A stretch of DNA of 34,989 nucleotides from contig JBHJHB010000117.1 of NCBI GenBank assembly GCA_050331215.1, forward strand, positions 64,001 to 98,989, in the 5' to 3' direction. How positions within the stretch are numbered: the first letter of the stretch is position 1; each line of letters starts with the position of its first letter. This document shows, in pieces, positions 1 through 34,989 of this stretch. The translations under genes and the position numbers were made by a program. The stretch comes from Sandaracinaceae bacterium. Its GTDB lineage: Bacteria; Myxococcota_A; Polyangia; Polyangiales; Sandaracinaceae. Under the pieces are notes generated by a model. The model had not been told where the DNA came from and searched no databases. It worked only from the letters and a program-made list of their open reading frames with translations.

Positions 1-700
1 ACTATCGCACTCCCAACGCGAGAAAGGTGCTGTTCTGCCTCGAGGAGGTCGCTCTTCCTTACCGGATCCGTTGGGTGGATATCACGCGAGGCGACCAGCA
101 CACCGAGCCCTATCGGCGCATCAACCCGAACGCCAAGATTCCGGCCATCATCGATCACGACGGCCCGGCCGGGGCCCCCCTCACGCTGTTCGAGTCGGGG
201 GCCATCCTACTCTACCTCGCCGAGAAGACCGGGCAGCTCCTCCCCGAGGCCCCTGACCTACGCTACGAGACCCTTCAGTGGGTATTCTGGCAGATGGCCA
301 ACCAGGGGCCGATGCTCGGGCAGGCGACCCACTTCGTCAGCTACGCGCCGAGCCAGGGCATCGAACAGCCCTACGCGCGGAGCCGCTACCTCGGGGAGGC
401 GCGGCGCCTCTACGAGGTGCTCGACGAGCGTCTGACCGGGCGCGAGCACCTCGTGGGCGACGCCTTCTCGATCGCCGACATCGCATGCTGGCCCTGGGTC
501 CGTCCGGCCAAGGGGCAGGGCATCGCGATCGAGGACTACCCGGAGGTCAACCGCTGGAGCGAGGCCCTCGCGGCGCGGCCGGCCGCCCGGGTGAAGCCGA
601 AAGAGGACGAGAGCGCGATGGCGAGGGGCCAGAAGCACACCGAGGCGCAATGGGAGACGCTCTTCCGGACCGCCCCCAGCACGCACGAGGAGAACCGGGA

Positions 701-704
<4 letters not shown>
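1..704 (+). CDS. Glutathione S-transferase (Nu-class/YfcG-like), 5'-partial. The reading frame is open to the window edge.
   Basis: The translation reads ...YRTPNARKVLFCLEEVALPYRIRWVDITRGDQ...NAKIPAIIDHDG...ESGAILLYLAEKTG, matching the GST N-terminal thioredoxin fold and C-terminal domain of YfcG-like GSTs. There is no stop upstream of the listed start at 27, so the true start lies before the window. The TGA stop at 702-704 overlaps the next gene's ATG (ATGA). Confidence 0.8.
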
Positions 705-2110
<1,406 letters not shown>

Positions 2111-2221
2111 TGCCGACCCACGTCTCGCTCCGCGGAGTACCCGGAGCGGGCGAGGGCTCCCCGCTCGCCCGACCGGGGGGCGGCGGTGGACCGAGCCCAC
2201 CGGGCGCGATAAGGCGCGTCG

Positions 2222-3013
2222 GTGGCCCTCGACGTGACGAGCGCGGTCGACGTGGCAGCGGTCGAGGCGGCGATCGGCGGCCTCTATGGCGGCCCGCTGC
2301 CCGAGGCGTCCGGGGTGCTCCACGTGGTCGCCGTCGCGCCGGAGGTCGATGACCTCCGGGTGATCCGCATCAACGAGGAGGCGCCGAAGAGCCCCACGGA
2401 CTTCTTCCTGCTCAACCTGACCCGGGCCCGGGTGGACGGCATCGTCGTCACGGGGGCGATCCTCCGGGACGAGGCGGACCTGACGTACGACCTCCAGGGC
2501 CCCGGCCGCAGCTCCGAGGGCCTGTCCGCCTACCGGCGCGCCGTCGCACGGCGGGCCGGGCCGCCCCTCCTGCTGATCTTGACCCGCGGCCACCACCTGC
2601 CGGAGGACCACCCCGCCTACCACAGCTGGGCCGAGCCGGTCGTGTTCACGAGCGAGCGCGCCGTGCCCCCCCTCCGGCGGACGTTGCCCGCGCGCGTCGA
2701 CGTGGTCGGCGACCCTTCACCCTCCCTCGCGAGCGCCCTGGCGTACCTGGAGCGGCGCCGGGCGTGCCGGGCGGTCAGCGTCGAGGCGGGCCCGAGCGTC
2801 GCGGCGGACCTCTACCGGAGTGGCGGGGCGCCCAGCGTCGACGAGCTTCTCCTGAGCGAGTTCGAGGGGCAGCTGGCGCCGGGGGCGCGCGGCCGGCTGC
2901 TGGGCACCCGGAGCGCCGTGCTCGGGCCGCTGACGCCGGCCGGAGGGCCGACTGCGGTCGAGGAGGACAGCGGCCCCTGGCGCTTCAGCCGCCACGTCCG
3001 TCGAGCGCCCTAG
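2222..3013 (+). CDS. Hypothetical protein (263 aa) with no confidently recognised domain
   Basis: A long ORF with GTG start and GC3-rich codon usage consistent with neighbouring genes. It ends at the TAG (3011-3013) that lies inside the intergenic repeat element. Confidence 0.55.
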   Translation: MALDVTSAVDVAAVEAAIGGLYGGPLPEASGVLHVVAVAPEVDDLRVIRINEEAPKSPTDFFLLNLTRARVDGIVVTGAILRDEADLTYDLQGPGRSSEGLSAYRRAVARRAGPPLLLILTRGHHLPEDHPAYHSWAEPVVFTSERAVPPLRRTLPARVDVVGDPSPSLASALAYLERRRACRAVSVEAGPSVAADLYRSGGAPSVDELLLSEFEGQLAPGARGRLLGTRSAVLGPLTPAGGPTAVEEDSGPWRFSRHVRRAP

Positions 3014-3085
3014 GCACCTGTCTCAGCGATTCGTGCGCCGATGGCTCGCCGGGATGTGCCACTCCCTGCGGTTCCGGGTGACTAG
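3010..3085. repeat. MITE/REP-like intergenic element, short copy (76 bp), with terminal inverted repeats CTAGGCACC ... GGTGACTAG
   Basis: The element fills the whole convergent gap between the stop of the 2222..3013 gene (TAG at 3011-3013) and the stop of the 3082..3615 gene (CTA at 3082-3084). Its left 26 bp (ctaggcacctgtctcagcgattcgtg) and right ~50 bp recur as a reverse complement at 18324..18489. Confidence 0.7.
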
Positions 3086-3615
3086 CCGCCGTGGTCGTCC
3101 AGGAACTGCTGGAGGCTCTGGTTGACGCGCTCGAGGTTGGGCGTGATCAGCCCGACGATGAACTGCTCGAGCTTGGGCCGCAGGCCGCCCGCGAGGAAGC
3201 TCGGCACCCCCGGCACCGTGGCGAGGTCGATCGCCAGGTCCCCGTCCAGCACCACCCGGGTGTGCTCGACGCCGTCCGCGACGAACCGGTTGACGCCCCC
3301 GCAGGTGACGCTGTCGGTGAAGATGCGGAGCTTCAGCCTCCAGTGAACCGCGCCCTCCGCGTCCTTCCAGTGGGCGAAGTCGTCCCAGCGGAGCATCTCC
3401 GGCTTGAGGAAGCCTCGCGCGAAGAACGGCACGTCACGGTCGGCGATCCACTCGTTGTGGATCTTGATCTCGCCGGGGGCGACGTCCTCCCGGGTCTTCT
3501 GGACGATCGCCTTGACGTCGGGGATGTAGGCCGCGATCTCGGGGAGGCGGTCCCGGTAGGCGGCGTACACGGCCTCCTGCGGGTGCGAGATGCGAGACTC
3601 ACTGAAGATGCGCAT
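3082..3615 (-). CDS. Hypothetical protein (177 aa), possibly with an SRPBCC/START-like fold (weak)
   Basis: A clean ORF with ATG start at 3615, divergent from the 3654 gene with only 38 bp between the two starts. I recognise no diagnostic motif. Confidence 0.55.
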   Translation of the reverse strand: MRIFSESRISHPQEAVYAAYRDRLPEIAAYIPDVKAIVQKTREDVAPGEIKIHNEWIADRDVPFFARGFLKPEMLRWDDFAHWKDAEGAVHWRLKLRIFTDSVTCGGVNRFVADGVEHTRVVLDGDLAIDLATVPGVPSFLAGGLRPKLEQFIVGLITPNLERVNQSLQQFLDDHGG

Positions 3616-3653
3616 CGCGGCGAAGCTAGCAGGCGCGTCGCAGGAGGCACGAG

Positions 3654-4499
3654 ATGAACGATGGATGGACGGCCCTCGACCCGACCCTCGGACGCCAGCT
3701 CACGGACGCGCGCTTGGCCGTCCACTGGGCCGCGCAGCTCGCGAGCGCGCCGGGGACGTCCCTCCTACCGCCCGAGGACGACTTCGGCCACACCACGCTC
3801 CGCTGGGACCCGACCGCCGAGGCGCTCCGCGGCGCCGCCCTCCCCGTCGGCCTCGCCGCGGCGCTGCGGCTCGCCCCCTTCACGCTGGCCCTGCTCGAGG
3901 GCGACGGCAGGATCGGTGACGAGCTGCCGCTCGCGGGCCGGACGCTGGACGACGGCCTCCGCTGGCTCACCGAGCGGCTCCGCGAGCACGCCCATGGCGA
4001 CCTGAGGGCCCCGATCGACCGCCCCCGCCACGACCTTCCGAGCCACCCCGTGGAGGCGGGGGCGGCCTTCGACACGCCCGAGCCGCGCCATCTCCGCGAG
4101 CTCGCGGCCTGGTTCGGCAACGCCCAGGCGGCCCTCGAGGAGACGCGCCTCGAGCAGACCGGCACCTCCCCCGTCCGCGTGTGGCCTCACCACTTCGACA
4201 TCGCGGCGCTCAGCGTGCTCGACCCCGAGCTCGACCCGGAGGTGGCGCGCTCCGTCGGCTTTGGCATGGCGCCCGGCGACGCCGGGGTGCCCGAGCCCTA
4301 CTTCTACGTGAACTGCTGGCCGCCGCCCCCGAGCCCGTCGACGCCCGCCCTCGGCCACGGCGAGACCTGGCACACCGAGGGCTGGGTCGGAGCCTCCCTG
4401 GCGAGCTCCGCGCTGAGGGCCGGCGCCGAGCAGGGCGCTCAGGTCCGGGGCTTCCTTCGGGACGCGATCCGCGCCTGCAAGGGAATGCTGCAGCGCTGA
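3654..4499 (+). CDS. Hypothetical protein (281 aa)
   Basis: The ATG at 3654 is preceded by GGAGG (3643-3647) at a 6-nt spacing. I recognise no conserved family. Confidence 0.6.
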   Translation: MNDGWTALDPTLGRQLTDARLAVHWAAQLASAPGTSLLPPEDDFGHTTLRWDPTAEALRGAALPVGLAAALRLAPFTLALLEGDGRIGDELPLAGRTLDDGLRWLTERLREHAHGDLRAPIDRPRHDLPSHPVEAGAAFDTPEPRHLRELAAWFGNAQAALEETRLEQTGTSPVRVWPHHFDIAALSVLDPELDPEVARSVGFGMAPGDAGVPEPYFYVNCWPPPPSPSTPALGHGETWHTEGWVGASLASSALRAGAEQGAQVRGFLRDAIRACKGMLQR

Positions 4500-4564
4500 G
4501 CGCGACGCCGGTCCCGCGCCTGTCGGCGTCGAGCGAGACCGGGGCCCGCGGGCGCGTCGGGCGC

Positions 4565-5221
4565 TCAGGCCCCCGAGCCGACCCGGCCCGGACCGCCGTT
4601 CGGGCCCTCCCGGCCGATCCGGCCCTCCCGGCCGATCCGGATCAACCGAAACGTCAGGTTGAGGCGCGGCCCCACCGGCCGCTTCGTCCTGGGCACCCGA
4701 TGCGTGTAGTGGCGCTGGGTCGTGCCACCCATCACCAGGAGGCTGCCCTCCCCGAGGTCCCAGGCGTGCCGGTCGCCCCGGTCGCGCCGGTGGCGGAGGT
4801 GGAAGCGCCGGCGCGCGCCGAGGCTCACGCTCGCGATCCGCTTGTCGTCGTCGGCCGGACCGAGCTCCGGCTCGTCGTCCGCGTGCTCGCCCATCGCGTC
4901 CCGGCCGTCGCGGTAGTAGTTGACCAGAACGCTGTTGAAGCGGACGCCGACCGCGTCCGCGAGGCGGTCGCGGAGCGCCTCCAGGTCTTCACCGAAAGGG
5001 TGCGGCTCGAAGGTCCGTCCGCTGTAGCGGTAGAGGGCGCCAGGCTCGCCGTGCCAGCTCGTGAGCCGCGGGCTCGGCCAGCGGCGGCCGGCGACCACGA
5101 CCGTCTCCTGCACGAGGGGCAGTCGATCGACCAGGCGCGCCAGGAGCCCCTGGTGGTCGGGGACGAAGCCCTCTCGAAAGCCGACCCATCCACCGTCCGC
5201 GAGCGCTCGGCGATCCCACAT
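4565..5221 (-). CDS. alkB: AlkB-family Fe(II)/2-oxoglutarate-dependent dioxygenase (DNA/RNA alkylation repair)
   Basis: Two AlkB signatures are present: NSVLVNYYRDGRDAMGEHADDE (the H-x-D iron-binding motif in the AlkB context) and a C-terminal RLNLTFR (2OG-binding Arg). The C-terminal tail contains an in-frame perfect 18-bp tandem duplication (4603-4638) encoding (I)GREGRIGREG. Confidence 0.8.
   Translation of the reverse strand: MWDRRALADGGWVGFREGFVPDHQGLLARLVDRLPLVQETVVVAGRRWPSPRLTSWHGEPGALYRYSGRTFEPHPFGEDLEALRDRLADAVGVRFNSVLVNYYRDGRDAMGEHADDEPELGPADDDKRIASVSLGARRRFHLRHRRDRGDRHAWDLGEGSLLVMGGTTQRHYTHRVPRTKRPVGPRLNLTFRLIRIGREGRIGREGPNGGPGRVGSGA
4603..4638. repeat. Perfect 18-bp tandem duplication (ggccctcccggccgatcc x2) inside the 3' end of the AlkB-like gene
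   Basis: Direct reading: the two copies are 4603-4620 and 4621-4638. On the minus strand they encode (I)GREGRIGREG in the C-terminal tail. Confidence 0.8.
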
Positions 5222-5334
5222 GAGGGGAGGCTTCGACCGGCCGGAGGATCCGGCAAGGGCTCCCGGCGGCCGGACCGGGTGGCGGGCCCATGGGAGGAGG
5301 CGGCGGGCCGCGGCGCTGCTAGGGTCTCGCTGCC

Positions 5335-6279
5335 ATGGCGAGCCGATGGACCCCGGCGGACCTGCCGGACCTGGTGGGGCGGACCGTCTTGATCACCGGA
5401 GCCAACAGCGGCATCGGCTTCGAGGCAGCCGGCCACCTCGCCGGCGCCGGGGCCCACGTCGTGCTGGCCTGCCGGAACGGGGCCAAGGCGCAGACCGCAG
5501 CCGAGCGGATCCGCGGAGCCCACCCCGAGGCGAGGACGGAGGTCCTGCTCCTCGACCTCGCCGACCTCGACGCGGTCCGCCAGGCGGCCGGGCGGTTCGG
5601 CTCGGGCCATGATCGCCTCGACGTCCTCGTCAACAACGCCGGGGTCATGGCGCTCCCCCACCGCACGACGACCGATGGCTTCGAGATGCAGCTCGGGACC
5701 AATCACCTCGGCCACTTCGCGCTGACGGGGCTCCTCCTGCCGTCGCTCCTGGCCGCGGAAGCTCCGCGCGTCGTCACCGTGTCGAGCGGCGCCCATCGCT
5801 TCGGACGCATCGCCTTCGACGACCTCCAGAGCCAGCAGTCCTACTCCCGGTGGGGCGCCTACGGGCAGAGCAAGCTCGCGAACCTGCTGTTCACCCTCGA
5901 GCTCTCACGCCAGGCGGAGGCGGCGGGCACCCCGCTCCGCGCGGTGGCCTGCCACCCCGGCTACTCCGCGACGAACCTGCAGCGCACCGGGCCCCGGATG
6001 GCCGGCCGGGGGCTCGAGGAGGCGCTGTTCCAGCTGACCAACCGCCTCTTCGCGCAGAGCGCGGACCGCGGATCGTGGCCTACCCTATACGCTGCGACGA
6101 TGGACGTGGACAACGGGGCCTACATCGGGCCCGGGGGGCTCCTCGAGGTGGCGGGGCCACCCCAGCGCGTCGGGCGAAGCGAGCGGGCCCGTAACGAGGA
6201 GACGGCCCGGCGCCTATGGAGGGTCAGCGAAGAGCTCACCGGCGTCACCTTCCGCTGGCCGAGGACGGCCCGCGCATGA
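5335..6279 (+). CDS. Short-chain dehydrogenase/reductase (SDR) family oxidoreductase
   Basis: The protein has the TGANSGIG Rossmann motif, an NNAG motif, and a Y...K catalytic pair (YGQSK). This is the typical retinol-dehydrogenase-like SDR architecture. Confidence 0.88.
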
Positions 6280-6343
6280 CGCCGGGACTCGAACCCGTTG
6301 CACCTGGTCGGACACGCACGTTCGACCCAAGGAGGTAAGCAAG

Positions 6344-6988
6344 ATGTTCTTCCTCAAGAAGAAGGTCACGATGCCCACGCGGGAGGACGCCCTCCCGGGC
6401 CGGCAGGCGAAGATGACGGTCCCGGCCCGCCACGCGGTCCTCGACGCGCCGCTCGACGCGCCCTTCGAGGGCCTCGAGGTAGCCGTGTTCGGCATGGGCT
6501 GCTTCTGGGGCGCGGAGCGGCTCTTCTGGCAGAGGCCGGGGGGCGTGAGCACCTCGGTCGGCTACGCCGGCGGCTTCACCGAGAACCCGACGTACGAGGA
6601 GGTGTGCTCGGGCCGCACCGGCCACACGGAGGTCGTCCGGGTGGTGTTCGACCCGGCCCGGGTCAGCTTCGACGAGCTGCTCCGCCTCTTCTGGGAGGGC
6701 CACGACCCGACCCAGGGGATGCGCCAGGGCAACGACGTCGGCACCCAGTACCGCAGCGCCATCCTCGTCGCGAACGACGAGCAGCGCGCGGCCGCCGAGG
6801 ACTCCCGCAAGGCCTACCAGGAGGCCCTCGAGGCGAAGGGCTACGGCGAGATCACGACGGTGATCGCGGACGCCGGGCCCTACTACTTCGCCGAGGCCTA
6901 CCACCAGCAGTACCTCCACAAGAACCCGGGCGGCTACTGCGGCATCGGGGGCACCGGGGTCAGCTGCCCGGTCGGGCTGACCGCCTGA
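6344..6988 (+). CDS. msrA: Peptide-methionine (S)-S-oxide reductase MsrA
   Basis: The protein has the catalytic GCFWG motif and is near-collinear with E. coli MsrA ([61 protein letters not shown]). A strong RBS, AAGGAGG, lies 8 nt upstream of ATG 6344. Confidence 0.93.
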
Positions 6989-7043
6989 CCGGCGGACGGG
7001 TCGGCGGCGCCAGAGCGGAGCCTCCGGCCCACCCCTCCTGGCC

Positions 7044-7916
7044 ATGACCGGGCTCGGCCTCGCCCTCGCCGGGTCGCTCTCCTGGGCCGCCCTCGACGCG
7101 ACCCGGAAGGCCCTCGTCGGCCGGATGGAGCCGACCACGGCGGCCGGCTGGCTCGCCCTGCTGCCCGCGCCCCTGTTCTGGGCCTGGTGGGGCCTCGACG
7201 GGGCGCTGGGCGGGGCGCCGTTCGCGCCGGATCCCGGCTACTGGAGGCTCGGCGCGGCGATCCTCGCCATGCAGACCGTGGCGAACGCGCTCCTGCTCCG
7301 CGCCCTGAGCGCGTCGCCGTTGAGCGCGACGATCCCGTTCCTCAGCCTCACGCCGGCCTTCACGTCCCTCGTGGCGCTCGTCGCGCTCGGCGAGCACCCG
7401 TCTCTCGCCCAGTGGGTCGGCATCGCGCTGGTGACCGTCGGCGCCTTGCTGGTCAACGCGGTCCGGGGCGTCGACCCCTTCACCGCGCTCTGGCGCGAGC
7501 CGGGCAGCCGCATGGTCGTCCTCGTGGCGGCGCTCTGGTCGATCACGGGGACCCTCGACAAGGTGGCCCTCGAGCTCTCGTCGGTGCCGTTCCACGGGGC
7601 GGTGCAGGCGAGCGGGGTGGGGCTCATCCTGCTCGCGATCGTGCGTCTGCGGCGCGGGCCGGGCAGCCTGACCGTGCCGCGGCCGGCCCGGACGTGGCTC
7701 CTCGTGTCGGGGCTGCTCGCGGCCGGCGCGATCGGCCTTCAGCTCGCCGCGATCCGCCTGGTGCTGGTGGGCGTGGTGGAGGCTCTCAAGCGGGCGATCG
7801 GGCTGGCGTCGAGCGTGCTGGTGGGACGGATCGCGTTCGAGGAGCCGCTGACGGCGGCGCGCCTCGTCGCGGTGGTCGTGATGGCGATCGGGAGCGCGCT
7901 GCTCACCCTGGGGTGA
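7044..7916 (+). CDS. EamA/DMT-family transporter (inner-membrane permease)
   Basis: The protein is about 290 aa and highly hydrophobic, with roughly 10 predicted TM segments. It contains the duplicated EamA-like halves. Confidence 0.7.
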   Translation: MTGLGLALAGSLSWAALDATRKALVGRMEPTTAAGWLALLPAPLFWAWWGLDGALGGAPFAPDPGYWRLGAAILAMQTVANALLLRALSASPLSATIPFLSLTPAFTSLVALVALGEHPSLAQWVGIALVTVGALLVNAVRGVDPFTALWREPGSRMVVLVAALWSITGTLDKVALELSSVPFHGAVQASGVGLILLAIVRLRRGPGSLTVPRPARTWLLVSGLLAAGAIGLQLAAIRLVLVGVVEALKRAIGLASSVLVGRIAFEEPLTAARLVAVVVMAIGSALLTLG

Positions 7917-7932
7917 TCCCGCCCGCGTGGGC

Positions 7933-10623
7933 TCAATACTCGACGCGTACGCCGCCCTGGACGAGGAAGGGGCGGTTCGGGCGCGCCCCGAACGGCCGGG
8001 TCGAGACGATCCGCTGCGTGAAGGTCAGGTTCTCGCCCCGGACGTAGACCCGCAGGTTCTCGAAGACCTGCAGGTACACCGTCGCGTCGAGCAGGAAATA
8101 GGGCTGCGTCTTCGTCTCGAGGCCGTCGCCGTCGACGTCGGTCCCATCGCCGATGTCCGACTCCGGGGTGCCCCTCCCCGCCTGCTCCCACATCGACGAC
8201 ACGAAGGACCCGCTGATCGAGGCCCCCGCCCTCTCCCCCTCCACGCCCGCCTGCAGCGTGAGCTGGTGCGGCGGGATGTAGGGGATGCGGTCGCCGACCC
8301 GGAAGTTGCCGAGGAGCGGGTCGCCCGTGTCCTCGGCCGTCCGCAGCTCGGTGAACACGTAGGTGTAGGCGAGGCGGAGGGGAAAGGCGACCGAGCCGAC
8401 CGTCGGCCGGCTGTCCGCGGCCACCTCGGCGCCGAGCACGTTGGCGGCGCCCGCGTTGGTCTGCTGGCCGATCGCATCGTCCGGGCACCCGGTCGCGAAG
8501 CTGCAGATCACGGTCAGGTTGGAGTAGTCGTTGAAGAAGAAGATCGCCGACGCGCGGGTCCGGCTCTCCTCGTGGCGGTAGCGCACGCCCGCCTCGTACA
8601 GCACGGACCGCTCGGGCTCCGCGTCCCCGCCCGTGCTGGGCGCGGCCGGGCTGAAGCCCCGCTGGACCCCGCCCACGAGGGAGAGCCCGTCGATCAGCTC
8701 CCAGGCCGCCGAGATCCCCGGCAGGACGCCGACCTGCTGGTCGTCCCCCTGCGCCCCGGCGAGCCGGTCGAGGAACCGCGTCCAGATCAGCTCGAGGCGG
8801 ATGCCCGGGGTCACGGTCAGGCCTCGCCAGCGGAGCGTCCAGGCGGTGTAGGCGCTCACCGCGAAGGCCTCCGCCGTGTTGTCCGCGGTCTGCCCGAAGG
8901 TGTTGTCCTGCTCCTGGAGCACGCGCTCGTCGTCGAGGAGGAACTCGGCCTGGGTGTGGTCCCGGGTCACCGTGTCCCAGTGGAAGCGCGCCCCGAAGCG
9001 CGCCTGGTGCTCGACCTCCCCCGTGCCGAGGCGGAGCGTGGCGTCGCTCTGGATCCCCTGCGACGCATACCGCCGGCCGTTGTTGCCGATCAGGAGAGGC
9101 CGGGTCGGGTCGGACGAGGTCCCCTCCACGACCCGAAAGAAGGGCTCGTTGGTCGCCGTGTCGGGCCGAAGGAGCACGTCCCGCAGGTCCGCCCCGGCCA
9201 CCCCGTTCACCTTGAACCAGTCCCGGTCGAAGTCGTGGCGATAGGCGGTGGTTCGCAGCTGGAAGCCCTCGCCGACCTCGAGGGTCCAGCGAAGCTGGGC
9301 CTGGGTCCGCCACCAGCGCATGCGGTCGAGGCCGCTCGTCCCGTACCGCCGGTAGGGGCCGTCCCGGAAGTCGCCTTCGGTGAGCCCGAGGTACGTCTCG
9401 TGCGAGCTCTCCAGGGTGAGCCCGAGCCGCGCCTCCAGGGTCTGGTAGACGTTGTCCCCGGTCGCGCCGCGCACGTCCCCGCGCAAGATGATCTCGCCTC
9501 GGTCGAAGCCCGTGCTGCCGTTGCCGCCCGCGGGGAAGTCGAGGTTCTTGAAGCCGTCGCTGTGGAGGTAGAGGCCCTCGACCAGGAAGCCGCCCCACTC
9601 GTTCGAGGTGCCGCCGTAGGCGTGCGCGCGGCCGGTCAGGTAGCTGCCGAGGGAGAGGTCCACGCCCGCGTGCGGCTCCCGCGGGATCGGGCGGCTCCGC
9701 CAGTCGATCGCCCCCGCCACCAGGTACGGCCCGTAGGGCAGCGCGGCCGGGCCCAGGTAGACGTCCATGCCGACCATGCGGCCCAGGAGCGGAAAGAAGT
9801 AGGCGCTCGGGGCGCTGTAGGGGGCAGGGCCGAAGAGCACCCCGTCCTCCATCAAGGTGATCTTGCGGCTCCGCTGCGGGCTCACCCCGCGCATGCCGAT
9901 GTTCGGGCGAAGCCCGAAGCCGTCCTCCATCTGGACGTAGACGCCCGGAACCTGGAGCACCTGGGCGTGGGGGTCGTCGTAGCGGAAGCGCGCCAGCGCC
10001 TCCTCGTCCAGGCGGTAGACGCTCGGACCGAGGGGGTCCGGCTCCTCCGTATCGAGGGCGGCGGCCGCTACGGTGACCGCGACCTCCATGTCCTCGTCCT
10101 CGTCGTCGAGGATCTCGGCGAGCTCCGCGTCCTCGCCGACGCCCTCGGCGTCGCGCGCGGCGCCCTCCGCGTCGCGGTCGGTGCCGTCGTCGGACGGGAG
10201 GTCGCCCAGCACGTCGTCGTCGGAGAGCTCCCCCAGCGCATCGTCACCCGGGCCCGCGGCCTCCCCCGGCGCGTCGTCGCCCGGCGCGTCGCCGTGGGGG
10301 GGCGCGCCCGCCACGTCGCTACCGGGCGCGTCGCCGGGGGGAGGCGCGCCCGGCGCGTCGTCGCCCGGCGCGTCATCGCCCGGGGGCTCGCCCGCCACGT
10401 CGTCGTTCGGGGGCTCGCCCGGCACGTCGTCCGGGCGGTCGGTCTCGGCGCCGCCCCTCGAGCCATCCTCCTCGGCGGGGCCGTCGGGACGGTCGCCCCC
10501 GGCGCGCTCGACGCCCGCGTCAGCGTCGGGCTGACCCAGCGCCCGGGGGGCGGGGAAGCACAGCGCCGGGACGCACAGCGCCGAGACGCACAGCGCCACG
10601 GCCACCGCCCAGCCCCGCAGCAC
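7933..10623 (-). CDS. TonB-dependent outer-membrane receptor with an unusual acidic low-complexity N-terminal extension
   Basis: The plug domain is recognisable (PGVYVQMEDGFGLRPNIGMRGVSPQRSRKITLMEDGVLFGPAPY) and is followed by a long beta-barrel ending ...GGVRVEY. I chose the GTG at 10623 as the start. It gives the signal peptide VLRGWAVAVALCVSALCVPALCFPAPRALG and avoids a 79-bp same-strand overlap with the upstream HTTM gene. The ORF track's ATG at 10725 is the alternative. About 150 aa of D/E/G/P-rich repeats (GDDAPG-like) lie between the signal peptide and the plug. Confidence 0.85.
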   Translation of the reverse strand: MLRGWAVAVALCVSALCVPALCFPAPRALGQPDADAGVERAGGDRPDGPAEEDGSRGGAETDRPDDVPGEPPNDDVAGEPPGDDAPGDDAPGAPPPGDAPGSDVAGAPPHGDAPGDDAPGEAAGPGDDALGELSDDDVLGDLPSDDGTDRDAEGAARDAEGVGEDAELAEILDDEDEDMEVAVTVAAAALDTEEPDPLGPSVYRLDEEALARFRYDDPHAQVLQVPGVYVQMEDGFGLRPNIGMRGVSPQRSRKITLMEDGVLFGPAPYSAPSAYFFPLLGRMVGMDVYLGPAALPYGPYLVAGAIDWRSRPIPREPHAGVDLSLGSYLTGRAHAYGGTSNEWGGFLVEGLYLHSDGFKNLDFPAGGNGSTGFDRGEIILRGDVRGATGDNVYQTLEARLGLTLESSHETYLGLTEGDFRDGPYRRYGTSGLDRMRWWRTQAQLRWTLEVGEGFQLRTTAYRHDFDRDWFKVNGVAGADLRDVLLRPDTATNEPFFRVVEGTSSDPTRPLLIGNNGRRYASQGIQSDATLRLGTGEVEHQARFGARFHWDTVTRDHTQAEFLLDDERVLQEQDNTFGQTADNTAEAFAVSAYTAWTLRWRGLTVTPGIRLELIWTRFLDRLAGAQGDDQQVGVLPGISAAWELIDGLSLVGGVQRGFSPAAPSTGGDAEPERSVLYEAGVRYRHEESRTRASAIFFFNDYSNLTVICSFATGCPDDAIGQQTNAGAANVLGAEVAADSRPTVGSVAFPLRLAYTYVFTELRTAEDTGDPLLGNFRVGDRIPYIPPHQLTLQAGVEGERAGASISGSFVSSMWEQAGRGTPESDIGDGTDVDGDGLETKTQPYFLLDATVYLQVFENLRVYVRGENLTFTQRIVSTRPFGARPNRPFLVQGGVRVEY
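10070..10460. repeat. In-frame imperfect tandem DNA repeats inside the TonB-receptor gene, encoding the acidic DDxPG(E/A)PP low-complexity linker
   Basis: Variants of ggcgcgtcgtcgcccggcgcgtc recur many times on the plus strand. On the minus strand the translation is ...PGDDAPGDDAPGAPPPGDAPGSDVAGAPPHGDAPGDDAPGEAAGPGDD.... A separate 15-bp x3 repeat (gcacagcgccgNgac, about 10557-10605) encodes part of the signal peptide. Confidence 0.7.
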
Positions 10624-10646
10624 CCGCGCCCCGATGCACCTCCGGC

Positions 10647-12050
10647 TCACCGTCGCCCGGTCCTCGCGTAGGCAGGGCGGCCCCCCGCGGGGAGCGGCGG
10701 CCCCTCCGGGGCGGCCGCGATCCACGTGGCCGGCAGCACGGATGGGTGCACCTCGGTCAGGTCCACGTCGGGGTCGATCAGCCGCGCCCGCGGGCGCCCG
10801 TTCAGCGATGCCCAGGCATCCACCCGCACCTCCACGCCCCGCTCGCCCCGGGCCTCGAGGTCCCCCGCGATCCGGTGGGCGAGCTGAACGATCAGGTCCG
10901 GCTGACCGCTCATCTCACGCTCCTGGTGGAGGGTGAGGTACTGGTCGGGGCGCAGGTAGCGCTCCGCCGGGTGGTCGGCGGTCCGCACCCGATAGACCAC
11001 GCTCCCGCTCTTCTGACGCACCATCACGCGCCAGCTGAAGCGCATCCCCTGCTCGTGCCAGAGGACGTCGCCGCCGTAGGCATGAGCGCGGAGCGGGATC
11101 GCGACTTGGAGGCCGGCCCAGAGAGCCAGCGCGAGCACCGCGGGCCGGCGCAGGCGGACGGCCTCGGCGGGCGCGCCGAGGCTCTTGTCCCGTGCCTGCC
11201 GCCAGCCGAAGCGCCGCGCGAGGCTCCGGGGCCAGGAGGGGTCGAAGAACACCAGCGCGAAGCCGCTCATCAACCACGGGAACATGCCGATGTTGAACAG
11301 CACGCCGGTCGCCGCGTGGAAGGCGAGCACGACGGCGAGGGCGAAGGGTCGGGACCTGCGCCAGAGGAGCCAGAGCGGGATGGTCAGGTCGTAGAGGAAG
11401 CCGGCCCAGCTCATCGTCAGGGCGAGCCACGCGTCGTCCATCCACGGGCCGACGACGGCCAGGTCCGACCGGGAGGCGAGCCAGATCCCGAGCGGCTGCC
11501 CGTGGAGCAGCCAGTCCGGCTGCAGCTTGGCCAGCGCGGCGAACACGTACACCACGCCGACCTGGAAGCGCAGCGCCCAGGTCATCCAGGCGGGCAGGGT
11601 CCGCACCCGGATCGACGGCCGGAGCCAGGCGTCCACGGAGCCCGCCCGGTGGAGCGGGAGGACCGCCAGCAGCGCCGCCAGCAGGCTCACCAGCACGTAG
11701 TGGTTGAGGTAGAAGGTGACGTCGAGCAGCTCGACGTACGCGAACACCGCGAGGAACACGACCGTCGCCACCCGGTACAGCGCGCCGACGGCGATGGCGA
11801 GGGCGCTCACCGCGAGCACGGCGAACAGCGCGTAGAGCACGGGCCCGGGCGGGGTGGCGACCCAGTCGAACCCGGGGTAGTGGAAGGCGAAGGTCGGCTC
11901 GAGGTAGAAGGTCTCGACCCAGCCCGACAGCACCGTCCGGGCCACCGCCGCGAGCAGCAGCAGCCCGAAGATCACGCGGAACGCCACGAGGCCCGCGACG
12001 TCCCACGGCTCCTCGAGGCGCCGCCGGATGGCGGCGATGGCGCGAGGCAC
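10647..12050 (-). CDS. HTTM-domain (vitamin K-dependent gamma-carboxylase-like) integral membrane protein
   Basis: The N-terminal half is polytopic and hydrophobic, with the HTTM-type pattern (FRVIFGLLLL..., the W-rich helices WLLHGQPLGIW and MFPWLMSGFALVFFDPSW). A soluble C-terminal domain follows. The start is GTG at 12050, 8 nt after the imelysin stop. Confidence 0.7.
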   Translation of the reverse strand: MPRAIAAIRRRLEEPWDVAGLVAFRVIFGLLLLAAVARTVLSGWVETFYLEPTFAFHYPGFDWVATPPGPVLYALFAVLAVSALAIAVGALYRVATVVFLAVFAYVELLDVTFYLNHYVLVSLLAALLAVLPLHRAGSVDAWLRPSIRVRTLPAWMTWALRFQVGVVYVFAALAKLQPDWLLHGQPLGIWLASRSDLAVVGPWMDDAWLALTMSWAGFLYDLTIPLWLLWRRSRPFALAVVLAFHAATGVLFNIGMFPWLMSGFALVFFDPSWPRSLARRFGWRQARDKSLGAPAEAVRLRRPAVLALALWAGLQVAIPLRAHAYGGDVLWHEQGMRFSWRVMVRQKSGSVVYRVRTADHPAERYLRPDQYLTLHQEREMSGQPDLIVQLAHRIAGDLEARGERGVEVRVDAWASLNGRPRARLIDPDVDLTEVHPSVLPATWIAAAPEGPPLPAGGRPAYARTGRR

Positions 12051-12058
12051 GGCTACGC

Positions 12059-13228
12059 TCAGTCGTTGTCGCCGACCGGCGGCGCCGGCGGTGAGAAGTC
12101 GAGAGCCGCCGCGAAGTCGGTCTCGAGGATCACGACCACGGCCTGGAGCGCCGCGAAGGCAGCCTCCACGGTCTCCGGGTCGTCCGTGAGGGCCGCCTCC
12201 AGGCTCGGCTCCACCGCCTCGACGGCAGCGGCCGCGTCGTCGAGGGCGCTCGTCAGGTCCGCCGCGGTCGAGCCGGCTCCGAGGTCGTCGAGCAGGTCAT
12301 CCAGCCCGACCGGCGCGCCGACGACCACCGCCCTCGCGCCGGCGAGGTTCGCCGCGACGTTGTCCCGGGAGTGCGCCGCGATCGACGACTCCAGGTCGTC
12401 CGGGCACGGCGGCGCCTCGCACCGCGGGCGGCTGGCCATCCGGAGCCCCGAGGGGTCCCCGATCTTCATGTCGAGCACCTCGGACTCGAGGTAGAAGAGC
12501 GACCCCGCGAGGTTGCTGACGGCGAGCTGGGCGGTCGGAAAGAGCAGGGAGCCCAGGCCGGCCTCCGCGAGCTCGGCGCGGAAGCCGTCCGCACCGGCCC
12601 AGCCGGCGAGGATCGCCTCCGCCCGCTCCCGGACAAGCACCGCCAGGGTGGCGGCGTAGGCCGCCCGCCGGGCGCGGACACCCTCCGGGCCGATGGCGTC
12701 CCAGGTACCCTCCGCGTTGATCGGGTCCTGGGGCGGACAAGCGTTCGCGGTGTCCTCGACGAACAGGAGCACCTCGAGGGCATCCAGCCCGCGCACGTTC
12801 ATGTCCTCGGAGCGGAGCTGCTCGACGCTCCGGAAGCTCTCGGCGACCGTCTCCTGGTCCATCCGGCAGCGGTTCGTCTCGGGCCAGCTGTGGATCTCCA
12901 GGCCCAGGTCCTCCCCGCCGGGGCCGCTCCCCGCCGCTGCGCCGGGCCCGATCAGCGCCGCTTCGACGCTCTGCCAGGCGACCATCGTCGCCCGCCAGGC
13001 CGACCGGGCCGCGGACCGGTTCGGCTCGGTCACCTCCCCGGCGTAGGCCGCGGTCGCGGTCTCGAGCTCGACGGCCCGGTCCCGAACGTCCTGCAGCTGC
13101 GGCAGAAGCACGGCATCGGTGAGGGCCAGGAGCACCTCGCGCTTGCGGGGGGCCAGGGCATCCTCGGGCTCGCTCGCGGTGCAGCCGACGGTGGCGGCGA
13201 GCGCGAGCACGGTCAGGGTTCGAAGCAC
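12059..13228 (-). CDS. Imelysin-like (peptidase M75 / IrpA-EfeM family) lipoprotein
   Basis: The start is GTG at 13228, preceded by GGAG at a 10-nt spacing. The lipobox signal is LTVLALAATVG|C. The N-terminal imelysin-like pattern is VLLPQLQDVRDRAVELETA...ARSAWRATMVAWQSVEAALIGPG (helix-pair repeat, W...W...E...GP), and the acidic C-terminal second repeat is also present. I see no canonical HxxE protease motif, so this is more IrpA-like than a peptidase. Confidence 0.7.
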   Translation of the reverse strand: MLRTLTVLALAATVGCTASEPEDALAPRKREVLLALTDAVLLPQLQDVRDRAVELETATAAYAGEVTEPNRSAARSAWRATMVAWQSVEAALIGPGAAAGSGPGGEDLGLEIHSWPETNRCRMDQETVAESFRSVEQLRSEDMNVRGLDALEVLLFVEDTANACPPQDPINAEGTWDAIGPEGVRARRAAYAATLAVLVRERAEAILAGWAGADGFRAELAEAGLGSLLFPTAQLAVSNLAGSLFYLESEVLDMKIGDPSGLRMASRPRCEAPPCPDDLESSIAAHSRDNVAANLAGARAVVVGAPVGLDDLLDDLGAGSTAADLTSALDDAAAAVEAVEPSLEAALTDDPETVEAAFAALQAVVVILETDFAAALDFSPPAPPVGDND

Positions 13229-13244
13229 GGTCGGTCGTCTCCGC

Positions 13245-14675
13245 TCACCAGCCGCCGAGGCCCTGGTCGTCCCCGAGGTTGGCGGCATCGAAGGAAAAGG
13301 CGTCGGCGAGGATGGCACGCGCCTCGAGAAGGTCCAGGCGGTGGGCGTCGACGGCCTCCGCGCCGTCGACCGGCAGCACCGGGGCGTCGCCGAGGAGCGT
13401 GTGGAGGCGGTCGAAGGAACCCGCCGAGACCGGCGAGCGTGGGTTGAACTGGAACCCGAGGGCGAAGCCCTTGGCCTCCGACCAGTGCTTCGCGTGGTCG
13501 AGGAACCCGTAGTCGTCGGTCCCGATGGCCGCCAGGTCCTGAAGCTGCTCGTTGATGTAGTGAACCACGGTGGCCGCGTAGGCGGCCTCCCAGGCGCCGC
13601 GCGCCCGGTCCCGCTGGGCCCGCAGCGCCTCGAGGTCGTCCGGGTCGATCGGCCCGCTGCGGTCCGCGATCAGGTCGCGGCCGCGGCGGAAGGCGTCCCA
13701 GGCGGTCTCCGCGAAGTCGGTCTCGGCCCCCGCCGCGCTGTCGAGGTCGCGCCGGGCTGCGTTGCGGGAGGCGCCGAAGTTGTACTCGCTCTTCAGGTCG
13801 ATGCGGCCGTCCGACGCGATGGAGTCGCGGTACCGGTCGGCGCCCGCGACGTCGGCCAGGTCGTAGTCGCCGTAGTCCCGCGCGGCCCCGAAGTAACCGA
13901 AGGCCTCGTCCCAGGCGTGCTCGAGGGCGGTGTAGCCGCCCGCGTCATCGACGTGGTCCGCGAGCAGCCCCTTGCCCTCGACGTCGTCGTCCAGGTAGTC
14001 GTCCGCGGCCTGGTGGAACGCGAGGGCGACCAGGAAGAACTTCTCCGTGAGCTGGGCCAGGTCGAGGCCGCTCTCCGTGACGGTCACGGGCAGGCTGCTG
14101 CCGTCGGGGCCCGTACGGGGGTCGCCCTGCGCCCGCTTGAGCGCGTTGGCCTCCACCGTCTCGAACATCGCCGTCACGAGCCCCGTGGGCGACGTGATGC
14201 TGCCGCCGTGCTGCGCGAGGGCGGGGTCCGACCAGCCCCGGAAGTCGGTCGACCAGTCGACGTAGTCGGTCGCCGGGTCGTTGCCCGCGAGCTTCTGGTC
14301 GAGGGACGCGCCGGTCGACACCTCGCCGTACGTCTCCTGGAGGAGCGGCGGATCGGTCGCGAGGAGCGGCGCGAGGCCCGCCGCCGCGTCCCCGTCGAAC
14401 CGGAAGTAGAAGTCCAGGCGAGCGACGACGTCCCCCTCCTCCGCGGGCTGGACGTCGCCGCGGTCGATCTGCTCGGTCAACCCGTCGAGGCTCCGCCGCA
14501 GCTCGCCGATCAGGAGATGGCGCATCGTCTGGCCGCTGTAGGCGACGCTGGAGTCGGCGCCGGCGAAGCGGCTGCCGAACGCATAGGTAGCCGGGAGGCT
14601 GCCACCCGCTTCGCCGCCGCAGGCGGACGTCAGGCACAGCGCGGGGCAGAGCAGGAGCAAGGAACGAAGCGACAT
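13245..14675 (-). CDS. Secreted lipoprotein, DUF4856-like (imelysin-associated family); function unknown
   Basis: The start is ATG at 14675, preceded by GGAG at a 7-nt spacing. The lipobox signal is MSLRSLLLLCPALCLTSA|CGG. It is the first gene of the operon and lies 16 nt upstream of the imelysin gene. The family name comes from my memory of recurring imelysin-HTTM-DUF4856 neighbourhoods and is unverified here. Confidence 0.6.
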   Translation of the reverse strand: MSLRSLLLLCPALCLTSACGGEAGGSLPATYAFGSRFAGADSSVAYSGQTMRHLLIGELRRSLDGLTEQIDRGDVQPAEEGDVVARLDFYFRFDGDAAAGLAPLLATDPPLLQETYGEVSTGASLDQKLAGNDPATDYVDWSTDFRGWSDPALAQHGGSITSPTGLVTAMFETVEANALKRAQGDPRTGPDGSSLPVTVTESGLDLAQLTEKFFLVALAFHQAADDYLDDDVEGKGLLADHVDDAGGYTALEHAWDEAFGYFGAARDYGDYDLADVAGADRYRDSIASDGRIDLKSEYNFGASRNAARRDLDSAAGAETDFAETAWDAFRRGRDLIADRSGPIDPDDLEALRAQRDRARGAWEAAYAATVVHYINEQLQDLAAIGTDDYGFLDHAKHWSEAKGFALGFQFNPRSPVSAGSFDRLHTLLGDAPVLPVDGAEAVDAHRLDLLEARAILADAFSFDAANLGDDQGLGGW

Positions 14676-14711
14676 GCGAGGTCTCCGAAGGGTCGAGGTG
14701 TCGTGGAAGAG

Positions 14712-14745
14712 ACGGACGATAATGAGTTTGATTCTCAGTTGCGCC
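14712..14745. promoter_or_regulatory. Candidate Fur box / iron-responsive operator in the divergent promoter region
   Basis: GATAATGAGTTTGATTCTC (14718-14736) matches the 19-bp Fur consensus GATAATGATAATCATTATC at 14 of 19 positions, including the perfect first 8. It sits in a locally AT-rich patch of an otherwise about 70% GC region, 40-60 bp upstream of the first operon gene (start 14675, minus strand). It also contains the inverted repeat TGAG-TTTGATT-CTCA. Confidence 0.45.
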
Positions 14746-14798
14746 CAGGGGTAGCGGGCGGCGGAGACGCCGTCAAGCTCGCACGTTGGCCTCCTCAC

Positions 14799-15692
14799 GT
14801 GGCGCCGGTAGGCTCCAGAGACGTGCAGTCGCTCCTGAAGCTCCTGGACCTGGTGCGCCGCGACCTCGGCGCGCAGGACGTCCGAGCCGAGATCGGCGGC
14901 CGACCGCCGCCCCCCGACGCGCGACGCATCTGGGCGGAGCTGGATCCCGACCTCCGGGTCGTGGTGACCTTCGCGGAGCCCCCTGGCGTACCGGAGGAGC
15001 TCCGAGCCCGCCTCGTGGCTCTGCTCGTCCCGTTCTCCGACCTTCCGCGGCGTGTGGTGTTCCCGGCCCTCGAGGTGCCGGAGAACAAGGAGCGGGAGCT
15101 CGACGAGGAGCTCTCGACCCTCGCCGAGCGGACCGGCGCCCTGGCCGCCGTGGTGATCGACGAGCGCTCACCCGTGCTCTGGGGGACGAGCGTGCCGCGG
15201 GTGGAGGGCTGGGACGTCGCGCGGATGGAGGAGGCCGTGCGGCTCGCCGCGGACGTCGCCTCCTACGGGCTCGATCCCACCGAGGCCCTCCTCGAGGACG
15301 CCCCCGCCCCGGCGGGCATCGACGTCACCCGGCAGCGTCGCTGGGCCCACCGCTTCGCAGGGCTGAGGCCTCTCCTTCCCGAGGGCGGCCGCGACGGATG
15401 GCGTAACGCCCTGACCCTCGCCCGTGCCGTCCATGCCGTGCGCGACCGTTGCCGGGGTGGACGCGCGCCCGAGCGGCTGGCCCTGGCCGAGAGCGACCTC
15501 GGGGTGTTCGCGCGCGGCCTCGCGCATATCTACGCGGCGGTGCTCGTGTTCGAAGGCCCCTACTCCGAGCTCCACGCCGAGGGCCCCCTCGTGCGGGTTC
15601 TGCCGACCCTGGAGAGCCTGGTCCTGGCCCTGCCGCCAGTGGAGCCCCCACCCCGGGGGGCCAAGGTCATCCCGCTGCGGTCCGGCCCGTGA
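14799..15692 (+). CDS. Hypothetical protein (about 298 aa)
   Basis: This is the in-frame tail of the artefactual 857-aa ORF 13119..15692. The first plausible starts are the GTGs at 14799 and 14823, which I cannot distinguish. The stop TGA at 15690-15692 overlaps the next gene's GTG (GTGA). I recognise no domain. The segment AAVVIDERSPVLWG is faintly roadblock-like. Confidence 0.5.
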   Translation: MAPVGSRDVQSLLKLLDLVRRDLGAQDVRAEIGGRPPPPDARRIWAELDPDLRVVVTFAEPPGVPEELRARLVALLVPFSDLPRRVVFPALEVPENKERELDEELSTLAERTGALAAVVIDERSPVLWGTSVPRVEGWDVARMEEAVRLAADVASYGLDPTEALLEDAPAPAGIDVTRQRRWAHRFAGLRPLLPEGGRDGWRNALTLARAVHAVRDRCRGGRAPERLALAESDLGVFARGLAHIYAAVLVFEGPYSELHAEGPLVRVLPTLESLVLALPPVEPPPRGAKVIPLRSGP

Positions 15693-16249
15693 GCCCGGAC
15701 GTCCGCGACCGGCTGACCGTGGTCCATACGGACCTCGATGGGCGGACCTATCGGCACGGCACGTCGGCGGGTCTCGAGGTCGGCGGCCTGGGCAAGCCGC
15801 CGCCGACCCTCCGGGGCCGCCTCGCGGGCCGGCTCCTGCGCGGGCTGGCCTGGCCGGCCGCGGTGGTCCTCATGGCGCTTGCGCTCCGCGTGCAGCTCGC
15901 CGGGATCCTGCCCCTGGCCCTCTGCCTCGTGGCCGCCCTGCCGGGCGCCTTCGTGGGGCTCCTCGCGCTCGGCGACCGGGTCGAGCGCCCCCCCCACCGC
16001 TACCGGCTCCGGCCCTTCGTCCTCCGCTCCACGGCGCAAGACCCTCGGGCCCGCTCCGCGGACCTCGGCGAGGAGACCCGGGCCCCCCTCCCCGCTCGGG
16101 CCGCGCTGACGACGCTCCGCACGGGGGACGACTGGGGCGTCGGGCTCGCCCACCGCGCCGCGCTGGTCGAGGGCCTGCGCGGGGAGATCGCGCAGCGGCT
16201 CGTCACCGAGGTCGAGACGCAGCGCGCGCGGCTCTCCGCGCACGGCTGA
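15689..16249 (+). CDS. Hypothetical small membrane protein (about 186 aa, 2 predicted TM helices)
   Basis: The GTG at 15689 overlaps the upstream stop (GTGA), implying translational coupling. The hydrophobic segments are AAVVLMALALRVQLAGILPLALCLVAALPGAFVGLLAL. Confidence 0.5.
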   Translation: MSPDVRDRLTVVHTDLDGRTYRHGTSAGLEVGGLGKPPPTLRGRLAGRLLRGLAWPAAVVLMALALRVQLAGILPLALCLVAALPGAFVGLLALGDRVERPPHRYRLRPFVLRSTAQDPRARSADLGEETRAPLPARAALTTLRTGDDWGVGLAHRAALVEGLRGEIAQRLVTEVETQRARLSAHG

Positions 16250-16335
16250 CCGACGAGGGCCGCCCCACCGCGTCGAGGCCCGAAGCGTGCAGGGAGCGCA
16301 CGTTCTCAGGGCGAGCGGGCTGCTAGAGTCCGCGC

Positions 16336-16887
16336 ATGCTCCGGACGCTCTCCCTCCTCCCGTTGCTGGCGGTGATCGGCTGCGGCCCGCCCTGGATCGC
16401 TCACCGGCTGTCCGGGCCTCCGAGCGCGCTGGCCGGGACACAGGCTCTCCTCGTCAGCTTCGACCTGGGCCAAGTCGTGATCGACGGGTACGACTACCCG
16501 GCCTTCCTCGCCCTCGCGGAGCCGGAGGAGGTGGACAACGTCGAGCGTGCGTTGGCCGAGCTCCAGCCGACCCTGTACCAGGAGTTCGCGGCACGCGTGC
16601 CCGTTCCCGCGCAGCGGGTCGAGCCCACGCCGGCAGGCCCCGGCGAGGTCCGGATGGTCGCGGTCCTCGAGGAGGTCATCCGGGGGCCCCGCGGCCCCTG
16701 CTGCGGCGCGACGAGGGTGACCTGGCGCTTCGAGTTCTTCGTGGACGGGACCCTGACGGACTCGATCAGCGTCCCCACCGAGGTCGGGTCGAGCATCACC
16801 CGGCCGAGCGTCGAGCAGCGAGCCCAGGCGGCGAGCCGGCGCGCCGGGGCGGTGGCGGCGTCCTTCGTCCAGAAGAACCTGGGCTGA
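16336..16887 (+). CDS. Hypothetical lipoprotein (183 aa)
   Basis: The signal peptide is MLRTLSLLPLLAVIG|CG with a lipobox. I recognise no conserved domain. Confidence 0.55.
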   Translation: MLRTLSLLPLLAVIGCGPPWIAHRLSGPPSALAGTQALLVSFDLGQVVIDGYDYPAFLALAEPEEVDNVERALAELQPTLYQEFAARVPVPAQRVEPTPAGPGEVRMVAVLEEVIRGPRGPCCGATRVTWRFEFFVDGTLTDSISVPTEVGSSITRPSVEQRAQAASRRAGAVAASFVQKNLG

Positions 16888-16975
16888 GGCCGCCCGGCAC
16901 CGGTACGGCGACGACGGCGCGGCGGTCCCCGAGCCAGCGGGCGATCCGTTCGGGAGCCGGGCCGCCCGCCCGCGG

Positions 16976-18310
16976 GTGCGGCCGCCGACGCCCCCCTCAT
17001 ACTCCGGCCCCGTGACCGCGCCCGCGCTCCCCCGCCGGAACCTCCCGCTCTACCTGGGCGCGCGCGTGGCGGCAGCCACGGGCATCCAGATCCAGAGCGT
17101 CGCGATCGGCCTCCAGGTCTACGAGCGCACGGGGAGCACGCTCGACCTCGGCAACGTCGGCCTCGCCCAGTTCGTGCCCCTCGCCCTCTTGAGCGCCTAC
17201 GCCGGGAGCTTCGCCGACCGCCACGACCGCCGCACGATCCTGACCGCCTGCCGGGTGCTCTACGCCGTCGGCAGCCTCGCCCTCGCGTCGCTCTGCTTCG
17301 CCCCGGGATGGGGGGTGGGCCCCATCTACGTCGTCCTGGTGGTGCTCGGCGCGACGCGGGCCTTCTCGTGGCCGGCGAGCTCGGCGCTCCTTCCCAACGT
17401 GGTCTCTCTGGCCGAGCTCCCGCGAGCGATCGCCCTCAGCTCGATCGCGTTCCAGGTCGCCACGGTGAGCGGCCCGGCCCTGAGCGGCATCCTCTACGCG
17501 GCCGCCGGGCCCGAGGGCGCGTACCTCGCGTCGGCGGTCCTCGAGGGGACGAGCGCGGTGCTCGTGTTCCTCCTGCGACCCGCCCCCCGGCGTGGCCCCG
17601 TCCGGCCCACCGAGCCCTGGCCTCGGCAGTTCCTCTCCGGGCTGCGCTACGTGTTCCGGGAGAAGATCGTCCTCGGCGCGCTCAGCCTCGACCTGTTCGC
17701 GGTGCTCCTGGGCGGGGCGGTGGCGTTGATGCCCGTCTACGCCACGGACATCCTGGGCGTCGGGGCGACCGGGTTCGGCTGGCTCCGGGCCGCGCCAGCC
17801 GTCGGCGCCGTGGTCGTCGCGATCTTCCTGGCGTCGCGGCCGATCCGACGCCGCGCGGGGCTCTACCTGTTCCTCGGGGTCGGGCTGTTCGGCCTCGCCA
17901 CGATCGTGTTCGGGCTCTCCCGGAGCTTCGGCCTGTCGCTGATCGCCCTCGTGATCCTGGGCGGCGCGGACATGGTCAGCGTGGTGATCCGCCGCAGCCT
18001 GATCCAGCTCTGGACGCCCGACGCGATGAGGGGTCGGGTGAGCGCCGTCGACATGGTCTTCGTCGGGGCGAGCAACGAGCTCGGCGAGATGGAGTCGGGC
18101 TACAGCGCGCGGCTCCTGGAGGTAGGCGTCGGCCTCGAGAAGGAGAAGGCGGTCGTCGCCGCCGTGGTCCTCGGCGGGGTCGGCACCCTGATGGTGACGG
18201 GGCTGTGGGCCTGGGCATTCCCGAGCCTCCGGCGCACCGACCGCCTCCAGGGGCGCGACGGGGCGCGCCCGACGCCGGTGCCGCCCGACGGCGCGCCAGG
18301 CGGCCGCTAG
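16976..18310 (+). CDS. MFS transporter (EntS/ENTS-like 12-TM efflux family)
   Basis: The protein has 12 hydrophobic segments and a conserved MFS loop motif (GSFADRHDRR; also LASRPIRRR). The exact start is uncertain; it is either the ATG at 16976 or an internal GTG. Confidence 0.75.
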   Translation: MRPPTPPSYSGPVTAPALPRRNLPLYLGARVAAATGIQIQSVAIGLQVYERTGSTLDLGNVGLAQFVPLALLSAYAGSFADRHDRRTILTACRVLYAVGSLALASLCFAPGWGVGPIYVVLVVLGATRAFSWPASSALLPNVVSLAELPRAIALSSIAFQVATVSGPALSGILYAAAGPEGAYLASAVLEGTSAVLVFLLRPAPRRGPVRPTEPWPRQFLSGLRYVFREKIVLGALSLDLFAVLLGGAVALMPVYATDILGVGATGFGWLRAAPAVGAVVVAIFLASRPIRRRAGLYLFLGVGLFGLATIVFGLSRSFGLSLIALVILGGADMVSVVIRRSLIQLWTPDAMRGRVSAVDMVFVGASNELGEMESGYSARLLEVGVGLEKEKAVVAAVVLGGVGTLMVTGLWAWAFPSLRRTDRLQGRDGARPTPVPPDGAPGGR

Positions 18311-18323
18311 CCGCAGCCTGCTG

Positions 18324-18489
18324 CTAGTCACCTGGAACAGCAGTGAGTGGTCAATCCCGGCGAGCGATCGGCGCCCGAATCAAGGAACGACGACGAGGAA
18401 TACTTCGCGTCTTTCGAGGAGAAGTGACGCCGAGTCGGGCGTCGAGGGCCGGCGGAATTTTGCCACGAATCGCTGAGACAGGTGACTAG
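18324..18489. repeat. MITE/REP-like intergenic element, long copy (166 bp), in inverted orientation relative to copy 3010..3085
   Basis: 18324-18374 is the reverse complement of the right about 50 bp of the 3010..3085 copy, with about 8 mismatches. 18464-18489 is the reverse complement of its left 26 bp, with 1 mismatch. The roughly 90-bp internal segment (18375-18463) is absent from the short copy. Both ends are CTAG(G/T)CACC inverted repeats. The element supplies the stop codon of the Rieske gene (18486-18488). Confidence 0.7.
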
Positions 18490-18854
18490 GGCTCGATGAA
18501 GGCCTGGCCGTCCTCCTCGACGACGGTGAACGCCCGGATCCCGGTCGGCTTCTTGCCGAGGGCGATCAGCGCGCGGCTCCAGGTCGGCACCTTCACGCCG
18601 ATCACGCCCGGAACCCAATCGAGGTTCTCCCCGGTCTTCAGGTCGTACTTGGAGTTGTGGAGCGGACAGATGATCGCCCCGTCCTCCACCGTCCCGCGAT
18701 CGAGGGGGACCGGGAGGTGAGCGCACCGGTTCTCCACGGCGCAGAGCGTCCCCCCGGCCCGCACCACCAGCGCGGTGGTCCCCGCGACCTTCACCTTGTG
18801 AATGGCGCCCTCGGCGAAGTCCGAGCTGGCCCCGATCGATACGCGATCCGTCAT
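18486..18854 (-). CDS. Rieske (2Fe-2S) domain protein, small ferredoxin-like subunit
   Basis: The protein has the CAHLPVPL ... CPLHNSKY boxes (C-x-H ... C-x-x-H Rieske ligands). The start is chosen at the ATG at 18854 (MTDRVSIG...). The longer ORF to 18932 would overlap the upstream gene. Confidence 0.75.
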   Translation of the reverse strand: MTDRVSIGASSDFAEGAIHKVKVAGTTALVVRAGGTLCAVENRCAHLPVPLDRGTVEDGAIICPLHNSKYDLKTGENLDWVPGVIGVKVPTWSRALIALGKKPTGIRAFTVVEEDGQAFIEP

Positions 18855-18922
18855 GCGGCAAGGGTGGACCAGCGCGCCCGGGTGCCACAAGGGGGCTCGC
18901 GCCGGGGCGGCGCCGGCCGCCG

Positions 18923-20074
18923 TCACCCCCACAGCTCGTCGTAGCTCGCCCCCCAGCCGAGGACCGCGCGGCGCGCCAGCACGGGGTAGGCGGCGGCGCC
19001 CAGGACCTGGTGGACGCGGTGGGCGAGCCGGCTGTCCATCCGCTCGAGCGGCACCCCGTGCCCCTGGAGCCGGAAAGCCGAGAAGCCCGGCTGGTCCGCG
19101 AACAGGACCCGGAGGCCCGTGACCTCGCGGCGCCTCATCAGCGCCCCAGCGATCGCCTTGCCGGGGCTGAGGCCGAACCCGGTCGCGATGCTCGACGCGA
19201 CGCCGAGGGTGCTCATCGCCGCCCCGACCAGGTCCCGCCGGGGGTCGAGGCGAAAGTCGAGCATCTCCACGCCGGGCTGGGGCTGCTGGTGTGAGGTCGG
19301 CGCGCCGAAGATCCGGACCAGGGTGTGGCCGAGGTCGTGGGCGGACATCGGGCTCATCCAGCGGTCGTCGCGCATGCCCGGCCCGCCGAGGCGGATCCGA
19401 TGGGCGAGCACGACGCGGCCGACGAAGTCCCGACCCGCCGCGGCGGCGAGGCCCCCCTCGGCGGCCGCTCGGGCCAGCTGGGCCAGCATCGACCGCGCCT
19501 CGGGGTCGTCGGACCAGAGGGCGCCGGCCGTGGTCGCCGCCCCCGTCGGGTCCCCGTCCGTCGCCTGAACGAAGGGGGTCGCTGGCTCGGCCCGGGCCTC
19601 CACCGGTACGGCGCCGAGGGCGCGGTAGAACGCGCCGAGCGCCGGCACGGCCTCGGCCACCGTGACGTCCAGGGTGCCGGACGGCCCCTTCAGCACGAGC
19701 TTCCGCGACAGCACGCTGTCCTTCACGTCCACGCCCACGAGGTCCGCGTGGGCGACGGCGCCTCGCGTCCCGTTCAGGGTCAGGGGGCCCGCGATCGACG
19801 ACCAGCCGCTGACGACGGTCCGACGGTCGGTGAGCGCGACCGCGATCCGATGCTCGTTCCCCTTCGGCGTGTCCCGCCAGAGCACCGACGCGAGGACCCG
19901 CTCCCCCGCCAGGTGATCGCGGCCGACCCCGGCCCCCGCAACGGCCTCCGCGCCGGCCCGCGCCGCCCCATCGAACAGCGCCAGCGTGAGCTCCGAGCTG
20001 TCGAACATGCTGGGCCGACGCTCGATCGGCCGGAGCGTGCGGTGCACGAGGGCGCGGAGGGGCGAGTCGCTCAT
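18923..20074 (-). CDS. Hypothetical protein (383 aa), co-oriented with and immediately upstream of the Rieske gene
   Basis: A clean ORF with ATG at 20074. I recognise no motif. Confidence 0.5.
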   Translation of the reverse strand: MSDSPLRALVHRTLRPIERRPSMFDSSELTLALFDGAARAGAEAVAGAGVGRDHLAGERVLASVLWRDTPKGNEHRIAVALTDRRTVVSGWSSIAGPLTLNGTRGAVAHADLVGVDVKDSVLSRKLVLKGPSGTLDVTVAEAVPALGAFYRALGAVPVEARAEPATPFVQATDGDPTGAATTAGALWSDDPEARSMLAQLARAAAEGGLAAAAGRDFVGRVVLAHRIRLGGPGMRDDRWMSPMSAHDLGHTLVRIFGAPTSHQQPQPGVEMLDFRLDPRRDLVGAAMSTLGVASSIATGFGLSPGKAIAGALMRRREVTGLRVLFADQPGFSAFRLQGHGVPLERMDSRLAHRVHQVLGAAAYPVLARRAVLGWGASYDELWG

Positions 20075-20310
20075 GGCACCGGAATCATGGCCGATGAGCG
20101 GCCGGCCAGCCGGGCGCCGGGTGACGAATCCGGACCGTCTCGGCGAAGGGAAGCCGCGTCAACACGGCGGCCGGGGCAGGCCGTGGCCTCGCAGGGCCGC
20201 GGCGTCGGTCACGGCGGGCATGGTCACCTCCGGTCCCCGACCCCGGAGCAACCCGCCGTCGGGGGGATCCTTCCCGTCGACCGTTCGGGCGCCGTGGTAC
20301 ACGTCGGGCC

Positions 20311-21528
20311 GTGGGAACGTCCCTGATGCGCGCTTGGCTCACCCTCCTCCTCTTGACCGCGTGCCAGCAGCCCCCGCCCGGCCAGGCGACGATCCGGCCG
20401 CCCCCCGCATCGACCGAGGGGTCGGACCGGGAGGCGGCGGAGGCCGCGCCGCCACCGCCCACCGTGGTCGACCGGCGGCCCGAGGGGACCGCGGAGCCCG
20501 GCCCGGCGGAGCCCGAGCCGGCGCAGCCCGGGCCGACCGAGCCGGGCCCGCCCCCACCACCGGCGCCGCCCTCGACCGAGCCGCCCGAGCTCGACGCGCA
20601 CGGCCGGGACCCCCGCGTCGTCGCGGCCCAGACCACGGTGGACCGGGCGACCCTCGAGCGGCACCTCCGCGCGCTGGTCGGCCCGGTCCGCCTCACCGAG
20701 GACCGAGCCCGCCATCAGGCCGGCACGGACTACATCGCGGAGCAGCTCGGCGGGGTGGGCGTGGCGGTCAGCCGCCAGACCGTCGACTACCGCGGCATCC
20801 CGGCCGAGAACGTCATCGGCGAGCACCGGGGCACGGAGCCCGGGTCCGTGGTGGTGGTCGGCGCCCACTACGATACGGTCAGCGCCTCGCCCGGCGCCGA
20901 CGACAACGGGAGCGGCGTGGCCGCGATGCTGACGATCGCGAGGGCCCTCGAGGGGGTGGCCACCCGCGCTACGGTCCGCTTCGTCGCCTTCGCCCTCGGC
21001 GAGGAGGGGCGCCGCGGGAGCCGGGCCTACGTGGGCGGGCTGTCCCGCGCGGAGCGGCAGGCGATCGAGGCCGCCGTGGTCCTCGACGGGATCGCCTACC
21101 GGGATACGCGCCCCGGCTCCCAGCAGTTCCCCCTCGCGGCGCGGGCGCTGTTCGGCGGCCAGCGCCTGCCGTCGGTCGCCGACTTCATCGGCGCCGTCTG
21201 GCTCGACGACACGCCGCGTCCGGTGCTCGACGCGGTGACGGCCGCCGCGTCCTACCGCGGGGAGCTGTCCGTCGAGACCCTGGCGATCGATCGCGGCATG
21301 CTCGCGCAGGCGCCCGACTCGCTCCGGGGGGACTACACGGCGTTCTGGGACGCGGGGATCCCGGCGATCGCGGTCACCGACACGGGGCCGCTCCGCAGCC
21401 CGCACTACCACGCGCGGACCGACACCCTCGACACGCTCGACCTCGCCTTCGCCCGCGACGTGACGCGGTGGCTGACCGGCGTCGTCCTGACGCTGGCCGA
21501 GGTGGTGCCGCCGGCCCGGCCGACCTGA
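20311..21528 (+). CDS. M28-family zinc aminopeptidase lipoprotein with a Pro-rich linker
   Basis: The signal is MRAWLTLLLLTA|C with a lipobox, followed by a P/E-rich linker. The M28 core is HYDTV ... DDNGSGVAAMLTIARAL ... FVAFALGEEG (the D-D-N-G-SG metal-binding motif). The start is either ATG 20311 or ATG 20326. Confidence 0.8.
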   Translation: MGTSLMRAWLTLLLLTACQQPPPGQATIRPPPASTEGSDREAAEAAPPPPTVVDRRPEGTAEPGPAEPEPAQPGPTEPGPPPPPAPPSTEPPELDAHGRDPRVVAAQTTVDRATLERHLRALVGPVRLTEDRARHQAGTDYIAEQLGGVGVAVSRQTVDYRGIPAENVIGEHRGTEPGSVVVVGAHYDTVSASPGADDNGSGVAAMLTIARALEGVATRATVRFVAFALGEEGRRGSRAYVGGLSRAERQAIEAAVVLDGIAYRDTRPGSQQFPLAARALFGGQRLPSVADFIGAVWLDDTPRPVLDAVTAAASYRGELSVETLAIDRGMLAQAPDSLRGDYTAFWDAGIPAIAVTDTGPLRSPHYHARTDTLDTLDLAFARDVTRWLTGVVLTLAEVVPPARPT

Positions 21529-21550
21529 GCTCGGGCCCCGGGAGCCCGCG

Positions 21551-21949
21551 CTACAGCACGCGCCGGATCGACGCCATCAACGTCGGGGTGTGCTTGTCGA
21601 TCGAGACCCTCGCGAAGCCCACCTTCACGTCGTTCGGGACGCCTACGGCGACCGCGATCCGGTTGTTCTTCTCGGGGACCCGGATGAAGAACGTGCTCCT
21701 CTTCGTCTCGAGGATCAGCTCTTTGAACTCCAGCATCGCCTCGCGGATCATCTCATTGCGGCCATGCTGCTGGCCGTGGGTCACGATGCCGAGCACTTGC
21801 CCGAAGGCCGCCGCGATCGTCTCCTTGTCGTCCTTGAACTCCGCCGTCGAGATCCCGAGCGGGAGACCCGACTCCATCTCGAAGCAGAGGGCGAAGTAGC
21901 AGCGGTCGATCTCCCTGCGGATGCCGTCCAGCGCGGTGTCGAGATCCAT
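21551..21949 (-). CDS. Hypothetical small protein (132 aa), possibly roadblock/LC7-like
   Basis: The ATG at 21949 lies 14 nt after the stop of the upstream roadblock-like gene. Its size and secondary-structure pattern are similar to that neighbour. The family assignment is weak. Confidence 0.5.
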   Translation of the reverse strand: MDLDTALDGIRREIDRCYFALCFEMESGLPLGISTAEFKDDKETIAAAFGQVLGIVTHGQQHGRNEMIREAMLEFKELILETKRSTFFIRVPEKNNRIAVAVGVPNDVKVGFARVSIDKHTPTLMASIRRVL

Positions 21950-21963
21950 GGCGAACGCTCCCC

Positions 21964-22353
21964 TCACGCGCGCCCGAGCAGGCGCACCGCCCGCTCGAGG
22001 CCCCGCTTGCTGACCACGCGGAGCATGCCGAGGCTGCCCCGGTTCGTGTCGCAGGCGACCATGGCCACGAGCGTCTGCGTGCGGTCCATCGTCATGAAGA
22101 AGATCGCCGGCTCGAGGTCGAGGACGACGCTGTGCATCTCGCCGGTGATCCGATCCGGCAGCATCTGGAGAAAGCGCGTCATGCGCCCGAAGATGCGCAC
22201 GTGGCTCTCGTTCATATGGTCGATCTGCGTGTCGGGCACGGACGAGTCGACGGCGAGCATCCGCCCGTCGGACACGCTGAAGAAGCCGGCCGCCATCGAC
22301 CCCGGTACCTGCCGTCGCATGTCCAGGCAGAGCGCTTGAAGCTGTTCGTTCAT
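21964..22353 (-). CDS. Roadblock/LC7 (MglB-like) domain protein
   Basis: A 129-aa protein with a roadblock-type pattern (GSMAAGFFSVSDGRMLAV ... FFMTMDRTQTLVAMVACD). The ATG at 22353 lies 46 nt downstream of the ligA stop, in the same orientation. Confidence 0.55.
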   Translation of the reverse strand: MNEQLQALCLDMRRQVPGSMAAGFFSVSDGRMLAVDSSVPDTQIDHMNESHVRIFGRMTRFLQMLPDRITGEMHSVVLDLEPAIFFMTMDRTQTLVAMVACDTNRGSLGMLRVVSKRGLERAVRLLGRA

Positions 22354-22399
22354 CTACGTCGTTCTCCCCTCGCCGACCCACCGCCGGCCTGCTGTTCCG

Positions 22400-28243
<5,844 letters not shown>

Positions 28244-28308
28244 AACGCCGAACCCCTCGGATCGCCAGCCAACGCGCCGTTTTATCCCCCCGGGCGCGGG
28301 CGCGAGGT

Positions 28309-28343
28309 GCGTAACGCGTTACGCTGCGTAAGAAGCTACGCAG
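28309..28343. promoter_or_regulatory. Candidate operator: a 16-bp perfect palindrome immediately followed by a 7-6-7 inverted repeat sharing the CGTAA half-site
   Basis: GCGTAACGCGTTACGC (28309-28324) is followed by CTGCGTA-AGAAGC-TACGCAG (28324-28343). The pair lies 14-48 bp upstream of the ATG at 28357, in the 113-bp gap after the PP2C stop. Alternatively it is a Rho-independent-like terminator for the PP2C gene, although no U-tract is present. Confidence 0.4.
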
Positions 28344-28356
28344 TCAGGGCGGATCG

Positions 28357-29994
28357 ATGGCTCGTCTCCTCCTCAAGAACGCACGTATCGTAGATGGCAC
28401 GAACGCACCCGCGTTCGACGGCGACGTCCTGATCGAGGACGAGCGCATCGCCGAGGTCGGCGACGCACAGCTCACCCCGGACGAGGTGGTCGACGTCGGC
28501 GGGGCGGTCGTTGCGCCGGGGTTCATCGACGTGCACTCCCACGGCGACTTCGGGCTGCTGTCGGATGGCGAGACGCGCCCCAAGACCCTGCAGGGCGTGA
28601 CGACGGAGGTCGTCTGCAACTGTGGGCTCGGCCTCTTCCCGGCGAACGGCGCCGTCGAGGCCTACTACGAGATGCTCGGCCCGATGATCTTCGGCGAAGA
28701 GGGGGGCCGCTGCCTGCCCCACCTCCAGGCCTTCCGGGGCGCGGCGCACAAGCGCGGGATCAGCGTCAACGCGGCCTGCCTGGTGCCCCACGGCAACGTC
28801 CGCGTCGCCGCGATGGGCGTCGAGGAGCGGGAGCCGAGCGAGGCGGAGCTCGGCCACATGAAGGAGCTCGTCGAGGAGGGGATGGACCAGGGGGCCTTCG
28901 GCCTCTCGAGCGGCCTCGTCTACCCGCCGGGGTCCTACGCGGCGACGGACGAGCTGATCGAGCTGGCCCGGGTCGTCCAGCCGTTCGGCGGCATGTACGC
29001 GACCCACATGCGGGACGAGGGGACGCAGGTGGTCGAGGCCCTGGAGGAAGCGATCTTCATCGGGCAGGAGGCGGGCGTCCCGGTCCAGATCTCCCACCAC
29101 AAGGTCGCCGGCCGCTTCAATTGGGGCAAGACGAAGCGGACCCTGGCCCGGATCGAGGAGGCCCAGGCGAACGGCCAGGACGTCACCAGCGACGTCTACC
29201 CGTACACGGCCGGCTCGACCGTGTTGAGCACGATCTTCATCCCTCAGTGGGCGTTCGAAGGGGGGCTGCCCCAGCTGATGGTCCGCCTGCAGGACCCCGA
29301 AGCCCGCGAGCGGATCGTCGAGACCGGCAAGGAGCGCACGCTCCAGATGGCCAAGCTGCCGGGCGTCTGGGACCGGCTCGTGCCGAAGCGGCTGCTGCTG
29401 CCGCTGATCATGCGCGAGATCGCCAAGGTGATCGTGCTGAGCAGCGTCCCCGTCCAGTCCCACCTCGAAGGCATGAGCCTCTGGGAGATCGCGCGGCAGC
29501 GCCGCCAGCCGCTCTACGACGCGCTGATGGACCTGCTCGTCGAAGAGAACACCGCCGTCGCCGCGATCGCCTTCGTCATGGCCGAAGAGGACGTCCAGCG
29601 CGTGATGACCCATCCGACCACCATGTTCGGGACGGACGGCTTCGATCAGCGGCACGGCAAGCCGCATCCACGCACGTTCGGCACCTACCCCAGGGTTCTG
29701 CAGCACTACACCCGCGAAGAGGGCGTCCTCGGCCTCGAGACCGCGATCCACAAGATGACGGGGATGGTGGCGCGCAAGCTCGGCCTGAGGGACCGGGGCG
29801 TGCTCGAGCCAGGCGCTCACGCCGACGTCGTCGTCTTCGATCCTGCCACGGTCGAGGACCACGCCACCTACGCCGAGCCACGGCGCCACCCGACTGGCTT
29901 CAAGCACCTCTTCGTCAACGGCCGCTGGACCGTCCGTCACGGACGCCATACCGGGGCGCGGGCCGGCCGGGTGCTCAGCTCGCGCCCGCGTTGA
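28357..29994 (+). CDS. Amidohydrolase-family N-acyl-D-amino-acid deacylase (D-aminoacylase)-like enzyme
   Basis: The protein has the N-terminal LKNARIVDG...APGFIDVHSHGD metal-binding HxH motif and middle and C-terminal amidohydrolase segments (YATHMRDEG; GTDG). Overall it is collinear with the D-aminoacylase architecture. Confidence 0.8.
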   Translation: MARLLLKNARIVDGTNAPAFDGDVLIEDERIAEVGDAQLTPDEVVDVGGAVVAPGFIDVHSHGDFGLLSDGETRPKTLQGVTTEVVCNCGLGLFPANGAVEAYYEMLGPMIFGEEGGRCLPHLQAFRGAAHKRGISVNAACLVPHGNVRVAAMGVEEREPSEAELGHMKELVEEGMDQGAFGLSSGLVYPPGSYAATDELIELARVVQPFGGMYATHMRDEGTQVVEALEEAIFIGQEAGVPVQISHHKVAGRFNWGKTKRTLARIEEAQANGQDVTSDVYPYTAGSTVLSTIFIPQWAFEGGLPQLMVRLQDPEARERIVETGKERTLQMAKLPGVWDRLVPKRLLLPLIMREIAKVIVLSSVPVQSHLEGMSLWEIARQRRQPLYDALMDLLVEENTAVAAIAFVMAEEDVQRVMTHPTTMFGTDGFDQRHGKPHPRTFGTYPRVLQHYTREEGVLGLETAIHKMTGMVARKLGLRDRGVLEPGAHADVVVFDPATVEDHATYAEPRRHPTGFKHLFVNGRWTVRHGRHTGARAGRVLSSRPR

Positions 29995-30028
29995 CGGGAG
30001 GGGGCGCTCGGGGCCAGCGTCCCGAGCG

Positions 30029-31936
30029 ATGAAGCGGGAGCTGCGCCTCGGGGGCGTGGGCCGAGCGGACGTCGACGCAGCCTGTCGACGGCTCGGCCTA
30101 CACCTCGCGAACGTTCTGCCGGCCGACGGGCGCGAGCCGCGCCGCATCGTGGCGGCGGCCAACAACGGCGTGGACCTCGTGACCTTCCGGGAGGAAGCCG
30201 ACGGTCTCGTCCGGAGCGTGGAGATCGTGGGCCACGCGCCCCACGAGACCACCGAGCGGCTCCGCCAGGCGCTCGGCGGCCACCTCGTCGAAGGGATCGA
30301 GGAGCAGGTACGCGAGCCCGTCGGCGGCGCAGGCGTGGCCGGCAGCGTTCCCGGCCCTCCGGCGGGGGCGGCGGCGACCCCCGACCGGGCCGACCGATCG
30401 CGCCGGCCGGTCGCCGAGGCGCGCCTGCCTCGAGCCGAGCTCCCGGTTCGCCCTCGCCTCGCGGGCGACGTTTCGGCTCGCGTCCACGTCCGCGGCGGGA
30501 CCGGCGAGGTGAGGCTCTCCGCGCCGGGCCGCGGTACGGTCGCGGTCCTCACCCCGGACGCGTGGCGGCTTCTGCGCGCGGCGGACGGAACCCGGGACCT
30601 CGACGCGCTGGCGCTGGCGGCCGCCGACCGCGACCTGCCGCTCGACGCGGCGGCGATCCGGATGACGCTCGAGGGGCTGGCCGGCGAGGGGCTGCTCGAG
30701 GATGGCCTCCCGCAGCCCGCGCGGTCCCGTCCGGTCCCCTCGCCCCCGCGGACACCGGCTACGCGGCCGCTCGAGGTGCTCCCCGACTTCCACTTGCGGT
30801 GCGATCGCGGCGGGAGCTGCTGCCGCTTCTACGGCAGCGTGACCTTCAGCGAGGAGGAGGCCAAGCGCGCCGCGGCCGTCGGCACCGTCGTCGCGCTCCC
30901 GCCGGACCTCGCCTTCACACCGGACCGGGGCGCGCGCCAGGGAGAGCTCGCGGTGGCGCTCATCGACGGGCGGTGCGCCTTCCTCGCCGCCGACGGAGCA
31001 TGCCGGATCCACCGGGAGGCCGGCGCCTCCGCCAAGCCCTACCCCTGCCGGACCTACCCGGCGAGCTTCGTCGACGACGGGGTCGCGGTGCGCGTATCGG
31101 CGATGCCGGAGTGCGCCTGCGTGTTTCGAAGCGCGCTGGTCGACGCCCAGCTCAGCGCCCCCCTCCCCGAGCCGGTCGACGCCCCGCGCGACCTCCGCTT
31201 CGACCCGGGCTGGGGCCAGCCCCTCGTACCGCCATCAGCTCGCGTCTTCGGGGACCTGCCGCCCCAGGCGACGGTCCGGGCCCTGGGGAGCCCCGTCGCG
31301 CTCACGGCCCGGGCGGCCGTCGGTGCCGCCGACGTGCGGCGCATCAGCCTCGCGCTTGCCGACGCCTGCGCGAGGGCGAAGGACCCGGCAGCCTTCGCGT
31401 TCCGGCTGGCCGACGCGCTCGAGAGCAGCGCGGATGCCATCCCGGTGCAGGCGAGCGAGCGGCGGGCGAGCGAGCGGCGGCCGCACGAACACGTCGCGCA
31501 CGCCATCGGACGCGCAGCCGAGCGGGAAGCCGGGGGGCCGGGCGCGACCGCCGTCGCGTGGCTGCGGCGGCTCGCTGATCGCGTCCAGCGGGTCCGCGAC
31601 GACGACGCGCGCGCCACCGGGTCGTCAGCGCTGAGCCACCGTACCGCCGCGTGGCTCGCCCGATCGTTGGCCGACGGGGGAGCGCGCGTGGAGCCGCCGA
31701 CCGACGTGGCGGCGGAGCGGTTCTACCTGCGCGCTCTCGCCTTCGGCCACCGCGTGGCCCTCGAAGGGCGCCCCCTCAGCCACGGCCTTCGGGACCGGGG
31801 CACGCGGATCCTGGCGGCCCGTCGGATGGCGCGAACCGGTCCGGAGTCCGAGGACCCTGCGGCGAGGTGGCCGCTGGCACTGGTCGAGGCCGCGCTGCGG
31901 AACCTGCGCCTCGCCGGGTACGCGGACGGGGCCTGA
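30029..31936 (+). CDS. Hypothetical protein (635 aa) with a central cysteine-cluster (YkgJ/CxxCxxCC-like) segment
   Basis: ATG at 30029. The cysteine-rich core is HLRCDRGGSCCRFYG...CAFLAADGACRIHRE...YPCRTYP...PECAC, resembling the putative Fe/Zn-chelating YkgJ domain. The rest is Ala/Arg-rich with no recognised domain. Confidence 0.55.
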   Translation: MKRELRLGGVGRADVDAACRRLGLHLANVLPADGREPRRIVAAANNGVDLVTFREEADGLVRSVEIVGHAPHETTERLRQALGGHLVEGIEEQVREPVGGAGVAGSVPGPPAGAAATPDRADRSRRPVAEARLPRAELPVRPRLAGDVSARVHVRGGTGEVRLSAPGRGTVAVLTPDAWRLLRAADGTRDLDALALAAADRDLPLDAAAIRMTLEGLAGEGLLEDGLPQPARSRPVPSPPRTPATRPLEVLPDFHLRCDRGGSCCRFYGSVTFSEEEAKRAAAVGTVVALPPDLAFTPDRGARQGELAVALIDGRCAFLAADGACRIHREAGASAKPYPCRTYPASFVDDGVAVRVSAMPECACVFRSALVDAQLSAPLPEPVDAPRDLRFDPGWGQPLVPPSARVFGDLPPQATVRALGSPVALTARAAVGAADVRRISLALADACARAKDPAAFAFRLADALESSADAIPVQASERRASERRPHEHVAHAIGRAAEREAGGPGATAVAWLRRLADRVQRVRDDDARATGSSALSHRTAAWLARSLADGGARVEPPTDVAAERFYLRALAFGHRVALEGRPLSHGLRDRGTRILAARRMARTGPESEDPAARWPLALVEAALRNLRLAGYADGA

Positions 31937-32162
31937 CGCCAGCTCCGCGTGCGGCCGGCATCGCCGGGACACAGGCTCAGCCTCCTGGGACGGAGTCTTG
32001 CGCGACCATCGGCGCGCCTGGCGACTCACCGGGCGAAGCGCGCAGCCCGCCTCCGCCCGCGCTCCCGGTTCCGCAGGTCTGACCGCTCCGGGCGCACCCG
32101 GACGCGGGTGGCAGGCGACGCGCGGCGGAGCCGATTGCATTACCGGCGGGCCGACCACTGCG

Positions 32163-34526
32163 TCAGAGGAGCTCCTCGCAGCCCGGGAGGATGTAGTCGA
32201 TCCGCTCGAGCTGGCGACAGAGCGCAGCGTCGATCCGTGCCCCCTCCCCCGGCACCACGGGTGCCTCCTCCTCCGTACCGGCCTCGAGCCACGCGCCGCG
32301 GTCCGCCGCCCCGAGGTACTGCCCGATCAGCCCGCGGAGGTAGCGAGTCGCGACCGGGTGGACCGAGCCGTCGTCGATCTGGTTCTGCTCGCCGGGATCG
32401 GCCTGGAGGTTGAACAGCGACCACGTGAGGTTGCCGCGAACGACGAGCTTGAAGCCGGCGCCCGTGACCACTCGCCGGTCGTCGAGCTTGTCGCTGAAGG
32501 CGACCGCGGGCCCGGGCCGCGGCACCCCACGGGCCATCGACAGCAGGCTGCGACCCTCGAAGGCCTCGGGCGCGGCCACGTTGAGGGCCTCGAGGACCGT
32601 CGGGGCGATGTCGAGGGTGCTGACGGTCGGGGCGAGCCGACCCGTCGGGATGACGCCCGGCCACCTCAGCAGCAACGGCACGTGGAGCAGCTCCTGGTAG
32701 ACGCTGTGGCCATGCCCCCAGCTCCCGTGCTCGTGAAACTCTTCCCCGTGGTCGCTCGTGATCACGAAGAGCACCTGCTCCCGGAGGCCGAGCTCGGCGA
32801 GACGCTCGAGGAAGGGCCCGAAGTGCCGGTCGTGGTACGTGATCTCCCCGTCGTGGAGGGCCTCGAGGCGCTCCCGGTCCCGCGGCGTGAAGTAGCCCTC
32901 CCCCTCCGTCTTGGCCTCACCGAGCTGGTGGCCCGTCCGGCGCGGCCGCACCCGGCCCTCGTAGGGCGCGGCGTCGTACAACGCGAGCAGGTCCTCCGGC
33001 GGGTCGTAGGGGACGTGGGGGTCGATCGTCTGGATGTACGCGAAGAACCGCTCCTCCCGATGGGCCTCGATCCACCGCAAGGCCTCACCGAACACACGCT
33101 CCGCTTCTGTCCTCCGCTCCTCGCGAATGTAGTTCGTGTAGTGGTCCCACCCCTGGTCGAAGCCGAAGCGGTCCGACACGTAGCCGTTGGCGATGAAGCT
33201 GCCGGTCGCGAACCCCTCGCCGTCGAGCACCTCGCTCAGCATCAGCACCCGGTCGGGGAGGCGGCTGGTGTCCGATTTGGTCCGGTGGCTCATCGGGCTC
33301 AGGGACGCGAGGACCGAGGCGACCGCCGGCTTCGTCCAGTTCTCCGGCGACTGCGCGCGCTCGAACAGCGCCCCCTCTGCCGCGAAGGCGTCGAGGGCCG
33401 GCGTCTGAACGCGGCTGTCCGGGTTGTAGGCCTGGAGCTTCGACGCCCGGAGCGTGTCGATCAGGAGCAGGATGACGCTCGCCGCCGGCGCCTCGGGTGG
33501 CGGCGGCTCCTCCGCGCGTGGCACGAGCACCGTCGGCGCGGCGAAGGCGCCGCGCCCGGCGCCCTCCACCTCGAGCTCGAGGCGTACGACCTGACCGGCG
33601 AGCTCATCGAGCGGCAGCAGCCGGGGTGACCAGCTCTCCGTCAGCGGCTCGCGGAGGAGCTCCCGCTCCTGCCCTCCCTCCGGCCGAACCCGGATGGCGG
33701 CGCTCAGGCTCGCCCCGCGCACCTTGCCGAGCGACAGCGCGAGGTCCGCGTCTGGCGGGACCTCGAGGTACGAGCGAAGCCGGGTTCCCCCACCGAGGAC
33801 GAGGGCTCGCCGCGCCTCGCCGCCGACCTCCACCTCCCGCACGAGGTCCCGGGCGAGCGGCGCGGGAGGCGGGTCGGCGGGGGGGGCACCGCGGAACGCC
33901 CAGAGCGCGTCCACCTCGCAGGCCACCCCGTCCTGCGCCACGTTCGGGGCGCGCACCCGGACCACGTTCTCGCCGGCGTGGGTCAGCTCGGCCTCGACGG
34001 GGACGTCGACGTCGGTCGGCGCGCCTGCCGCCAGGGTGACCTCCCCGGCCGTCCGGCCGTTCACGTAGACGACCAGACGTCTCGCCTGGACCGGCCGCAG
34101 CCGGAACCGCAGCGTGAGCGGCCCGGCTGCGTCGAGGGTGAGGAACACCCGCGCGTCGGGCCCCATCCGCGTGAAGTCGCGCCCGTCGCTCGCGACGTCG
34201 CGGCCCCAGCCGCTGTGCCAGCGACCCATCGTCGCGTGGTGCCGGGCGGGCGTGCCGAAGTCGATGTACAGGCCACCCCGATCGCCGTCGGCGAGGTGGG
34301 CATGGGCCATCAGGTCGAGGTGAGTGCGGCTCGACGCGAGGGCCTCGCGGACCGGGTCGACCGGCGGCTCGGCGGGCGCCTCCGACCGCTCGACGGCCTC
34401 GGCCGGCTCCGGCTCCGGGGGCGCTGCCGAGGGGGGCTCTGCCGGCTCGCCGCCGCAGGCGGTCAGGCACGCCACGGCGAGGAAGGAGAGGACCGCGGTC
34501 CGGGTCTCGTGCCCGCGTCGCTTCAT
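32163..34526 (-). CDS. Sulfatase-like hydrolase/transferase (alkaline-phosphatase superfamily) lipoprotein with an about 340-aa N-terminal extension
   Basis: The signal and lipobox are MKRRGHETRTAVLSFLAVACLTA|CGG (ATG 34526; the alternative ATG is 34562). The sulfatase-fold core spans ILLLIDTLRASKL...TSDHGEEFHEHGSWGHGHS. I could not find a canonical C/S-x-P-x-R formylglycine motif. Confidence 0.75.
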   Translation of the reverse strand: MKRRGHETRTAVLSFLAVACLTACGGEPAEPPSAAPPEPEPAEAVERSEAPAEPPVDPVREALASSRTHLDLMAHAHLADGDRGGLYIDFGTPARHHATMGRWHSGWGRDVASDGRDFTRMGPDARVFLTLDAAGPLTLRFRLRPVQARRLVVYVNGRTAGEVTLAAGAPTDVDVPVEAELTHAGENVVRVRAPNVAQDGVACEVDALWAFRGAPPADPPPAPLARDLVREVEVGGEARRALVLGGGTRLRSYLEVPPDADLALSLGKVRGASLSAAIRVRPEGGQERELLREPLTESWSPRLLPLDELAGQVVRLELEVEGAGRGAFAAPTVLVPRAEEPPPPEAPAASVILLLIDTLRASKLQAYNPDSRVQTPALDAFAAEGALFERAQSPENWTKPAVASVLASLSPMSHRTKSDTSRLPDRVLMLSEVLDGEGFATGSFIANGYVSDRFGFDQGWDHYTNYIREERRTEAERVFGEALRWIEAHREERFFAYIQTIDPHVPYDPPEDLLALYDAAPYEGRVRPRRTGHQLGEAKTEGEGYFTPRDRERLEALHDGEITYHDRHFGPFLERLAELGLREQVLFVITSDHGEEFHEHGSWGHGHSVYQELLHVPLLLRWPGVIPTGRLAPTVSTLDIAPTVLEALNVAAPEAFEGRSLLSMARGVPRPGPAVAFSDKLDDRRVVTGAGFKLVVRGNLTWSLFNLQADPGEQNQIDDGSVHPVATRYLRGLIGQYLGAADRGAWLEAGTEEEAPVVPGEGARIDAALCRQLERIDYILPGCEELL

Positions 34527-34710
34527 GGCCGCGAAGATGCCGGATGGGATGCGCGTGCGCATCCCGCGAGCCGAAGGATGCGCGCAGACGAGGGATGCTT
34601 CGAGGGCGGCGGATGCGCGCGGGCGGGGTGGCCGCGGGCTCCGTCGCGAGAGTCGAGCCTCAGGAACCGAACGAGCGCCGATGTTCGTACGAGCCGATGT
34701 TCGGGGATTG

Positions 34711-34810
34711 TAAACCGTACTCGATGTTCAGGAACCGTAAACCGTACTAACCGGAAACCGTACTGGTAACCGTACTAACCGGAAACCGGTACTAACCGGA
34801 AACCGTACTG
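34711..34810. repeat. Direct-repeat array: about 7 copies of AACCG(G)TACT, with higher-order unit (T)AACCGGAAACCGTACT, preceded by three GATGTTC copies
   Basis: Read directly from the sequence: ...taaaccgtactcgatgttcaggaaccgtaaaccgtactaaccggaaaccgtactggtaaccgtactaaccggaaaccggtactaaccggaaaccgtactgg. The array is AT-richer than its surroundings and lies 150-280 bp upstream of the sulfatase-like gene start (minus strand). Confidence 0.8.
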
Positions 34811-34989
34811 GGTGAGGTCTTATCGGCCCACACTTATCAGCGGTGAACCCTCGGCGGCCTCTCGTCGGCGGCGGTCCCGCCGCCGTCCGCCGCCACCTCG
34901 CCGATTCCGGGCCCCTGAACCACACCTGAAGCACAGCCTCGGCGTCCGGCATGGCCCGTGCCCCGCGCCGAAGGGTGGGTCACCCCAAC

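Follow-up and report, generated by a model that had tools for sequence, protein, structure and literature searches.

The analysed DNA, hereafter the window, is a stretch of 34,989 nucleotides from a Sandaracinaceae bacterium in which two pairs of convergent genes are separated by copies of the same short element. In the first pair, a RibD_C-like gene (2222..3013, plus strand; 263 aa, also called with 263 aa in the assembly L012), whose match to the Pfam family RibD_C is weak, is found to the left and a gene encoding a DUF2505/SRPBCC-like protein (3082..3615, minus strand; 177 aa) to the right of copy A, a unit of 76 bp at 3010..3085 (CTAGGCACCTG...CCGGGTGACTAG). If the orientation of the longer copy B on the plus strand is taken as canonical, copy A resides on the minus strand of the window. 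Its terminal inverted repeats, CTAGGCACCTG at 3010..3020 and CGGGTGACTAG (reverse complement CTAGTCACCCG) at 3075..3085, match in eight of nine positions and, if extended, in nine of 11, which agrees with the near-perfect 9-bp repeats that a previous reading of the sequence alone had ascribed to this unit. As also proposed there, the gap between the two genes corresponds exactly to the element, and both stop codons are located inside its CTAG ends, with TAG at 3011-3013 terminating the RibD_C-like gene and CTA at 3082-3084 doing so for the DUF2505 gene on the minus strand. Copy A and the arrangement of its surroundings are identical in L012, an independent Logan assembly of run SRR6462999. The DUF2505 protein has an identical counterpart in a Sandaracinaceae MAG, and the names given by NCBI to neighbouring genes are in agreement with this.

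Copy B (18324..18489, plus strand), which is inverted with respect to copy A, is the full-length form of the element and comprises 166 bp that form an imperfect palindrome from end to end. It likewise resides between convergent genes, with an MFS transporter on its left (17012..18310, plus strand; 432 aa as NCBI MGF1468899.1) and a Rieske [2Fe-2S] protein on its right (18486..18854, minus strand; 122 aa as NCBI MGF1468900.1). Its terminal inverted repeat at the MFS side, CTAGTCACCTG (18324..18334), starts 13 nt past the stop of the transporter gene, a TAG at 18308-18310 that is part of a separate CTAG at 18307-18310, whereas the repeat at the opposite end, CAGGTGACTAG (18479..18489), includes CTA at 18486-18488, where the Rieske gene of the minus strand terminates. 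Stop codons are thus found in three of the four element ends of the window. The convergent 3' setting that had been proposed for both copies therefore holds, but the supply of stop codons by the CTAG termini does not extend to the MFS side of copy B.

Relationship between the copies

Copy A corresponds to copy B without a block of exactly 90 bp (positions 51-140 of copy B, 18374..18463 of the window), and the two are identical in 68 of the 76 positions that they share. This confirms the proposal of an inverted second copy at a distance of 15 kb that carries an additional internal segment of about 90 bp. The segment, which contains the apex of a hairpin and most of one of its arms, is flanked in the long form by two direct repeats, GATTCGTG and GATTCGGG (GATTCGCA in copy C described below), and copy A has retained one GATTCG repeat of the pair, GATTCGTG at 3028..3035, with the junction of the deletion located between 3035 and 3036. 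Direct repeats surrounding a lost block, one of which remains, are the signature of a slippage deletion and they define copy A as an internal-deletion derivative. Of the 276 inverted-repeat pairs that the window contains, the 25 longest include both matches between the arms of copies A and B, one of 62 nt at 85% identity (I1), which heads the list, and one of 29 nt at 97% (I13). The end motif CTAGKCACCTG, with up to one mismatch allowed, occurs four times in the window compared to 0.53 expected occurrences and is confined to the four ends of the elements. In all frames, both the 76-bp and the 166-bp forms contain stops or only short open stretches, and there is thus no detectable coding capacity. 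With values of 0.60-0.66 (about 60% for the canonical element), the G+C content of the copies is below the 0.73 of the window.

A third copy in a second genome

A third copy was identified in a different genome, on the 3.2-Mb contig_6130 of the assembly ERZ25039495, where copy C extends over 166 bp (11849-12014 of the locus L038). It was found by searching six-frame peptides of the element against a protein collection, which returned a protein (P0121) whose C-terminal tail matches an element-encoded peptide over 50 residues at 82% identity and which turned out to be a frameshifted phosphodiesterase ORF that reads through into copy C. The same protein was again retrieved when representatives of the collection were searched with the element peptide; a second match among these representatives (P0125) is an unrelated repetitive protein and was discarded. 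Copy C aligns to copy B without gaps and with 149 of 166 identical positions (90%), and to copy A in 69 of 76 positions, whereas its flanks are unrelated to those of copy B from the first base beyond CTAG on both sides. A profile built from copies B and C in nhmmer matches copy A with E = 2e-10. All six ends of the three copies conform to CTAGTCACCYG, with one of them carrying a G instead of T at position 5 and the end of copy C reading CACCCG compared to CACCTG in the window. The terminal inverted repeats are perfect over 11 positions in copies B and C, in contrast to copy A.

In its genome, copy C is placed between convergent genes and also between two hairpins that resemble terminators, as read from the sequence and not from folding. 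It does not provide a stop codon to either neighbour, which illustrates that the supply of stops is not a fixed trait of the family. Homologues of the gene adjoining copy C were limited to the gene itself, one relative at 66% and one match at 31%, and no precise empty site was found among them. The presence of a third copy in another genome, in unrelated surroundings and with boundaries that are sharply defined by CTAG, identifies the element as a member of a dispersed family, as had been surmised from the two copies of the window, and not as a local duplication.

Related loci and the ends of neighbouring genes

The gene pair surrounding copy A is conserved in other Sandaracinaceae, where the DUF2505 and RibD_C-like genes likewise converge, with an overlap of 41 nt in L039, L040 and L041-L044 and of 18 nt in L048. 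At these five distinct loci, which include RibD_C-like orthologues in L039, L041 and L048, the element is absent. The suggested comparison with orthologous loci has thus revealed the same gene arrangement without the element in distant relatives, whose proteins are about 70% identical, and it should be read as absence of the element and not as a precise empty site. In case of the closest relative of the DUF2505 gene (L047), the contig stops 16 nt past the gene and thus before the junction.

The initial reading had further proposed that insertion has reshaped the C-termini and stops of the neighbouring genes, which is not what we find for the DUF2505 and Rieske proteins. The former ends in ...QQFLDDHGG and thus follows the norm of its family, whose members end in DEHG, DEHGG, DEHAND and similar sequences. 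In the latter, the match to Pfam Rieske_2 runs to residue 143 of 148 and the protein ends five residues later. If the element was removed together with its CTAG ends, the ORF of the Rieske protein, as read from the sequence, would be extended by more than 40 codons at site B, and the DUF2505 protein by seven residues at site A, which is at the upper end among its homologues. Since the C-termini of both proteins are natural, their TAG stops would predate the insertion, and CTAG, or the TA within it, would constitute a duplicated target. The only tail that differs from that of relatives is found in the RibD_C-like protein, which ends in ...SRHVRRAP compared to ...ARRGTAGGSR. However, this tail is encoded by the antisense strand of the 3' end of the DUF2505 gene, and relatives that do not contain the element differ in it as well. 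Removal of all 76 bp at site A would bring the RibD_C-like gene into the antisense frame used by its relatives, a one-in-three coincidence which would slightly favour a reading without target duplication at this site but to which we give little weight.

Hairpin formation and potential roles at the RNA level

On each of their strands, the long copies are predicted to adopt a single long, imperfect hairpin. Minimum free energies of -83.8 kcal/mol (z -7.1) on the plus and -72.6 kcal/mol (z -5.7) on the minus strand were obtained for copy B, and for copy C the corresponding values are -94.5 kcal/mol (z -9.2) and -66.9 kcal/mol (z -6.2). No significant fold was detected in copy A (z -0.1 and -0.7 compared to shuffled sequence), in which the hairpin has disappeared along with its apex and the greater part of one arm. 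The folding of both strands, which had been suggested as a check, has thus uncovered a strong hairpin that is confined to the long form. Among the 17 differences between copies B and C, none breaks a pair of the plus strand: two are compensatory double changes (a T-A pair replaced by C-G inside the terminal repeat and a C-G pair replaced by G-C), three are compatible with wobble pairing and the others affect unpaired positions. In a control for covariation, which is underpowered with two sequences, the observed values were reached by 127 of 500 shuffles. A bias in G-U pairs between strands, with ratios of 3:3 in copy B and 6:2 in copy C, is not significant.

A role of the element as REP-like sequence, terminator or source of a small RNA, as considered in the sequence-only reading, found no support in these comparisons. 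The window contains no match to Rfam at gathering score, and none was found around copy B at E-values up to 1. A tRNA was not detected in the window. Searches for terminator and promoter consensus sequences in and at both elements of the window were negative and did not reveal a terminator with a U-run, and copy A persists without a fold. In light of the strong hairpin predicted for the long copies, an effect of these copies at the RNA level is nevertheless possible.

Search for further copies and a transposase

Direct observation is so far confined to three copies, which were found in two genomes and each of which occupies a locus unrelated to those of the others. Indirect evidence for others comes from the Logan contigs assembled from the runs SRR6462995 and SRR6462999, which end inside copy B on both of its sides (four of four contig ends). 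In both runs, the contigs from the Rieske side end in ...GAGCCCTAGTCACCTGTCTCAGCGATTCGTGG, 27 nt into the element, and those from the MFS side in ...CTGCTGCTAGTCACCTGGAACAGCAGTGAGTGGTC, 29 nt into it. In Logan assemblies, all 31-mers of one accession are distinct by construction (PMC12424806). Since the contigs stop at the position where a 31-mer loses its unique flank, ends of the type found in copy B are probably also present at other loci of the sampled material, whereas the diverged copy A was assembled through in L012.

Searches for these additional copies by other means were negative. The exact 18-mer CACCTGTCTCAGCGATTC gave 11 chance matches in 185,579 species-representative genomes and 25 in metagenome contigs, all of them in unrelated taxa; this pattern is too strict, as a difference of one base was enough for copy C to escape it. 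Two degenerate patterns of the ends did not match viral contigs, plasmids and phages gave no meaningful blastn match to the 166-bp form and no additional copy was detected in related loci of Sandaracinaceae that cover about 100 kb. We attribute a weak match of nhmmer in L012 (10992-11052, E = 0.05) to chance. The gene lists of the window, L012 and L038 do not contain a transposase, and an autonomous element with matching ends was not found by matches in plasmids or phages. In the full-text literature, the string of the terminal repeat retrieved primers only, and our literature search returned no description of a MITE for Sandaracinaceae or other myxobacteria.

Distribution of CTAG

The tetranucleotide that delimits the elements is rare in their surroundings. 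CTAG occurs eight times in the window compared to 83 occurrences expected from its base composition (73% G+C), an approximately tenfold depletion, and four of the eight are ends of the elements. Of the remaining four, one contains the stop of the MFS transporter gene and three are located between genes or in 5' regions. A similar distribution is found in five related loci, where CTAG is mostly intergenic or part of stops. Each copy is bounded by CTAG on both sides, with no direct repeat beyond. The ends can be described as C-TA-[G...C]-TA-G, with a duplication of 4 bp fitting equally well: due to the palindromic nature of CTAG, a duplicated TA, a duplicated CTAG and a CTAG that belongs to the element itself look alike in sequence.

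Discussion

The described features have led us to regard copies A and B as likely members of a family of non-autonomous DNA transposons (MITEs) in Sandaracinaceae (Myxococcota) that targets CTAG. Bacterial MITEs have been described as elements shorter than 200 bp with terminal inverted repeats, a terminal TA and stem-loops that extend from end to end (PMC2229807). An assignment to this type, which is in our judgement the best reading of the sequence, would account for the size of the element, its inverted repeats and TA-centred flanks, the hairpin, the low G+C content, the lack of coding capacity, the dispersed occurrence, the absence from orthologous loci and the existence of a deletion variant. 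Among the roles initially envisaged, it is that of a non-autonomous mobile element which has gained support from the third copy, the sharp CTAG ends and the loci lacking the element.

In the mechanism that we propose, an element of about 166 bp would integrate into the palindromic CTAG by help of a transposase that is assumed to be encoded elsewhere, and it would duplicate part or all of its target. A duplication of TA, in the manner of IS630/Tc1-mariner elements inserting into CTAG, appears more likely than one of all four bases as in IS5-type elements. Since CTAG survives almost only in non-coding DNA and in TAG stops, the targets available to such an element would be the ends of genes, where the duplication would regenerate TAG on each side. 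With CTAG-specific insertion and duplication of the target, stop codons would be kept and not created. At site A, a single CTAG probably served as target, with two convergent stops overlapping in it by 2 nt and with ...GGCGG-CTAG-GGCGC... as the simplest state prior to insertion. At site B, the target would have been the stop of the Rieske gene. Copy A would subsequently have lost its 90 internal bp, and with them the hairpin, by slippage between the two GATTCG repeats and is probably a decaying relic. Within this scheme, we infer how the element is transposed, which family its transposase belongs to, how many bases of the target are duplicated, whether there is current activity and how many copies exist. 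By analogy, the transposase would probably be of the IS630/Tc1-mariner type, with an IS5-type enzyme being less likely. The former leads because its candidates target CTAG: IS630 prefers the TA in 5'-CTAG-3' (Tenzen & Ohtsubo 1991, as cited in PMC2170065), and in case of IS870 and ISMt1, for which CTAG is likewise the site of insertion, the TAG of the target provides the stop codon of the element (PMC13630536).

A different origin of the boundaries would apply if the element was related to REPINs, in which case CTAG would be part of the mobile unit, transposition by a RAYT/IS200-IS605-type enzyme would proceed without duplication of the target and the insertion would have brought the stops and truncated the neighbouring genes. 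The hairpin encompassing the whole length of the long copies, the conserved tetranucleotide that is found at either end and not accompanied by direct repeats further out and the recovery of a relatives-like frame of the RibD_C-like gene upon deletion of the 76 bp at site A would all be compatible with such an origin. However, removal of the element together with its CTAG ends would leave the Rieske ORF running for more than 40 codons past the last residue matched by Pfam, and it would add seven residues to the DUF2505 protein, placing it at the upper end of its homologues. Moreover, both the tag and the size differ from the REP superfamilies treated in PMC3733652, which describes two large ones tagged GTAG or CGTC and REPs of 20-40 bp, the terminal stretches of about 30 nt do not contain, by inspection, a short local REP hairpin, with the predicted folds showing the end-to-end hairpin only, and a palindromic target centred on TA is what IS630/Tc1 elements typically use. 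We thus consider a REPIN-like origin as improbable. Even less credit can be given to the idea that the copies merely reflect local duplication, similarity by chance or an artefact of assembly. The restriction to two copies in the window and the absence of others in two large exact-pattern scans would point in this direction, but the sharp boundaries of copy C in another genome refute a local event, and the same sequence was recovered in independent Logan assemblies and by a profile search with an E-value of 2e-10, which leaves hardly any room for this explanation.

A further question concerns whether the long hairpin is exploited by the host at convergent 3' ends, where it could act as bidirectional terminator or insulator, as stabiliser of mRNA or as site for RNase III, in the manner shown for Correia and ERIC-type elements. 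Such a function is suggested by the location of all three copies between convergent genes, the strong fold, the two compensatory and three wobble-compatible changes between copies B and C that leave all pairs intact and a plus strand that in both copies folds by 11-28 kcal/mol better than its counterpart. Against it, the covariation control is uninformative for two sequences (127 of 500 shuffles), the strand bias in G-U pairs is not significant, copy A has persisted without a hairpin and neither a U-tract terminator nor a promoter or an Rfam match was found. Copy C is already surrounded by the apparent terminators of its neighbours, and gaps between convergent genes are in any case the places where an insertion does least harm. 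An exploitation by the host therefore appears doubtful to us. We are equally reserved towards the more elaborate version of a stop-codon-seeking MITE, with overlapping stops of convergent genes possibly among its targets, whose hairpin of about 80 bp would have become a bidirectional RNA structure of 3' ends serving as insulator, terminator or stabiliser, which we regard as unlikely. The CTAG-targeting MITE thus remains our preferred interpretation.

Collectively, our study adds a MITE family for Sandaracinaceae (Myxococcota), which constitutes an ordinary kind of element in a family that has not been described before and which does not open a new mechanism. It illustrates how target specificity combined with the depletion of an oligonucleotide can confine a transposon to stops and gene ends while leaving genes unharmed. 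The element is also of practical relevance, since its copies break short-read assemblies, as in case of the Logan contigs at copy B, and can add spurious C-terminal extensions to predicted genes, as found in P0121.

The properties of the family can be placed in the context of known systems. With REPs and REPINs mobilised by RAYTs, it shares the nature of an extragenic palindrome, a conserved terminal tetranucleotide and the frequent location between convergent genes, although the tag is CTAG instead of GTAG or CGTC, units of 20-40 bp are absent and a RAYT gene was not seen. IS5-family and IS701-type elements generate 4-bp duplications of YTAR or CTAG, and the IS5 groups typically begin with GG or GA. 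The CTAG found on both sides of the elements described here would suit such a 4-bp duplication, but their ends read TCACC... and thus do not start with GG or GA. MITEs of IS630/Tc1-mariner elements, such as RUP of Streptococcus pneumoniae, are of similar size (100-170 bp), yet RUP is A+T-rich and found in a Gram-positive host. ERIC/IRU and YPAL (RU-2) elements resemble the family in that they are imperfect palindromes, measure 127-168 bp and reside between genes in regions that are transcribed. In case of YPAL, the likeness extends to a composition that is not A+T-rich and to insertion beside dyad symmetries, since hairpins are likewise found directly next to copies B and C; in contrast, YPAL carries no terminal TA and is accompanied by variable duplications of 3-26 bp, whereas here CTAG is found at every end. 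Another parallel is offered by the Correia/NEMIS elements of Neisseria, which also come in two size classes that are related by internal deletion (155 and about 105 bp compared to 166 and 76 bp) and which share the TA ends, the RNA stem-loop spanning the element from end to end and the location at gene ends. There is, however, no similarity in sequence, the Correia repeats extend over 26 bp and contain IHF and promoter motifs and the short form of the present family is represented by one copy only. Finally, a likeness to IS630/Tc1-mariner elements (IS630, IS870 and ISMt1) is seen in the probable insertion into CTAG, the TA at the boundary, the use of the TAG of the target as stop and the short inverted repeats. 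This likeness refers to the target site and the general layout of the ends, and the terminal repeat of the present family reads TA followed by GTCACCYG.... Whereas in IS870 the TAG of the target ends the ORF of the element itself, in the elements described here it provides the stops of host genes.

CTAG sites and the convergent genes of related loci

The tetranucleotide CTAG, which forms both ends of the miniature inverted-repeat element (MITE), is strongly depleted in the window, where 8 sites are observed versus 83 expected, and it is similarly sparse in five related loci (L012, L038, L039, L041 and L045), each holding 1–8 sites per 11–22 kb. Nearly all of the sites in these sequences and in the window are non-coding or located at stop codons. 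In relatives carrying the DUF2505 and RibD_C-like gene pair without the element, the 3' ends of the two convergent genes overlap, either by 41 nt (L039 10488–10528; L041 10098–10138) or by 18 nt (L048 5825–5842), and in L048 a CTAG within the DUF2505 coding sequence provides the stop of the RibD_C-like gene.

Surroundings of the MITE copies

The third copy of the element (copy C), found on contig L038, is entered by the phosphodiesterase reading frame P0121 (L038 10001–12001). The second half of this frame resembles out-of-frame junk and the frame adjoins a second Phosphodiest gene. P0121 is probably frameshifted, whether through a mistake in long-read assembly or as a pseudogene. As read from the sequence, copy C is bordered by two G+C-rich hairpins, ACGACGGACCG...CGGTCCGTCGT on one side (L038 11820–11847) and CCCGCCCTC...GAGGGCGGG on the other (L038 12020–12055), which are probably the terminators of the convergent gene pair. 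An imperfect hairpin at the stop of the MFS transporter gene precedes the 166-bp copy B of the window. Within copy B, the short-read contigs L049–L052, assembled at k=31 from two runs, end at the same bases on both sides (window 18350–18352 and 18463), a practical case of assembly fragmentation caused by the MITE.

Neighboring genes and other repeats

The Logan contig containing the 76-bp copy A (L012) encodes an aldehyde dehydrogenase just within the left end of the window (L012 2513–3922) and extends past it into a toluene/phenol monooxygenase-like cluster (L012 4623–11541) with Phenol_Hydrox, TmoB, Rieske and MmoB members, alongside a LysR regulator, a CoA-transferase, an SDR and two GSTs. 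A repeat search located two further repetitive regions in the window. In DNA of very high G+C content that the ORF map places within a long minus-strand ORF, a 54-nt unit is present in four copies (window 10265–10429; repeat D1), with start-to-start spacings of 42, 42 and 27 nt and 72–89% identity to the reference copy. The intergenic region upstream of the minus-strand gene at 32163–34562 (window 34660–34815; repeat D8) is of reduced G+C content and densely packed with short repeats, comprising at least six occurrences of AACCGTACT/AACCGGTACT interleaved with AACCGGA and three of GATGTTCG, and it looks like a candidate binding-site or iteron array.

What the first reader, a model, noticed from the sequence alone, without database searches (positions are those of the whole stretch)
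10623..14798. Putatively iron-regulated four-gene operon: DUF4856-like lipoprotein, imelysin-like lipoprotein, HTTM (gamma-carboxylase-like) membrane protein, TonB-dependent receptor
Four minus-strand genes are packed with 16-, 8- and 23-nt gaps, consistent with co-transcription. They encode two exported lipoproteins (an imelysin/IrpA-EfeM-like fold plus a partner of unknown function), a polytopic HTTM-domain protein and an outer-membrane TonB-dependent transporter. HTTM domains are homologous to the eukaryotic vitamin-K-dependent gamma-glutamyl carboxylase, and their bacterial function is essentially unknown. Pairing one with an imelysin-like periplasmic protein and a dedicated TonB receptor suggests an uncharacterised envelope uptake or modification system. 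Iron or a metallo-cofactor is a reasonable guess given the Fur-like box upstream. The imelysin here lacks an obvious HxxE protease motif, which favours a binding role over a peptidase role.
Basis: partly seen in the sequence, partly recalled or inferred. Interest (0 to 1): 0.72.

Follow-up and report, generated by a model that had tools for sequence, protein, structure and literature searches.

The report
Iron-regulated operon with vitamin-K-carboxylase-like enzyme
A Fur-controlled four-gene iron-uptake operon pairs an outer-membrane receptor and two lipoproteins with a bacterial relative of the human blood-clotting enzyme GGCX that keeps its entire vitamin-K pocket; this pairing recurs across several phyla and has never been explained.

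Summary
The four minus-strand genes are real and all four domain calls hold. They are a DUF4856 lipoprotein (13245-14675), an imelysin-like lipoprotein (12059-13228), an HTTM plus VKGC-lumenal membrane protein (10647-12050) and a TonB-dependent receptor (7933-10623, or 10650). The stated range 10623-14798 leaves out the receptor body.

The Fur box (14718-14736) matches the consensus at 15/19 positions and is the only such site in the 35-kb window. Equivalent sites sit at the head of related clusters in 24 of 46 high-GC loci (P=6e-31). The homologous gene run in Riemerella anatipestifer is induced by iron restriction and, more weakly, in a fur mutant (published RNA-seq).

Among the 80 related loci kept, from at least six phyla, the constant core is a His-less (IPPA-type) imelysin next to the HTTM gene. 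The accessories vary: DUF4856 plus receptor, or canonical imelysin plus di-haem oxidoreductase, or a beta-propeller.

The HTTM protein models onto human GGCX (TM 0.78). Its catalytic Lys218 and every naphthoquinone-pocket residue are invariant in 81/81 homologues. It lacks Lys217, PBD-2 and part of the Glu pocket.

My best reading is a Fur-repressed iron-acquisition module with a menaquinol-dependent envelope enzyme. That enzyme most likely modifies its lipoprotein partners. The chemistry is untested.

The parts
14718..14736 (-). Fur box (GAGAATCAAACTCATTATC). It lies in the ~125-nt divergent intergenic region, 43 nt upstream of the DUF4856 ATG.
   Evidence: 15/19 match to GATAATGATAATCATTATC. 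Unique in the window, with 0.00 sites expected in shuffles. Equivalent sites lie at the 5' end of related clusters in 24/46 high-GC loci.
13245..14675 (-). DUF4856 lipoprotein (476 aa; signal MSLRSLLLLCPALCLTSAC). First gene of the operon.
   Evidence: PF16148 at 1.4e-11, 44.4 bits against a cut-off of 22.3. The Cys is >=90% conserved. The AF2 model has pLDDT 92.5, is all-helical, and has no specific PDB relative. The cross-phylum motif is EHxWDEafGYxG.
12059..13228 (-). IPPA-type (His-less) imelysin-like lipoprotein (389 aa; lipobox ATVGC). Its gene lies next to the HTTM gene in all related loci examined.
   Evidence: PF09375 at 2.6e-27. Matches PDB 3n8u and 4ecg. Motif is GLDALE instead of GxHxxE, and WQSVE instead of ExxE. 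All 73 loci with >=1.3 kb of upstream flank have an imelysin gene within 2.5 kb of HTTM.
10647..12050 (-). Polytopic inner-membrane GGCX-fold protein (467 aa) made of an HTTM domain plus a PBD-1-like 'lumenal' (periplasmic) domain.
   Evidence: PF05090 at 1.5e-79 and PF22777 at 9e-41. Human GGCX at E=6e-34 over residues 55-495. AF2 model against GGCX cryo-EM structures gives E=4e-20 and TMq 0.78. The equivalents of K218, H160, N159, W223, F286, F294 and F299 are invariant in 81/81 homologues.
7933..10650 (-). TonB-dependent outer-membrane receptor. It carries an N-terminal acidic Pro/Asp/Gly repeat extension.
   Evidence: PF00593 at 8e-32. The plug region matches FecA at 7.8e-16. TIGR01783 scores below its cut-off. 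Repeats are at 10116-10431. A receptor sits directly downstream of HTTM in 27 same-order loci.

Best explanation
This is a Fur-repressed, TonB-dependent iron-acquisition operon. Its invariant core is a His-less (IPPA-type) imelysin-like lipoprotein working with an inner-membrane enzyme of the GGCX (vitamin-K-dependent carboxylase) fold.

Proposed working:
1. Under iron limitation Fur leaves the box at 14718-14736 and the four genes are co-transcribed.
2. The two lipoproteins are exported by Sec.
3. On the periplasmic face, the HTTM enzyme binds menaquinol in its fully conserved naphthoquinone pocket. Lys175 (human K218) deprotonates the quinol, which reacts with O2 to generate a strong base.
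4. That base is used on a carboxylate-bearing substrate held by Asn116/His117 (human N159/H160). The most likely reaction is carboxylation of a Glu or Asp of the co-encoded imelysin-like and/or DUF4856 lipoprotein, which would create or activate a metal-chelating site.
5. The matured lipoproteins capture Fe(III) and cooperate with the receptor to import it.

Shown: gene content, the Fur box and its positional conservation, cross-phylum linkage, the GGCX fold, and conservation of the quinone and Lys site.

Inferred: menaquinol use, the identity of the substrate, carboxylation as the chemistry, and iron as the cargo.

My probabilities:
- About 0.8 that this is a Fur-controlled iron-acquisition module.
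- About 0.7 that HTTM is an active quinone-dependent enzyme.
- About 0.3 that the reaction is carboxylation of a partner lipoprotein.
For: - Domains are confirmed.
- The Fur box is unique in the window. In 46 high-GC loci, 27 of 36 Fur-like sites fall in the 3.9% of sequence around the first cluster gene, binomial P=6e-31.
- One related contig encodes FUR and TonB beside the cluster.
- In Riemerella, RAYM_09779-09794 (receptor, 'vitamin K-dependent gamma-carboxylase', imelysin, hypothetical) score 2.1-3.1 in WT-Fe/WT+Fe and 1.4-1.9 in delta-fur (PMC5609570).
- All 73 loci with enough flank have an imelysin gene within 2.5 kb of HTTM, across Myxococcota, Bacteroidota, Chloroflexota, Verrucomicrobiota, Gemmatimonadota and Bdellovibrionota.
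- The only recurrent neighbours are imelysin, receptor, DUF4856, di-haem oxidoreductase and a beta-propeller.
- HTTM is homologous to human GGCX by sequence (E=6e-34) and by fold (TMq 0.78).
- The residues the GGCX cryo-EM work assigns to the vitamin-K head pocket (H160, V210, W223, F286, F294, F299), the catalytic K218 and the Glu-carboxylate ligands N159/H160 are conserved in 80-81 of 81 homologues.
- The 'lumenal' domain is topologically periplasmic, where the lipoproteins are.
- From general knowledge, the phyla carrying this pair are menaquinone users.
Against: - No biochemical data exist for this subfamily.
- Human Y395 and R436 of the Glu pocket are not conserved (M/Y/F and E/Q/R/M).
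- K217, the coupling residue, is Ala in 78/81 homologues.
- PBD-2, which forms half of the propeptide clamp, and the C99-C450 disulfide are absent.
- The GGCX paper says Leptospira homologues lacking K217 do not show substrate activation.
- The HTTM-proximal imelysins show few invariant acidic residues, essentially one Glu, so no Gla-domain-like target is evident.
- No VKOR-like recycling enzyme is linked to the cluster.
- The Chloroflexota loci lack a receptor, so TonB-dependent import is not universal to the core.
Confidence: 0.4

Rival explanations
1. HTTM is a menaquinol-driven redox component. It would be a ferric reductase or electron relay that reduces Fe(III) held by the imelysin-like protein (or, in type-B clusters, feeds the di-haem oxidoreductase), so that iron is released for uptake by an unlinked Fe(II) transporter. 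No protein modification is involved.
For: - The quinone pocket and Lys base are conserved.
- Imelysin systems are otherwise coupled to redox enzymes: EfeB in EfeUOB, and the di-haem oxidoreductase in the PA4370-type clusters and in the 22 loci found here.
- No permease is encoded in the cluster.
- K217, PBD-2 and part of the Glu pocket are missing.
Against: - There are no haem or metal cofactor motifs. Only two His residues are invariant.
- N159 and H160, which hold the substrate carboxylate and stabilise the carbanion in GGCX, are invariant. A simple reductase would not need them.
- No GGCX-family member is known to act as a reductase.
Confidence: 0.25
2. HTTM is a non-catalytic inner-membrane acceptor or permease for iron delivered by the imelysin-like protein, playing the role of EfeU towards EfeO/EfeM.
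For: - It is the only inner-membrane protein recurrently encoded in these clusters.
- EfeO-EfeU gives a precedent for an imelysin protein docking on a membrane partner.
Against: - There are no REXXE-type or other acidic or His transmembrane metal motifs.
- The invariant residues are exactly those of the GGCX quinone and catalytic site.
- The fold is that of an enzyme with no known transport activity.
Confidence: 0.1
3. The module is not primarily for iron import. It would handle another ligand (haem, another metal, or an oxidative-stress product), and Fur control would reflect cross-regulation.
For: - In Sandaracinus amylolyticus the imelysin-HTTM-receptor genes follow a receptor-HmuY pair under one Fur-like site.
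- Leptospira imelysins are induced by peroxide.
- EfeO/EfeM bind Cu, Zn and lanthanides in vitro.
- The receptor scores below the cut-off for every NCBIfam siderophore-receptor model.
Against: - The Fur boxes are conserved in position.
- The Riemerella homologues are induced by iron restriction.
- The receptor's best solved relative is FecA.
- All characterised imelysin systems are tied to iron.
Confidence: 0.12
4. The four genes are adjacent by chance and have no functional link.
For: None beyond the absence of direct transcript data for this organism.
Against: - The same gene order occurs in 27 loci from two phyla.
- All 73 loci with enough flank have an imelysin gene within 2.5 kb of HTTM.
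- The gaps are 8-23 nt or overlapping.
- The Riemerella homologues are co-regulated.
Confidence: 0.01

Closest known systems
Fur-regulated imelysin / di-haem oxidoreductase / imelysin-like clusters (P. aeruginosa PA4370-PA4373, V. cholerae VC1264-1266; Xu et al. 2011, PMC3143127)
   Same: - Fur control.
- A His-less IPPA-type imelysin-like protein as a constant member.
- 22 related loci here have exactly canonical imelysin (GxHxxE), then DHOR, then IPPA-like, followed by HTTM.
   Different: - In this window, DUF4856 replaces the canonical imelysin plus DHOR pair.
- A dedicated TonB-dependent receptor is included.
- The position after the IPPA-like gene is taken by a GGCX-fold membrane enzyme. 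From memory, it is a DUF1513 propeller in the proteobacterial clusters.
EfeUOB/M iron transporter (EfeO/EfeM M75 domain + EfeU permease + EfeB peroxidase)
   Same: An extracytoplasmic imelysin-fold protein cooperates with one inner-membrane partner in iron-regulated uptake.
   Different: - No EfeU/Ftr1 permease or DyP peroxidase occurs in any of the 80 neighbourhoods.
- The Site III HxxE and Site IV ExxE ligands are not conserved.
- The membrane partner has a quinone-enzyme fold.
[quoted passage not shown]
   Same: - Sequence homology over human residues 55-495 (E=6e-34) and fold match (TMq 0.78).
- Catalytic K218, the full naphthoquinone head pocket and N159/H160 are all conserved.
- It acts on the extracytoplasmic side, on exported proteins.
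   Different: - It has 467 aa against 758 aa.
- It lacks PBD-2, the C-terminal region, the C99-C450 disulfide and K217.
- Y395 and R436 are not conserved.
- Substrate and chemistry are unknown.
- It sits in an iron operon.
MloH, bacterial HTTM carboxylase of malonomycin biosynthesis (Law et al. 2018, as cited in bioRxiv 10.64898/2026.08.19.745780)
   Same: It is a bacterial HTTM enzyme shown to carry out vitamin-K-dependent carboxylation.
   Different: MloH acts on an Asp of a PKS-NRPS intermediate within a natural-product cluster. The enzyme here is linked to lipoproteins and a receptor in an iron-regulated operon. Its sequence relationship to MloH was not tested here.
Riemerella anatipestifer RAYM_09779-RAYM_09794 (PMC5609570)
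   Same: The annotated gene run is the same (TonB-dependent receptor, 'vitamin K-dependent gamma-carboxylase', imelysin lipoprotein, hypothetical). It is induced by iron restriction and derepressed in delta-fur.
   Different: It appears only as rows in an RNA-seq table, with no functional analysis. I could not fetch these sequences to confirm orthology or that RAYM_09794 is a DUF4856 protein. A Weeksellaceae locus (L070) does carry DUF4856-imelysin-HTTM-receptor.
Bacteroides XusABC (TonB-dependent receptor + surface lipoprotein + PepSY inner-membrane protein)
   Same: It shares the three-tier logic of receptor, accessory lipoprotein and one inner-membrane redox-type protein. XusB is linked with TonB-dependent iron receptors (noted). 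The rest is from memory.
   Different: All the protein families are different, and no siderophore ligand is indicated here.

Membership tests
GGCX / VKGC (HTTM) family | HTTM domain and VKGC lumenal domain above the Pfam gathering scores | tested here: met
   PF05090 at 267.7 bits (cut-off 27.7) and PF22777 at 139.7 bits (cut-off 27.7).
GGCX / VKGC (HTTM) family | Overall fold of solved GGCX | tested here: met
   The AF2 model (pLDDT 83.3) hits only GGCX entries, with E=4e-20, TMq 0.75-0.79 and about 480 aligned columns.
GGCX / VKGC (HTTM) family | Catalytic base Lys218 and naphthoquinone head pocket (H160, V210, W223, F286, F294, F299) | tested here: met
   The equivalents K175, H117, V167, W180, F244, F252 and F257 are conserved in 80-81 of 81 homologues.
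GGCX / VKGC (HTTM) family | Complete Glu pocket (N158, N159, H160, Y395, R436) and coupling residue K217 | tested here: not met
   N159 and H160 are conserved. N158 is Leu, Y395 is Met here (M/Y/F across the family), R436 is Glu, and K217 is Ala in 78/81.
GGCX / VKGC (HTTM) family | Propeptide clamp (PBD-1 + PBD-2) and C99-C450 disulfide | tested here: not met
   The alignment ends at human residue 495, so PBD-2 (508-604) is absent. C99 aligns to Phe.
GGCX / VKGC (HTTM) family | Vitamin-K epoxidase / carboxylase activity | not testable with these tools
   Needs biochemistry.
Imelysin (Peptidase_M75), canonical ICMP/IrpA/EfeO type | GxHxxE (Site III) and ExxE (Site IV) metal-ligand motifs | tested here: not met
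   Pfam M75 is met at 96.6 bits, but the motifs read GLDALE and WQSVE.
IPPA-type imelysin-like proteins (Xu et al. 2011) | Imelysin fold with the variant GxxxxE motif lacking His, encoded in Fur-regulated clusters | tested here: met
   GLDALE here. HTTM-proximal homologues read G-x-[D/G/P]-x-x-[E/D]. Bacteroidota have Pro at the His position, as reported for IPPA.
DUF4856 (PF16148) | Match above the gathering score, plus the family motif | tested here: met
   44.4 bits against 22.3, covering profile positions 129-284 of 358. EHxWDEafGYxG is conserved in the Myxococcota and Bacteroidota members. Homology to imelysin was tested and not found.
TonB-dependent receptor | 22-strand barrel domain, plug domain and TonB box | tested here: inconclusive
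   The barrel (PF00593) scores 112 bits. The plug region matches FecA at 7.8e-16, but Pfam Plug was not listed at E<=0.01. A TonB-box-like EVAVTVAA was seen by eye only. All NCBIfam siderophore models score below their cut-offs.
Fur regulon | Fur box in the promoter region | tested here: met
   15/19 match, 43 nt upstream of the ATG, unique in the window. The position is conserved in 24/46 loci, P=6e-31.
Fur regulon | Derepression under iron limitation or in a fur mutant | not testable with these tools
   The only evidence is by homology, from the Riemerella RNA-seq.
EfeUOB-type transporter | EfeU/Ftr1 permease and EfeB DyP peroxidase encoded with the imelysin protein | tested here: not met
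   No such family recurs in the 80 neighbourhoods or in the window.

The most novel reading that the evidence does not exclude
Bacteria use a menaquinone-dependent GGCX homologue to carboxylate Glu/Asp residues of exported lipoproteins (imelysin-like and/or DUF4856). This would make Gla-type chelating residues that bind Fe(III) for TonB-dependent uptake. If true, these would be the first prokaryotic Gla proteins. It would also point to metal capture as an ancestral role of the vitamin-K carboxylase, before its recruitment to animal blood clotting.
Probability: 0.25. Interest if true: 0.9.

Novelty: new variant of a known kind. Interest (0 to 1): 0.7.

Why it matters
Two long-standing unknowns meet here: what bacterial GGCX/HTTM homologues do, and what the His-less imelysin-like proteins of Fur regulons do.

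This survey shows they form an obligate gene pair across several phyla, and that the enzyme keeps the whole vitamin-K site. That turns a vague 'domain of unknown function' into a testable hypothesis.

Testing needs only knock-outs and mass spectrometry in tractable hosts such as Riemerella, Flavobacterium or Myxococcus. The result could reveal a new step in iron acquisition in environmentally dominant Bacteroidota and Myxococcota, and in fish and poultry pathogens.

It may also inform the evolutionary origin of animal gamma-carboxylation.

Tried and rejected
- **Domain fusions of HTTM with partner domains.** Ten longer homologues showed only HTTM plus the lumenal domain.
- **Further conserved partners (VKOR, Ftr1/EfeU, FeoB, TonB-ExbBD, PepSY).** None recurs in the all-vs-all clustering of neighbours.
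- **Sigma-70 promoter and intrinsic terminator scan.** Nothing found, which is unsurprising at 73% GC.
- **First genome scan with a 43-sequence alignment.** It failed for lack of a conserved stretch and succeeded with 12 sequences.
- **Classical Fur 19-mer in AT-rich Bacteroidota and in Chloroflexota loci.** Uninformative. The Riemerella paper reports a different Fur-box consensus there.
- **Rfam and tRNA scans of the window.** Empty.
- **Literature.** No paper in the library combines HTTM with imelysin or mentions DUF4856. Only the Riemerella table holds both 'gamma-carboxylase' and 'imelysin'. Paywalled literature was not searched.


Full report
**Observation**

The window is 73% GC. Its HTTM protein is 100% identical to one annotated from a Sandaracinaceae (Myxococcota) MAG (P0001).

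ORF listing and third-position GC single out four consecutive minus-strand genes:
- DUF4856-like, 13245-14675. It starts at ATG 14675, has GGAG at -11, and its signal peptide MSLRSLLLLCPALCLTSAC ends in a Cys.
- Imelysin-like, 12059-13228, starting at GTG, with lipobox ATVGC.
- HTTM, 10647-12050.
- TonB-dependent receptor, 7933-10623.

However, an in-frame GTG at 10650 overlaps the HTTM stop codon (GTGA). Homologous clusters show such 1- to 4-nt overlaps. The receptor may therefore be translationally coupled to HTTM rather than separated by 23 nt.

Its upper end is an upstream in-frame GTG and not the likely start.

Pfam confirms all four assignments above their gathering scores, and adds a VKGC lumenal domain to the HTTM protein. 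NCBIfam has no model for the first three proteins. For the receptor it gives only sub-threshold siderophore and FecA-type hits.

**Fur box**

GAGAATCAAACTCATTATC (14736-14718) matches the 19-mer consensus at 15 of 19 positions. It lies 43 nt upstream of the first ATG, in a ~125-nt divergent intergenic region. It is the only site in the 35-kb window within six mismatches. One hundred dinucleotide shuffles gave 0.00 sites at <=4 mismatches and 0.03 at <=6.

I then looked at 46 high-GC related loci:
- 24 carry a site with <=5 mismatches within 300 nt of the 5' end of the first imelysin or DUF4856 ORF.
- 27 of all 36 sites fall in that 3.9% of the sequence, binomial P=6e-31.
- Several of the remaining sites lie upstream of extended arrays. 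In Sandaracinus amylolyticus, for example, one site precedes receptor-HmuY-propeller-propeller-imelysin-HTTM-receptor.

One related metagenomic contig encodes FUR and TonB immediately beside DUF4856-imelysin-HTTM-receptor.

[quoted passage not shown] Their values are 2.1-3.1 in WT-Fe/WT+Fe and 1.4-1.9 in delta-fur+Fe/WT+Fe. The authors do not discuss them (PMC5609570).

**Conservation**

The HTTM subfamily is large, with 1575 50%-identity clusters at E<=1e-30. A scan of one genome per species returned more than 583 relatives. The best 80 loci (37-58% identity) come from Myxococcota, Bacteroidota (including Balneolales), Chloroflexota (mostly labelled Dehalococcoidia), Verrucomicrobiota, Gemmatimonadota and Bdellovibrio.

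I searched six-frame ORFs of these loci with iterated HMMs. Of the 73 loci with at least 1.3 kb upstream of HTTM:
- 66 have an imelysin gene strictly adjacent.
- The other seven have one within 2.5 kb. These are either stop-to-stop ORF artefacts, a 700-nt gap, or a receptor inserted between the two genes.

Three architectures appear:
- **Type A**, the window's order (DUF4856-imelysin-HTTM-receptor). It occurs in 11 Myxococcota or unclassified loci and 16 Bacteroidota loci. One Weeksellaceae locus has DUF4856 inverted.
- **Type B**, imelysin, then di-haem oxidoreductase (PF06537, E about 1e-100), then imelysin, then HTTM. It occurs in the Chloroflexota loci (no receptor in any of 13), Nannocystis, Polyangium and an Akkermansia-like MAG.
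- **Type C**, a receptor plus a DUF5122 beta-propeller, with imelysin-HTTM. It occurs in Myxococcaceae and Sandaracinus.

All-vs-all clustering of every neighbouring gene finds no other recurrent family. There is no permease, no VKOR and no TonB complex.

Elsewhere in the window, the neighbours that got a Pfam hit (EamA, MFS, SDR, 2OG oxygenase, M28 peptidase) are not obviously linked to iron.

**The imelysin**

Motif comparison splits the imelysins cleanly:
- The HTTM-distal copies in type B are canonical: TGWHAIEFLLW (that is, GxHxxE), INAWPLDE and EDEHSCFSDNT.
- The HTTM-proximal copies lack the His. They read RGLDALEYLLF in Myxococcota (GLDALE in the window) and KGFPALDYLLF in Bacteroidota.

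Pro at the His position is what the EfeM paper reports for IPPA. Xu et al. describe this GxxxxE class as the second imelysin-like gene of Fur-regulated clusters such as PA4370-PA4372.

The Site IV ExxE reads QxxE here. Only one acidic residue (E281) reaches 90% or more conservation in the type-A set.

**DUF4856**

An AF2 model is confident (pLDDT 92.5) and all-helical after a conserved non-helical N-terminal segment. Three tests for a specific relative failed:
- Foldseek against the PDB finds nothing.
- hhalign against the imelysin profile is not significant.

Cross-phylum invariants (EHxWDEafGYxG, GRAxI, hYxN, SE) suggest a polar ligand site.

**The HTTM protein**

It aligns with human GGCX residues 55-495 at E=6e-34. 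Its AF2 model (pLDDT 83.3) matches only GGCX cryo-EM structures (E=4e-20, TMq 0.75-0.79).

I used the residue roles from the GGCX structure paper and the HMMER alignment, which has a +31 offset. I checked that offset against K217/K218, W157, H160, L394, S398 and others. The equivalents behave as follows across 81 homologues:

| Role in human GGCX | Human residues | Conservation in the 81 homologues |
|---|---|---|
| Catalytic base | K218 | invariant |
| Naphthoquinone head pocket | H160, V210, W223, F286, F294, F299 | invariant or 80/81 |
| Tail-tunnel residues | A214, G259 | largely kept (A 74/81; G 79/81) |
| Glu gamma-carboxylate ligands | N159, H160 | invariant |
| Coupling residue | K217 | Ala in 78/81 |
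| Glu pocket | N158 | Leu |
| Glu pocket | Y395 | M/Y/F |
| Glu pocket | R436 | variable |
| Disulfide | C99 | Phe |
| Propeptide clamp and C-terminus | PBD-2 and C-terminal region | absent |

The two least confident stretches of the model (180-186 and 334-347) are among the most conserved in sequence. They correspond to the human Cap loop and the TMD-PBD linker.

The protein is thus very probably an active quinone-dependent enzyme, but with a substrate-recognition apparatus unlike that of GGCX.

**Mechanism**

I commit to a Fur-repressed iron-acquisition module. In it the GGCX-fold enzyme uses menaquinol and O2 on the periplasmic face to act on a carboxylate-bearing substrate. The most likely reaction is carboxylation of its co-encoded lipoprotein partner(s) as they are exported, as GGCX does for secretory proteins in the ER. 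The lipoproteins and the receptor then capture and import Fe(III).

The outer claims are well supported: iron or Fur control at about 0.8, and an active quinone enzyme at about 0.7. The specific chemistry is inferred, at about 0.3.

The rivals are:
- A menaquinol:Fe(III) reductase or electron relay, about 0.25.
- A non-catalytic EfeU-like acceptor, about 0.1.
- A non-iron substrate, about 0.1.

From general knowledge, the phyla carrying the pair use menaquinone as their respiratory quinone. This fits the model but was not tested here.

**Novelty**

Within the searchable library:
- No paper links HTTM or GGCX homologues to imelysins or iron uptake.
- No paper mentions DUF4856.
- The only trace is the undiscussed Riemerella table.

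The one characterised bacterial HTTM carboxylase mentioned, MloH, works in malonomycin biosynthesis.

I rate the finding as a new variant of known imelysin-based, Fur-regulated iron systems, with a component whose role could prove categorically new. I cannot exclude prior description in literature outside the library.

Noticed in passing
window 10116-10431 (minus strand; TBDR residues ~65-170): The receptor carries an unusual N-terminal extension of about 130 aa, made of acidic Pro/Asp/Gly-rich imperfect tandem repeats (periods 21, 27 and 42 nt). It lies between the signal peptide and the plug. Homologous receptors are about 130 aa shorter (757-777 aa).
   Followed up: partly
window 10647-10650: An alternative receptor start at GTG 10650 overlaps the HTTM stop codon (GTGA). 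This gives a more typical signal-peptide n-region (MSRRCIGAR...) and matches the 1- to 4-nt overlaps in homologous clusters.
   Followed up: partly
window 14799-15692 (+): A divergent 297-aa ORF with no Pfam hit shares the ~125-nt Fur-box intergenic region. It may therefore also be Fur-controlled.
   Followed up: partly
window 16976-18310 (+): An MFS transporter lies 2 kb from the operon and also matches PF05977 (MFS_3). From memory, that family includes the enterobactin exporter EntS. No link to the operon was tested.
   Followed up: no
L001 1-13734 (Sandaracinus amylolyticus CP011125.1): The imelysin-HTTM-receptor genes follow a second receptor, an HmuY-domain protein and two beta-propeller proteins, all on one strand. 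The only Fur-like site (1006-1024) lies ahead of the first receptor. This suggests a larger composite iron/haem locus.
   Followed up: partly
L026 9314-10045, L028 9414-10154, L016 13027-13782 (Chloroflexota loci): A ~245-aa gene recurs next to the cluster in five Chloroflexota loci, directly after HTTM in L026 and L028 and beyond the distal imelysin in L016. Its match to DUF998 is weak and below the cut-off. These loci have no TonB-dependent receptor.
   Followed up: partly
window 10647-12050, HTTM residues 180-186 and 334-347: The two least confident stretches of the AF2 model coincide with highly conserved sequence (WLLHGQP after the catalytic Lys, and QGMRFSWRVMVRQK). They are equivalent to the human Cap loop and the Glu-binding linker, and may be mobile gating elements.
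   Followed up: no
DUF4856 protein residues ~26-52 (window ~14520-14600): A non-helical N-terminal segment (PxtYxF...V...GQxxR) is conserved between the Myxococcota and Bacteroidota DUF4856 proteins. It may be a docking peptide, but this was not tested.
   Followed up: no
L070 11815-13032 (Weeksellaceae MAG): There is an extra canonical (GxHxxE) imelysin gene directly downstream of the receptor, and DUF4856 is inverted relative to the other Bacteroidota loci.
   Followed up: no

Follow-up and report, generated by a model that had tools for sequence, protein, structure and literature searches.

Which regulator, if any, reads the AT-rich patch that separates two divergent transcription units in an uncultured Sandaracinaceae bacterium, and which of the two units does it serve? 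On the minus strand the patch precedes an operon encoding a DUF4856 lipoprotein, an imelysin-like protein, an HTTM membrane protein and a TonB-dependent outer-membrane receptor, and on the plus strand it precedes two genes without family assignment. Our analysis of the window, by which we mean the whole stretch of 34,989 nucleotides that was analysed (73% G+C), suggests that the patch contains an operator for an iron-responsive repressor of the Fur family, in all likelihood Fur, acting on the DUF4856-imelysin-HTTM-TonB-receptor operon (14675 to 7933, minus strand), a reading to which we assign a probability of about 0.8. The predicted operator is conventional, an ordinary example of iron-responsive repression, newly recorded here for an uncultured member of the Sandaracinaceae.

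The first-pass annotation had described a Fur-box-like, AT-rich element within 14712-14745 that matches the classical consensus at 14 of 19 positions, and this description was borne out by the 19-mer GATAATGAGTTTGATTCTC at 14718-14736. This 19-mer agrees with the classical E. coli 19-bp Fur consensus, GATAATGATAATCATTATC, at 14/19 positions on the plus strand, and its reverse complement, GAGAATCAAACTCATTATC, agrees at 15/19 on the minus strand. Among the ~35,000 positions of the 35-kb window, both strands considered, the next non-overlapping match to the consensus reaches 11/19, and base composition predicts 3e-4 matches of at least 15/19 in the window. The patch had also been called the only AT-rich one of the divergent region; stretches with at least 12 A/T in 19 nt occur at just six places in the window, and 14712-14745 is indeed the sole one in its intergenic region. 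When the 34-nt patch was shuffled, 15/19 was reached once in 20,000 trials and its clade-PWM score (see below) in 0/20,000, and shuffles of the 123-bp spacer reached neither level in 5,000 trials. Because shuffles of both patch and spacer fail to reproduce the scores, it is the order of the bases that is Fur-like, beyond AT content alone. The core is a dyad of the 7-1-7 type (TGAnAAT-n-ATTnTCA) in which the near-invariant clade positions T4, G5, A6, T14, T16, C17 and A18 are kept; its left half-site, TGAGTTT, is degenerate (4/7 of the arm), and an additional hexamer, GATAAT, flanks the core, with TTATC at 14722-14718 on the operon strand forming the end of this hexamer. A repeat search of the spacer returned just two 9-nt repeats, at chance level.

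Table 1. Features of the divergent region, of the operon and of the boxes in three relatives (L081, L082 and L086)
Feature	Position	Strand	Sequence or basis
Predicted -35	14771..14776	-	TTGACG; comparative conservation
Predicted weak -10	14748..14753	-	TACCCC; placed by spacing only, 17 nt after the -35
Box core in predicted operon-strand layout	14737-14723	-	TGAGAATCAAACTCA; preceded by -35 (14776-14771), 17 nt, -10 (14753-14748) and a 10-nt gap
Putative Fur-type operator	14718..14737	.	GATAATGAGTTTGATTCTCA
7-1-7 core	14723-14737		TGAGTTT-G-ATTCTCA
Clade-PWM 19-mer	14720-14738		
Gene 1, DUF4856 lipoprotein, 476 aa	13245..14675	-	Pfam PF16148, E 9e-12; lipobox signal peptide
Gene 2, imelysin-like (Peptidase_M75)	12059..13318	-	Pfam PF09375, E 2.6e-27
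Gene 3, HTTM / vitamin-K-dependent-carboxylase-like membrane protein	10647..12050	-	PF05090, E 1.5e-79; PF22777, E 9e-41
Gene 4, TonB-dependent outer-membrane receptor	7933..10650	-	Pfam PF00593, E 8e-32
plus1, conserved hypothetical protein, 289 aa	14823..15692	+	No Pfam/NCBIfam family; Sandaracinaceae/Polyangiaceae
plus2, 186 aa, long hydrophobic stretch	15689-16249	+	No Pfam/NCBIfam family; GTGA overlap with plus1
L081 box			GATTCTGATTCTCAGTGTC; 14/19
L082 box			GATTCTGATTCTCACTATC; 15/19
L086 box			GAGTATGATTCTCAGTTTC; 14/19, PWM 15.4 bits

The operon was delimited by codon-position G+C together with Pfam. Its ATG at 14675 is backed by the lipoprotein signal peptide MSLRSLLLLCPALCLTSAC and by a GGAG 8 nt upstream; codon-position G+C indicates that the imelysin gene may start at 13210 instead of the position in Table 1, and the start of the receptor gene overlaps the stop of the HTTM gene. 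The receptor has weak NCBIfam matches to siderophore/FecA receptor models, and the DUF4856 protein has 1700 homologues, abundant in Myxococcota, with the closest non-identical one at 58%. Scanning one genome per species for DUF4856 homologues yielded 80 loci, across which the gene order DUF4856-imelysin-(HTTM)-TBDR is kept, with imelysin at 74/80 loci, the TonB-dependent receptor (TBDR) at 61/80 and HTTM at 34/80. The box is associated with these iron-acquisition genes, that is, with imelysin, the TonB-dependent receptor, DUF4856 and HTTM in the operon. No peroxidase gene was detected in the operon with Pfam, and no fur or Fur-family gene lies within the 35-kb window, the rest of which consists of housekeeping genes. 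We found no literature on DUF4856, nor on the combination of imelysin, HTTM and a TonB-dependent receptor. HTTM is a regular member of this putatively iron-regulated outer-membrane operon in Myxococcota and also belongs to the cluster of Riemerella (PMC5609570).

We then turn to the conservation of the box. Within 320 nt upstream of the DUF4856 gene, the E. coli consensus is matched at 14/19 or better in 40 of 62 Myxococcota loci, versus 4 of 2093 control 320-nt windows of the same loci; this footprint constitutes an independent test, whereas the enrichment of the PWM in orthologues is partly circular, the matrix having been trained on those sites. A Gibbs sampler, run de novo with several seeds on 75 upstream regions, returned the motif TATTGAAAATGATTTTCAA, which reads as the dyad TGAnAAT-s-ATTnTCA, and selected 14720-14738 as the site in the window. 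For the clade PWM we used 56 orthologous sites in Myxococcota and left out the window's own, and in these sites G5 and A6 are kept in 56/56 and 54/56 cases, respectively. A scan with a Fur PWM of the same clade against background, as the first-pass annotation had proposed, came out in favour of the operator: the window site scores 15.4 bits, the best of ~70,000 positions (mean -43.9, sd 10.6), and site clusters as strong were found outside these promoters only four times in 687 kb of related DNA, about one per 170 kb; of the four, one precedes a TonB gene and another the gene of a TonB-dependent receptor. Within the family, 15.4 bits is at the weak end, the training sites extending down to 13.9 bits around a median of 24.0. 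The second-best clade-PWM match in the window, TGTTGAGCACGATCTTCAT at 29222-29240 (9.3 bits), is located inside an amidohydrolase gene (28357-29994) and is probably due to chance.

The centre of the box lies 54 nt from the ATG in the window and at a median of 59 nt in orthologues (interquartile range 35-92), distances that are approximate in that some automatic orthologue starts lie too far upstream and overlap the box. Among the orthologues, the TGA-N9-TCA dyad core is kept in either orientation and at varying distance from the start codon. The conservation extends to several gammaproteobacterial orthologues, among them those of Salinimonas (L049), Parashewanella (L077) and an Alteromonadaceae MAG (L052), where Fur-type boxes such as AATGATATTGATTCTCAAT are found 58-85 nt before the true DUF4856 start, DUF4856 proteins of this type having a longer N-terminus; three loci fall below the 13-bit cut-off, namely Marinobacter (L070, 10.7 bits), L076 (2.7 bits) and L079 (8.2 bits). 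The comparative evidence thus strongly supports the earlier proposal of a Fur-type operator that would be placed to repress the minus-strand operon.

A generic scan of 14400-15100 for sigma-70 promoters and terminators returned none at threshold, and the promoter proposed for the operon (Table 1) therefore rests on comparative conservation. In the window as in L081, L082 and L086, TGAGAATC is preceded at 33-36 nt upstream by an invariant TTGAC. At 12 of 57 distant orthologous loci, where about one is expected, an exact copy of TTGAC is present 10-50 nt upstream of the box; in several of these loci the box overlaps the -10. At the -10 spacing, the relatives carry TAGCCC (L081) and TAGAGG (L082). 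With so poor a -10 hexamer (TACCCC) and an empty generic scan, the geometry of this promoter is a prediction. A promoter of the form TTGACG-N17-TACCCC implies a transcription start near 14740-14742, so that the box would span roughly +3 to +24 relative to that start, which we infer to be a repressor position from which Fur typically blocks initiation. We propose a model whereby, when iron is sufficient, Fe(II)-Fur dimers would bind the 7-1-7 repeat together with the adjoining GATAAT hexamer, and the bound Fur, 10 nt downstream of the promoter, would prevent either the formation of the open complex or escape from the promoter; under iron scarcity, Fur would dissociate and the outer-membrane iron-acquisition operon would be transcribed. 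In this model we infer which protein binds, where transcription starts and in which direction the operon is regulated.

The first-pass annotation had further suggested that the element could regulate the plus-strand genes, then given as 14799..16249, across a divergent spacer of 123 bp that runs from a minus-strand start at 14675. The minus-strand start stands. For plus1, a start at 14799 was rejected in favour of a GTG at 14823, where the gene probably begins, in view of an identical 289-aa NCBI model (P0121), homologues of 287-298 aa and a conserved TAGGCT-N8-GTG; with this start, the spacer is ~147 bp rather than 123 bp. The -10-like TAGGCT (14809-14814), which is also found in L081, L082, L086 and L089, is located exactly 8 nt before the GTG, and this spacing suggests that the plus1 mRNA may be leaderless with a GTG start. 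The 114 homologues of plus1, most of them from Sandaracinaceae and Polyangiaceae, occur in four different genomic contexts.

The alternative that survives best, although we consider it unlikely, is that the box is bidirectional and represses both the DUF4856 operon and the plus-strand genes (14823-16249), perhaps together with the MFS_3 exporter gene at 17012-18310, in one iron-responsive divergon. The box lies in the shared spacer, and the divergence of plus1 from the DUF4856 operon recurs in L081, L082/L083 and L086, with a box in each spacer; the plus side ends in a transporter of the MFS_3 family, which includes the enterobactin exporter EntS, and at two other loci (L088 and L089) plus1 is divergent from an ECF sigma/FecR pair. 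However, the box is situated some 85-105 nt upstream of the likely start site of plus1, outside its core promoter, and no box was found near plus1 in L084/L085, L087, L088 or L089 (at most 12/19, PWM below 8.3). Of these, L084, L087, L088 and L089 represent four loci with three distinct gene contexts in which plus1 is away from the DUF4856 operon, following an unrelated gene in L084/L085 and L087. Conversely, plus1 or plus2 accompanies the DUF4856 operon at 0 of the 80 genome loci, the operon keeps its box without plus1, and neither plus2 nor the gene at 16336 is conserved even in a syntenic relative. A shared divergon operator would lie over both core promoters and be kept with both genes, a pattern that was not observed for this box. 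Since plus1 homologues have a box only beside the DUF4856 operon, the predicted operator goes with the iron operon rather than with plus1, which is probably outside the regulated unit, and control of the plus-strand genes received no support as a conserved feature.

The plus-strand side of the window differs from that of relatives. In these, the gene next to plus1 encodes a GNAT (Acetyltransf_3), and the MFS_3 transporter gene comes after it. A comparison of the window (15689-16887) with L082 (4926-5447) shows the GNAT gene replaced by two unrelated genes, plus2 and 16336-16887, neither of which has a Pfam/NCBIfam family; that the 16336 gene might be the GNAT acetyltransferase of the relatives was ruled out. 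The MFS_3 gene of the window is orthologous to that of the relatives, with 60% identity. In several contexts plus1 adjoins envelope- or iron-signalling operons, and where it is divergent from an ECF sigma/FecR-type anti-sigma pair (L088 2216-2830, L089 2248-2871) the spacer is without a Fur-like box.

Alignment of four spacers, those of the window and of three Sandaracinaceae-type relatives, revealed only two invariant blocks, cTTGAC and TGAGAATCA.A.TCA, with the remainder diverged. In this group the site resembles a run of GAGAAT/CAGAAT/CAAACT hexamers whose units have been gained or lost, three being present in the window and four in L082. A more elaborate version of the divergon can be drawn from this appearance, in which the operator would be an expandable direct GAGAAT/CAGAAT/CAAACT array and would serve as one iron switch for both the DUF4856-imelysin-HTTM-TBDR importer and the plus1...MFS_3 side with its EntS-like exporter; we regard this version as improbable, but if it were true, it would give the conserved hypothetical plus1 family a likely part in the metabolism of iron or siderophores. 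L082 has a second Fur-like operator at 6916-6945 (the same site in L083 is 3952-3981), TTGACA-TGCAAC-TGAGAATCAATATCA (16.6 bits). It lies within a good sigma-70-like promoter directly behind the MFS_3 gene and is followed, after ~110 nt, by an 81-aa ORF without family; it could control a Fur-regulated small protein or small RNA, and the window was found to lack an equivalent.

A different question is whether the protein that reads the box is Fur. Another Fur paralogue (Zur-, Mur- or PerR-like), or an unrelated reader of TGA-N9-TCA of the Rrf2/RirA type, might bind it in response to a signal other than iron via Fur. Fur-family boxes resemble one another, such that the protein is not nameable from sequence alone; in addition, myxobacteria encode several Fur homologues, and the skeleton of the rhizobial RirA box is also TGA-N9-TCA. 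To our knowledge, however, RirA is confined to Alphaproteobacteria, and several observations make any such regulator a poor prospect. We compared the box with Bacillus-type half-sites, the Fur, PerR and Zur consensus sequences being reportedly those of Baichoo and Helmann in 2002 and of Fuangthong and Helmann in 2003. The clade consensus matches the Fur half-sites at 12/14 positions, those of PerR at 10/14 and those of Zur at 8/14, and the window core follows the same order (Fur 10/14, PerR 8/14, Zur 6/14); the invariant TGA...TCA with an AT-rich interior thus suits Fur better than its paralogues, and neither a Zur (TCGTAAT) nor a PerR (TTATAAT) half-site was found in the operator in place of TGATAAT. 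Moreover, several gammaproteobacterial orthologues have classical Fur boxes and not gamma-type Zur boxes, and the same motif precedes the TonB and receptor genes mentioned above. A homologous cluster in Riemerella anatipestifer, RAYM_09779-09794, is listed among the genes induced by iron restriction and affected by deletion of fur (PMC5609570), and in Myxococcus xanthus both a Fur (MXAN_3702) and Fur boxes have been predicted (PMC9548883).

It is very improbable that the patch is no operator at all and instead part of a promoter, such as an AT-rich -10 or a UP-like sequence, or AT-rich by chance: the patch does contain -10-like hexamers on either strand (GATAAT on the plus, CATTAT on the minus) and no clear sigma-70 promoter was otherwise found, yet the TGA-N9-TCA dyad is kept in either orientation at variable distance from the start codon, shuffles of the patch fail to reproduce its score, a separate conserved -35 lies upstream of it, and an Rfam scan of 14500-15000 at E<=1 returned no RNA family in the region.

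Taken as a Fur operator, the box would provide a sound regulatory annotation for the genome of an uncultured Sandaracinaceae. In Myxococcota and Gammaproteobacteria, the DUF4856-imelysin-HTTM-TonB-receptor operon may be annotated as belonging, in a conserved manner, to the regulon of iron starvation, for which experiments in Bacteroidota lend support (PMC5609570). Because a Fur-type box precedes the operon consistently in different phyla, its HTTM and DUF4856 proteins are candidates for an uncharacterised step of outer-membrane iron acquisition, and the clade PWM could serve to map Fur regulons in high-G+C myxobacterial MAGs. Unrelated to this operon, a dense array of AACCGGAAACCGTACT-type units is present in non-coding DNA at 34695-34815, upstream of a sulfatase-family gene (32163-34562, minus strand); TRF reported a period of 16 with ~5 copies, in addition to a 27-nt duplication, and the units could be repeated binding sites of a regulator or satellite-like DNA.

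Compared with known systems, the same four protein families are found in one cluster in R. anatipestifer, RAYM_09779-09794, whose products are given as a hypothetical protein, an imelysin lipoprotein, a 'vitamin K-dependent gamma-carboxylase' and a TonB-dependent receptor (PMC5609570). Riemerella differs in belonging to Bacteroidota and in its Fur-box consensus, which is of the ATTTAGAAT type, and the passages of PMC5609570 that we consulted give no Fur box for the cluster itself. Imelysin operons under Fur regulation have been described in P. aeruginosa (PA4370-4373) and V. cholerae (VC1264-1266) (PMC3143127), and the window resembles them in having imelysin in an iron-acquisition operon for which repression by Fur is here predicted from sequence; these operons combine imelysin with an EfeB-type peroxidase, whereas in the window it is combined with DUF4856, HTTM and a TonB-dependent receptor. 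As to the operator, it departs from the classical Fur box in its degenerate left half-site and in the hexamer-run appearance of the site in the Sandaracinaceae-type group, and its setting differs in that the DNA is rich in G+C, as is the predicted -10. In other respects it resembles the classical Fur box (E. coli GATAATGATAATCATTATC; Bacillus-type 7-1-7 TGATAATnATTATCA): it agrees with the 19-mer at 15/19, keeps the TGA-N9-TCA dyad and its AT-rich interior, and lies beside or over the predicted promoter of an iron-uptake operon with a TonB-dependent receptor, and the extra flanking hexamer GATAAT likens it to extended Fur sites.

Follow-up and report, generated by a model that had tools for sequence, protein, structure and literature searches.

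A CTAG-bounded repeat family of Sandaracinaceae is most likely an IS630-type MITE

The locus and its features

The window, meaning the whole 34,989-nt stretch of Sandaracinaceae DNA that was analysed, contains a 166-bp imperfect palindrome at positions 18324-18489 with the tetranucleotide CTAG at both ends. Two genes converge on this repeat, and a shorter copy of the same family lies at 3010-3085. The features that matter for the analysis are the following.

16976-18310, plus strand: MFS transporter gene converging on the long copy, context only (Pfam MFS_1, E=5.5e-34)
18486-18932, minus strand: Rieske [2Fe-2S] protein gene converging on the long copy, context only (Pfam Rieske, E=4.7e-16)
18324-18489, unstranded: full-length copy of the putative MITE, subfamily 1 (nhmmer, model positions 1-166, E=5.7e-56)
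18324-18327, unstranded: left CTAG, regenerated target site, with TA as the presumed 2-bp target duplication
18486-18489, unstranded: right CTAG, regenerated target site, in which 18486-18488 (CTA) reads as TAG on the minus strand and ends the Rieske gene
18324-18358, unstranded: terminal arm of about 35 bp, the "right arm" of the consensus, with the presumed transposase-binding inverted repeat CTAGTCACCTGGAACAGCAG..., pairing with 18455-18489
18455-18489, unstranded: terminal arm of about 35 bp, the "left arm" of the consensus, ...CACGAATCGCTGAGACAGGTGACTAG, pairing with 18324-18358
18359-18454, unstranded: conserved core of about 96 bp, common to subfamilies with differing arms (core identity 82-95% between subfamilies)
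18374-18463, unstranded: 90-bp segment absent from the short copy, from an alignment of both copies
18374-18381, minus strand: direct repeat GATTCGGG, one edge of the block missing from the short copy
18464-18471, minus strand: direct repeat GATTCGTG, the other edge of that block
18395-18416, unstranded: decayed central mini-hairpin (GAGGAATACTTCGCGTCTTTCG), which in other copies reads GAAATACC-TTT-GGTATTC or a compensated variant of this
18426-18443, plus strand: local hairpin GACGCC-GAGTCG-GGCGTC, whose bases pair with the opposite arm when the element is folded as a whole
3010-3085, unstranded: short copy of 76 bp, internally deleted, of the same family and inverted relative to the long copy

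The coordinates of the CTAG-to-CTAG element given in the first-pass annotation are correct, and its description of the long copy as AT-richer is borne out by a G+C content of 59.6% compared with 73.5% for the window. The GACGCC...GGCGTC hairpin described there is also present. The purine-rich strand of the core is the plus strand of the window and contains the 23-mer CGAATCAAGGAACGACGACGAGG that was used in the genome scan, and the orientation of the family consensus, which follows the CT-rich strand, corresponds for the long copy to the minus strand of the window. The long copy is full-length yet somewhat decayed, with about 90% identity to other copies (89.8% to the metagenome copy L002:5147-5312) and a mutated central mini-hairpin.

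The Rieske reading frame ends ...EEDGQAFIEP*, and its stop codon is the TAG formed on the minus strand by positions 18486-18488, so that the long copy does supply the Rieske stop as had been proposed. The stop codon of the MFS gene, likewise correctly placed close to the element, lies 13 nt before the left end of the long copy. The Rieske protein has 100% identity to one annotated in NCBI as 'MAG: Sandaracinaceae bacterium'. Beyond the source MAG, the next homologue (L001) reaches just 61% identity and has other gene neighbors, indicating that the source lineage is thinly sampled.

The short copy and its relation to the long form

The minus strand of 18324-18489 aligns end to end with 3010-3085. 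The ends of the two copies match, as the first-pass annotation had recognized; the match is in inverted orientation, with 25 of 26 positions identical in the first arm and 43 of 50 (86%) in the second. Among the inverted matches in the window, a repeat finder gave the two arms as the longest and the most exact (I1 and I19). Chance likeness in GC-rich, low-complexity sequence, which the first-pass annotation had raised against its own reading, can be dismissed: the 21-mer common to both copies did not occur in any of 100 shuffles of the window, and more than 60 homologous copies were found elsewhere.

The extra internal segment of the long copy exists as claimed, with a size of 90 bp (18374-18463) where 89 had been given. 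It is bracketed by the 8-bp direct repeats GATTCGTG and GATTCGGG, and because of this repeat an aligner can place the gap in two ways. The short copy is derived from a full-length one by a single 90-bp deletion between the two repeats, probably through slippage or microhomology. Another copy of the family, at locus L033, carries a GATTC duplication at the same spot as the deletion-edge repeat. The short-type junction occurs once in approximately 460 kb of related sequence, at position 3028 of the window itself.

Copies of the family in metagenomes and MAGs

JGI metagenome contigs were searched with a degenerate 26-nt pattern that covers only the terminus and fits each of the four arms of the window copies. 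The scan detected 12 copies on 10 contigs, all of the long type. Two of these, L002:5147-5312 and L008:2038-2203, are complete, with exactly 166 bp. Contig ends truncate the remaining ten, as expected of a multicopy repeat in short-read assemblies; all of them run into the interior of the long copy and none into the short-type junction. An internal 23-mer, CCTCGTCGTCSTTCCTTGATTCG, was scanned against a genome collection holding one genome per species and returned 50 copies in five MAGs of Sandaracinaceae or Polyangia:

MFD02416.bin.1.293 (long-read assembly, at least 9.9 Mb): 32 copies
Sandaracinaceae LLY-WYZ-13_1: 8 copies
Polyangia 3_bin.16: 8 copies
Sandaracinaceae SGMAG-31: 1 copy
MFD05684.bin.2.216: 1 copy

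A profile search of the collected loci found one copy per 8-kb locus. Copy lengths are 164-167 bp, except for copies truncated by contig ends and for isolated indel variants, the longest of which has 171 bp (L033). Altogether, 62 copies outside the window and two within it are dispersed over five MAGs and three metagenomes with unrelated flanks, and 12 identical copies at different positions in MFD02416.bin.1.293 show that the family has been active recently in that genome. The exact 21-mer of the two window copies gave no match in the genome collection; the window copies read CACCTG where most of the family reads CACCCG. A blastn search of the element against a plasmid collection yielded one 28-nt match at chance level.

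The 166-bp long form is the canonical element, because every copy that was sampled by its terminus alone is long and the junction of the short copy was seen once. This bears out the suggestion of the first-pass annotation that deletion in a more complete, long form gave rise to the short copy: all 12 metagenome copies, sampled blind to the interior, are of the long type, as are the 50 genomic copies. The internal segment is independently conserved in both sets. The earlier statement that this segment is unique to the long copy thus holds inside the window but fails outside it, where the segment forms part of the conserved core of the family.

CTAG as the insertion target

CTAG is found at nearly all of the examined element ends, next to unrelated flanking sequence, and the few ends that differ show single-base changes and belong to older copies. 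One filled site, L034, has the structure ...ACAAGCATG-CTAG-[162 bp]-CTAG-GACCGGCGCC..., and six paralogous empty sites in the same MAG read ...ACAAGCATGCTAGGACCGGCGCC..., abutting repeats of 97 and 88 bp. The filled and empty sites differ by exactly 162 bp plus a second CTAG, indicating that insertion took place exactly at CTAG and that the tetranucleotide was regenerated on both sides.

Since CTAG is itself palindromic, duplication of the central TA (2 bp) and duplication of the entire CTAG (4 bp) look alike at an intact copy. Three copies (L012, L027, and L043) combine one CTAG end with a CTAC or CTAA end, a pattern that fits duplication of TA, whereas a single copy, L044, has CTAT at both ends and would fit a 4-bp duplication. 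The IS5 group makes 4-bp YTAR duplications, and an element of an IS5/Harbinger-type family duplicating the whole CTAG would explain the CTAG at both ends equally well, as it would L044. We nevertheless consider such an origin very unlikely. The insertion sequences that abut or resemble the elements all encode IS630-family transposases, approximately 460 kb of related sequence revealed no IS5-type transposase, it is the ends of IS630-type elements that the arms match, and the three copies with unequal outer bases at their two ends argue against a 4-bp duplication.

Elements of this kind also occur in arrays. At L025, modules of 88, 96, 167, 166, and 174 bp follow one another, each sharing a CTAG with the next, which is accounted for by each insertion doubling the local number of targets. 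Intergenic palindromes in arrays of different modules with alternating orientations are superficially similar to BIMEs (PMC2817692), and the family could accordingly be compared with REP/BIME-like extragenic palindromes that owe their spread to recombination or to a RAYT transposase (IS200/IS605-like, tyrosine/HUH) and do not descend from a DDE transposon. The resemblance does not extend far, and this explanation seems to us extremely improbable: with 166 bp and 35-bp inverted arms the element is unlike REP units of 20-40 bp, neighboring modules of an array meet exactly at a common CTAG, as would result from successive insertions into a target that is restored each time, and the loci contain IS630 transposases with matching ends and no RAYT gene that we could see.

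Relationship to IS630-family insertion sequences

The element is small and non-coding, with 166 bp and no reading frame conserved between subfamilies. A 53-codon frame that is open between the terminal TAGs was considered as a small gene and rejected, as indels between the subfamilies shift it. The terminal inverted repeats are well maintained: alignment columns 3-19 pair with columns 157-173 in 97-98% of cells, with double changes between subfamilies.

Two loci connect these ends with autonomous elements. At L028, positions 800-1989 form a CTAG-bounded insertion sequence of 1190 bp with a 367-aa product that matches NCBIfam NF033545 (IS630 family transposase) with 287 bits against a cut-off of 100 and also contains Pfam DDE_3 and HTH domains. 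The end of this insertion sequence, CTAGTCCCCCGGATCCCTGATTTCGA, is identical at 22 of 26 positions to the end of a subfamily-2 MITE in the same MAG. On the short metagenome contig L006, three elements abut at shared CTAGs, namely the 3' end of one IS630-family copy, a second, complete IS630-family copy (1378 bp), and a MITE copy. The truncated 3' end, CTAGTCACCCGGATCAGGGG, matches subfamily-1 arms at 15-17 of 20 positions (16 of 20 for the right arm of the window copy), the first 11-12 nt of the match being the part that is common to all arms. The first match thus comes from a MAG other than that of the window and the second from a metagenome; the window, the part of its own genome that was covered, shows neither a transposase nor a third copy. 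Throughout the collected loci, every full or partial insertion sequence that abuts or resembles the elements encodes an IS630-family transposase.

Members of the IS630 family are known to integrate at a TA, which becomes duplicated (PMC2170065), and for IS630 itself a preference for a TA within 5'-CTAG-3' is on record (Tenzen & Ohtsubo 1991, as cited in PMC2170065). Evidence of this type also led to the attribution of RUP, a MITE of pneumococcus, to IS630-Spn1 (PMC2229807). Taking the shared ends, the target site, and the neighboring transposases together, we conclude with a probability of roughly 85% that we are dealing with a non-autonomous MITE that is moved in trans by a transposase of the IS630 family (Tc1/mariner-type DDE). 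We infer from the sequence comparisons both that transposases of this family move the element and that TA rather than CTAG is duplicated. In the proposed mechanism, the transposase would bind the inverted terminal arms of about 35 bp and excise the element, which would then insert at the TA of 5'-CTAG-3' with duplication of the TA. Each copy would in this way be bounded by CTAG on both sides, and one rare CTAG would become two. Regeneration of CTAG would explain why copies pile up beside each other, beside other CTAG-bounded elements, and beside insertion sequences, and targeting of CTAG would explain why, in a genome with 73% G+C, copies often lie exactly on TAG stop codons. Searches of open-access literature yielded no earlier description of the element for myxobacteria, Sandaracinus, or Sorangium, and the best-supported reading is that of a previously undescribed family of a well-known kind, the bacterial IS630-type MITE.

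Folding and the question of an RNA function

The long copy folds as one long hairpin, with z-scores of -7.1 for the plus strand and -5.7 for the minus strand, whereas the short copy has no significant fold (z=-0.1). On average the purine-rich strand folds approximately 21 kcal/mol better than its complement. In the family alignment 97.9% of the cells are paired and ten pairs have compensatory double changes, and the central mini-hairpin is kept through compensatory changes across families. Together with the conservation of the core across subfamilies, these properties speak for the view that the repeat is primarily a functional structured RNA or terminator, either a small RNA gene or a cis-acting 3' hairpin, that is selected for its structure and spread by duplication. 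The first-pass annotation had suggested such a role for the local hairpin and the GGAATTTTG tract that follows it.

Several observations speak against this, and we regard an RNA or terminator as the primary nature of the element as very unlikely. No terminator-like site with a U-tract and no promoter were predicted inside the element, and Rfam gave no match either at the gathering threshold or at E<=10. The T-run (GGAATTTTG) is set 13 nt (18444-18456) away from the small stem and is missing in subfamily 2. Among copies with both neighbors callable within 500 bp, orientation relative to co-directional flanking genes is unbiased (7 versus 6), and a further three copies lie between convergent and four between divergent genes. 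The precise CTAG footprint and the burst of 12 identical copies are the behavior of a transposon. Transposase binding predicts inverted ends whatever role an RNA may have, and the covariation traces to a few subfamily splits and not to many independent events. Inverted symmetry and covariation are to be expected of two transposase-binding ends, and nothing in them requires an RNA function. If the element is co-transcribed with its neighbors, the MFS and Rieske mRNAs would each carry a stable 3' hairpin.

Subfamilies with a common core and different arms

The MITE family comprises three subfamilies and a variant of the first, which have the core in common and differ in the terminal 35 bp or so. 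Three further CTAG-bounded families, designated X, Y, and Z, occur in the same genomes:

Subfamily 1 (the type in the window): arm CTAGTCACCCGTCTCAGCG...
Subfamily 2: arm CTAGTCCCCCGTATCCGTG...
Subfamily 3: arm CTAGTGTCCTGAGTC...
Family X: CTAGATGTCC, 166 bp
Family Y: CTAGGTGGCTG, 170 bp
Family Z: CTAGTGCGAG, 166 bp

Complementarity between the two arms is retained within every subfamily. Identity between subfamilies is 82-95% in the core, measured on its left half outside the search pattern, compared with 40-70% in the arms. MITEs usually show the opposite pattern, and selfish transposition by itself gives no account of a core that is more conserved than the arms. Families X, Y, and Z keep the length of the element and also its center, in which a CCTCCTCGA motif is followed by an AT-rich mini-hairpin of 6 bp that shows compensatory changes and then by CCTCGTCG. 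The simplest account of the differing arms would be that recombination with, or template switching to, different IS630-family elements brought about an exchange of arms and that selection for mobility by whichever transposase was present followed.

The apex of the core is pyrimidine-rich, reading CACTCCTCCTCGA, the mini-hairpin, and CCTCGTCGTCGTTCC, and one strand carries an anti-Shine-Dalgarno-like CCUCCU, the other GGAGGAG. A bolder possibility, which we think unlikely, is that the core of about 95 bp is a functional module, perhaps a binding site for a host factor or for a transposase accessory, or else an RNA element, and that it has repeatedly been re-fitted with the ends of different IS630-family transposons. 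Such a module would explain the core identity of 82-95% despite unrelated arms, the equal length and central design of families X, Y, and Z, and the compensatory changes that maintain the central hairpin.

CTAG rarity and stop codons

CTAG is approximately 10-fold under-represented in the 35-kb window, with eight occurrences observed compared with 83 expected from composition or 38 from a Markov model, and the two elements account with their ends for four of these eight. TA, by comparison, occurs 316 times in the window. In the collected loci CTAG is found about once per 2.3 kb, and more than half of these occurrences are element ends.

Like the right end of the long copy, the two CTAGs of the short copy serve as stop codons, in this case of the convergent open reading frames 2222-3013 (plus strand) and 3082-3615 (minus strand). 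Across the family, counted over 60-codon windows, 8 of 94 element ends supply a stop codon compared with 0-2 in control frames. A candidate outward start codon lies within 15 nt of ten of the 94 ends, some of them belonging to spurious antisense open reading frames. Provision of a stop codon or a ribosome-binding site was considered as a general function of the element and rejected, as a stop is present at just 8 of the 94 ends. Supply of stop codons is a side effect of the CTAG target and a minority outcome, not a designed function: a stop codon in the context C-TAG is among the few places where CTAG survives, and for this reason a CTAG-specific element often lands on stops, which its insertion restores. 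We speculate that the outward-facing GGGTGA or GGGGGA just inside the CTAG could replace a Shine-Dalgarno sequence.

Significance

For annotation, the analysis settles the identity of the two CTAG-bounded repeats in the window and explains their position exactly on stop codons, and the 166-bp consensus can be used for masking and annotating MAGs of Sandaracinaceae and Polyangia, in which the family breaks contigs. For transposon biology, it adds a probable IS630-type MITE of myxobacteria with strict CTAG targeting, in which regeneration of the target at each insertion would give rise to head-to-tail arrays of different elements at shared CTAGs. The mosaic construction, with a conserved core and arms that appear to have been swapped and are still complementary, offers a natural case for studying how non-autonomous elements may switch transposases. 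The findings have no bearing on any long-standing open question.

Comparison with known systems

Among the systems compared, the pneumococcal RUP element shares with the window element its small size (107 bp), its non-coding, multicopy, and intergenic inverted-repeat character, its insertion at TA, the resemblance of its ends to a co-resident IS630-family insertion sequence, and its frequent location in or beside IS elements (PMC2229807). The assignment of a transposase rests on similarly indirect evidence in both cases. The two have no sequence relationship, and RUP belongs to a Firmicute host and not to a myxobacterium. The window element is longer at 166 bp and requires CTAG where any TA will do for RUP, and conservation is stronger in its core than at its ends.

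IS630 and ISY100 resemble the element in inserting at TA and duplicating it, and IS630 also in its preference for CTAG as cited in PMC2170065; the insertion sequences at L028 and L006 that share ends with the MITEs encode transposases of the same IS630/Tc1/mariner family. These are autonomous elements of 1.1-1.4 kb with their own transposase gene, which the window element does not have.

The Correia/NEMIS repeats of Neisseria and the ERIC repeats of enterobacteria are likewise palindromic, MITE-like repeats of 100-160 bp with a terminal TA and transcripts that form long hairpins. Correia elements also exist in long and short forms (about 155 versus 107 bp) that differ by an internal block of 50 bp (PMC2229807), but both of their size classes are abundant, whereas here the short form is represented by one deletion derivative. 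Correia and ERIC have documented effects on mRNA, including processing by RNase III/E, promoters, and an IHF site, and are without an established cognate transposase.

Plant Stowaway MITEs are short, non-autonomous, TA-targeting derivatives of Tc1/mariner elements, whose terminal inverted repeats allow cross-mobilisation by mariner-like transposases. They follow the same logic as that proposed here, but in eukaryotes and with no sequence relationship to the window element.

Related CTAG-bounded families and module arrays

The genomes that carry the 166-bp CTAG-bounded MITE (IS630-type; window copy 18324-18489) also contain three further CTAG-bounded families, found at the following loci among the contigs collected from metagenomes and Sandaracinaceae/Polyangia MAGs.

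L019:6493-6658, L021:5395-5560, L028:1986-2151 and L036:5502-5667, family X
L022:2701-2870 and L049:1730-1899, family Y
L059:3714-3879, family Z

The ends of these 166-170-bp families differ, and the length and central design are the same as in the MITE, with CCTCCTCGA followed by a mini-hairpin and then by CCTCGTCG or CCTGCGGGG. The similarity between the window core and family X is weak, at 78.6% over 42 nt (window 18412-18453).

CTAG-bounded modules are also arrayed head-to-tail at L025:4917-5591, L059:3287-3879, L021:5395-5899 and L035:3054-3396. These arrays comprise up to five different modules of 88, 97, 166, 166-170 and 174 bp, with one CTAG common to neighboring modules. The two smallest modules of these four arrays are as follows.

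88-bp module, with inverted ends of 16 bp, CTAGTACCGGCGCCCG
97-bp module, without inverted ends, with a perfect hairpin TACGACGGACCG-GAAGTT-CGGTCCGTCGTA

An insertion sequence lies on another collected contig.

L006:173-1550, complete IS630-family IS of 1378 bp, with inverted ends of about 32 bp, CTAGATGACCTCGGCGGGAATAGCGATCCGGT

Its transposase is divided into two minus-strand ORFs (935-1465 and 210-827), so that the gene is a pseudogene broken by a frameshift or, alternatively, is read by programmed frameshifting.

Insertion sites and neighboring genes

Read outward, each arm of every copy closes with a purine-rich, Shine-Dalgarno-like stretch just inside the CTAG (GGGTGA, GGGGGA or CAGGACA), positioned 4-6 nt from the flank.

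18479-18485, arm end of the window copy just inside the CTAG, GGTGACT

At several loci (L002, L008, L020, L027, L030, L056 and L061) a candidate start of a long ORF lies 0-13 nt past the element. The arm might substitute for a ribosome-binding site that the insertion displaced, with the ORF starts being candidate calls.

A recurring flank is observed immediately past the CTAG.

L004:283-360 and L004:1587-1662
L009:119-196 and L009:2636-2711
L058:953-980

It is composed of GGAGTGTCTTCAAA(G/C)G, a GC-rich hairpin GGGCGGGCC-GTAA-GGCCCGACC and CGTCCTCGT/GCACGT-type repeats, in that order, and the case at L004:283 is the single one without a preceding element. This flank may belong to a paralogous gene family, as a conserved 3' region in which CTAG is available as a target. 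CTAG is approximately 10-fold under-represented in the whole window (8 observed, 83 expected from composition), and four of the eight sites lie outside elements.

18307, overlapping the stop codon of the MFS gene (16976-18310, plus strand)
3626, 5319 and 16323, each at the stop end of a listed ORF

Other repeats in the window

Periodic repeats of 27 and 42 nt, CGTCGTCG...GGGGGCTCGCCCG..., occupy 10185-10431 within a long minus-strand ORF (7933-10725), and probably code for a low-complexity repeat region in its protein. An AT-richer intergenic run at 34728-34811, upstream of another long minus-strand ORF (32163-34562), is built of degenerate units in tandem, AACCGTACTAACCGGAAACCGTACTGG with its variants, at a period of about 17-28 nt, and looks like repeated protein-binding sites (iterons or operator repeats).

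Follow-up and report, generated by a model that had tools for sequence, protein, structure and literature searches.

What is a dense block of short direct repeats doing at the edge of a 34,989-nt stretch of Sandaracinaceae DNA (hereafter, the window), upstream of a sulfatase-like lipoprotein gene and in sequence of much lower GC content than its surroundings? A sequence-only reading of the same DNA had offered three kinds of answer, namely, a multimeric binding site for a transcription factor, the iterons of a replication or partition system, or a microsatellite. Through the current analysis, we found that the microsatellite option is the best supported of the three, in the form of a long simple-sequence repeat based on heptamers; the observation itself was largely borne out, while the earlier interpretation survives through that option only, and its iteron and helical-phase arguments do not. 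Our preferred reading, which we hold with moderate confidence, is that slippage produced a small minisatellite beside the sulfatase gene of an uncultured myxobacterium, a composite simple-sequence repeat that is built on heptamers and specific to its lineage. The array is not a replication or partition site, nor is it a conserved control element of the sulfatase gene. The main value of the result is to remove a false lead, that of a hidden replicon or partition site.

Make-up and position of the array

The features to which we refer below are as follows (coordinates are those of the window).

32163-34526, minus strand: sulfatase-family lipoprotein gene, 787 aa (Pfam PF00884, PF16347, PF01663)
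34546-34626: GC-rich repeat set in the interval between array and gene, detected by repeat finding and distinct from the flagged array
34677-34748, plus strand: gene-proximal sub-array (repeat finding, Tandem Repeats Finder period 27, GATGTTC in three copies)
34695-34721: first copy of the 27-nt unit, CGATGTTCGGGGATTGTAAACCGTACT
34722-34748: second copy of the 27-nt unit, CGATGTTCAGGAACCGTAAACCGTACT, with 85% identity to the first
34733-34809, plus strand: distal sub-array of heptamers and nonamers (Tandem Repeats Finder, exact 9-mer positions, direct reading)
34781-34807, plus strand: GGAAAC-N17-CGTA, pointing away from the sulfatase gene (pattern search)
34811-34989: GC-rich right flank of 179 nt, up to the last base of the window; none of the six frames has a coding signature

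The repeat block is visible on direct reading of the sequence at 34677-34809 (it had previously been placed at 34679-34810). It occupies non-coding DNA that separates the sulfatase start codon (ATG at 34526) from the end of the window, its period is no multiple of 3, and it lies 153-284 nt from that ATG on the 5' side, which bears out its reported position upstream of a minus-strand sulfatase-like lipoprotein gene. The 9-mer AACCGTACT is present in five exact copies, at 34713, 34740, 34756, 34768 and 34801, and is confined to the array, with no other copy on either strand of the window at up to 1 mismatch; five copies were matched in none of 100 dinucleotide-preserving shuffles. Two imperfect copies accompany these, AACCGGTACT at 34784 being a variant with a 1-nt insertion (an extra G) and AACCGTA at 34733 a truncated form, and the previous estimate of about seven copies was therefore fair. 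The three copies of GATGTTC that had been reported were also recovered (34680, 34696 and 34723), and GCCGATGTTCG is found twice in the gene-proximal sub-array, at 34677 and 34693, 16 nt apart.

Tandem Repeats Finder described the block as a period of 16 in 5.0 copies (34733-34809, consensus AACCGGAAACCGTACT, score 103, 15% indels) and a period of 27 in 2.0 copies (34695-34748, score 80), with period 7 rows for AACCGTA (4.0 copies) and AACCGGA (3.7 copies). Read along the plus strand, the distal sub-array consists of AACCGTA / AACCGTACT / AACCGGA AACCGTACT / GGT AACCGTACT / AACCGGA AACCGGTACT / AACCGGA AACCGTACT, the four composite units of which are 16, 12, 17 and 16 nt long, respectively. The array is a nested tandem repeat, in which heptamers of the form AACCGKA and the 9-mer AACCGTACT are combined into higher units of 16/17 nt and 27 nt. 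No reverse-strand (inverted) copy of it was found anywhere in the window, and among the non-coding stretches of the 35-kb window and approximately 65 kb of related loci, the array is alone of its kind.

The sequence-only reading had gone further and described the array as regularly phased, with a 16-17-bp higher-order unit suggestive of helical phasing. The unit itself is real, as shown by the Tandem Repeats Finder period of 16 and by the 16/17-nt units. The phasing, on the other hand, is rejected because the spacing is irregular: the 9-mers start 27, 16, 12, 16 and 17 nt apart, the AACCG words follow one another at 20, 7, 9, 7, 12, 9, 7, 10 and 7 nt (sub-unit spacings of 7, 9, 10 and 12), and 16 nt amounts to 1.5 turns of the helix. 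The description of the locus as an AT-rich island likewise holds in part; the GC content of the array (0.50 to 0.54 in 100-nt windows) is indeed lower than that of the whole window (0.73), but at about 50% GC, it is AT-rich only relative to the genome. Several likenesses (GlnR and CpxR boxes, parS, MetJ and omega-protein heptads, and CsrA GGA motifs) were also considered, and none fits the spacings.

A structured RNA, such as a riboswitch or small RNA, was rejected as well. No Rfam family matched at gathering score in the window, where a single chance-level match was obtained at an E value of <10, and RNA folding of the array was no better than that of shuffles on either strand (z = +0.84 and +0.06). 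A consensus scan yielded neither a sigma-70-like promoter nor a terminator, and no tRNA was found in the window.

Chromosomal context, conservation and variability

The window is ordinary Sandaracinaceae chromosome. Its Pfam content comprises GST, SDR, MsrA, EamA, TonB receptor, HTTM, imelysin, MFS, M28 peptidase, Ser/Thr kinase, PP2C, amidohydrolase and sulfatase domains. Elsewhere in the window, a cluster of 15- to 42-nt tandem repeats occurs at 10116-10597, in the 5' part of a TonB-dependent receptor gene (7933-10914, minus strand); presumably, these repeats represent the repetitive, low-complexity N-terminal region of the receptor. The sulfatase product is 100% identical to P0001, which is annotated as 'MAG: sulfatase [Sandaracinaceae bacterium]', and its N-terminus, MKRRGHETRTAVLSFLAVACLTAC, contains a lipobox-like LTAC.

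The locus was compared with four orthologous sulfatase loci on Sandaracinaceae/Myxococcota contigs (L121, L257, L258 and L259; 58 to 60% protein identity). Downstream synteny is common to these loci, the upstream neighbor is different in each, and the intergenic regions are GC-rich. None of the four has a GTACGG/CCGTAC cluster or a comparable array upstream of the sulfatase gene. Instead, CCATCC(T)CC is kept 8 to 16 nt before the ATG in L121, L257 and L259, and in a weaker form in L258. It follows that the array was added in this lineage and is no conserved control element. In the window, the same CATCC/GGATG word has been amplified as GGATGCGC repeats within the GC-rich set at 34546-34626, which begins with a perfect 9+9 palindrome (GGGATGCGC-gt-GCGCATCCC, 34546-34565) and includes further copies in the form of GGATGCGCGC at 34576 and 34611 and GGGATGC at 34592. 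The likelier operator or leader element for the sulfatase gene is this set rather than the flagged array. Other repeats of a simple kind were seen near one of the orthologues; in L258, two genes close to the sulfatase orthologue of another Sandaracinaceae MAG contain very long coding repeats of hexamers, with 41.7 copies of TCGGAA at 9211-9460 and 19 of CCGATT at 18800-19030.

The sulfatase protein cluster has a second member, P0241, which comes from Logan assemblies and differs at 1 residue in 799. From 34878 leftwards, its two contigs, L319 (SRR6462995) and L320 (SRR6462999), do not differ from the window at any base, the whole array included. Because it is identical base for base in two other public assemblies, the array is no assembly artifact. 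The earlier suggestion that strains be compared for copy-number variation accordingly yielded none: copy number is equal in three assemblies, two of them from a strain with one amino acid change in the sulfatase, although these samples may be closely related or come from one site. Moreover, the Logan contigs, which were built with k = 31, cross the array unbroken, and judging from the behavior of such assemblers, an identical second copy in those samples is unlikely.

The window probably ends where the contig does, at 34989, since the contig that encodes P0001 measures 98,989 bp and the 64,000 bp ahead of the window leave 34,989. From the sulfatase start codon to the contig end, the non-coding stretch measures at least 463 nt, which is unusually long. 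The right-hand ends of the three assemblies fall 68 to 179 nt beyond the array, at 34989 for the MAG contig and at 34878 for both Logan contigs. Within the GC-rich right flank, third-position GC is at most 0.76 across all six frames, and the open minus-strand frame gave no NCBIfam family match. The flank contains CTTATC twice (34819 and 34833, 14 nt apart), a 9-bp GC hairpin (CGGCGGCGG-tc-CCGCCGCCG, 34866-34885) and two copies of CCTGAACCACA (34914-34935), and it folds slightly better than shuffles (z = -2.0).

Related arrays and the choice between explanations

How might such an array have arisen? We propose that the seed would have been a word of approximately 50% GC, AACCG(G/T)A, together with a form extended by 2 nt, AACCGTACT, and that this seed may have been copied head to tail by slipped-strand mispairing or by unequal recombination. 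The 7- and 9-mers would have been duplicated first, followed by the 16/17-nt and 27-nt blocks. Such a duplication history would account for the way in which the periods are nested, for the copies with indels and for the low GC content, the last of these being inherited from the seed. Because its copies are interrupted, the array would currently be stable rather than hypermutable. Any effect on the sulfatase gene would presumably be indirect and modest, arising from altered spacing or local DNA properties upstream of the promoter or leader. The simple-sequence class fits best in view of the nested periods, the indel-bearing copies, the absence of the array from orthologous loci, and the lack of an RNA, promoter, origin or partition signature.

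Arrays with similar words were sought in other collections, and what was found bears on the alternatives. An exact 16-mer scan of species genomes gave 120 single matches, approximately what chance predicts for 596 Gb, and only one locus, L057, was informative. In this Gemmatimonadetes MAG, an array at 5599-5687 (period 7, 11.6 copies) is composed of CCGGAAG, CCGGAAA, CCGTACA and CCGTACT and precedes a Kdo-kinase-like gene by 30 to 130 nt. When metagenomes were scanned for three ACCGTACT words, most matches proved to be coding repeats with no relation to the array or satellites of eukaryote type, and the relevant ones were limited to L190, L200, L221 and L228. In L190, AAACCGTACTCCGG (3.4 copies) and CCGGAAG (4.7 copies) on one side and an inverted CCGGAGTACGGYGG (4.7 copies) on the other flank a four-helix-bundle gene of the PF05635/TIGR02436 family, and the L190 14-mer CCGGAAACCGTACT is contained in the 16-mer of the window. 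In L200, L221 and L228, CCGGAGTACGGTG 13-mers abut the contig starts, just upstream of genes.

The word set CCGGAAR plus CCGTACW is common to the window, L057 and L190, and when the arrays are aligned, CCG recurs every 6 to 7 nt in all of them. Furthermore, the gene-sense strand reads TTCCGG/AGTACGG in all six loci with a known downstream gene, including the window, L200, L221 and L228. This likeness is suggestive and no proof of a family, because the searches that found the loci used words taken from the array and because one 13-mer is common to three of them. Pure slippage on a random seed, however, predicts neither the shared words nor the strand bias, and both count against the slippage reading, as does the lack of any copy-number difference among the three assemblies.

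Viral contigs were scanned as well. There were no matches to a 21-mer and none to the CCGGAGTACGG pair; the 41 matches to a mixed-word pattern were all coding or chance, and the 10 matches to three CCGGAAR words came from heptamer-rich phage contigs, with no mixed CCGGAAR/CCGTACW arrays among them. Three phage-like IMG/VR contigs (L260, L261 and L263; 63 to 66% GC) carry many different intergenic heptamer arrays of 3 to 6 copies, with units such as TTTCCGG, ACTCCGC, ATTCCGC, CATCCGC, AGTGCGG and GGTGCAG, and in L261 (7156-7875), inverted multi-arrays are mirrored around a small non-PF05635 ORF. Nothing of relevance to the repeat words themselves came up in a literature search. Another array, unrelated to that of the window, was seen on a 73%-GC metagenome contig (L123:1808-1858 and L125:3976-4044), where the 17-nt unit CATGACCGCACCGTACT is repeated 4 to 5 times between divergent genes for a TetR-family regulator and an MFS-type transporter (roles read from translations) and overlaps the TetR start.

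The alternative that survives best is that a regulator of the sulfatase gene binds the array as a multimeric site, acting either on DNA or, as an RNA-binding protein, on the 5'-UTR, with the CCG-N4 words (TTTCCGG and AGTACGG in the gene sense) as recognition units. We regard this as possible but rather doubtful. A location 153 to 284 nt upstream of the start codon, on its 5' side, would suit such a role, as would a sequence that is invariant in three assemblies, a single strand orientation to the downstream gene in six of six loci, and the recurrence of the word set in two unrelated contigs (L057 and L190), with CCG every 7 nt in the aligned arrays. Against it count the absence of the array from the four orthologous loci and irregular spacings that are no multiple of a helical turn, and no regulator gene adjoins the array within the window. 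The response-regulator boxes that had been envisaged fail on the same grounds when compared with direct repeats of the OmpR/PhoB type, in that the periods (7, 9, 16/17 and 27) include none of 10 to 11 bp and none of the four orthologues has such an array. The resemblance among the related loci is itself partly a matter of ascertainment, since words from the array served to retrieve them; in addition, a single 13-mer is common to three of the six oriented loci, and these three may represent one lineage. Finally, the many different heptamer units found within single genomes (L260 and L263) argue against one sequence-specific binder.

One less likely possibility is that a small cassette or mobile element has the array as one of its arms, its remainder lying beyond the contig end. 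The model for this is a unit consisting of an array, a PF05635 gene and an inverted array; PF05635/TIGR02436 is the Avd-like '23S rRNA intervening sequence protein' family. Such loci were observed at L190:1-650, L311:105-573, L312:3969-4378, L313:3592-4047, L314:1798-2364 and L316:689-1207. In every locus examined, a short tandem array of 6- to 14-nt units stands just upstream of the PF05635 gene, and in most (L190, L311, L312, L314 and L316), there is an inverted downstream partner. The unit differs between cassettes (GTGCCC, TCGAGCR or CCGTACTCCGG). In L311, for example, the gene is preceded by (CCGTGC) x 6.2 and followed by (CGGGCA) x 5.3, and L312 has the same hexamer. In L313-L318, six assemblies that carry the P0122 gene, the upstream CGAGCRT array is present at 5.6, 6.6 or 7.6 copies in different samples and there are two alternative downstream sequences, with (CTCGACT) x 4.7 to 9.6 in only two of the six; this is a real polymorphism between samples, in both copy number and presence or absence. 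Homologues of the L190 protein were found almost exclusively on contigs of 0.5 to 3 kb. That PF05635 genes nearly always sit on short contigs suggests that their flanks break assemblies. A jackhmmer search with the L190 protein against the ORFs of all fetched loci matched only the protein itself, and in the literature searched, no description of array-flanked PF05635 cassettes was found.

Several of these observations would accommodate the window. The L190 gene is bracketed by inverted arrays whose 14-mer lies within the window's 16-mer, the same architecture recurs with other units in L311, L312 and L313-L318, PF05635 genes are almost restricted to very short contigs, and all three assemblies of the locus end 68 to 179 nt to the right of the array. 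In the known cassettes, however, the distance from array to gene is 9 to 62 nt, and the 179 nt available on the right of the window array contain neither a PF05635 gene nor any other gene, coding signature or family match, while on its left lies the sulfatase leader. Moreover, the window holds no inverted partner, the L057 array stands alone without a PF05635 gene, and the unbroken passage of k = 31 Logan contigs through the array implies that there is no identical second copy in those samples, judging from how such assemblers work.

A broader and equally speculative proposition, which we consider improbable, is that CCGGAAR and CCGTACW belong to a cross-phylum "CCG-N4" heptamer family that lies in one orientation upstream of genes and is mechanistically tied to the PF05635 cassettes bracketed by inverted arrays. 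The arrays would then not be slippage products; they would serve a mobile element akin to an intervening sequence as its stems or recognition sequences, or would be the footprints that it leaves. Should the word set and its orientation prove general across unrelated phyla, the finding would matter more than it does at present. For more than 30 years, heptamer repeats between bacterial genes have been recorded with no function assigned to them, and PF05635 is an abundant family of unknown function; the question of heptamer function would become testable with a family of heptamers that has a defined vocabulary, follows a strand rule and is linked to PF05635.

It is very improbable that the repeat serves to create one or more promoters of the ECF-sigma type (GGAAAC-N16/17-CGTA) that fire rightwards into the GC-rich flank or into an unseen gene. 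There is one exact GGAAAC-N17-CGTA, at 34781-34807, against 0.01 expected, and its two halves resemble an ECF-sigma -35/-10 pair; the right flank also folds somewhat better than shuffles (z = -2.0). Yet a match of this kind is automatic in a 16/17-nt repeat that contains both words, and only a single match was obtained. The 13- to 14-nt periods of related arrays cannot give the required spacing, and a transcript that ran rightwards in L057 would be antisense to the end of a gene. The match is probably a by-product of the repeat.

We give almost no credence to the remaining alternative, namely, that a plasmid or integrated element has its replication origin or partition centromere here, with the repeats as its iterons, for which only the general look of dense direct repeats in a lower-GC island beside unexplored sequence could be cited, whereas the gene content is chromosomal and syntenic with other Sandaracinaceae loci, Pfam scans of the window ORFs found no rep or par genes (parA/parB or parR type), the DnaA box TTATCCACA had no match in the window at up to 1 mismatch, the spacing is irregular, the lowest GC content is 0.50 with no truly AT-rich unwinding element, and BLAST against 72,556 plasmids gave only chance matches to the GC-rich right flank (E = 0.03 at best, although low-complexity filtering by BLAST may hide the array itself).

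Comparison with known repeat systems

The short tandemly repeated repetitive (STRR) heptamers of cyanobacteria were reportedly described by Mazel in 1990. According to the summaries of Mrazek 2007 given in PMC4679880 and PMC4692102, heptamers are the commonest unit of long simple-sequence repeats, a class with units of 5 to 11 nt, in bacteria, and slippage, possibly by way of an interaction between polymerase and DNA, has been proposed as the cause. Intergenic heptamer arrays of usually about 4 units are found in Xanthomonas (GGGAATC) and Nostoc (GGGGAYT), in families of about 100 to 190 copies per genome (PMC4692102). TAACTGA repeats are found directly upstream of start codons in marine Beggiatoaceae, cyanobacteria and Bacteroidetes, and for these, a regulator-binding role has been proposed but never shown (PMC4679880). 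In Geobacter metallireducens, four copies of GGACCGG occur at 49 sites and MTYCTGA forms five tandem repeats; their annotation as putative global regulatory elements was based on sequence alone (PMC2700814). None of these catalogued heptamer arrays has a demonstrated function.

Plasmid iterons and partition repeats are, like the window array, direct repeats that cluster where the GC content is lower. They differ in having repeats of approximately 17 to 22 bp at regular spacing and usually in helical phase, in contrast to the 27, 16, 12, 16 and 17 nt of the window, which has a chromosomal context and is without rep or par genes, a DnaA box or 11-/22-bp phasing. The PF05635 cassettes (L190 and L311-L318) share with it the placement of an array beside a contig end and, in L190, a unit (CCGGAAACCGTACT) that lies within that of the window; unlike them, the window has neither a PF05635 gene nor an inverted partner in reach, and its array-to-gene distance is greater.

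Among the heptamer systems, the Geobacter elements come from a lineage of deltaproteobacterial/myxobacterial grade, and the Geobacter heptamer contains CCGG. Unlike the window array, they are short (4 to 5 units), GC-rich and dispersed within and between genes. The TAACTGA and STRR repeats resemble it as direct heptamer repeats upstream of start codons, with one word set in unrelated phyla. TAACTGA, however, lies a few nucleotides from the start codon rather than 153 to 284 nt away, and its unit sequence is unrelated. From the Xanthomonas and Nostoc arrays, the window array differs in three respects: it combines forms of 7 and 9 nt in a higher unit of 16/17 nt, it lacks G-richness and with it any quadruplex potential, and it is alone in the 35 kb examined, as opposed to approximately 100 to 190 copies per genome. 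Repeats of the Xanthomonas/Nostoc type show occasional inverted pairs, have slippage as their proposed origin and have no established function. Like them, the window array is intergenic and consists of head-to-tail 7-nt units with point variants, a handful to the block.
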